The notes under the pieces were generated by a model that saw only the letters and a list, made by a program, of their open reading frames with translations, did no database searches and had not been told where the DNA came from. From Macrostomum lignano (taxonomy: Eukaryota), in the NCBI GenBank assembly GCA_002269645.1, contig NIVC01004337.1, positions 1-49,842 of the forward strand: DNA of 49,842 bases. Direction: 5' to 3'. Position 1 is the stretch's first letter, and every line of letters begins with the position of its first letter. Made by a program: the position numbers and the translations under genes. This document shows positions 1 to 49,842 of the stretch, piece by piece.

Positions 1-860
1 AGTTGATGTTGTCTACAACTCACGGCCGCACGAACATGTCCATCTGGTCGTCAGTCAAGGCAGGACTCTGAGCAGCCTGAAAAGTTCAGAAGTTGTATCT
101 ATACAACGCTATTTGGCTGAATTTGATACGAACTTCGAATGCTAAGGCGAAGCCTTCATCACTAAGCTCTGAAACCTGCCAAAAGCAAGTAATCTACTAT
201 CTACTTGTGTAGATCGCAATAACTATAAAAAATTGCTTACTTTCACAACTTTAAACATGTTATATGAAGCTAAATCTGTTTAATATAACAAAAGATGATC
301 AAAACGAAAAAGGGCTGCTACACAGAGGCTAAATGAAATAATCAATTCGGACTTACAGCTGTGGCAGCCAGCACCAGAATACTTATGAAAATTTTCATTG
401 TAGCTTGTAAACACTTCGCTAGCTTGCATGAACAGATACGAGCCAACTGATTAAAAATTTACCCACAACAGGAATACTAACCATGTCTATATATATCCGA
501 ATTTAACTTCCTCCAATTATCCCACCGAGAACAGCTGATTGCAGGCTTGAGGTCAGTTGAGCTTCGATTATAATAGTTGCTTCACAACATGAAAGCCATC
601 CGATGGTTTGGTTGGCAAGCTAATTACATATTTTTTAAACTCTCCACTCTGTTCATCGAGATGGGAATGAGACAAAGTTTTAGCTGTCTCCGGCTCGGCA
701 ACTGAACTTTGAGTTAGGAAATTGCAGTTTAATTTTGAGATGGTGGCAGCGCTAATTTTCCCTACGCAGCTTCAGCTGATCCGGTGAATCCCATTTAATC
801 TAACCTAATAGCCCTAACTGGCCAATTCAGCTAATTCAGCTAGTAGCGAATAAATGTGAA

Positions 861-1277
861 GTAGAAAGTGACAGATGAAGGCCGAAGAGAGCAAGAACAA
901 AACCTCGTCGAAGTGACAGATGAAGGCCAAAGAGAGCAAGAACTGAACCCCGTAGAAGTGACAAACTGAACCCCGTAGAAGTGACAGATGAAGGCCAAAG
1001 AGCGCAACCCCGTAGAAGTGACAAACTGAACCCCGTAGAAGTGACAGATGACTGAACCCCGTAAGAAGTGACAGATGAAGGCCAAAGAGAGCAAGAACTG
1101 AACCCCGTCGAAGTGACAAACTGAACCCCGTAGAAGTGACAGATGAAGGCCAAAGAGAGCAAGAACTGAACCCCGTCGAAGTGACAGATGAGGGCCAAAG
1201 AAAGCAAGAACTGAACCCCGTCGAAGTGACAGGTGAAAGCCAAAGAGAGCAAGATCTGAACCCCGTCGAAGTGACAA
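861..1277. repeat. Minisatellite of a 45-bp unit (AAGTGACAGATGAAGGCCAAAGAGAGCAAGAACTGAACCCCGTCG) interspersed with a 23-bp deleted variant (AAGTGACAAACTGAACCCCGTAG)
   Basis: Repeat units read directly from the sequence. The three overlapping minus-strand ORFs (814-1303) are translations of this array. Confidence 0.9.
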
Positions 1278-1943
1278 TTACAAATGAAGACTAGAGAGAA
1301 CAAACTCCGAACTCCGTTAAACGTTCAGGAAAGGATTCCTAAATAGAAAGTGCTTAACAATGAGAAGAAAGGATGCCATCGCATACACATCAAATAGTGA
1401 CTACTTTGAGTAGGAACAAGCGCGCTGGTGTGCAGCGATATTCGGCACATGCAAAAGGTTTTAGGCGTCCCTTCATGTAAGGTATATATGTAAACCGATG
1501 CTTGTATTTATACATGTGCATGTAAATTATTGTAGTTTAAACTAGCAATTAAGCCCCCTTCGGTGGACCTTTACTACGCGTGTACCTAATTTACCCGTTG
1601 AAATTCTAGGTTGTACGATTATGAGATTTTCCCGCCAAAGTTTTCCTGCAGCGAAGTTTTTTTCCGCAGCGAAGTTTTCGTGTCGAGATTTTGTTGTCGA
1701 TATTTGGCAGTTGACACACCAGTGATATGTACATCGCATTCTTATTCTATGATTTCTGGAAGACGGCAGGAAAACTACTGGGGTTCCAGTGGATTCAGGG
1801 GCTCCAGAAGAGCGCCAAAGTATCGGAAAATATCGCGCTCCCAGTGTTCCATCGATAGACCAACCCAATGCTTACCTGTCAGCCAAGTTAACCATGTACT
1901 AACTTTAGACTCCTTACCTCAAGACCTATTAAACATTGTTATT

Positions 1944-2556
1944 GTATACTGTCCGTCAAAAGTTCCGGAACCCTTGCTACGATGTCTTCTAGCGGACATA
2001 ATTTCAGTCCGTTTCAATTGTAACTTGATTCAAATGAAAGCTGCGGATCTCAGCTCCATGATGTGGTCAAGAAAAAGTTTATTCGAAGGAGCGCGTGTGA
2101 ACAGGCCAGTGTTATGTACATAAAGGTTAGAGAAAAAAAGTGAGGAAAAGACAAACAAGCAATTGTTTTTTACTCTTTTTTACTCTCCCATGAAAGCTGA
2201 CTGCACAAGAATCCATAAGAGCCTGTTGATTTCAACACAAGTTTTGGCCATAGACTAATGTTAGCCAGGCTGAACACTGCGCGCAAACCGATTCCTTCCC
2301 ATGTGTGTTTGCTCCATAGACTCAGCAACCATAGACAATTGCTTGTTTGTCTTTTCCTCACTTTTTTCTCTAACCTTTATGTAAATAACACTGGCCTGTT
2401 CACACGCGCTCCTTCGAATAAACTTTTTCTTGACCACATCATGGAGCTGAGATCCGCAGCTTTCATTTGAATCAAGTTACAATTGAAACGGACTGAAATT
2501 ATGTCCGCTAGAAGACATCGTAGCAAGGGTTCCGGAACTTTTGACGGACAGTATAC
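1944..2556. mobile_element. MITE / non-autonomous DNA transposon with ~220-bp terminal inverted repeats, probably Tc1/mariner-type (TA target)
   Basis: 1944-2166 is a near-perfect reverse complement of 2335-2556 (GTATACTGTCCGTCAAAAG...CTTTTGACGGACAGTATAC), with a ~170-bp spacer. This is why ORFs 1611-2123(+) and 2377-2601(-) share the same peptide. Superfamily is inferred from the TA flanks only. Confidence 0.85.
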
Positions 2557-2996
2557 CATGACCTTTTTGCCTAGCGGGCACTCAGATCCCTTCAATACCA
2601 TAGACTACATTTAAGCCCGCATGAATTGAAAAAAGTCTAAGTCAAAACTTTCATTTAATGCCCGCAAATTTTCGGGCAGTTTAACAGCAGTTTGACATAT
2701 ATTTTCAAAAGAACACGAGCGCGATATTCTCTGCATTATTCCTTATGTAGCCTAGTTGGTATTTCGAGCTTTCAATAGATACGGAAATCAGGCTTGCGAG
2801 ACTGAAACTTTTCTGTCTATGGTCGGCACTCGTTGGCATAGCAGAGTTGAATCCTTGGGGCATCAATTTGATCATTCTAATCATATAACGTTAGATATCC
2901 AGTGCTATAACACAAGTCGTTTACTTATCATTGAGAAAATCTAAAGCAGAACATTACTCTAAACAAATAAAAGCTTTAGCGTTGGATGTCGTCGAG

Positions 2997-3540
2997 TCAG
3001 GCTGGAATAAACCTCAGCATCTGCCGGTACCAGCCTCCGCATTTTGCAACGGTCACTTCACGGGTTGCGTCCTCTGCAACCCTCTGTAGGACAAGGATTC
3101 GCCACTCTCGTAGCAAATGACCATCAGGCGGAGTGTCTTGCAGTTTTGGTTGAGCCAGCTGGCATTTTATGGCTGCCTTCAGGCAGTCGTGCGCGTTCTC
3201 CACAGGATTGAGGAATGGCGAGCATGGAGGCCACCAGGCGCCAAGCGGGCTTAAATTGATCTGGGATTGCCACTCCATGATGAAAACGGGCTCCATCCAT
3301 GATCACACAGAACTCCTCGCCATAAGGTACATCACCACGACTCGTCACGCATTGCACCAGATTATTGATGGACGTCTGGAACCTGACTGCCGTCGTAGTC
3401 TCTCCGAGGATCATATGATGTAAAAACAAATTAAAAACAGGTTTCGCTGACAGTAAAAATGTGCATTGAATGCATAGAATGATCAAATTGATGTCCCCAG
3501 GATTAAATTGAACTCCGTTATACCAACGAGTGTCGACCAT
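2997..3540 (-). pseudogene. Degenerate IS630/Tc1-like DDE transposase fragment
   Basis: CVIMDGARFHH (second catalytic Asp motif) in ORF 3124-3540 and PPCSPFLNPVE...LK (catalytic Glu motif) in ORF 2997-3296, separated by a frameshift. Weaker remnants may extend to ~4140. Confidence 0.75.
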
Positions 3541-5089
3541 AGACAGAAAATTTTCTGTCTCGGAAGCCTGATTTCCGTATCTATGATTAAATTGAAAGCT
3601 TGCAGTACCAAGTAGGCCGCAAAAATGAATACTAAATCAGCGTATAATAACTCGGAAACATGTCGATGCAATCATAAAACATAGAACAAATGTCAGTACT
3701 AAGATGCTTAAACTCATCAGTTATTCCACTTACATGTAGATAAAACACTTGATTCCTTCCTTCTCCAGCTAAACAGTTGGCTCCCGCTGGCTCTCAGTCG
3801 CGGTGGTTGCAGACGCGACCTTAAACGCACTAGAAACAGACAGTTTAGCAGCAGTAGAAGCTGACAGTTCAGCAGCCAGAAAAGTCTTCACTCTTCCAAG
3901 CATAGATCGCCGTCTGCTTCTCTGTTGACTGTACAGCAGAGGCCTTCTCCAAATTAGCAATCTAACTGAGGATAATCGGTCGCCCATTTGAGGTTAATCG
4001 GTCGTGGTGAGCATGAAGTCTTCGATTATGCTTGATTCGATGGCTAGAAGTCCATCAAATTGCGAAATTGCCGTCCACAAACTCCACTTCATCGGTGCCT
4101 AATGCGGCTATCTCTCCTTCAAGAATGCCATTATAATTGATCATTTTATTGCCTTCACATGTAAACTGTATATGCTGTACTGCAACGTGTTTCTAGACTG
4201 CTGTGCTGCATGACAAGCTTCGTTTTTATCAAATGAAAGTGTCTGTGGTTGACATCGTCCATGATTCCATAGCATATAAACGCAGAATTAAGGCAAAACA
4301 GGGGAGCTTGTGTTCAACCACGAAGTCAGAAAGACAAAAGCACTTTGACTCATATTTTTGTTTGATTAAAAAACTTGCCTAGTAAATTCCTGTTGCACAG
4401 CGCAAGTCGGAGGTCAAAAAATTATGAAGCCCGAATTTTTGCAATCTTCAAGCCCAGCCAGAGGAAAAAGAAAATTCCATGCTCAGAGGAAGACTTCCAC
4501 TTGTATCTGCTAAAAGTGGCGCATCAGTTTGGAAAATTACCCCGCACTTCCATGCGGCTGAGGGCGCTATGATTACAAAAAATCTTAAGTTGTGGGGACT
4601 TTTTGATTTTTAGATAAAAATATGAAGTCATGTGGTATTTACGGTAGAAAATGGGTTAGAAGTGTTTTCATTTTGGTAAAATTCTGCAGAAAACTTTTAA
4701 ACGCTTTAAGTCGTCCAACATAAATCATTCATCTTCATACATTTGCTGCAGACTATCCATAAAATGGCCAAACTGTCGCAATTTCTGGGCCGAATATGAG
4801 CTTTGCCACCTAAAGCTGTGACTAACTCGTATGAATTTTAATTACATGTATAGCTGAAATTTGCATTATTTGCATTAATCTGATCCAATAAATACTTGTT
4901 ATTCCCAGTTATTCCCATTAGTTTTACATGGCCTTTTATTTTAAATCATTGAATTCATTGAATAATACGAGCCATAGTTGCTGAAAAGTACAAAAAATCT
5001 GAAATCTTTTTCTAACCAAATTTCGACAATTTTATATTATATATTTATAGAGATTGAACTTTGGCAGTCTCGTTGACTAACTCAACGGC

Positions 5090-5420
5090 CTGGAGGGGGT
5101 TGGCTACAGTTGCTCTAATTTCAGGTGTGTAGCGCTCCTTTCAAGCGCACTAAAGAGTTGTCCAGCGAATCACCTCTTTTGCAGCTGTATAACTGTGCTG
5201 TGTGCGTTCATGAACATTGCAGTGCTAATGCGCTTATTAAGTACAGGGCTTTGGCCCAGAGCGGGATTGTTTGTCTCGGTAACTAACTCGGTTACAGCTT
5301 TATTCTGGCCCACTTCCCGTAGCGGCTTTTTTTGCCAGGCATTTTCAAGAATGGCGCCATAGTGTGATCGAACCTGAACCCCCAATCTCTACAAGTCAGC
5401 CTTTGCCATGGGTGTGACAC
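5090..5420 (-). mobile_element. Possible tRNA-derived SINE remnant
   Basis: Minus strand has TGGCAAAGGCTG (A-box-like) followed by GGTTCGATC (B-box-like) at tRNA-like spacing. No cloverleaf, tail or TSD confirmed. Confidence 0.25.
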
Positions 5421-5726
5421 TTTTGGTCATTTATTAAGTCACCTTGAATCCGCCGTAGCGGTGCGCAGGTCTTTCCACCGCAGAGTATTGCTTTTCAGTT
5501 AGCGCGTGAAGGAAGGTTTACTAGTACCTTCCCAGCGGTTTATCAGTCAAGTTTGAATTCGGCACATTGGAATTTCCCCCTAAGGTAACGAACATTGTCC
5601 CCCACCATTCCAAGCCGGTGCTATAAATGGAGCCACTTTGCCAGGGCGGAGAGTTTGGAGAGCAGAATTTTGGCTTAGAACTCCGTCTCTTTTAGCCAAC
5701 AAATTTCAAGCTCTACCCAACCAGAA

Positions 5727-7577
5727 ATGGATCCGACCTCCGAATCCCTGCGCGTTCGCCGGCTTCGCTGCCCTACGGTGCCATGCCTACTCTGTCTGTG
5801 CCCAGCGCTTCTGCTGCTCGAGCAGCAGATTCTGCTTGGCGCGCTGGCACTGCTTTGCTGTGCACTCCAGCTGACCCAGGCGAGGGCCCTCATCTTGGCG
5901 AGCACTGGCCTCGGCTCCGTGAAGGATCTGCGCTGGGCTGTAAGCAAATTTCTCAACTCTGACGCGTGTTTGCATTTTGTAGCATTAAGAACACGCCAGG
6001 AATAGCTGTAGAACTATATTATGTAGATTTGGCTTCTCTAAAATGCACCCCACAAGCTACAGAAATGAGTGACATCTTCACTTGTATTTGTATTCCCAGG
6101 ATAAATAGTTGCAGTTTCAATCAAGTTGGTTTTACGGCTTTATAAAAGGGTATTAGAAGCTAATAGAAAAGGTCCTACGCTCGTACTCTGAAAAGAATTT
6201 CAAAACTGGCGCTACATATCACGCCATGTGTGAGGTACGTCAGACCTAAAAATAGACTTTGATCAAACTTTCGTTATCTCTCGCTTTTTTAAGTTTTAAA
6301 TAAAAAACCTTAAACGCAGGGCATTAGCGATTAACCAAGGTCTGCAGAACTTTACTACTTCAACTTTGCCTCAGACTGTGCCCTTTGGCCCTTGGTGGAC
6401 TGTTGAGCTATCGCGTGAAAAACTTAGCAGTGGACTAGACATTTGAAATTTAGCTTGAGCAGACATGCCGGACTTATTGCCACTTTTCCCAGTGTAAAAC
6501 CTTTCTACAACGCCCGTTTCTTTTATATTTCAGCTCCAAATCTACCGCAGGTTACCACTGAATGCTTTCTCTCGCCTTTGGGGCCGCTGCCACCAGCTTC
6601 CGTTACCGTTGTTCGCTCGAAGCCCAGCCTACCGTCTGTACAGCAAGCTATGCAACTGCAACCTCGATGAGGCCGACTTCAATGACCTGCGTGAGTTTCG
6701 CAACCTTTCTGAGTTCTTTAGACGCTCGCTCAAGCCGGAAGTACGGCCCATCTGCCCAGCTGCACGCATTGTCTCACCCGCTGACGGGACTGTGCTGCAC
6801 TTCGGACGTGTAGCGAGTGGCCATGTCGAGCAGGTGAAGGGCGTCACCTACACTCTACAAGGGTTCCTCGGGCCAGACCCTCTCGGAGACAATGGCTCAT
6901 CGGAGTGCTCTACGTCCCCGATGGACCGAAAGCTGCAAGATTCCGAGTACCACGACCATCTAAAGCAAAATCCAGAGAATGAACTGTACCACTGTGTGAT
7001 CTATCTCAGCCCAGGCGATTATCACCGGTTTCACTCATCTGTTGACTGGACAGTGCACAAGCGACGCCACTTCCCGGGCCATCTGCTATCTGTCGCACCG
7101 CGCATCGCAGGCATGATCCGGGGGCTGTTTTGCATCAATGAGCGGGCCGTGTACATGGGCAGCTGGCGCCACGGCTTCTTTTCTTACACGGCAGTCGGGG
7201 CCACTAACGTGGGCTCCATCAGCGTTTTTAAGGATGAGGTAAGAGCTGCTTTTGCTATTCGGATTCAAACATATTTTGTTCCAAAAAATCGACAAGCACA
7301 GACACGAGTATTAGCACTGATTAGATTCTTCATAAAGTTTCTAACTATCACTCGGATCCCCCTTTCACAACAGGAGCTACGAACGAACCGAGGCGGCGCA
7401 GGCTTCCAGGACCGCATTTTTCCTGAAGGAAGCTTTGTTGCAGGCAAAGGCGAGCTTTTTGGCGAGTTCAACCTGGGAAGCACTGTCGTGCTGTTGTTTG
7501 AAGCGCCCAAGAGCTACCGCTTCAGCCTCCGAACGGGACAGAAAATTCTGGTCGGCCAAAGCCTGGGCACCGAGTGA
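5727..7577 (+). CDS. PISD: Phosphatidylserine decarboxylase proenzyme; exons 5727-5939, 6534-7238, 7374-7577 (373 aa)
   Basis: GT-AG introns in phase 0 give a continuous frame: RWA|LQIYRRLPLNAFSRLWGR, FRNLSEFFRR, SPADG (Asp), GDYHRFH (His), AVGATNVGSI and GEFNLGSTVVLLFEAP (LGST autocleavage Ser). The N-terminal start is less certain than the rest. Confidence 0.95.
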
Positions 7578-9534
7578 ATCTTAACTGAGACTTTATTATT
7601 TCGTGTATAAAAGGGATTCGGCGTTTGCACGCTCACTGAATGTTAACAGGTGTGTTTTGCTTCTCTTTCTTGAGAAGCAGCATGTCGCTGATGAATCCTG
7701 CACTTTATTTTTTTACCTTTTTAGTTTTTGTCTCTGCTTTAAACTGCCGCTAAAGATTTAGAACTCAGTATACAGTGAAGTACGTAGGATCCCTGCATTT
7801 AATTTCACTCAGATTCCTTAGTCACCATAAAACTTCGAGATGGCTGCAACCTTGCATTTTTAGTTTTTTAGTCTGGAGTCTGAACCCAGCCCTTTAAGCA
7901 ACCAATAGTTATACAGATTCGGTGGCATTTACATGGTCGGGAGGTTAATTCTCACATAGAGCAACTAGATAGGATTGCATTTAGTTTTTCAGCAGTTTTG
8001 ATTTGGCGGCAGTATTTTCTTAGAAAAATAGGATGCATACTCGTATATAACTGAGCCTGTCTGCGCAGTATAATTCAAAATATCGAATTCTTGAATGCGT
8101 GCGCCTTTTATTGCTAGAAAATGAACAAAACTTGATATTCTAGCCTGTATGAATTTTTTCTACTCATTTTTACTCCATTGGCAATATTAAAATACGACTG
8201 TCATGCTACTTGTTATCCCCTTAACATTTTTCATCTTTCCATTCGTAAAATGTGTTTTACAGTATTTTGTAAATACATTTACGATTTCTAGCCTCGATTC
8301 GAGGCATAAATCGTCGAGGACAGTTCCTTGGTGAGTTGTCCTCTGAGCCAATACCAATCACCAATGTGTCCGATATGGTGCACTTTTGTTTTTTGTGTTG
8401 CTAAATAAACAATTAAAATGCAACTTGGTGAGCTGGTTAAATAGCCAAGTATAATAAGGAAATGGGATAATTTATGGATTTGCAGTTGAATGCAATCACG
8501 ACACAAATACAGAGGCAAATAAGAGGCTCAAGTGTACATTAACCTTTAGCGATAGTTCCATTCTGCTCGCAATTTGGCAATACAGCAGTCAAGTATAGAA
8601 GCCATTTTAATGTTTCTGTCAAGAGAGATAACTCGATGCTTTTGAGTAGCTAAACAGCAACATAATTTAAATGTGTGCACCTCTCTTGCACTAATATTTT
8701 AATTACAAGTACGCACTGTTACACTGATTCTCTATAAATGGCGTTATTAGGTTTGCTACGTTGAGGTAAAATTTTAATCAAAAAGTTATATTGAAAGGCT
8801 TTATCACGGGTTAATTGAAAAGCCGTCTATGAGTATTTCTATATCCTTATTTGTGTAGTTCAGAAATTTAGAGGTCGAGACACATGAGCACTTAAAAACA
8901 GGTAAATCAAAACAAAATTTCAATAAAAGTGTATTGAACTTTGCTTATTGAATACATTTACATTTTGCTAACTTTATTCCAAAGTCAGTTGGTGTCCTTG
9001 AATTTGCAAAACAAAAAGTGTCACCACTCCGGCCCGGCAGCAAAGCAGACGAAGATGTTGCTGATCAAAAATTGGTTTAAACCACACAGGGCAAGGTAAC
9101 CATTTTATGATGCTACGAGTTGTTGCCTCAGAGGAAATTTTTATTCAATTTTTATCTTCTTAGCGATGCGCTACACAGTCCACCAAGTATACAGTCGCCG
9201 TCTTCGGTGAAAAAATCACCAATGCGGCATTACCGGTATCGCCGAGCCGTTCAAGCAACCTGTTTCACCGTTGCGACTGGCAGGGCACTTCATCAGCTGC
9301 CCACAGGGCTCCGTGCATGAAGTGTTGTTGCTTACGCTGCAGGCTTCCTAGCACAAGAGTACAAGAGCGGTTGAGCAGTCGCTGAATGCCAGTTGGCTGA
9401 CCCCGGATTCGTTCATATTCAAAACCAGGCCCTAATGTGCACCTTGTGATGCTTTTTTGACATTCAGCATACCTTTTGCTTTTACACATCAGGACTTGAA
9501 GCTACAGTTAGTATCTGGAAAATATGACAGCCCG

Positions 9535-10395
9535 TGAGGCTGACCTGCAGTCCGAGGCCCTGCCTGACCCCCAGAGGGCGGCGCTGTTCCAGGCGGTGAT
9601 CGAGACCGTCCTGTTGTACAACGCCGAGATCTGGGCGTTGACGGAATCGCTCGAACAGCAGATCGATGCAGCGCACGCTGTCCTGCTGCGCGCCGCCATC
9701 AAGATCGGCAACGAGCGAGTCACCAATGCGGCACTCTATCGCCGCATCGGCCTGTCCCGTCCCAGCGAACTGTTGCGCCGTCGACGACTCCAGCTGGCAG
9801 GCCACATCATCTGAGCCGAGTCCTACTGCCCATAGCCGGTGCGGGAGGTGCTGCTGCTGATGCTGAAGGCACCCTACCGGCGAGGACAGGCGCGCACTCA
9901 GCGTTTTGTCGACTGCCTGCTGGCTGATGCTCCTCTCTGATACTCTACGACTACACTTGAGTAGTAGAATTCCTCTCTGATACTCTACGACTACACTTGA
10001 GTAGTAGAATTCCTCTCTGATACTCTACGACTACACTTGAGTAGTAGAATTCCTCTCTGATACTCTACAACTACACTTGAGTAGTAGAATTCCTCTCTGA
10101 TACTCTACAACTACACTTGAGTAGTAGAATTCCTCTCTGATACTCTACGACTACACTTGAGTAGTAGAATTCCTCTCTGATACTCTACGACTACACTTGA
10201 GTAGTAGAATTCCTCTCTGATACTCTACGACTACACTTGAGTAGTAGAATTCCTCTCTGATACTCTACGACTACACTTGAGTAGTAGAATTCCTCTCTGA
10301 TACTCTACGACTACACTTTAGCAGCAATGCGCCCTGGACACTGCCGTCGGGGTGGCCTACGTTCGCGCTCAGGTCCCGAAACGCGCCCTGTGACG
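9535..10395 (+). mobile_element. 3' fragment of an RTE-like non-LTR retrotransposon, interrupted by a tandem array
   Basis: Translation FQAVIETVLLYNAEIW...RRRLQLAGHII...RRGQARTQRFVDCLLAD matches the post-RT C-terminal region of RTE-type LINEs. It resumes after 10330 (PDTAVGVAYVRAQ-like). Contains in-frame stops. Confidence 0.75.
9931..10318. repeat. 40-bp tandem array, 9.7 copies (TCCTCTCTGATACTCTACGACTACACTTGAGTAGTAGAAT)
   Basis: Head-to-tail units with no spacers. Copies 4 and 5 share one G>A change. An EcoRI site (GAATTC) forms at each junction. Confidence 0.98.
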
Positions 10396-12082
10396 TTGTC
10401 TTGCCTCTTATGACTCGCTTGACTGGCTGACAACATACGAGCCGTATTTTGTTGTTGTTGGAAAATAAGACACTACACTAACTTTTTGCTGGCACATTGT
10501 CACAGTGAGTTTCCCCCCGATTGTTTTGCAAGCTTTTCCAGGTGAATTATCAAAATCTGCAACTGGTATTTGTCGGGAAAAGTTAATTTTCTTACCGGAA
10601 TTAGCCCAAACATGGATACGAGCTAGCATTTGTTTCTTATCAGATTTTTACCTGTAAATATCAGAGGGCAGTGAGATTTTTAATGCACAGATCTTCTTGC
10701 TCTGATCGTCACCCTAGCTGCATACAGCCATATAGGGAGAGAGAAGTAGCAGAAAATAGAATTGTAACAGCTGCTGACAGACAGATCGAAATGCATGGAT
10801 CGTGGCCATTAGCTACTACCCACCTGTAAGATTCTGTATTATTGCTCGTATAGAAGCTTTCTGGCTGGGCAGTAAGCTATACCTGTACAGAAACTGCTAG
10901 GTAGGTCTTGGTTGAATACCGTTAGCCTCGGGACACTGCATACACGGCTAAAGGGCACTAGGCACACAGAACACCTGAGTTTTTTGCTCGTTTTTCTAAG
11001 CTCTAGGGCAGGCAAACGAACTTCCGAGATGTCAGCAAGTATATCTCTATCTGTGGCATCGCTGCGGGCCTGTAAGGACTACGTTTTGTTCCATGGACGA
11101 ATATTTGCCATGGTAACAAGCAAATCATGCTCTCAATGACATAGACAGATCATAGGACAGGGTCATAGACAGGTCAATAGACAGGAGATCAAAGACAGGT
11201 TCAGACGGGTAGAGACCAATGCTGATAATTCTGATGATGCTGCAAATCCCGAGAAGGCTGACAATTCTAAGAATGCAGAAAAGCTTAGATATAGCATAGT
11301 ATTTTTACTCACGTAAGCTAAATGAATTTCCGATCTTGAAAGAGCTTTTAGGTTTTGAAAATTTGAAAAAGTTCTGTTGCTAAGATAGCCAAGACTCTTG
11401 TTGTTATTTAGCCTGTATGTTCGCGCAGAGCGCGTGCTCAATTGAAACCAAAGAACCAAAAACCATTAGTCACGTATATTTATAGCAATGACGCTACTTT
11501 TTACCTCGTTTGACAGTTACAACAAAATAAGCTTTGACCAGAAAAAGGTTTAGAGAGGAAAAAATATACTGTTTATTTTATTCGCTTTACTAACCGTGTG
11601 TGTTGAAATCCAGGTGATGTATCGAATTTTACACGTTTCCCATATTGTTCAGGAAAAGGGGGAATGAACTGACAGTAAAATAATAAACAGCCGAATAAAA
11701 TATTTGACGATAGAGAAAATTGACAGAATAGAAAAGTGAGAGAAACTTTGATGCATTAACATTTGGAGTAACACTGGTGGTTATGCTTAAGTTAGCTTAG
11801 TTTAATAATTTTATACACTATTGACACAACAGAACGTTTTAATGTAAGCATTGTGACAGTTAAGTTTTGTGGTATACTCGTATTCCATCGGCGACTCAAA
11901 AATGAATGAGCATAGAAGGAGGTATATATGAGCGAAAAAAGAAGAGCAGGAAAAAAGAAGTTGCGAATAAAATAGCTATTTGATCAGTGAGAAGTATAAC
12001 GAATATGCGAATATATATTATTTGTTTCTCGTGTCACTTTCACGTAGCTTATCCAGTTCACTGACAGACCGTTCACTTTGAC

Positions 12083-12772
12083 TTAGTGGTGGTGTGTGCT
12101 GGCGACCTTGTTTTTGCCGCTGTTGTCCTCGAAAAACATAAAGTCGATAAGCAGCACAGCAGCGACAAGCGTTGCCTTTGTCTCCACGGCCATGTCCTGC
12201 GGCACCTCCAGCAGAAACGTGTCAGCATCAGTGAGTATCTCCTTGGCAAAGCCGGCCCACTCTTTGTGCAACCGTCCAACCTCGTGAGTCTCATCAGAAG
12301 ACATCATGCGGAAGGTGTATTTCTGTCCGGGACAGCGGCAGCCGCAATAGCACGGACCTTTTAGGTGCAGAACAACCATACCGTGTGAATCTCTAATGGT
12401 GAAGTTGGCGTTGCATGCGCTGCACTGCTGAAGCACAAATCCAACGATGTTGCCCTGTGGGGCCTCCACAGTGACGCTATCCCGACAGCAGCTGCAGCAA
12501 CTGCAGCACTGACCAATAAAAAAGCACTTGTAGTCGCGAACTACTCGAATAACGTTGCGTCCGTTTGGATCCGTGATATTAATAGTGAATGCACGATGCG
12601 CACCGCAGCACATGCGACCACAGAGACCTGTGCTTTCCTTTGCCCTCAGGAAAGTCACTCCAGCGCCGTCTTTAATCTCATACTCATTGTTCGTTTCGAA
12701 ACCTGTCACAGCTTCAATGAGCTCAACTTTCTGCTTTACCTGAATTTTTTCAAGAGCAGCAAGGCGATCCAT
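12083..12772 (-). CDS. Phospholipid scramblase (PLSCR family), intronless, 229 aa
   Basis: Scramblase motifs VKQKVELIEAVTGFETNNEYEIK, CCGAHRAFTINI, Cys cluster CCSCCSCC, VGRLHKEWAGFAKEILTDADTF and KATLVAAVLLIDFMFFE. Orthology to a specific PLSCR paralogue cannot be assigned. Confidence 0.95.
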   Translation of the reverse strand: MDRLAALEKIQVKQKVELIEAVTGFETNNEYEIKDGAGVTFLRAKESTGLCGRMCCGAHRAFTINITDPNGRNVIRVVRDYKCFFIGQCCSCCSCCRDSVTVEAPQGNIVGFVLQQCSACNANFTIRDSHGMVVLHLKGPCYCGCRCPGQKYTFRMMSSDETHEVGRLHKEWAGFAKEILTDADTFLLEVPQDMAVETKATLVAAVLLIDFMFFEDNSGKNKVASTHHH

Positions 12773-13813
12773 TGTAGGTTAATCTCACAGATATTCGGTA
12801 CGGGATCGCAGCTTGGAAAGTGCTGGATTAGGCGGAGCTAGCTGTAAAAATCAAATCTGTTAACCTGCTCTCTAGAACGCTTCTCTGCCTTGCCAGAGCT
12901 TATCCTAAAAGAGGAAAGACTGTGTAGAGGTGGGGCAGTACCGGTTTCCAATAACAACGCAGAGCTTCTGCTGAGAGCTTAGAAGGGAGAGAGAGGCAAG
13001 AGATGGGGTTGGCTTTCGTGCATGGAATAAAATGGAATGAAGTGAACTAAAGCCGGGGACAGAAAACTAAAATGAACGCATTTGGAGTGCGTCGCCAAGT
13101 ACTCTAGGTGACAGGAAAGGGAGACTCAAGCCTCTGCTATATAGGTGAAGAGGTATCATCTGTACACCGCCTATTGTATTTGGTTTGCAGGGAAGAAAAA
13201 TGTACTCATTTTTGTATTTTCTGGATTGCAATATACTGTCATAGGGTGTGTTCTTTCTTTTTATTTTTGCAGTAGCCATCTTTTCGCCTGACCGATCTAT
13301 AACGAGTGCAGAGCGCAATTATTTATAACATGAAGGTTCTGCGCATAGTGAATGAGGGCATCGATCTGGATGTATAGCTGGTTCCTAAATTATGCTTAAA
13401 TTTTTGCATGCTTGTAAATACGAGCTAACTTAAGTGCAACTTTTGTACGGTAATTATGCGCAGTTTGTGTTCGCTTGAGACCAACTGCAGAAACACCAAC
13501 TCTGATCTAGGTATTTTTTAGTTTACTTCATGTAGCTTGTCTAGCCAGCTGAACCGCATGGGTATAATCTTTTTGTGGCTTTATTCGCGACTTTCTAACA
13601 ACAGAATCACCTTTCCGGACCAATTGATATACCTTTTAAAGTCTAATCGAGACATTCCATCACAGAAAGACCACACACATGTTGGCAATAACATGCACAC
13701 GTACAGTACATACATAATCCAAGGCTAGCTTTGTCTATTAAGTGCAATATTTGATTTGGATAAAGTATACATGTATTGCGTGCACATGTACGCAAATAAA
13801 ATACAAGTATGTA

Positions 13814-14638
13814 CCGGTGTGACGTTGCTAGTTTAAAGTGGTCCCGCAAAAGGGCCGTTGGACTACAATTTTCCTTACAATTTCTCATTTCAAATTTCCA
13901 ATTGTGTTCTCACGTTTACTTGTAGTAGCGCGCAACTAATCTGTATCAATTGCTAAATCACTGCGTACTTTGTAAGCTTTGCGTACGCCTGTAGAGTCAC
14001 GCGCGATCAATAATTTCCGTTTCTTGTTTTTCCCTCGCCAGCCAATGAAAACTCTCCGCATATATTATGTTAACCCTCCTGCGCTCCTTTATTAACCCCG
14101 CCTGGCGGCGGGCTGAAGTTTTTTCACTCCTTTCGCTCCTTCGCTCTTTCGCTCTCTCGTTCTCTCGTCCTCGTGCCTCCTTATCTCTCGCCACGGCTCC
14201 ACTCTGTCTGGGCCAGACTGTCTACGCACTCTTGCTCCACTGTGTACTGCCACGGGCCGACGCCCAATCTCGCCACTTTGTCTGTTTGCCTACTTGTTAC
14301 TCACTGCCATCACTGTGCTCACAGCCATCACTTGCTACTCAGCTCCATCCCAATTATCATCTAGTCAACTTTCATCTATACAACTAGATTACATCAACCC
14401 GTTGTTGCAGCCGCCAGTGCCCCATAACGTCATAAGCTTCTGTATTAATATTAAACATTGATAATTATAAACCAGTTGGCGTCTTTTGTTATCTACCGCC
14501 ATTGCCAAGTGCTACCGCTACAAAATCTACTCTGCCATTGTTAAGTTCACCATCCTTTTGGGACTAATACGTCAGTACTCTCGTCAAACGGCCCTTTTGA
14601 GGGCTATAGCCACTACTACGCCAATAACGTGACACCGG
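13814..14638. mobile_element. Possible old MITE bounded by imperfect ~50-bp inverted repeats
   Basis: CCGGTGTGACGTTG...AAAAGGGCCGTTGGAC (13814-13863) versus GTCAAACGGCCCTTTTG...AACGTGACACCGG (14583-14638). No TSD found. Confidence 0.35.
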
Positions 14639-16396
14639 CCTTTAGGTTTCCCAAAACGTATTATCCAGGCGACGTAAATGCAGTATACGCGAGTCTGCGA
14701 AAACTTTTGTGAACGTAATTACATATATTTACATGTATAAAATGATAACGCGTGTATAAAATGAACGTGACAGCACATGTACAACAGTACATAAACAAGC
14801 AGTTATATAACGTCTTTGTGCATGGTTTGGTAAATTAATATTTCAATTTCAAACCTTGCACGTGTACATATATTTATGTACATTTACACGAAAAAAAGCA
14901 CATTGCTTCACGTAGGATTGTGATGTGAGAAAATACATAATAAATTCTCACAATGAATATACATATGCATGCAGTTCAGTAAGTCCGTAATACGGAAAGG
15001 TTCTAAAAATAGGTCAGCTGGCCCTAAAATTTAAAACAGAATGGTCGAATTGGTGTTCGAGCACTCAATGAGCCCGCCTAATGATTAGCCGTATTATTAT
15101 TATACGAAGAAAAATGTCCTTAAAGTTCAATCAACAAATTATTTATTTTACACACAAATATTAACTCGAATATACGCACATATAAAAACAATACATAACA
15201 GACAGCATATATTACATGTGTATGCACGAAACGAAGTGATGCACGCAATAACCTGCTATAAGTAAATAAATTAAAATAAAAAGTTAAGTTAAACGAATTT
15301 TGCCTCTGATTCTAAGCGTAATTCTATAATACTTGACGGACATGACTGCGTTTCGATTGTTTAAATCACATAAAAATTTAAGTAAAAAATAACTGCTGCC
15401 GCATTCAGCGCACAATCGATCTTGCAACGAACACAGTCCGACTATTACCAGCTCTGCCCTTTAGGCCGTATAATAGATATTTATTGTGGATATATCTTCT
15501 AAATATAGTTAAAATATTTTCGGTAGGCCCTATTGCTGTATTCCCTTTTGGTGCCAAATATTTCTCGACTGCCGAAAAAAGCTAGGCCTATGCCAAAAAG
15601 TTTTAATTTTTTGTAAAAAAGTTTTTTTGGCAAACAAGCAGAAATGATTACAGTGTCTAATACTAATGCCTAATTACTAAAATACAAAAAGTTTTATAAC
15701 TTTATTACTTCACTAATTTTCAAAAGTAGTGGCCTAGGCTAGGCCTAAGTCTAGGCCCTAATAAGATGTCAGATTTTTATTGAGGCAAAACTCCAAAAGA
15801 GATTTATTTTATAATTTTTGAATTAGTAATTAAATGGAATTAAAGACAAAAAATGGGCCTAGCTACTAAAAATTAATATTTAATATATAATTCTGTTACA
15901 GATAGGTTTTAAAAATTTATTATATCCTTATTTCATGAGCATGCTGTAAGATGATAAGGCCTAGGGCTAGGCCTAGCCCTAAGCATAGCCATATGCCTAG
16001 GCTAGGCCCTATAGCCATAGGCCTATCTTAAATTTTCCTAATATTATTCCTTATATTTATAGCCTTAGCCTATATATATGATGCAATCTATATCCATGAC
16101 CATATATAAATTTATAGCTAGCCTAATTGTGGTAAAGGTTTTTCTTCTATCTCTACAAATGATTCCACAGCTGTTACTAAAGTTGTAACAGGGCTTTTAT
16201 CTCCTACTTTATCAATTTTAATCCCACTAAATGCCACCAAAGTTGAAACAGTGGTGTTCCTGTATGATACAAAATCCATGTATTGGTTTCCCGACAGACA
16301 TTCAGACAGACATTCAGACAGACATTCAGAAATCGTTCATTAAATGTTTAACAAAATTGTCTATTTATTACGCAAGATACTGTGAATTTATAGAAA

Positions 16397-16677
16397 CTTT
16401 TACGCATGTCTCTGCTTTAAAAAGACACCTCAGACACACACAAAGATGCTTCACAAGCTGAGATATTCCCTAGCAACTGTTGTTACGACGTTTCCCAATA
16501 TACCGAATACTGTATATAGTAGTTTTTTGAGAAGCCGCTACATTGTCCCACTTTGGTCTTTCTGCATGAAATTTGCACAGCTGTTTTACGCATGTCTCTG
16601 CTTTAAAAAGACACCTCAGACACACACAAAGACGCTTCACAAGCTGAGATATTCCCTAGCAACTGTTTTTACGACAT
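16397..16677. repeat. Left-TIR subterminal 186-bp repeat, ~1.5 copies
   Basis: TACGCATGTC recurs at 16401 and 16587. Reverse complement of the array at 21159-21797. Confidence 0.9.
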
Positions 16678-18494
16678 TTTGATGAGGATGCACTTTTTCC
16701 CAAATCCCGCGCTAGCACATGGGCTCTAAACTTACTAGCCTACTGACAGCAGGCTAAGGGAATTTTTATTCTCTTTTATCTTTTATCGAGATAGCAAATT
16801 TGTCGAACGACTACCAGAATAAAGTAAGACCTGACTCTCAAAATGGCAAAGAAAGTTTGCGACTAAATTATGACTGGAAAGTATCAGGTATCACTTTAAG
16901 AAATTGATCCGCCTACCGCAGAAGCAAATGAGTCTCAAACCGATTCGCAATTGACAACTCCGACAAGGGTAAGCGAAATCGCCCACCGAACAACTGCAGA
17001 ACATGCAAACGCCAAAGACAGGCGCCAAACGTCGGAAAAGTGATCACTTTGCTAAACAGTGCACATTAGTAAAATCAAACAGAATTAATGTTATCGACTC
17101 AGACGATGGGGTAATCCCGTCAGCAACTGAGAATCAAACTACAGAAAATAAGCATCAAAACATTTTGTGCAACGAAACATAAAACACCCCATAAATATCA
17201 CGTCAGACTTGATCCGCGATAACTGAATTGTCCCTTTCTTTATTCAACACAGTCAGCATTTTATGCCTCAAGTCTGGCGCAATCGGAGCAAACATTTGCC
17301 GTGCTTTTCCAGCTGTTCCAACAGATTTTGTGGTACCAAAAGAGGCAGGAGGGGCATTCAATCTAAAATGATGCAGAAAAGGTCTTGCAAGCTGGTTGAA
17401 TCCCTTACTGTTGTACATGTACATGTAAAATGCATGGGTATTTTACATCGCATTAATTTACCCATTCGATTCGCTTCCTTCGGCCAGCGGGCTCCTCCAA
17501 GCCACAGAACCTGCAAATGGGTTGCTCAGTTTCTTCCATGAAATTAATCACAGTATTTTTAATGTGCTGGCAAGCGGCGCTCAATTTCTGCGCAGTGAAT
17601 GCAGACAACACAGTGCACTTATCAAGAAACAAATTGCGGCCAAATAAGCAGGTCAGAACGCCACATGAAAACGTATCTTTTTGCTGGGTGCACATTCTTA
17701 CTACACTTCTAAACTTTCTACCCCTAAGGTGCTCCATCTGCTCAGGGAGAAACGTAGAAGCAGCTGAAGAAGCAAGGAGCTCACTAAAATTAGAAAATGG
17801 CACGTAAGTTCAGTTAATATGCCTTGCAAATTTCAAAGCCCCCCTTCTCGTGTACATTTTACCTACTTCAATTTGGCAGTATAGTTCAATGCCAGTTGCT
17901 TTCTTCTGTCACTCTGACGTATGGAGTCCAGATAGTGCACTGTAAGATCGTCGAAGAAGACAGCCAAAAGCCAAAAATGGCTTTGCGTAAGCATCGGGAC
18001 CAGAATTTTCTTCACTGTCTAAAATTTTTTATAATTAATTCTTCAGAATTATAGAATTGTTGCAGGATTGTTCCACCTCTGCATGTGGATATCAACTATA
18101 CTCGTAGCAATGGTCAATGGTGAAACCAACATCAGATTAAAAGTTAAAATTTCACATTATGCTTACTGCTTGACCAAGGAAATAGTTCCGAAGAGATTCA
18201 ATGTGCTGAGAGCCTTTGCTACCACCGTCTAGCAAGGAAAGAAAATCGCTCTGCTGCATAGCAACTCCATCTGCTCCGCTAGCAATTGCAGCCAAGTAGC
18301 CGTACACAACCTGATAATATTTTTAATACCTTCTACACATTAAATTACGTACATACCGTAATGCTATGACGCAAAGCACTTCCTACAAATTTCTTACCGC
18401 ATAGTCCAGCCAGTTCGTACCATTGAGTGACGCTAATTGCTCTTCTGAAATTGGCGTTCCTCTTACATCTCGTAGAGCCAAAATTTTTGAGCTG

Positions 18495-18872
18495 GGCGGT
18501 TGCTGAGAGTCGCGTGGCAGTTGCTGAGAGTCGCATGGCGGTTGCTGAGAGTCGCGTGGCAGTTGCTGAGAGTCGCGTGGCGGTTGCTGAGAGTCGCGTG
18601 GCAGTTGCTGAGGGTCGCGTGGCGGTTGCTGAGAGTCGCGTGGCGGTTGTTGAGAGTTGCGTGGCGGTTGCTGAGACTCGCGTGGCGGTTGCTGAGAGTC
18701 GCGTGGCGGTTGCTGAGACTCGCGTGGCGGTTGCTGAGAGTCGCGTGGCAGTTGCTGAGAGTCGCGTGGCGGTTGCTGAGAGTCGCGTGGCGGTTGCTGA
18801 GAGTCGCGTGGCGGTTGCTGAGACTCGCGTGGCGGTTGCTGAGAGTCGCGTGGCAGTTGCTGAGAGTCGAGT
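18495..18872 (-). repeat. 21-bp coding minisatellite, 18 copies, encoding (D/E)SQQ(P/L)PR
   Basis: Unit GGCGGTTGCTGAGAGTCGCGT on +. In frame between the transposase ESWF motif and the Ulp1 domain in ORF 18383-19195. Confidence 0.95.
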
Positions 18873-19457
18873 GGCAATTTTGGAAACTCACAGGGGGGAG
18901 GCTGTGACTTTGTTCGTGGTGTCTGCCTATTGTTTGAGTATCTACATCGTTTTTTGCCCCAGCTTTCTTCAGCCCCATCAGCTGTCTCCGCCGCGGCCTT
19001 CCTTTTTCGTTGGCAAAATCGTGGTGGAGCAACTTGCTGAAGTAATTTCGCCTCCTTTATCCTTTCATGACAGAAACTTGCGGTTAATTTCGAGAACTCT
19101 GCGACAGAGACGGGTAGCTGAAATTTGGATTTTATTCTCTTAAACCAGCTCTCAATGTGAGCATTTGAAAAAGGAGACTTCACGCGGCTTTCCAAGAATT
19201 CATGGTTCTAGACGCAGGCAGCCCATAAGGGAAAGTAGGAGAGGTATCGGATGACAAACATTTCGACTATTTCCGGTGAATGCAATTCGTTATCGATAGC
19301 AACTTCCTCCACTTCCACAGTGCTATTAGCGATTGATGTCCTCCATGCATTAAAGTACTCATAAAAGGGCGATCGTTTGTATAATGAACTATTCGTTTCG
19401 TCCTCATTAGTACTGTCATTGTCTTCGTGATCTCCTTCCTCTGACTGTCCGTCTGAG

Positions 19458-19736
19458 CCCTATTGCAGCGCATGGCTTAAGTACGCCAGACGCCTACACA
19501 ACCTGCGCCACGCTGTGAAATGACTTACCTATGAAAGAAACTCTAAAGCAAAATTAACGCAGTTTTGGGTAAACGGCAGGAGTAACTATGACTGTCTTAT
19601 CAAGCCTAAATGCCTCGGCATCTAATTAGTACCGCGCCGCGCCGTACTAATCGCCGCGCGCCGTACGCGCCGCGCCGCGCCGTATTAGATCCGCGCCGGA
19701 CGCCGTCCGCCAAAATGCCCATGCGCTGCAATCAGG
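19458..19736. mobile_element. 279-bp MITE nested in the MULE transposase gene, 8-bp TSD CGTCTGAG
   Basis: Inverted ATTGCAGCGCATGG (19462-19475 / 19719-19732). CGTCTGAG at 19450-19457 and 19737-19744. Excision restores the transposase frame (...GTNSD|GQSEEGD...). Confidence 0.9.
19567..19630 (+). pseudogene. 64-bp fragment of eukaryotic 28S rDNA spanning the R2 / I-PpoI target region
   Basis: GGGTAAACGGCAGGAGTAACTATGACTGTCTTATCAAGCCTAAATGCCTCGGCATCTAATTAGT against the conserved 28S GGGTAAACGGCGGGAGTAACTATGACTCTCTTAAGGTAGCCAAATGCCTCGTCATCTAATTAGT (recalled from memory): about 57 of 64 positions match in a manual alignment. Confidence 0.9.
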
Positions 19737-21158
19737 CGTCTGAGTTGGTCCCTTGCTCATCATCTTTGCTGTTATAGGGTTTGGACATTATACGCTGGCA
19801 TACTTTCGTAGACTTTGTCAAAAAAAAAATGTTCATTGCATCCCGAATTGTTGACTTAACTTCTTCTACAACCTTAATAGTCATAACTCTGTAGAAGTAT
19901 CTCAAAAAAGTGTCCCTGATTCGCTTTGAATACTTCTTCTGCTTTAGATACCGGCTTACTGAATGCATTAGATGATTTGTACAGAGCATTACCCCGTAAC
20001 TGTGACAGAAGTGTTGGCTTTTTCGGAAATAGTAATATTGCATATTTAAATACGTCTCCAAATCGCATTGGTGGAATTCAAAGCAGCTATGTATCAGTGC
20101 CCAGGAAAAGTCTGTCACCTATAGGATTGGTACGTAGGCTTGCCTAAACCGTGACATCATGTTGACGATATGATGGCGCAGAACACGCAAGAAATGTGCT
20201 ATTGATGCGACAGAATGTCCGTTTGTAATGCAGTCTGCTATTGAGACAGATTTCACGCGGTTGGTAGCTGTTGTTACAATAGAGTACAGGAATACGCGTC
20301 CGATATAATCCGCTTTTTTAATTATCGATCCGGTGGCGTTAATATGAAGAACATTAAGCTCATTTTCCTGTATTAGGTCAATTAAATATTGCAGTTGGTA
20401 ACCAGAGTACAAAACGACACGCAGCGGATCTATTAAAAATTTAATAGAAAAAATTACATGTATGCATGTAATTACATGCACAACATGCATCAAAAATGAG
20501 CAGAGCAATAAGCATGAATAAAGCACAAATTTATGTGGTTGCACAAAAATGGCGCACTGGTAGTCAGACACGAAGCCTGCGGAAAATCAGCCTTCAAAAA
20601 TTTTTCCGTAGTTCGTGAGTGCCGAGTCCTTCTTCTCGCACTACAGTGGTCCTTGCCTATATAGCCATTCGTAGACGTCAGTCTCTCACAAAGCCAAAAA
20701 AAATTCTTACTTCTTCCTTGGTAGGGAAACTCATTGAGATGGTGACCAGGAACAAAGCCAAAATGCATATTGACAACCTCATGCCGAAAAAAAACTGTCA
20801 GATGAATTAAGTACCAAAATATGCTAGTGCTTATTGTACTCTTGCCAATATAAGATAGAGATATTGTAGTCAGCAGAGACAATTCATCCATATTGTCAAA
20901 ATGAGCTTGTTAGTGAGAAAGATTATATACCAAAACAGGGTGCAGGCATATTCTGTGTTAGGCCTCTTGCGTAATGTACATGGCAAAATGACAACGAATG
21001 TACATAAAGAAAAACTGCCTCCTATACAGTGTTAATATTGCTGATAGATCTGCCTAAAGTAAAGTGCTTCAGATCGGTAGAAGGCAAATACAAGTATAAC
21101 GTACATTCCATGCCGGTGTCCAAATGCAAGTTAGATATGAGCATGCCTTCAGGCAACC

Positions 21159-21797
21159 GTTGCTAGGGAATATCTCAGCTTGTGAAGTGTCTTTGTGTGT
21201 GTCTGAGGTGTCTTTTTAAAGCAGAGACATGCCTAAAACAGCTGTGCAAATTTCATGCAGAAAGACCAAAGTGGGACGATGTAGTGGCTTCTCAAAAAAC
21301 TACTATATACAGTATTCGGTATATTGGGAAACGTCGTAACAACAGTTGCTAGGGAATATCTCAGCTTGTGAAGCGTCTTTGTGTGTGTCTGAGGTGTCTT
21401 TTTAAAGCAGAGACATGCGTAAAACAGCTGTGCAAATTTCATGCAGAAAGACCAAAGTGGGACGATGTAGCGGCTTCTCAAAAAACTACTATATACAGTA
21501 TTCGGTATATTGGGAAACGTCGTAACAACAGTTGCTAGGGAATATCTCAGCTTGTGAAGCGTCTTTGTGTGTGTCTGAGGTGTCTTTTTAAAGCAGAGAC
21601 ATGCGTAAAACAGCTGTGCAAATTTCATGCAGAAAGACCAAAGTGGGACAATGTAGCGGCTTCTCAAAAAACTACTATATACAGTATTCGGTATATTGGG
21701 AAACGTCGTAACAACAGTTGCTAGGGAATATCTCAGCTTGTGAAGCGTCTTTGTGTGTGTCTGAGGTGTCTTTTTAAAGCAGAGACATGCGTAAAAG
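21159..21797. repeat. Right-TIR subterminal 186-bp repeat, ~3.4 copies
   Basis: GCAGAGACAT at 21221, 21407, 21593 and 21779 (period 186). Copies are nearly identical. Confidence 0.95.
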
Positions 21798-22428
21798 TTT
21801 CTATAAATTCACAGTATCTTGCGTAATAAATAGACAATTTTGTTAAACATTTAATGAACGATTTCTGAATGTCTGTCTGAATGTCTGTCTGAATGTCTGT
21901 CGGGAAACCAATACATCAAAATCCCATTGTTATGCCACCAAAGTTGTCGTGGGGGTTACTTCCTTCTTAATAATATCCCACCTTGTGTTACCAAGCTGTT
22001 ACAGGCATGTTTTCTCTTACTGAAATTATCCCACCGTTATGTCACCAAGCTGTGCTAGGGCTAACTTCTTATACTAATCTTTAAGTATTCTTGTTAAGTT
22101 GGTAGCTGCCACCAGGATTATCCTATTAATAAATTATGTTTATCAATCTTAGAATAATCCAAGAAACATTTCTTAGAATTGATCTGAGTATATATCTTAG
22201 TATTTAGTCTGAGTATTTATCTAAGTATATTGTTCTTAGAATATTATTTAGCCCTTATAATTGTTATTGTTCTCCTATTATTCCAGTAGCATTTACTATT
22301 GTTCTAGTAGCATTTATTATTATTCTGGCCTGAGTAGTCTATTGGCTATACTGGTATATGTATTTCATGTACTTTGCAAGTCCTTGGGCGTTACCAAAAT
22401 CAGAAGGTCATAGCCTCCGGTTATTTTT

Positions 22429-23949
22429 GGGTGCCAAGCAATTTGACTGCCGACAAAATGACTGTGAACAAAATGACTGCGGACAAAATGACTGCCGACA
22501 ATTTGACTGCTGACAAAATGACTGCTGACAAAATGACTGCCGACAATTTGACTGCCGACAAAATGACTGCCAACAAAATTACTGCAGAAATTTGACTGCC
22601 GACAATATGACTGCGGCAATTTGACTGCCAACAAAATGACTGCAGCAATTTGACTGCCAGCAAAATGACTGCAGCAATTTGACTGCCGAGCAATTTGACT
22701 GCCAGCTAAATGACTGCCGGAAAAATGATGCTCCTAAAGTTTAGCACTCTGTCAACCCTTTTAAGTCTATGCATATAGTGAAATATTGTATTTACGAGCT
22801 AGAATGATGCAGAACAGAACACATAACTTTTATACAACAAGCTGTAACAGCTGTTGAAACCCGCGGATTTTGAACAGTGGGAAATGGGAATTCCAAATTT
22901 TGCATATATTCTAAAATCTGAAGTTAAACTCAAGCAAAAACTTTTATTATTAGAGTTAAACATAACATAGATTACATTCGTGTAAAAGTAGGATTGGAGG
23001 CAAACTATTGATATTGTTGGCTGGGGTGCGGCGCAGAATGTCAGAAAAACTCTGGCCTCTACTTCTGCCTCTCGATCCCTATGTTCCTTGCATCCTTTGA
23101 ACCTTCTATCTTCTCTTCTGTTTTCTCACTTCTCTTTTGTCTCTTCTCTCTTGTCTCTGCTCTCTCATTTCCCCTCTCTCATCTGTTATCTTTATTCTCT
23201 TATACTGGTATGTTCTCTCACCTCTCTCCTCTGTACTCTTCTCTTTCCCCTCTTTTGACTCCTCTCTTTCCTTAGTCCTCTTCTTTTCCTTCTTCTATAC
23301 TCTCTCCCCTTTATTCACTTCTCTCGTCTCTCTGTACTCTGCTCTCTCCGCCTTCATCTCTCATCTCTCTCTCTTTTGCATAACAAGAATGCGCCTAGCA
23401 AGTTTTTCAAATTCATTTGTCAATATAAAGCTGTGCACAACTAGGCTAGGCTTTTGGTTTTGGTATTTGTTTGGGGTTTGGAGTCAAATAATAAAAGGAG
23501 AGGGTGATCAGTGGAGCCCACAAGTTTAGGTGGCAAGCAAACTCATAAAACTCCATTGAGAGAGAGAGAGATAGAGAGAGAGAGGCAAACATTGAGGGAC
23601 TGGGGGAGAGAAGAGGAGGAGTGGCCTCTTGTTTTCTATATTGTCAGTAGTCATTTTGCTGGCAGTCAAATTGCCGCAGTCATATTGTCGGCAGTCAAAT
23701 TGCCGCAGTCATATTGTTGGCAATCAAATTTCCGCAGTCATTTTGTCGGCAGTCATTTTGTTGGCAGTCATTTTGTTGGCAGTCATTTTGTCAGCAGTCA
23801 TTTTGTCGGCAGTCAAATTGTCGGCAGTCATTTTGTCCGCAGTCATTTTGTTCGCAGTCATTTTGTCGGCAGTCAAATTGCTCGGCAGTCAAATTGTCCG
23901 CAGTCAAATTGACCGCAGTCAAATTGTGGCAGTCAATTGTCGTAGACCC
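22429..23949. mobile_element. Non-autonomous foldback element with inverted arms of 15-bp tandem repeats (MULE-like by 9-bp TSD)
   Basis: Left arm (~22435-22730) is (CAAAATGACTGCCGA/CAATTTGACTGCCGA)n and the right arm (~23650-23940) is its reverse complement. Ends GGGT...ACCC. Flanks GTTATTTTT (22420-22428) and ATTATTTTT (23950-23958), 8/9 identical. Interior has CT-rich and GA-rich tracts and no transposase motifs. Confidence 0.8.
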
Positions 23950-26900
23950 ATTATTTTTATATGTATCACTTCAGATCTACTTCGTAATTCTCTTACTACT
24001 CAATATTTTCCTTCTCAGTAGTCTATATGGTACACACTTCTGTCTACTTCACTCCCCTATTGGAATAAGTTTCAAAAACCCGCGGACGCGCGACACAGGT
24101 GCCAAAATTGTGCCCTCAAAAGTGCAACGCGACACCAAATTTTATTGACTGGGGGGGGGGCGGCAACGCGCGACACAACACCGATGTCTGTTGACCGAAT
24201 GACTGGGGAGGGGGGGGAAGGACGCCACAGCAGCCACGTTGCAATTGATAATTCTCGTTCTGCTGTTCACTCCCGACACCAAGACCATGGAGCAAGGGAC
24301 AAGAGTATTCCTTTCAATTTCGCGGAAAAAGAAATGAAATTTAAAAACAATAAACAGTAAAACAACAAAGGTACAACAGTTAGAAAAACAGCGCATGCAT
24401 TGTAACTAACAAGTAACATTTCTAAAAATTATATTTGAAGTATTAGTTATTTTACCGTCAAAATAAAAAAGAACAATTCAAGAATTAGTTTTTATCAAAC
24501 ATGTTTGAAACATTTAAATACTGAGAAACAACCGTGAACATATTATTACAATGAAACACAGTTTGCGAGGTTTTGGCTACAGATCTAGGCCGCAACGCGA
24601 CACATGACGACACCAGCCGCCAAGTTGCCACACTTTTGCGTCTTGTGTCGTGTCGCGCGACATGACGCATGATGATACCAGGTTTCCACAGTGTCGCGCG
24701 ACGCTACACACCACTTGAGACCACTGTTGCGCGACGCGACACCAGGAGAATCCAAAAATGCGATGGACGGTAGTCTGGGTTTTGTCAACTTATTCCAATA
24801 TGGCTTCACTCTTATTTCAACAAATAAAAAACTCGGAAAACATCTTTCAATATTTACTTGAAACACTTCTTAACTATATTACTGTTTAAACTGCAAAAAC
24901 AAATTGTGAAACGAGACCAAACAGGTTGCTCTTCTCTCAGCAAAATTCGCTTCTATTTATACCAATTTTTAGGTCTAGTTTTAACAAAAAATAAATTGTG
25001 AAAATATTTTGGAAAATGTGAATAATAAAACAAAATGTCATTCTTAGTTTTAGCACAAGTTTAAAATGCGTACTAGCAATTGAATTTTTTACATAAAATG
25101 AGAAGGGCCTTCCTCATAATGTTATAGTAATAAATTTCTATAAATAATAAATTTGTCAACTTAAGTTTAGTATAAAAAAGTATAGCAACGTAATTCTTAA
25201 AACTAGTATGCCATTGAAATTGAGTGAAAGCTACTGTAAATTAATTATTTTAAATAAATTAAATTAAATTAAATTTTAAATTATAGATTTGTTAACCTAA
25301 ATTTTTCTTATGGAAATGCTGTGCTTTTTTGCTGGGTTTTTAATGCTTTTTTGATTCACCTTTGTGAAATGTATGATGTACAAAACCTAATTAATCAAAA
25401 ATCAAAATTTCAATAATAAAAAATTGAAATTGAATATATTCGAGTATAAAAACTTAAATCTGCACTTTTTAATAGTGGACTTTGTGGGTGCTCAGATCAT
25501 TGGCACAAATTGGAGCTTACTTAATTGAATACTTGTTTAGCAAATCATGTAATCACAAATGTATTACAAATCATGAATCAAACAACATGCAGTTGACAAA
25601 TTTTACCTGTTGACAAATTTACTAGTTGACGAATATACTACAGTTGACAGCAGTTGACGAGTCTACCAGCACCTATAGCCTATAGGCTATATGCTAGGCC
25701 TAGGCCTATTAGCCAATAATATATAGCAAAATATTATTAACATTGCTTTAGGACTTTCACTGACATTGCTAGCTATTATTATTACAAGCTATAGCAATAT
25801 ATCTATGATTATATATAAATAATATTCTATAGGCCCTCTATAAATTGCAATAAATATTTATAACAATCAATGTCTATCAACTTAAATGCTTTATGGACTT
25901 TTATTTCTTTTCTTTTTTATCTCTCCTTTTTTCTTACTTATTTCTAGTGTTCTGTCATAAGGAGGGTCCATGTACCGTAGCCATAGCCATAAGCAAGACT
26001 AAGCAAAACTACGGCTTACTCCAATTCTCCATAATCCGTAGCCATAGGGACCCCGAAATTACCATATTCCCGTAGTTCCCATAGCCATAGTTTTAACAAA
26101 AAGTCTAAAAAACAAAATATTTGAATAAAGAAGATAACCTAGTGCTTAAACAACTGCAAATTAAATTAGAAAATAAAAGAAACACTTAATTGTCTTTAAG
26201 ATTATATTTTGTCTTTTTTCAGAGCAACAATGCTTAATCGTTATTGAAAGTACTAATGCTAAAAATTTTACACATTAATAAAAATTAGAGTTTGCTAGTG
26301 TTTTATTGTATATTTTATAAGTTTCTAGGTTGATAATACAGTTTACTAAAAGTATCTTTGTTTTACTCTACATGTTTCTAATATTCTTTTCAATTTTTAA
26401 CATTAATAACTATGGCTACGGGAATCTACGGAAAGTGACAGCAACTACCATATTTCCATAGTCGTAGCCGTAAGAGCAGCTAGCTACCGTAGGCGTATCC
26501 GTAGCTACCATAGGCACCTATTTTACTGTATTTTCTGTAGGATCCCGTAGCCATAGCTATGGCTACAGCAGAACACTAGCATTATCATTATCACCTGTTT
26601 TTTGTGCTAATATGTCAAATTGAATTGCCAATATATTTTTGTTTTCTACTCTGTTTAGCCACTATCTGTGCTTAAATTTTCTGTGCCAGTGTGGTGAGCT
26701 AGATTTTCTATGCCACATTAGAGTCTAGTAGGGCTTTCTCTATAATAATCATAATGATGCCACCAGCTATGGTAGGGCTACTTCTTCAAATTCCTACCCT
26801 GTAAATTTCCTAAACGCTACCACCAAATTTGTAACAGTACTGATTTCTGTTTTATTTAATTTATTCCACTGCTGACACCAAAGTTGTTCTAATAGTCCCC

Positions 26901-28092
26901 ATAATTCTTGTACTTTTACAGATATTTGTACTTCTAGTAGCATATATCTACTGGTAGCGCATGTAAAAATCTACTGGTAGCATATGTATATGTACTGTAT
27001 TTCTGTACTACTGTACCATACTCAGACTCTGAGTCTTGACTATTCTACCCTATGGTAGGATTTCTACCTTCTAAGGGTGATTTCTCAGATTTTAAATCTA
27101 GATGTCTCATTCTCTAAGAACAGATTGAATTCTCCCAATCTTTGGGCTATTCCTAAGTCACTATCTACTACTCGAAATAAGTAACATAAGAGCAAATACA
27201 AGCCCTGAGGCTGATTGACTTTCTTTTCCAAATATAATAACTGGAGAGATGCTTTGCAAGCTATGATTATAAGAACAGTTATTGTTCAATTAAACATGAA
27301 AATGAGGATGATTTATTTGACTAGGCTCTCAGATGGCCCCTATTTATAGTAAAATTTCTCCTTACTATTTTAAACAAAAAAAACAAATATAAAATATACA
27401 AAATATACAAAATTTTTCTAATATTTGTATAGTATAACAAACAATAGAGTTTTAAATTTTTACATTTATAAGAAAGTCTATTAAAATGAAGCCTATTACA
27501 AGAGCTTAAATTTAAAAACTGCACTTGACAGTATTTGCCAAAAGGGCTAATTAATCCAATATCGTTTTATATGTAGAAAAATTATCTGCTTATCAAAAAT
27601 AGACAAAAATATGTTTTCTGGCCAATAGTTTTTTAATGAGTTTTGAAGACTAAATAAATTCTCTTTATAGTAAGAATTATTTTTAAATTATCAAACAATT
27701 TCTTATTATCATGGCTTTTTTATAAGCTTAGAACTATTGAAATTTTCCTTTTTGCTTTCACACTTTTCATTTTTCTGCCATTGTATATGATAAAAGACAA
27801 TTTACTGATTAAAGAAATCCATTTTTTCTTATATAGTAATTTTAAAGGAATACATTAAAGTAAAATTAAATGACATGCATTATTTCTTCATATTAGTATT
27901 TAGATAAAAATAAATTGTAGATAAAAAACAAATGTTTAGATTTTTGTTTTGGAAATAAAAGTAGTTTATAGTTTAATGTTAAATATCATAACTGTCTTCT
28001 TCCTCATTCATTTCGCATGTTATATGAGACCTGTTCTCTGCAAATCTGTGCTAGCAATTTTTGAAAGTCTTTTGCTTGTCTTACTTATCCAG

Positions 28093-29281
28093 GCTGCAGA
28101 ATCTGGACAAAAACAGCTTACTGGCACTCTGCCAGAAGCTTCTGAGAATGAGCCTGGATTGATTAAACACGAGCCTCTGGAGCCCGCAGGCCCAGCTGTG
28201 ATATCTCTAATTCACTCTGACGAATCCCAGGAGATGATGTTGTCCGCCTCACGAATGCACGCCTGCGCAACCTGTAACCTGCGCTTCAGCACTGCCTCTT
28301 CTCTCAAGTGCCACGAAAAAGTGCATGTGGAAAAAGAGACCATTGTCTGTGTGTTCTGTGGACTGGTGTTGAATGCCATGTCGCAGTTGAATTTGCACAT
28401 GCTCAATGAGCATCGCGATGTGAGTACGAAGGAGGAGCATGGAAGCCAGCACCATTGCGAGGAATGCGACCGCTACTTTGCAACTGCCCGCAGCTTGCGG
28501 CATCACCAGCAGATCCGCCACCTCAAGGAGGGGCTAATCCAATGCGATGTGTCTGGCTGTGATGCCAAGTGAGTAGCTGGATTTATATAAATTACTCTTA
28601 GATAAGTAGATTGTCCTTAAAATTTACTCAACCAATCTTGTGCGTCTAATTGTTGGCTTTTTCGAATGGGTTAGTTATTAAAATGACCCAATATGCCTAG
28701 ACGAGTCTTCCGAGACGAATAGTCGCGCTTAAAGTGACAAGTGCAACTGTCCTCCATATTTCAGATTCAACACTAACTCCTGCTTGCGCAAGCACATCCA
28801 GCGAGTGCATCTCAAGCTACGGCCGCATGCATGTCCGATCTGTTCAAAGCGATTCAACGATACCAATGCTCTCACGGGTCATATGCGGGTGCATAGTGGT
28901 GAAAGACCGCACGAGTGCCCGGTTTGTAACAAACGATTCTCGGAGTCCACCACCTTAAAGAAGCACAAGCTGACGCACACCGGAGAGAAGCCGTATCAGT
29001 GCACCGTATGCTCCAAGCGCTTTGGCCAAATCGGCCACCTGCAGACGCACAAGAAAATCCACACCAACACGAAGGAGTTCAAATGCGATCAATGCGACCA
29101 GTACTTCCGCACTGGATCCGCTAGGCGTATGCACGCTCTACGGGCGCATTCAACTGAACGACCGTTTAGATGCGACTTCTGTGACAAAGGCTTCGTATCT
29201 GCGTGCAAGCTGCGCGAGCACAGGCAGAGGCATATTGCCAAGCTGGGCGCCAATCCTTCGTCATCAAGCTCCTCCGTTTGA
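28093..29281 (+). CDS. C2H2 zinc-finger protein with 9 fingers; exons 28093-28568 and 28765-29281; 5' exon or start uncertain
   Basis: Splicing AA|A across GT-AG intron 28569-28764 completes finger CDVSGCDAKFNTNSCLRKHIQRVH. Canonical linkers HSGERPHEC and HTGEKPYQC. An acceptor precedes 28093; ATGs occur further in (EMMLSASRMHAC). Confidence 0.9.
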
Positions 29282-29829
29282 GCACTCTCGCTCTGCGTAG
29301 TGTTGGGTTTACTTTAAGAGCCTCTCCTGCGGGTGTTAATTCCCCCGTATTTTCCGTAATATAAATTCCCGTTTTATTTGACTTTTTATTGCTTATTTGC
29401 TTAAAGATAGCACGTAATACAGTTTAGCAAATCTTGCTTGTATTCAGAGTACAATTAGCATTAAACTAGTAAAATTGATGGAATTTTCTTAATACATTAC
29501 TTCTTACTGACGCGTTCTTTGCTTGTACGTTTATGCTCGTATGCCTTCCTATTAAATCTTGACCTTTTCCTATCATTAGCTAGCTCAGTTTTATAATACG
29601 TAATTTGTTTAATCTTACATGCGCTCGTTTCGTTTGAACCTTGTAAGACATTTATATATGCTTATTGAAGACAAACTGCAATTATGCTTAATTGTTAGAG
29701 GCTCAACGAGAGTAGCTATGCCCTTGAACTTTTGGGATAATGAGCTGTGCATCTGCAGACACTGTTAAATGCTTTTGCTGGTTGTGGCGACCGTGTATGC
29801 TTTGATTGCTGTAATCATGGTGAGAGCCA

Positions 29830-29985
29830 GTTTCCCAAGTCTCCATGAGCACTAGCTTGGACCAGCGATTCTGTGAGGAATGCAGGCAGTAAGGTTTCCC
29901 AAGTCTCCATGAGCATTAGCTTGGACCAGCGATTCTGTGAGGAATGCAGGCAGTAAGGTTTCCCAAGTCCATGAGCATTAGTTTA
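29830..29985. repeat. 64-bp tandem repeat, ~2.4 copies
   Basis: GTTTCCCAAGTC at 29830, 29894 and 29958. Confidence 0.9.
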
Positions 29986-30534
29986 GGCCTTGTTGAAGGC
30001 TATGACTATGTATGCGATTCATGTAGCCTACTCCAGTGCAGTGAATGTTGAAAGCCACGTTCCGCCGCACCCATTGCCGTCAGTATGCGCAACACTAACA
30101 CGGTACAAGCTCATTAGAAATATTTGGATACTTAATATTAGGTATACTTATTTAGATATTTAGATTTGATTGCGAAATTCTCAATAACTCGTTTTTATAG
30201 TGGCTAAATCGATTACTGTACTACGAGTTATACATTTTAAGTGCTTTATTATTACTCTTTAATATTTAAATTAGTTTTTCTAACAAATGCTGCAAATCGT
30301 TTTGCACTGTTAATCTGACGAGCTCTTGTCTCGTTTATCCGATTCAAACTTGCCTCATTTGCTCCTGTTCCTGCACTGCTATCCTTTGTTTCAGTCGATT
30401 GCGAGCACTGTGGGAGAAAATAATGTGATGCTGTCTTTGAGTGTGCCAATAAATAAGTACAGAAAAGTTTCCATCTTGTCTAGTTTTCATTTCAATGAAT
30501 ATTAAATTCCATTTTCACATTACTTTTAGGCTTT

Positions 30535-31608
30535 GTTGTTGTTGTTAAACGGGGGTGGGAAGCTTGGCTACCCGCGGATCAGCCCTTGGGGGGGGGGCTC
30601 TGCCGCAGAGGGGCACTACCAGGGGCCCAGACATTGGTAGTACAGGGCCCGAGATACCCCGAGACATGGAATTGGGCCCCAGCTTAAGCTAGGGAAAGAG
30701 CGAGGGACTTCAAGCCTACGGTACAAGACACCGCCAACCCAACAGTGGAATCAGGGACGGTGCTAGGACCGAGTCCACCCAGGCTACCCCCCAGCAGACA
30801 GGTCCTCGGGAGTGCGCGAAAAACAGAATTGGATTATTACTGAAAAGCCGTCCAAGAGCGGGAAACCCAGAAGTCTTGGAAAGGGCTAACTATTGGAGTG
30901 AGTCTGGAAGGCTTGTTTCCGAGGGGGAGACTCCAGGCGGATATAGCTACACCTCTATTGCTGCCAACCCAAGGGCATCGCCTATCCAGCTCATTATTGG
31001 GGGCCAGGCCAAGGGGGGGGGAGGGGCACAAGAAGCAAGAGGAAACCGGACTCAGCCGGTTTTCCCCGATTCGGGATGAACTTCCTACCCAGGACTCCAA
31101 TCCACTGTCAGAGATGAGAGCCAAGACACTAAAGCAGGGAGACAACCAGAGGAGCCAGCAGATGGACCAAGGACAGAGCAGGATGGACCGGGCAGGTAGG
31201 GCAGAGCTCATAAGTCCAAGATTGGAAAGCGACCACCGGAATTTAATTGGGGGAGGAGCACCTGAACCCTAACCCCGGGGCTCAGCCTCAGGGCTGGCAT
31301 CAACTGGGCTCTACCGTACACTTTAGTGAATGGTCGTCTTTCCTGCAGGGCGGGTGCGACCGGGGGGGCTCAAGCCCCGTTCTAGCCACACTGCAGTCCA
31401 GATCTCCAACTCACTCCAGGTACACCACCCCTAACCCAAGGCCGAGGGCCAAATAATTGGAATTACATTAAAAAAATAGGGTTTATTTTTAGATGGGCAC
31501 AGCCCCTCCGGGGCGGACCCTTAGAAATTGGCAAAGCCAATCAGATTGCGCACAACCCTTAGACAAGCTACCAGAGAGGCAACCAGGGTAAAAACAGTCA
31601 GAGACCGT
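30535..31608 (-). mobile_element. ~1.07-kb GC-rich retroposon-like insertion with 12-bp TSD and (AAC)n tail, no recognisable ORF
   Basis: CTTTTAGGCTTT at 30523-30534 and 31609-31620. GTTGTTGTTGTT at the left end reads as an (AAC)n 3' tail on the minus strand. Sharp GC rise relative to flanks. Orientation is inferred from the tail only. Confidence 0.7.
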
Positions 31609-31888
31609 CTTTTAGGCTTTAAGAAATTCTCTGCGTCGAACCGGCACTAAGTAAACTTCATCTAGCAACTTAAATAAGTTTTTGCTTTTAGTACAGCAGG
31701 TCATTAATTATTTACAGAAAATTCGCTGAGAAAATTAGTCGAATATACAAAAGATGAAGCTACTTAGTGAGTAGTAGAATGTGGTGTTTTAACCATATGT
31801 TAAGTAGTATAGGTAACCTATAACAATATTTAAAATGTTGAAAATTTCACGCTCAATGTCCGTTTTTACAGCTCGCAGCCCCGATAAG

Positions 31889-32326
31889 ATGCCGCTCGCC
31901 AAGGACCTTCTGCACCCATCGCTCACCCAGGAGAAAAGAAAGCACAAAAAGAAGCGCTTGGTTCAGTCGCCCAACTCGTGCTTTATGGACGTAAAGTGTC
32001 CAGGTGAGACTCGCTTAGCAATTTTATTTGAACCTCGTTGTTTTACAGTATTACTAGTGTGCACTGTATATTCAACGACATGCCTACCAGACGGTTTGAT
32101 AAAGTGCGAAGAGAATGTACACTTATAATTTTTAGCTTATAGAAATTTGCTTATTCAACGGCCAACGCTTGTCTCACTCACTGCAGGCTGTCTGAAGATC
32201 ACCACCGTGTTCTCCCACGCCCAGACTGTCGTTGTCTGCGCCGGCTGCAGCACCGTGCTGTGCCAGCCCACCGGCGGAAAGGCTCGCCTAACCGAGGGCT
32301 GCTCCTTCCGCAACAAGACTTATTGA
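31889..32326 (+). CDS. RPS27: 40S ribosomal protein S27 (eS27); exons 31889-32003 and 32187-32326 (84 aa)
   Basis: [11 protein letters not shown]...[22 protein letters not shown]|[41 protein letters not shown]. Phase-1 GT-AG intron and the expected length. Confidence 0.97.
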
Positions 32327-32794
32327 TGATTGATTGATTGACTCGGCGGGCTTGAGTGATGCTTGTTGTCTGATACGCTTGCTCTGGAGCAAGACTGCGG
32401 TGTTGATGTTTAGCAGCGGGGCATTGCTAAGGAAAATGTTTGACGTTGAAATAAACGTAGTGAAGTGTAGAACCAAATATCGATTTGGATCAAAGAAAAT
32501 GTTTTTGTTTTGATTTTATCGTTATTTCGAATGCGAGTAGATCCAGTTTGACATTAAGATCTAAGCATTCTAAGAATGGGTGCCGATGAGCATTCCAGGC
32601 TAAAAGCGCAGCTGATTTTCAAGTTCTCTAATAGTTAAAATTCCACTACAAGACAGAAAACTATCGCCGTCGCATCAGCGGTCATCAAATTACAAGTATT
32701 AAACGGTTTTCCGACGTTTCTTGTGTTTAGTTTTAATCGGTGAATTCAAGGAAAAAATCTAATATTTCTAATCACTTTTCTTTACACATCCTGC

Positions 32795-33210
32795 ACAGTC
32801 TGATGACATTGTACATTATACGTGTACATTTTCATTCTGTACGTACAGCTGCAGCATCTACATCTGATGACATGATACATGTATATATACATGTATTCGT
32901 ACTGTACATGTACGTGCAGCATCTGCAATCTGATGGCATGGTACGTGTACATTCATATTGTAACTGTACTACAGTATATGTGCACTCTTACAGCTGCAGC
33001 ATCTACAATCTGATGACATGGTACATACACACTGTACGGTACAGCTGCAGTGTCTATACAGTCTAATGTACGAGTTATATTGACATGGTAGATGTGTACT
33101 ATATTACTGTACATGTACAGTTCCAGCATCTATACACTCTGACTAAATGACATGGTACATGTGCACTCTACTGTTAGGTACAACTGCAGCATCTACAGCC
33201 CATTGTATTG
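32795..33210. repeat. Degenerate repeat cluster with core CAGCTGCAGCATCTACAATCTGATGACATGGTAC and variable TA/GTAC-rich linkers (~6-7 copies)
   Basis: The core recurs at irregular 45-85-bp intervals. Confidence 0.75.
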
Positions 33211-33811
33211 AATGACATTAGTGCGTGCAGTACCGTATATATAGTTCCAATAATTATAAAAAGTTATATACCCCATGTGCTCGCTCTTAATTATAAGTTT
33301 TAGAGTTTTGCAATTTCAGGCAATTGCATTCTGTGAGATCGGAACTTTAAGACATTCATGGACTTCTTAATTACATACATGTGGGTGTTAAAGATTAATT
33401 GAATTTCCTGATAATAGTAGTTGCGCTGCATGAGTTTCGTTTGTTATTAAAAATGAAAAAGATGATTGTAGGCCGAAGACCTTTCATATTTAAGATATTT
33501 GAAATTCTTTTCTAAACGTAAGATGATCAAATTGAAATTTCTTGGACATATTTTTCTTGTGAGTCATAAATTGTTCTGTTCTCCATTCATTAGGTTAGAA
33601 CTTCAGGTCGAAATTCCCGAAGCGATCCAAAACCATTCAGTTGTACTTGAGATAACATAAAAGGCAAACTCAAATATTACCACGAGCGTAGCTTTCGATA
33701 ACTTCAAAATGGCGCAGCCAATTCTATGAGTCCCAGCTTCCGCAGTCTGCACAGGGCGATAGCAACTACTTTTGCTTGTTTGTTGATCATCTTGCTTCAC
33801 TGATGCTACAA

Positions 33812-34450
33812 ATGGCACTAGAATCCCATAACAATGGCACTAGAATCCCATAACAATGGCACTAGAATCCCATAACAATGGCACTAGAAGCCCAGAGAAA
33901 TGACACTAGAATCCCATAACAATGGCACTATAGAAACCCATAGCAATGGCAATAACACTAGAATCCTGGCTATGACACTAGAAGCCCAGAGAAATGGCAC
34001 TAGAAGCCCAGAGAAATGACACTAGAATCCCATAACAATGGCACTAGAAGCCCAGAGAAATGACACTAGAATCCCATAACAATGGCACTATAGAAACCCA
34101 TAGCAATGGCAATAACACTAGAATCCTGGCTATGACACTAGAAGCCCAGAGAAATGGCACTAGAAGCCCAGAGAAATGACACTAGAATCCCATAACAATG
34201 GCACTATAGAAACCCATAGCAATGGCAATAACACTAGAATCCTGGCTATGACACTAGAAGGCCAGAGAAATGGCACTAGAATCCCATAACAATGTCACTA
34301 GAAGCCCAGACAAATGGCACTAGAAGACCAGAGAAATGGCACTAGAATCCCATAGAAATGGCACTAGAATCCCATAACAATGGCATTAGAATCCCATAAT
34401 AATGGCACTAGAATCCCAGAGAAATGGCACTAGAATCCTATAGAAATGAC
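33812..34450. repeat. 22-bp minisatellite (AATGGCACTAGAATCCCATAAC and variants) with higher-order blocks
   Basis: Units read directly. The block AATGGCACTATAGAAACCCATAGCAATGGCAATAACACTAGAATCCTGGCTATGACAC recurs three times. Confidence 0.95.
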
Positions 34451-34983
34451 ATCGTTCAAACGCAGAAGTGCGTCCAAAACAGCTTTGGTTCCTAAGTGCT
34501 TGGTTCTATAATTTTGCTTGTTTCTTTACTTCCATTTTTTATTTCCTGACTGCAGTTGCTCCTGCGCTCCTTTAGCTTTGGTCTGACCAGTTGTCTTGAT
34601 TTCCGCGTTTAAGCGCGGTGCCTCATTGACTTGTGACTTGTGGTGATTTACCAGTGGTGCAGCTTTCCCTCTATCTACCTATAGTAAATCTGAGTTGTTA
34701 CAAAATTAAATGGACACAGAGTGCTGTACGAATGTACATGAACACGCCAGGGAGTAGTACACAGTCTAGCCAGTAGACAGCATTTGAGAAGTGTGCGGTA
34801 CGCATACATGCTTTACAATAGCGTACCAGCAGCTTTAAAAGCGTGCATTTGTCTCCTAAATGTATTGGGCCTTCCGACTAGCTATCTGCATGGTCAGTGA
34901 TATACATTAGATGAACGGTTTTCTGCGTCACCTTGGAGAATTCAGTAAGCGTAGTCAGCATCGTCCATCGCAACACTTTGCGG

Positions 34984-37900
34984 CTAGAGGCATTTGTGAA
35001 CAACGGTCTCAGTCTGGCAAACCTGGCAGCGAACCTCGCAGCACCAGTGAAATCTGCAGTGGCACTTGTGCTGCAGTACCACCTTCTCTGATACGTGGCC
35101 GCGGCCGCAGCACAAGCTGCCGCAGGACTGGCCGCCTGAGCTCTCAAGGCTGCACTCCCGACCCTCGGTGCCAAGCGAGCCTCGACGAATCTGCGTGGTT
35201 AAAGGCGGAATGAGTCATCTAGGTTTCTGCAAACTTGACGTTCAGACAAAATATGCAACTTTTCACACACATTGCGGCTGCAGTAGGACGGGCTGCGCTG
35301 CCAGAACACAAGCTCAGCGGGGTGCACTGGCTGATGAGTCCGCCTGTGCAGAAGCCGGCGGCTTCTCCATCGGCGACTAACTTTCACGGCTGAGTCGTAG
35401 CGCATGCGCAGCGCGGCGGAGATCTCTAGCATGCTGGGCACCACGCGCCAGCAAGAGCGGAGAGAGCACGACCCACTGATGCCGTGACAGCGACAGACTG
35501 TCTTCACGCCTGATCTAACCACCTGTTTTCATAGAGGCCATCATGGGAGAAATTGAGTCAGTCCTATTGATCTGTCAACAGTAGCGAGCAGCTGTATACA
35601 AGATCTACCATCCGATACAAACTACATTGAATGCTGTTTATGTAGTGCGAGATGTGTTCATGCGTCAGTTAGCTCCTTGCACGCACGTGTTATATTTTAG
35701 GTTGTTTTTGCTCTGGATGTCCAAAATTACATAAATTACTCTAAGAGCTGGTGACGAAGGCGCACTACCCACCAGTCTTCCTGCGCCATTGTTATGCAGC
35801 AGGCTCAGCATGCGCAGCTTCTTTCTACGCCGTCGCTTCCGCTCTCGACGTGTCAGGTTGACTTCTCGCAGGCGAACTGTTGTGCCAAGGGCGGTGGCAT
35901 CCATGAACCGCGCTGCCAGCCGGTCCCCGTCGTATATGTTGTCGCTGCAGCCGGACCAGTGGTAAACCTTCTCTGGTGCCTCCTCTGTTGGGGGCAGCAG
36001 GTGCGGATCGCTTGGCCTCGGCGGCTCGGCCATGTGCCGGGCACAACTGCAGACCGTCATGTTGCCTGAAGTCCAAAAGTTGAAAGATTTAACGGTTAGA
36101 AATACCATTAGTCATTTTCCCGCAAAATTTTCACTTAGGGGATCACGGACTCAAAGAAAAATCTTCCAGGATTTTGAAAATTTTCTGTCCTTAATCCCAG
36201 CAAGCATATAGCCGAGCCCAGCAGGGATATCAGAATGTCAAGCACAAACAGTTTTTCAGTCTAGCTCAGCTTCGGGGCTTTGCACACGACAGAGCAATCG
36301 AAACTTTTGTCTAAATGATGTTATGAGAAGCTAGTCTGTGTACTTTACACCGTATTTAGACCACGCCTGCTAATCTCGCATTCTATACGAATGAACGCAA
36401 ATTACTACTCTTGCACCAGTAGAAAGGAAAGCTACGTATATATTTACTGTATGTCACAGCATTTCTACACGCTCGTTAATGACGTCCCTGAATTCAGGCA
36501 TTTATAAATGGCATTACCGAGGCTGCATGCCTTAGCGATGGAATGCGTGACTCCGGCTGATGTGACGGCCTGCACGAATGCCGTCTCCCTGGTTGACCGG
36601 CGCAGCCCAAACCGAATCGCGTCACTTCGCTGTGAGCAGTTCCAGCGGGTCACCTGAAACTCGCGGGCGCAGTGCATCAGCGAGCCGTGCACTCCCATTC
36701 GAATGTGGGGCATGAGATCCTGCTGCCGACGACAAAAGTTGCGTTGCAGCGGGTGCAGATCGCGGCAGGCCGCCTCCTGCGACTCTACAGTGGCCTGGTC
36801 AGCTGCATCCTGGAGAAACTGGGGAGGCAGTCTGAAAAGAGCGGATAAAGAGGGCTGTCTAGATAGATATTTTGAGCGCAAGTGCATCTGAGACTCCGCG
36901 AAAAGATTTTGTGCAAATTGCTTTCCATAAAGAGTTTGCATTAACTCGCTCGAACAACAAGTTGACTTTAAGACGGACAACGAGCCAGCCAAAAACTCGA
37001 GATACGTATCTCCACACCGGCCTGGGCCCATCTAAGCGACCTGTGGCACCTTCGCGGACTCAAGTTGGCAGGTGACTCCATTTTGCTGGCCCACACTCAG
37101 ATGCGCCGGACCCCCTACCCGTGAAGCCAGAAGCATACACTGATCAGGCGTTTTGCCTGCTTGCTGACACCGGTGCCCAGATTCTGTCGGCAGCGCGGCT
37201 GACTGAATAAAAGGTCACACAGCTGCAGGCCCCAGGCTCAGCAGGCTCCATAAGACAGCTCTTTATTGGCCTTTAAAAACATTTTTTGTTTCAGTCAAAT
37301 TGTTTTTGTGTAATAAAGATGCAGTTTTCCCATTGTTTAACACAATAATAATTGTAACTCTCTCTGAAAGACGAATGACAGCTGCTAAAATTATCAGTGA
37401 ACTGCAGAAGGCCATTCGCACTATTAGTCTCCCTCAACTACATGTAGAGCAGCAATTATTTTTTGCTTAGTAAAGTAATTGACCATAAGAATATAAGGTC
37501 GACACAAAGAATTTCGGTGCAGTAAAGGACAACGGACCGAGCGCGAAAGTCCTACCGCGAAGCGACTCACAGCTGAGAGGTTCGAATCTTGGGAGAAGGA
37601 TCTCATTGCGCTTCACCTTTCAGCCCAACAGACTCGGCCTTCTCAAATGAATTCGAGAGCAGCTGTGTGATCTAGTGAGATGCAGTGAGAGCTAGGCTAA
37701 TCATATGCAGGGTCATTGCTGCGGACACACAAATGACTAAATTTCCTTTCGAGATTCCCGTGCCGCCATTCAGACTGCGGCGGAGTATTTTTATCGTTCC
37801 CTTCTGCAACGGACGGCCCACACAAGTTTTCTTTTAACTGCATTCTGCTGCCTGACCCAGATTTAAGGACACTTGGAGAAAATGAAAATACTGACCCTCT

Positions 37901-38850
37901 CCTAGACTCCGTTATATTCAAAGCCATTCAGCCAGTTTAATTTTCACCGTTAGCATTGCTAAGTTTTTTAGATGAAGATGCAGAAAAAATTGAATAACTG
38001 ACTAGTCCATTTCCACCGTTCTAGCATTTCAGGCTTCCGTAACTTTAAAGTCTTATTTTATAATGAAATTAAACCTGTCAACAAGCATTTTCTACTGCTG
38101 GTAAGGAGTTGAAGAAAGGGTTTGTACAGAAAATTAATGTGCCAGGTGCTGCAAGTTCTCATGGATGTCGGCACAATGAAAGTTTTAAAATGGCGATTTT
38201 AAATCGGCAGTCGATTGCGAAAATCAATTTTGTTTTTATAGAAAGTGAGTTCGTTTTCAGGCCTGCGTACATGTACTATGCCATTGTTTCTCAATGGTCG
38301 GTGCAGCAATGTATTGATAGTATGGAACGATTCCAGAACGCTAGCGAAGGCAAACGCTTTTGACGCACGAGTTAGCGTTCATGAATCTCGTTCTTATTTG
38401 ATTCTATTTTAATCATAGATCATGCAGTTAAACCAGAGACAAAATAAAGTCTGAACGATCGGGAGTGCAAGATTGACAATTCTGCACGCAGAATCAAATA
38501 ACAATGTAACCGGAGCGCGTCTGGTTCGTGCAGTCACGCCCATAGACCCTCGTGCTTTAGCGTCACTGCACTCCCAGCCGTGCTCATTGCTTGGTGCCTC
38601 ATTGTTTAGCAATTTGACGATCATTATTCACATTTTTAATGCAGAACAATCCATTACTACAAACAATGGATTTGTGAATGGATCGTCACATATGTGACGA
38701 TCATATGTGAATAATGATTGCTAAACAGCTACACGTAAATGAAAGACTGCTAAGAACTCACGAAAATCCACTGCATGAGGTGCATTGAAGCATCAGCTGC
38801 AACAGCAGTGACAACAGCAGAAGCGACGGCAGATTTTGAGCGTGAAGCAT
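34984..38850 (-). CDS. Wnt ligand, Wnt4/Wnt11-like; exons 38850-38762, 36831-36518, 36065-35773, 35522-35271, 35190-34984 (384 aa; alternative in-frame ATG at 38883)
   Basis: All introns are GT-AG with consistent phases (2,1,0,0). Hydrophobic signal peptide in exon 1, then RWNCS, TRETAFVQAVTSAGV, WSGCSDNI, LHNNGAGR, CRCHGISGSC (acylated Ser retained), SPSYC, CCGRG and CHCRFHWCCEVRCQVC. Subfamily call is tentative. Confidence 0.93.
37520..37740 (+). mobile_element. Possible tRNA-derived SINE remnant in Wnt intron 1
   Basis: Canonical B-box GGTTCGAATC at ~37578. No clear A-box, tail or TSD. Confidence 0.25.
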
Positions 38851-40441
38851 CGAGACGCTAGCGCAGGTGCGCTGAGAGCCCATGCCTGGGCAGTCGACTC
38901 GACAGTCAGCGCCAGGAGGACCTGCTGAGGGTCGTGTGCCTTCTGTCTTGTCTTGGCTGGAATATGGCCAAGTGGTGATCCTCTTGTTGATGCTGGAATG
39001 GTCTGCAGAGCACAGCAATAAGTAGTAACACTCCTGAAGAGGGCTGAAGATAAAATACCGAGACGGAAGCGGCAGGAATGACCGATGACACTTCAGTCAG
39101 CAGCGAAGTGTGGGCTAAGAGATGTGACCAGCGCCAATTTACACGCATCTGTTGCTGCTTGCAATGGGCGCTTCAATCTGAGGTGTCACCTTTTTGAATC
39201 TGCCATTTCTTTTTCTTGCCCCTCAGAATGCAGCTACGATTGGTCCAGTGGCGCCATTCGTCACGCAAACCAACGACAGCCTTTACGTTGGTGTCTCACC
39301 CTGTGCTGGGCAGAAATGATTGATGAGGCCTCATCAGTGTTTGAATTTTCCAGAATTTTCTTGCTGATGTCCTACGGCACCCAAGGTCCAGATTCTATAA
39401 AAGGTAACACAAGAGATCCCACCTAACTGCAATTAGGGGTGATTAGCTGGGCACACCATTTAAGCATTAATCCTCCATCCGGAAACCTCGATTGATGGGA
39501 GTTCAGTTGAAGTCCTAATCTGCGCACTGAGGTCCCATAGAATTTTTGATATTTCTAAAAGCGATTTTTTATCCTGCTAAATTGTAAATAAAGTCATATA
39601 CATGTATGTCAAAGCCTCAAAGAATTCTAATTCTAGGATAATGTCAGTGTGACAACGATAAGAATTTTGGGCGCCTCCCAATGCGAAGACGGCGCTCTTG
39701 ATGTTAAAAGTTTTACAAGCTAATTTAAGATTCCTAACAACTCCTTCAGGATTCCCTCAAACTGGAGCTCTTTAAATCATTTTTGCCATGTAAGCAAGAT
39801 TCTAGTAGCGCAGCACAATGTGGCTTCCAATAAACAGGCCTCGCTGGTAGACCGCGGCTGTAAGACAAATTTAGTGGCTGCACGGGAGAGAAAGCATATA
39901 ATACATGTATTACTTTAAACTTTAATGTGCATGTATAATAATGACAACAGCAAAGCACGAATACATTTTTTGCAATAGAGACTGAAATATTGGAAATATA
40001 TTGATGGCAGCATCCATAAATTACACCGAAAAGAAAGAGATAGCTTCTTCAGCTCTCATGTCATAAACTATTTTGCTTTCAGACGAATGCAAGCACACCG
40101 TTGCAAATAATCAACAAGCACCACTGCATGGAACATAGACGAAATACGCAGTAAAAGGATACGAGCGTGGGTATTGCGATCCCACAGCCTTTATCACTTG
40201 TCTATCCCCATGCACTAGTTTTGGTAGCTAACGGGATACTCAGAATATTCTGCGTAAAGAATATTATTCTATTATTCTTTTATTGTCCCTGACGTTCAGG
40301 GTAATGGATAAATAATCTGCGGTCCCAGTGCGTGACAACGTGGGGCTTAGACATGCATTGTTTTAGTAATGTATTATTGTTCTGCATAAAAAATGCGAAT
40401 AATGATAGTCAAATTGCTAAGCAATGATAATATACTACGAG

Positions 40442-40544
40442 TAATATTGATGGGCTGCAGAGGGCAAAAACGAGCTATAACGCCGAGGCGCGTAGCGCCG
40501 AGGAGTGTTAGCTCGTTTCTGCCCGATGCAGCCCATCCATATTA
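40442..40544. repeat. ~100-bp imperfect palindrome (hairpin element)
   Basis: TAATATTGATGGGCTGCAGAGGGCAAAAACGAGCTA pairs with TAGCTCGTTTCTGCCCGATGCAGCCCATCCATATTA around a central GCCGAGGCGCGTAGCGCCGAGG. Confidence 0.85.
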
Positions 40545-41889
40545 GTGTTACAGTTAGCGGGCGTTTCACGGCCCACTGAGACTGTCTATGGTAAAATCCC
40601 ATTTACGAGTATTCCAATGCATTCAGTCGGTTTCACGGCCCGCTGAAAATGTCTATGGCAAAGTCAGAAGAAAGCGGGGTCAAGGGGCGCTGAGCCCCCT
40701 TGCGGAGCCCCCTTTGCACACCAGCACTCTAGAGAAAGAAAGAATGAATGAATCTAAAAAAATATATATGGCCAAAATTCCTTATTTTGCGAATTTAAAT
40801 AATAGTAACTGATTTTAAGCATTATTAAGCAGTACTAAGCTTTACTTTCAAAATATAACGTTACAAGTTGTAGAAACATTAACTAGATACTTATACCGGT
40901 ATGCATACGAGCTTTTTTACTTATTGAAGTCGGCCATAGATAATTGCAGCGGGCAGGATGCTGTGTGTTTCATCCCGTTTCATCACGCCTAGGTTAACTA
41001 TAATGGTTGGTTATTCGTGAGACTTTAGGATAACCGCATTGTTGAACTTCAGTGGGGCCATAGACAGAAAGGGCATCGAAAGGAGAGAGGGGTTACCGAG
41101 GAGAGAGACATAAAGACTGAGGTGGTTTACTGGAGTTTGGGCCATAGACGACGAAGTGGCAAACAGGCCGGGGGCTTAAGAGGGTGGAAAGGAAGATGTG
41201 GAGAGAAAGAGAGAATCTAGGAAACGCCTACTATTCTATGGCCCAGTTTTATGCATGGATAAAGGAAAAGGAGTAATGGAATCAATGCTGATGAGCCATT
41301 TTTTGACCTTCGAATTTGACCCCTGTCTGTCACAGAACTAAAGACCCAGGATATATTTGAGTGTCCGGGGTTCCGAGTGTCAAAAAAGCATGAATACAGG
41401 GCTGCATACTAGTGACTCACATTAGTAATCATTTTTCTTCATCCGTACTTTGAGTCCTTGAGAAGCGGTCATGTGGAATGCGATGAATGCTGAGGCGAAG
41501 CCGTTGCGAGCGGAAAGTCCGAAAGACGGCCAAGATGATCTACAATAAGATAGCACATCAGTGGCAGTGGCATGTGTACGGAGCATTGCAGACTGGCTGC
41601 AATTGTGTTGAGTGATTTTGTCGGATCGGCATGCTGATGTAGAAGCTAAAATTCAATGGGTGGCAATCCAAACTGAAGATTTTTACGACTCGGCTGCGCT
41701 GAGAACTGAATTCCAAGCACGTACCATGTTTAAAGGTTAGCTTCAGAATCATCAGGTTCTCGCTCTTCCCTGAGTGATTCAGATCGGATGAAGCGTTAAT
41801 AATCAGTCAAATAATTATGGACACAGGAATATTTATTGAATCATTGATGGAATTTTAAATAGACGATATTGTAGCTCGTGTAGCTCCGA

Positions 41890-42215
41890 TCCTACGCCGA
41901 GACCTGTACCCTGGAAAAGCAGCTGGACGCTGCGCTGTGCGTGCGCTGCGGCCCGGACTCTGAGACCAACGTCGCGCTAGGGCCCGCCTAACGCGGCCTT
42001 CTGACCTGCTGCGCGAGAGATGACTCAGGCTGACTAGCCACGTCATCATCCGGTCGGAGTCGCTGTAGCGAGCCATTCATTACACGACAGTTGTTGTTGT
42101 GGACGGCGTGTAGGGTCCGCGGAGACGAGGCCAAGGACAAACGACGCGCTACCCCGAGCTGCTCCTGTGTCCTGACATCCCCCTTGTGGCCGGCGAGGTG
42201 TTTTTGTTGTTGTAG
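41890..42215 (+). mobile_element. Second, more decayed RTE-like LINE 3' fragment
   Basis: Manual translation gives TLEKQLDAA, PSDLLRER*LRLTSHVIIRSES and GPRRRGQGQTTRYPELL, collinear with the 9535-9930 copy. Confidence 0.6.
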
Positions 42216-42505
42216 CCAAATAATTTTATCAGCTTAGAACGATTAATGTTCGTGAGACAAATATAAGCGTTGCATTTACACAGGTTTTGAACTGAGACTC
42301 GTAACATTCTACAAGGAACTAACGTCTATGATCAACGTTATCTGCGAATAACGTGATGAAACTGTCGTAGACGAACCAACTTAACATTAACAGCTGCAAT
42401 ATTCTATATTTTAGGGTATCAAGGTGCAACCGCAAACATGCACATGTACACATGCAACATTTAAGACGACCTGTCTTTCGGACAATTGGAAAAAAGACCA
42501 ATACT

Positions 42506-42865
42506 CAGGGGCGTCGCCAATGGGGGGGACATGTCCCCCCCCCCAGTAAAAGATCTGGGGGGGGACATGCCAGTGCTTTGTCCCCCCACCCCACCTTGTG
42601 GCCCGTTGTGGAAATCAATAATTTTGCTGCATGGCGAGAAAACATAGCGCCTACGGCGCTAAAATGAATGACTGCGGCGCAAAATGAATGACTGCGGCGC
42701 TAAAATGAGTGCCTGCGGCGCTAAAATGAATGACTGCGGCGCTAAAATGGTGCCTGCGGCGCTAACATGAGAGCATGCGGCGCTAAAATGAGTAGGATGT
42801 AGGATTCTGAAATGAAGAATTCTTGGCTGTGCCCCCCCACCATAAAATCCATGGTGACGCTACTG
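42506..42865. mobile_element. 360-bp MITE with internal 21-bp repeats and a 7-bp TSD
   Basis: CAGGGGCGTCGCCA...TGGTGACGCTACTG imperfect TIR. CAATACT at 42499-42505 and 42866-42872. About 7 copies of GCGGCGCTAAAATGAATGACT at ~42652-42792. Confidence 0.8.
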
Positions 42866-45290
42866 CAATACTTGTACACAATCTGTCGAGGCAAGCTCCA
42901 AAAAGATTAAACACGCATTTTGGCGATTTTACTACCTCAATTTACAATTGATTCGTCTGAAAACAAAGGGAATTGCTAATGCTAATGCAAAGTCTGGGTA
43001 TAGTTGGTGGATAAAGCGTTCTCGCAGTTCGACTCGCGCAATACAGGACCATTTTATCTCCATGTTCCACGCTTGTAAGTAAGCATAAGCTTGTCGTCAT
43101 TCGTGCCAAATCCAGTAGAGTTTGAGACTCAATAGTAAAGACACCGTAACTGACTCTCCAACTCTCGCGCCCAATATTAGACTTGATTACTGCCAATCTC
43201 TCTTGGCTCAAAGTAAAAAATAACCCTAGATTTCGTAGGACAAAGATTGCATCTTTAACATCAGAGTTTCATATAAGAAACTTAGCCACAAAAAACTGGG
43301 CATCAAAAATGAAACCCGCGCATTTAGTTAGTAAGTTAGTTAGTTAGCTATACAACAGAGAGAAAGAGACCCGCTGCGCCTCCTGCTCTAATCGATTGAC
43401 CAGACACTCAGTACAGACGCAGAGACCCTGCTTGGAATGCTCTGCTGACTGGTTCTGCATGTGCAACCCACTGGGTTTCCTGTACCAAAACATGCCAGAA
43501 GGCCCAAGGCACATGGTGAAGAAGACCCAGCATTCAGATTCAAACTATTTAGCAATAGACTGCTGGTGGGCAGACAGTAGGTACAGAATACGAGCCGTAG
43601 ATGTATCAATCGAATGCCTCGAAGTTAAGTTTACCAGCGTCTCTTTGCGAAATGATTAGCTTCGAGCGAAAATAGCATTCGCACAGGAAGTTGCAAGCAT
43701 ATGGGCAAACACGATGGACAATAGGGGGAGAAATGCAGGAGTTTGTTTCAGTCATTGTAGACATTAGCAACATTTGGGGCCGCATTGCAGCGATATTGCT
43801 TCTCTTTTTTCCGATTCTCCTCGGGGCAAGAAACCAACGACTTCTGGCAGACAGTTGAAGAAACAAGCTCCGCTTCGCATACCTTGATTGGCAACTCGAA
43901 CAGTAACTGGGAGGGGGGGTTCTGGTGACTGGGGCACAAGAGCCTAGGGAGCCATCCGTTCACCTTCAGGCAAAACAATACCACAGTGGATTAATGGCCG
44001 AATTAACCTGGGGCCATATGTCCCGACTAGGTCTAACCTCTGCGGGCCCCACTGGGATGGAAAAGAACAGAATTTTGCACTGCCACCAAAGTTACCACCA
44101 GAAGACCCATGCAAATATTTCCGAATGTCGAAATGATCAAGACTCGAACGAGTTTCCTTCATTTGAATAATAATGTAAGCAATAGTATATTGCGAAGAAA
44201 AATTGCATTATAAAATTTTAGAGAAAAATAGATGCACTCAAAGCGAATCAGTTGAAAATCACTCGCATATGCAGACTTTGTGCATAGGCTAGGGAAGTAC
44301 AGACATCAGCAACATCCGCACGGACAAGAAAGTAAAGCTGTCAACAATAAGCCAGCCAGTTATAATTATATAGACATAGACAGAGATTTGTTTGCATCTG
44401 GCATAGGTTAAAAAATCACAAATATTGTAAAATAAAAGTACAATATACATTTAAAAAAAGCAACTATCAGATAGTAAAACTTTAGGACTAGCTAGTGACA
44501 GAAAATAAATATTGAAGTGTGAACTTCAGCAGAACAAGTAGCACACCAGATCTAGTTGGGTTGGGTGTCACAACGTGAAGCGAATAGCAATCATAATAAT
44601 GCTCATCGTGTAAAAAATATGCAAATACACTAATTATTGAAATATAAATTGTTGCAGTGCACAGTGTAATTGGCATGAACGAACGGTACGATTAAGAGTA
44701 AAACAGGTGAAATAATAGATGCTCCTGCAATAATAATGCGATTGAAATTGCATGCGGCAATGACAAGGCAGATAAACAGAGCACACTGAAACATGCGAGG
44801 GAGATTGACATTACTGGATGTTATTAACATGGGAATAAGTGTGAAAACTCAAAAATACATGGAGCAATACTGAAATATCAATGTTGAACAAAATCTGCGT
44901 CAATAATGATGCATACTGACCCCACTCGATGCTGTTATTTTTCTAATAGTTGTTGCAATCGCAAGGAGTAATGAAGCTGGCACGCACATGACGGCCATAC
45001 TACGAGTAATTTACTAGTCCCTAATTTGCACCAGAATGATACAACAGCAATCTCCTGCGAACTCTCTTAGCGATAATTATTTTTAAACTTAAATGGCCAC
45101 GCCAAGGTCATGAAAAATCCACACAGGATAATATTCACATCAGTTTTCTTGCAGAATTGAAATTTCAATTTATCAAATATGATATGTATTTCAGACGTAC
45201 TGATAATGCACATGCATAATATAGGGCAAATCAAATTAGTTCGGAGTAAAAAATATATGGAAGCGCCAATTGAGACGAGTCGAAACTGAT

Positions 45291-48200
45291 CTACTTGCAA
45301 AACTTCGGCTTAGGTGCAACTTTAGGCGGCTTTACAGGGGTCCCGCTGGCTGACAAGGGCGCAGAGCCCGGCAACTCAGCTGGCGCAACTACTGCCGAAG
45401 AGGCAGCGCCGGATTCTGCTACCACTGGTGGTGAGGACCCCGCTGTCACCAATGTTGACTGAGGTGGCTCCGGCCAACGCCGCACACGCAGCGTGTCAGC
45501 GTGGCCCTCAAGGGCAAAGCGGTCGGCAGCTGATTCGGGCAGATCGGAGACCAGATCTGGAGCCCGCTTGGCCGCTGGAAGTTGCACTTTGGCTGTAAGC
45601 AGTGCTTGTGGATCGGCATAAGGCGACTCCGTGTCGTATGTAAGGAGCTCAAGGCCAGCGATTACTTCTTGCAAAGCCTGATCGATGCTCTGCATATCCT
45701 GATCCGATGAAGCCGCTGATGCCGATGCAACAGTTGAAGATGGCGACGATGGTGATATTGAAGACGTTGAAGCCGTAGATACTGCTGTCCCCACTGCGGG
45801 TGTTGCTTTCTGTTGAGCAGGTGGTGCTTTAGAGGTTACAGTAGTTGATGAGGAACTTGCTGACTGATGGTTAGTTGGACTGATGTTGCCAGTTGCGTCA
45901 GTCAAAGATGAAATCGATTTTGCAAAAGTCTGTGACGTCGGCTCTGCTTGCGGCATGGACACAGTCGCGGTCTGTGGCACACTTTTTGGTGCAGTTTGAG
46001 CAGTTTGTAGTATTGTGTCTGAAGAAATCTGCGATACGTCCTTGGGTGCTTGCTCAGTGGAACCAACCGTCGCTGCGCTCGGCGTTTTTGAGTTCTCAAC
46101 GTTTGATGGGACGATCTGTGACGGGTGGGTAGCTTTCGGTGCAGCTGAAGAGCACTGAGGTGTCTGATGCTGATGTTGCGAGTGCAGCTGACTTTGAGGA
46201 TGCTGCTGCTCAGGTTGCTGTGGCTGCTGTAGTTGCGGTTGCTGTGGCTGCGGCTGCTGAGTGTTTGCTGCAAGCGCTTCAGATTCTGTAGACGAGTGTC
46301 GCAGCCTGGCCACATATGCATCGGGAATTAGGCCCTCTTTACCAGAGGCATTGACGACACGCAGCCACTCGGCGGTAAGGCGGCTGACTACAGTGAGGAC
46401 GTCCCCTTTGTTGAAACTGAGTTCGCGTGATGTTCGCGCTTCAAATGAGTACTTGGCCGCTACCATGTAGCCGCTCTCAGGCTCTGGAAACACAAACCAA
46501 GCGCTTGTTATTAGATATAGAAAGGGTAAAATATGCTGCCTCTCCTGATATTATGCAAACAGATTCAACTGATTGCAAGTAACAGAATGATACGGTGGAC
46601 TTGCATTGTAAGGAAAATGAGTAAAAATGAATATTGAAAAGACGATTGCATAAAATAGGATTTGAGAGACAAAAGTTTTGTATTCGCGTTTTTCTTTTCC
46701 TAGAATTCTGTAGCGAAATCGCGCGCATGATGTTTCCCATGTTAGGACGTGAGCTGAACTCGGATTCTAGATTTCCAGTTCCATTCCGCAAACGCAGAAG
46801 AGATTTCAGGTGTTGGGGTAAAAGCCTAGCGCCTTCATGCACATACTAGAGAACCCCTTGACTCACCCATCTCGGAGCAAACGGACTGCTCTTCTTCGTC
46901 TTCCACATCGAAGTCGTCTTCCATTCTTTTACGGTAGATGGGCCCGGGCACGTCCTTGCGCACGAAGATGTCGGACTCGTGCTCAATAATTAGCTTCATC
47001 AGGTGAGTGATAGAGCCTTGGTAGATCACTGGGTCGCGGTTAGGCGGCACGGGAAGGAAGGAAGGCGCTAGACAAATCGACAGGTTGTAGGAATCCATCA
47101 AGTTTTCATCCGCGAATTGGGACAGGTGGTTCAGAAAAGCAAATATGAACCTGAAAGGTTGCATTGCATAAACCATTGATATTTTTTTACAAAGTTTAGT
47201 AAAGACTAAAGAGCTAGAGCGGTACAAACTAATAGCGTTATATGCATATTACATAAAAAGAAAAATTAAAAAACGCATTGGCCAAACTTGTAAGTCGTAT
47301 TATTCTACTGATCGTCAGCAAGTAGTATAATAAATTAAAGCTGAAATTTTTGGAAAGTCTGCAAATAAAAAAAACTCCAAACACGGTGGGAAAACGGGGT
47401 AGGTGAAATAGAAAATGCTTTCCTGTTCCATGGCGCTTTACGAGTAGAAGTAAAAGTTTTAGGATCTACTCGTAATAACGTATAGAATTATTGCACTAAA
47501 CTCAGACGATATGAAAGGACTTAGGCAATACGTTCTTGATTTCCACTTGAAAAACACTTTTTCTGTAGAGAATTACTGCTATCAGGTGAAATCATGCGAA
47601 AGCGGAGTCTCTAGTCCAAATACGGTGACTCTTGTAAAGCGCGCTAATTCACTGCAATTAAGCAGACTGCCCTTTGCCGCGAGTCACTATGATGCAAAGC
47701 AGCAATATACAGACAGTAGCCACAACCGATGGCTATTTTGACCATATTTATACGTAAATACCAGCTTCCAATACAGATACGAAAATGAATGTGTAACGTT
47801 CTGTGTGATAATAACCTTAAGCATGATTTCTTTCACAGACTTGAAAACTCACTATCGAAGACAGTAAACTTTATAAGCACGAAATATTAAATTACATCGA
47901 CGAAATCGTTCAAGTTGTTGGCTAGCGGAAGTATCAAAGTTTTAGAGAATGTGAGATTTTGAATTTATGAATTTTTGGAGCTAGTAAAAATTCGACCTAC
48001 TGAAACGGTCACTCACTTCGGTAGTCATTTAGGATATCGATTATCGTGTCTCCTGACATCGAATCAATAAATTAATAAATATATATGTACGAGTAATATT
48101 CGTAGCGTTTTTTGTAAGTTGGTTCACGAGTGCAGAAGTCTAGCTGAAGTTCGAGGGGGTTCAATAAGTTCCCGGATGTGCAAAGACTGAAAAAGTTAAA

Positions 48201-49842
48201 AAGAGAAACTGGCAGTCAGGTTTTCTTAAAAGTACTCTTTAAGAAAAAGAGTACGCACCGGTGCATCCTCTGAAACCACTCACTGAAGCATCTGGACCAC
48301 TCTGAACTTGGCACCTCTTTGACATGCTTAATGAGGGCCTCGACTGCAGCTTCCGGCGATGAATAGCGAATGCCACACATCTGCTTGATTTTCCGAAACA
48401 TAAAGAAGTCGCAGGGGACCAGGTATGCGCTGTAGGGTTGATGGCCGAGCTCGTGATGTTTTCTATAGCCAGAAATTCGTCCACTTGCCTGGACTTGTGG
48501 GTTGGGTGTTGTGATCAAGAAGCATGTCGAGCTCCTTTCTTTGGGCGACGACTGGAGAGAGTACTCAGCAATTCTGGCAGACAGCAATTGGTATACCAGT
48601 TACCAGTGACTGTGCGCTGCTGGACAACTGGCACGGTCGCTAGATGACCAACTTTCGGCACAAGAATGGCCAATATCTGCTTTGCGTTTTCGCTGCAGCT
48701 TCAATAATGGGGCGCTTCCAACTGGTGTTCACTGGGCCGACTACTGCTTAGTCTTTGGGTCGAAACTATACGAGGTAGATCTAGGGTTCGTCACCACTGA
48801 CGATTTCCCTGACCGAGTTTGAGCGGCCACCATCGAATCTGTCGAGCATGGTATGGCACCAAGCCAACCGAGCCTTCTTTTGCTCCTCCATCAGGTGAGG
48901 AGGCACCCAGCGGGCAAAAATCCTGCTCAGGTTGAGCCTTGAGTGCAGGTTAGTTCCCGATAAGATGCCCGCATCTATCTTTATGTGGGCCACAGCATCA
49001 TCCTCAGTTATCAGTTACAACTCTTCCCTTGCTGCGGAGGTGGGCCAGGCCACGACACACGTCGAAATTCGGGAAACCGCTCAAAAACTGTGTCCTGGAA
49101 GGTGCTTTATTGCCGAAAGCCGCTTGAAGTCCCTCAAAGCTCCCTGACGCCCTAGATCACTTTTTTAGTCCTAATAAATCATTGCTCTCCAGTGTTGAGC
49201 TCCATTGTGAATTCTCAGTGTTAGGGGGTATGCTAACTTTTCGTGTGCGCAGCACAGGCTTATAGAGTAAATTTATTTGAAATTGCACAAATATAATCAC
49301 AAGATAATGTACATAATACCTACTATGTAAATTGTGTACATCACCTTCCCAATTTGTGCACCCGGAAACTTATTTGAACCCCCCCCCCCCCACCCTCGTA
49401 CTGACTTGTGCCGGACACTGACAATCAACCGAATATATTTCGGTTGAATTTACGAGCGTATTCCTTTATGGAAAATGATTTAGGGACACAGCTGGTAAGC
49501 CAGATACTAGGTTTGAATTCGCGCGTTTTTTAGAAAGAAGCATTAAATGCGAGTCTCTGGACTATGTACGAACCATGTTCGAGTTAATTAAGTAGCATTG
49601 AAAGTTACAGACCTGAGAACTCTGTAGCAGCTAGGTGAAAGATGCAGAAAGATTTCCCGCAGCGAACGATAGATTCAGTGACACTATCCTTCTTTACACA
49701 GTCCATGAGGTCCTCGAACAGACGTTGAGGAAAGACCGGCCTCTTCCAGGTCGCGCAGATAGCATTTTAACACACCAGCCGCAGCATTCACATCGCGACC
49801 GTCAACAGCTCCTGCAAATGGATCCTCGCCGCGCTCGAAGGC
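45291..49842 (-). CDS. SRGAP: 3' part of an srGAP-like (SLIT-ROBO RhoGAP) gene; exons >49842-49613, 47150-46867, 46483-45291; 5' end outside the window
   Basis: AFERGEDP...AGVLKCYLR; R|FIFAFLNHLSQFADENLMDSYNLSICLAP (RhoGAP); SH3 domain AKYSFEARTSRELSFNKGD...EWLR...GLIPDAYV; C-terminal QSIDQALQEV and KRAPDLVSDL resembling srGAP tails. Splice phases 2 and 1 are consistent. The first exon has two compensating indels. Confidence 0.88.
48152..49398 (-). mobile_element. Near full-length, degenerate mariner element in an srGAP intron
   Basis: TIRs CGAGGGGGTTCAATAAGTT... and ...AACTTATTTGAACC(C)nACCCTCG followed by TA. Transposase relic from ATG 49205 with WVPPHL, IVSGDE and PYSAYLVPCDFFMF motifs, broken by frameshifts and stops. 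Confidence 0.92.

Follow-up and report, generated by a model that had tools for sequence, protein, structure and literature searches.

Pokey and mPok, which belong to the piggyBac superfamily and occur in Daphnia, are DNA transposons with MITE derivatives that are tied to one region of the 28S rRNA gene. In these respects they resemble a 279-bp element, here called E1, in the genome of the flatworm Macrostomum lignano. Pokey and E1 are linked to the same 28S region, both contain internal rDNA-derived sequence, and the termini of both begin with CCC. Unlike E1, however, Pokey duplicates TTAA and inserts into a TTAA of the 28S gene, and its rDNA-derived part consists of intergenic-spacer repeats. 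E1, in contrast, is flanked by 8-bp duplications, lies outside the rDNA and carries a piece of the 28S core itself. Another parallel is provided by Pack-MULEs and by the filler that gap repair leaves in hAT, P and Mutator elements, in which, as in E1, the interior of a non-autonomous element with terminal inverted repeats (TIRs) is short, decaying host DNA. The difference lies in what has been captured, which in E1 is rDNA and not a protein-coding gene.

Sequence from rRNA genes serves as an internal module in SINE28, in the 5S-derived SINEs and in the TRIMs Cassandra and Ajax (Table 2 of a 2024 review on rDNA-derived parts of transposable elements), and E1 is like them in this respect. All of these are retroelements, whereas E1 has TIRs. 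The modules derived from 5S provide a Pol III promoter, and SINE28 uses a different part of the 28S gene than E1 does. Fish R2 lineages (Kojima, Seto and Fujiwara 2016) are like E1 in that a degenerate 28S copy adjoining the R2 site is found within a mobile element. In the fish lineages the retrotransposon RNA includes this copy, which probably aids annealing to the target, whereas the copy in E1 sits in an unrelated DNA transposon and extends to either side of the nick. No TIR element carrying a fragment of the 28S core is listed in the 2024 review, and none of Pokey/mPok, SINE28, the 5S SINEs, Cassandra/Ajax or the fish R2 elements is a TIR element that combines an 8-bp target-site duplication (TSD), a 28S core segment and a destroyed nick motif.

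The requirements of an R2 protein for its 28S target have been defined for R2Bm of the silkworm. R2Bm recognizes an upstream motif, RUM, at positions -34 to -22 relative to the bottom-strand nick, where 28S reads A-31 ACGGCGGGA-22; AWWWGCNNNA is the consensus obtained by selection (Wilkinson et al. 2023, PMC10499050). The nick motif, RASIN, has the form T-6 T N A-3 N N T+1; the bottom strand is nicked between TTAAGG and TAGCC, and the distance between RUM and RASIN is critical (PMC10499050). Changing T+1 to A abolishes cleavage in vitro, and changes at -6, -5 and -3 cripple it (PMC10499050). The top strand is cut 2 nt upstream of the bottom-strand nick. R2Bm comes from an insect and belongs to the D clade; the R2 proteins of flatworms may be different from it.

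Boundaries and host of the element

The window, that is, the whole stretch of DNA that was analyzed, comprises 49,842 nucleotides of M. lignano contig NIVC01004337.1 (assembly GCA_002269645.1). E1 occupies positions 19458-19736 on the plus strand and is identified as a non-autonomous, MITE-like TIR element by its sequence, a repeat finder, comparison with surrogates and the host reading frame that is restored when it is removed. The boundaries proposed in the initial annotation are thus borne out. A perfect copy of CGTCTGAG stands on each side, at 19450-19457 and at 19737-19744, in agreement with the 8-bp TSD reported earlier; the repeat is exactly 8 bp long and the bases adjoining it are unlike, and the right copy is seen both in the sequence and by the repeat finder. 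The repeat finder also delimits TIRs of 18 bp, CCCTATTGCAGCGCATGG at 19458-19475 on the plus strand and CCTGATTGCAGCGCATGG, its reverse-complement partner, at 19719-19736 on the minus strand, which are identical at 16 of 18 positions. What had been described as 14-bp inverted repeats is the perfect 14-nt core, ATTGCAGCGCATGG, of these longer, imperfect ones. A blind scan with 12-nt seeds and a perfect 8-bp direct repeat found this layout of TIRs and TSD in none of 200 Markov surrogates of the window. A TSD called by the blind scan at 1971-2529 was rejected as a palindromic octamer within a long hairpin. The window also contains a near-perfect hairpin element of ~625 bp at 1938-2562, whose 201-nt arms are 99% complementary and which has a 33-nt perfect inner pair in addition.

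E1 has the structure of a MITE, being short (less than ~800 bp), bounded by TIRs and a TSD, and without coding capacity, with open reading frames (ORFs) of only 41-55 amino acids. The earlier designation as a MITE therefore stands for the short, non-coding TIR/TSD structure; as to copy number, the single copy of E1 itself is all that was seen within the 50-kb window, where searches with BLASTN (word size 7) and nhmmer, using the whole element and its three parts, found no other. Patterns for the TIR pair and for the altered 28S site were absent, as expected, from metagenome, prokaryote-genome and viral contigs, collections that do not contain M. lignano. When the concatenated six-frame translation of E1 was compared with 5.8 billion proteins, no relative appeared among the best 8000 candidates, which were probably swamped by Arg/Ala-rich frames, and a protein look-up returned no exact record of the 41- or the 55-amino-acid ORF. 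Assembly GCA_002269645.1 is covered by a protein-indexed collection with conservative eukaryotic gene calls (two genes in 20 kb); at a strict E-value cut-off, no second contig carrying the 229-amino-acid scramblase of the window is on record. A literature search found no published description of an E1-like family. The published repeat annotation of M. lignano dropped models that were short or unclassified, and the 2024 review contains no such TIR element. An E1 family, if real, is therefore probably undescribed.

The host of the E1 insertion, at 18386-20586 on the minus strand, is a decaying ORF of a large, uncharacterized family with a D..D..CxxH..E-like (transposase-like) arrangement. When E1 and one copy of the TSD are deleted, two ORFs on the minus strand join into a single frame that has 2 stops in 638 codons, compared with 34 stops in each of the other two frames. 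E1 is thus a genuine cut-and-paste insertion into coding sequence. The motifs FDATGSIIKK, VTDFSWALI and CxxH are common to the host ORF and two ENA proteins; the host ORF also contains a NAHIESWFKRIK-type motif, before which these two shorter proteins end. One ENA relative has 949 cluster representatives as its own relatives, and members of this family are ~25% identical to the host ORF, with E-values down to 1e-25. Since all the relatives of the host ORF show this low identity, none of them is from M. lignano. The core of the host ORF has no match in Pfam or the PDB, and the C-terminal end of the long members of the family is an OTU protease domain. A ULP-protease-like motif downstream of the host ORF was considered and discarded, because it is unsupported by Pfam and the long relatives have the OTU domain instead. 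The host ORF looks like a decaying gene for a DDE-type transposase, and its family may be an unclassified transposase family. A 21-nt tandem repeat (18 copies, 93% matches) that encodes in-frame PRDSQQP heptads is present in the host ORF at 18495-18875.

The restored frame also bears on the age of the insertion. Under simulated substitution, the probability of finding at most two stops in this frame is 0.16 at 5% divergence, 0.02 at 8% and 0.005 at 10%, which limits the neutral divergence since disruption of the host ORF to less than ~8%. All 16 bases of the target duplication are intact, which fits a young insertion. The insertion of E1 into the decaying transposase-like frame is thus fairly recent.

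The genes in the remainder of the window are ordinary for an animal and include those for phosphatidylserine decarboxylase, a scramblase and an SH3 protein, as well as a Wnt exon and C2H2 zinc fingers. The phosphatidylserine decarboxylase gene (5727-7577) can be modeled as a 373-amino-acid protein with a unique single-intron solution, the intron spanning 5919-6647. Tandem arrays are found at 9931-10318 (40 bp, 9.7 copies, 99% matches), at 21154-21796 (186 bp, 3.5 copies, 98% matches) and at 33811-34448 (22 bp, 28 copies, with a 160-bp higher-order period).

A sister element and the transposon group

The blind scan and a scan for the terminal motif identified a second TIR element, E2, at 24055-24803 on the plus strand, at a distance of 4.3 kb from E1. 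E2 is 749 bp long and has a perfect 8-bp TSD, CTTCACTC, at 24047-24054 and 24804-24811. Its ends are CCCTATTGGAATAAGTT and, at the other end, CCATATTGGAATAAGTT. The first eight bases of E2 are those of the left end of E1, CCCTATTG, and a terminal CC(N2)ATTG is common to both elements, whereas their interiors are unrelated. E1 and E2 thus represent two families within one group, which has termini CC(N2)ATTG and 8-bp duplications, and transposases of one kind presumably mobilized both. The terminal form of elements of this type can be written as CCCTATTG...CAATAGGG, again with 8-bp duplications. An Rfam search found no rRNA-like piece in E2. Given that E2 has the same termini and an 8-bp TSD without an rRNA piece, the 28S block of E1 is cargo that is dispensable for mobilization. 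Subterminal repeats of the GCGCGACAC type are present in E2. A foldback-like structure lies at 22426-23927 and consists of two inverted arrays with ~20 copies of a 15-nt unit, TGACTGCCGACAAAA; its arms are 245 nt long, 93% complementary and ~980 bp apart.

The duplications and termini of these elements were compared with those of known superfamilies. hAT elements make 8-bp TSDs with the consensus nTnnnnAn and have termini of the form 5'-YARNG. The TSDs of E1 (CGTCTGAG) and E2 (CTTCACTC) are of the hAT length, and each fits the consensus at only one of its two positions. The termini, CCCTA and CCTGA in E1 and CCCTA and CCATA in E2, do not have the YARNG form. Duplications of ~8 bp are also made by P, Merlin, Zisupton, Novosib and some Mutator elements. 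Membership of E1 in hAT is not established, and its 8-bp TSD would suit any of these groups, hAT included. The TTAA duplication of piggyBac and Pokey is absent, as the flanks of E1 and E2 are 8-bp repeats without TTAA.

The pseudo-28S block and its lesion

In the middle of E1, at 19567-19630 on the plus strand, a block of 64 nt in rRNA sense corresponds to positions -36 to +28 around the R2 bottom-strand nick (numbering from PMC10499050). It agrees with the eukaryotic large-subunit consensus at 54 of its 64 positions and is unchanged in length, the references for this comparison being the Rfam consensus and a metazoan 28S sequence rather than the 28S of M. lignano itself. The chance of such a match, corrected for search space, is ~1e-14, so that the 64-bp stretch of 28S sequence noted earlier is true homology, and its position identifies it, as had been proposed, with the segment targeted by R2 and I-PpoI. 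The Rfam model LSU_rRNA_eukarya aligns with 19522-19637 (model positions 2200-2314; 26 bits, E=2.6e-4). Because this score is below the gathering score of 50, the block is a fragment and not a gene; it neither scores as a 28S gene or pseudogene would nor extends past its short length. Extensions of the homology upstream and downstream are not significant (shuffle p=0.20 and p=0.16, respectively). We accordingly rejected a graded, partly conserved 28S fragment of 116 nt beginning at the Rfam start, 19522, as the extra 45 nt match no better than shuffled sequence. Across the window there is no rRNA gene, no other Rfam family above threshold and no rRNA-like sequence beyond the E1 block.

The ten mismatches are at block positions 12, 28, 34-39, 41 and 52. 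Seven of them fall within 8 nt (19600-19607), a degree of clustering with a probability of ~6e-5, and the other three are scattered, just as the initial annotation had described. The ten differences thus reduce to about four events, namely one cluster and three point changes in the 56 nt outside it, of which two are in the upstream part (33 nt) and one in the downstream part (23 nt). The change of TTAAGGTAGCC to TTATCAAGCCT is exactly as claimed. Three point changes and one complex event are compatible with neutral decay, and the changes may have been inherited from the donor or made in place.

As rRNA, the block is broken: the helix across block positions 12-30 has pair-breaking, non-compensatory changes, and the Rfam score is below the gathering score. 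One seemingly compensatory pair in the downstream hairpin overlaps a palindrome of E1's own and was rejected as evidence of RNA function. This palindrome (19625-19651), found by the repeat finder and seen in the centroid fold, has 13-bp arms, ATTAGTACCGCGC and GCGCCGTACTAAT, the left of which begins in the last bases of the 28S block. We know of no promoter within the 28S segment that contains the R2 site. To the right of the block the repeat finder detects GC- and CpG-rich units of 19 nt, about three copies of a CCGCGCCGCGCCGTACTAA-like sequence, at 19631-19687 on the plus strand (19631-19684 by TRF). The CpG-dense CCGCGCCG repeats in this part of E1 (19631-19705) resemble rRNA expansion-segment or spacer sequence, and could be further rDNA-derived cargo.

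Mapped on the R2Bm target, the block retains the upstream motif but not the nick motif. The equivalent of RUM (-34 to -22; 19569-19581 on the plus strand) reads GTAAACGGCaGGA and has a single change, at -25, a position without base preference in R2Bm. Within it, 19572-19581 is AACGGCaGGA, the lower-case letter marking the change at the free position, and the distance to the nick is unchanged. The block therefore has the same RUM, by the -34 to -22 rules, and the same spacing as the canonical 28S target. What sets it apart from that target is the loss of the nick motif and its occurrence as one dispersed copy away from the rDNA. In the equivalent of RASIN (-6 to +1; 19597-19603 on the plus strand) TTAAGGT has become TTATCAA, with A-3 changed to T and T+1 to A, so that the required bases at these positions are lost by the rules of R2Bm, a D-clade protein of the silkworm and not of a flatworm; the nick would fall between 19602 and 19603. 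These changes are part of a rewritten segment at 19600-19607 on the plus strand (-3 to +5), in which AGGTAGCC has been replaced by TCAAGCCT, with seven of eight bases different from 28S and no net change in length. The site had been said to be altered at the cut position, and it is: the lesion runs from -3 to +5 and changes two of the four required bases of the nick motif, including T+1 to A. It lies in the 11 bp that are melted by the R2 enzyme. The other point changes are at -9, in tolerant spacer, and at +16, in dispensable downstream DNA. Taken by the R2Bm rules, the site in E1 could be recognizable yet not nickable. The 15-bp site of I-PpoI, CTCTCTTAAGGTAGC, is also lost, as 19592-19606 reads CTGTCTTATCAAGCC and matches at 8 of 15 positions. 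A visual comparison of the 8-nt rewrite with the reverse-complemented 28S site revealed no convincing microinversion or templated switch as its source.

Origin and significance of the block

Our preferred reading, to which we assign a probability of roughly 60%, is that E1, a non-autonomous transposon, acquired its pseudo-28S cargo passively and underwent one complex mutation. While an ancestral TIR element was undergoing gap repair or template switching, filler or template sequence would have been copied into it from rDNA, which is very abundant. The 64-bp piece would thereafter have been passive cargo in the middle of E1, with no function assigned to it, and the eight-base rewrite from -3 to +5 would represent a single complex deletion-insertion event. 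That E1 inserted into the decaying transposase-like reading frame and broke it is shown. Capture of filler or template DNA during repair occurs in other DNA transposons, and we propose the capture route for E1 by analogy with these. Passive acquisition is in line with the view, expressed in the 2024 review, that modular rDNA pieces in transposable elements are mostly products of reshuffling without benefit.

Two coincidences speak against pure chance in what was captured and where it was altered. One is that the block spans the whole R2 recognition module, starting 2 nt outside RUM. The other is that the only complex lesion sits on the staggered R2 cut, for which the probability by chance is ~12%, since of the 57 possible placements of an 8-nt lesion in the 64-nt block, 7 include the nick. 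The first coincidence is weakened by ascertainment, because the segment with the R2 site is among the few 28S pieces that are readily recognized, and also because at 84% identity only the conserved core of 28S is detectable. The second is unaffected by this ascertainment. A possible but tentative alternative is that an endonuclease of the R2 type, or another one specific for the 28S site, broke the DNA and that end joining then produced the rewrite. The break would have been made in an rDNA unit prior to capture or in an ectopic target borne by E1. Such a scar would be compatible with functionless cargo. The lesion covers the bottom-strand nick between G-1 and T+1 as well as the region of the top-strand cut 2 nt upstream, and small end-joining scars are often compact deletion-insertions of zero net length change, like this one. 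With RUM and the spacing intact, the unscarred version would have been a complete substrate of the R2Bm type, and R2 and other 28S-specific non-LTR elements are known from the flatworms Schistosoma, Schmidtea and Clonorchis. However, this is one event in one copy, with a placement that chance alone would produce in 12% of cases; moreover, the analysis yielded no evidence for active R2 in M. lignano, and the window contains neither R2 sequence nor rDNA.

Other explanations fare worse against the same observations. A very unlikely origin of the block is the 28S-mimicking UTR and junction of a 28S-specific retrotransposon, captured later by E1. 28S-like stretches of lowered identity are documented in the 3' UTR inside fish R2 elements, and such a junction could look like an altered site with 28S-like sequence on both sides. 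In E1, though, divergence in the upstream part of the block (2 changes in 33 nt) does not exceed that in the downstream part (1 in 23 nt), unlike in fish R2, the length is exactly kept, and retrotransposon sequence next to the block is absent. The initial annotation had also raised the idea that the element disperses decoy or cleavage-resistant copies of the site. In a selected version of this idea, an E1 family would disperse R2 sites that can be bound and not cut, titrating R2 or protecting something, and selection would maintain the block. Binding without cutting is conceivable as a prediction from the R2Bm rules, given that RUM and the spacing are kept and the nick motif is disabled. This idea is weak, and we regard it as highly improbable: the RUM consensus is degenerate and already occurs 68 times in the 50-kb window, or on the order of a million times when extrapolated to the 764-Mb assembly, and extra copies borne by an element would add little as a sponge. 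Furthermore, the sister element E2 lacks the block, E1 is a single copy within 50 kb, nothing points to conservation of the block, and it is difficult to see how selection would favor a host benefit arising from scattered, selfish copies. There is next to no probability that the TIRs and direct repeats, or the likeness to 28S, are coincidental and that nothing was inserted. The sole support for such an artefact is that a single copy was seen, and against it stand the 0 of 200 surrogates, the restored reading frame, the match at 54 of 64 positions and the existence of E2 with the same termini.

As it stands, E1 with its passive cargo is another transposon with a scrap of rDNA, and what makes it a curiosity is that the whole R2 module is present with only the nick motif destroyed. 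We consider it unlikely that a multi-copy E1 family spread the complete R2 module outside the rDNA and that flatworm R2 cut these ectopic sites. If this were true, copies with independent nick-centered scars or with truncated R2 insertions would be expected. Should copies across the genome have independent lesions at the nick, or junctions with R2, they would document ectopic activity of the R2 endonuclease in vivo. Such copies would also amount to a naturally occurring mutational scan of RUM and RASIN, motifs that current work is engineering for gene insertion with R2. They would provide a natural, genome-wide record of R2 action off the rDNA, and could point to a possible route by which flatworm R2 lineages leave the rDNA.
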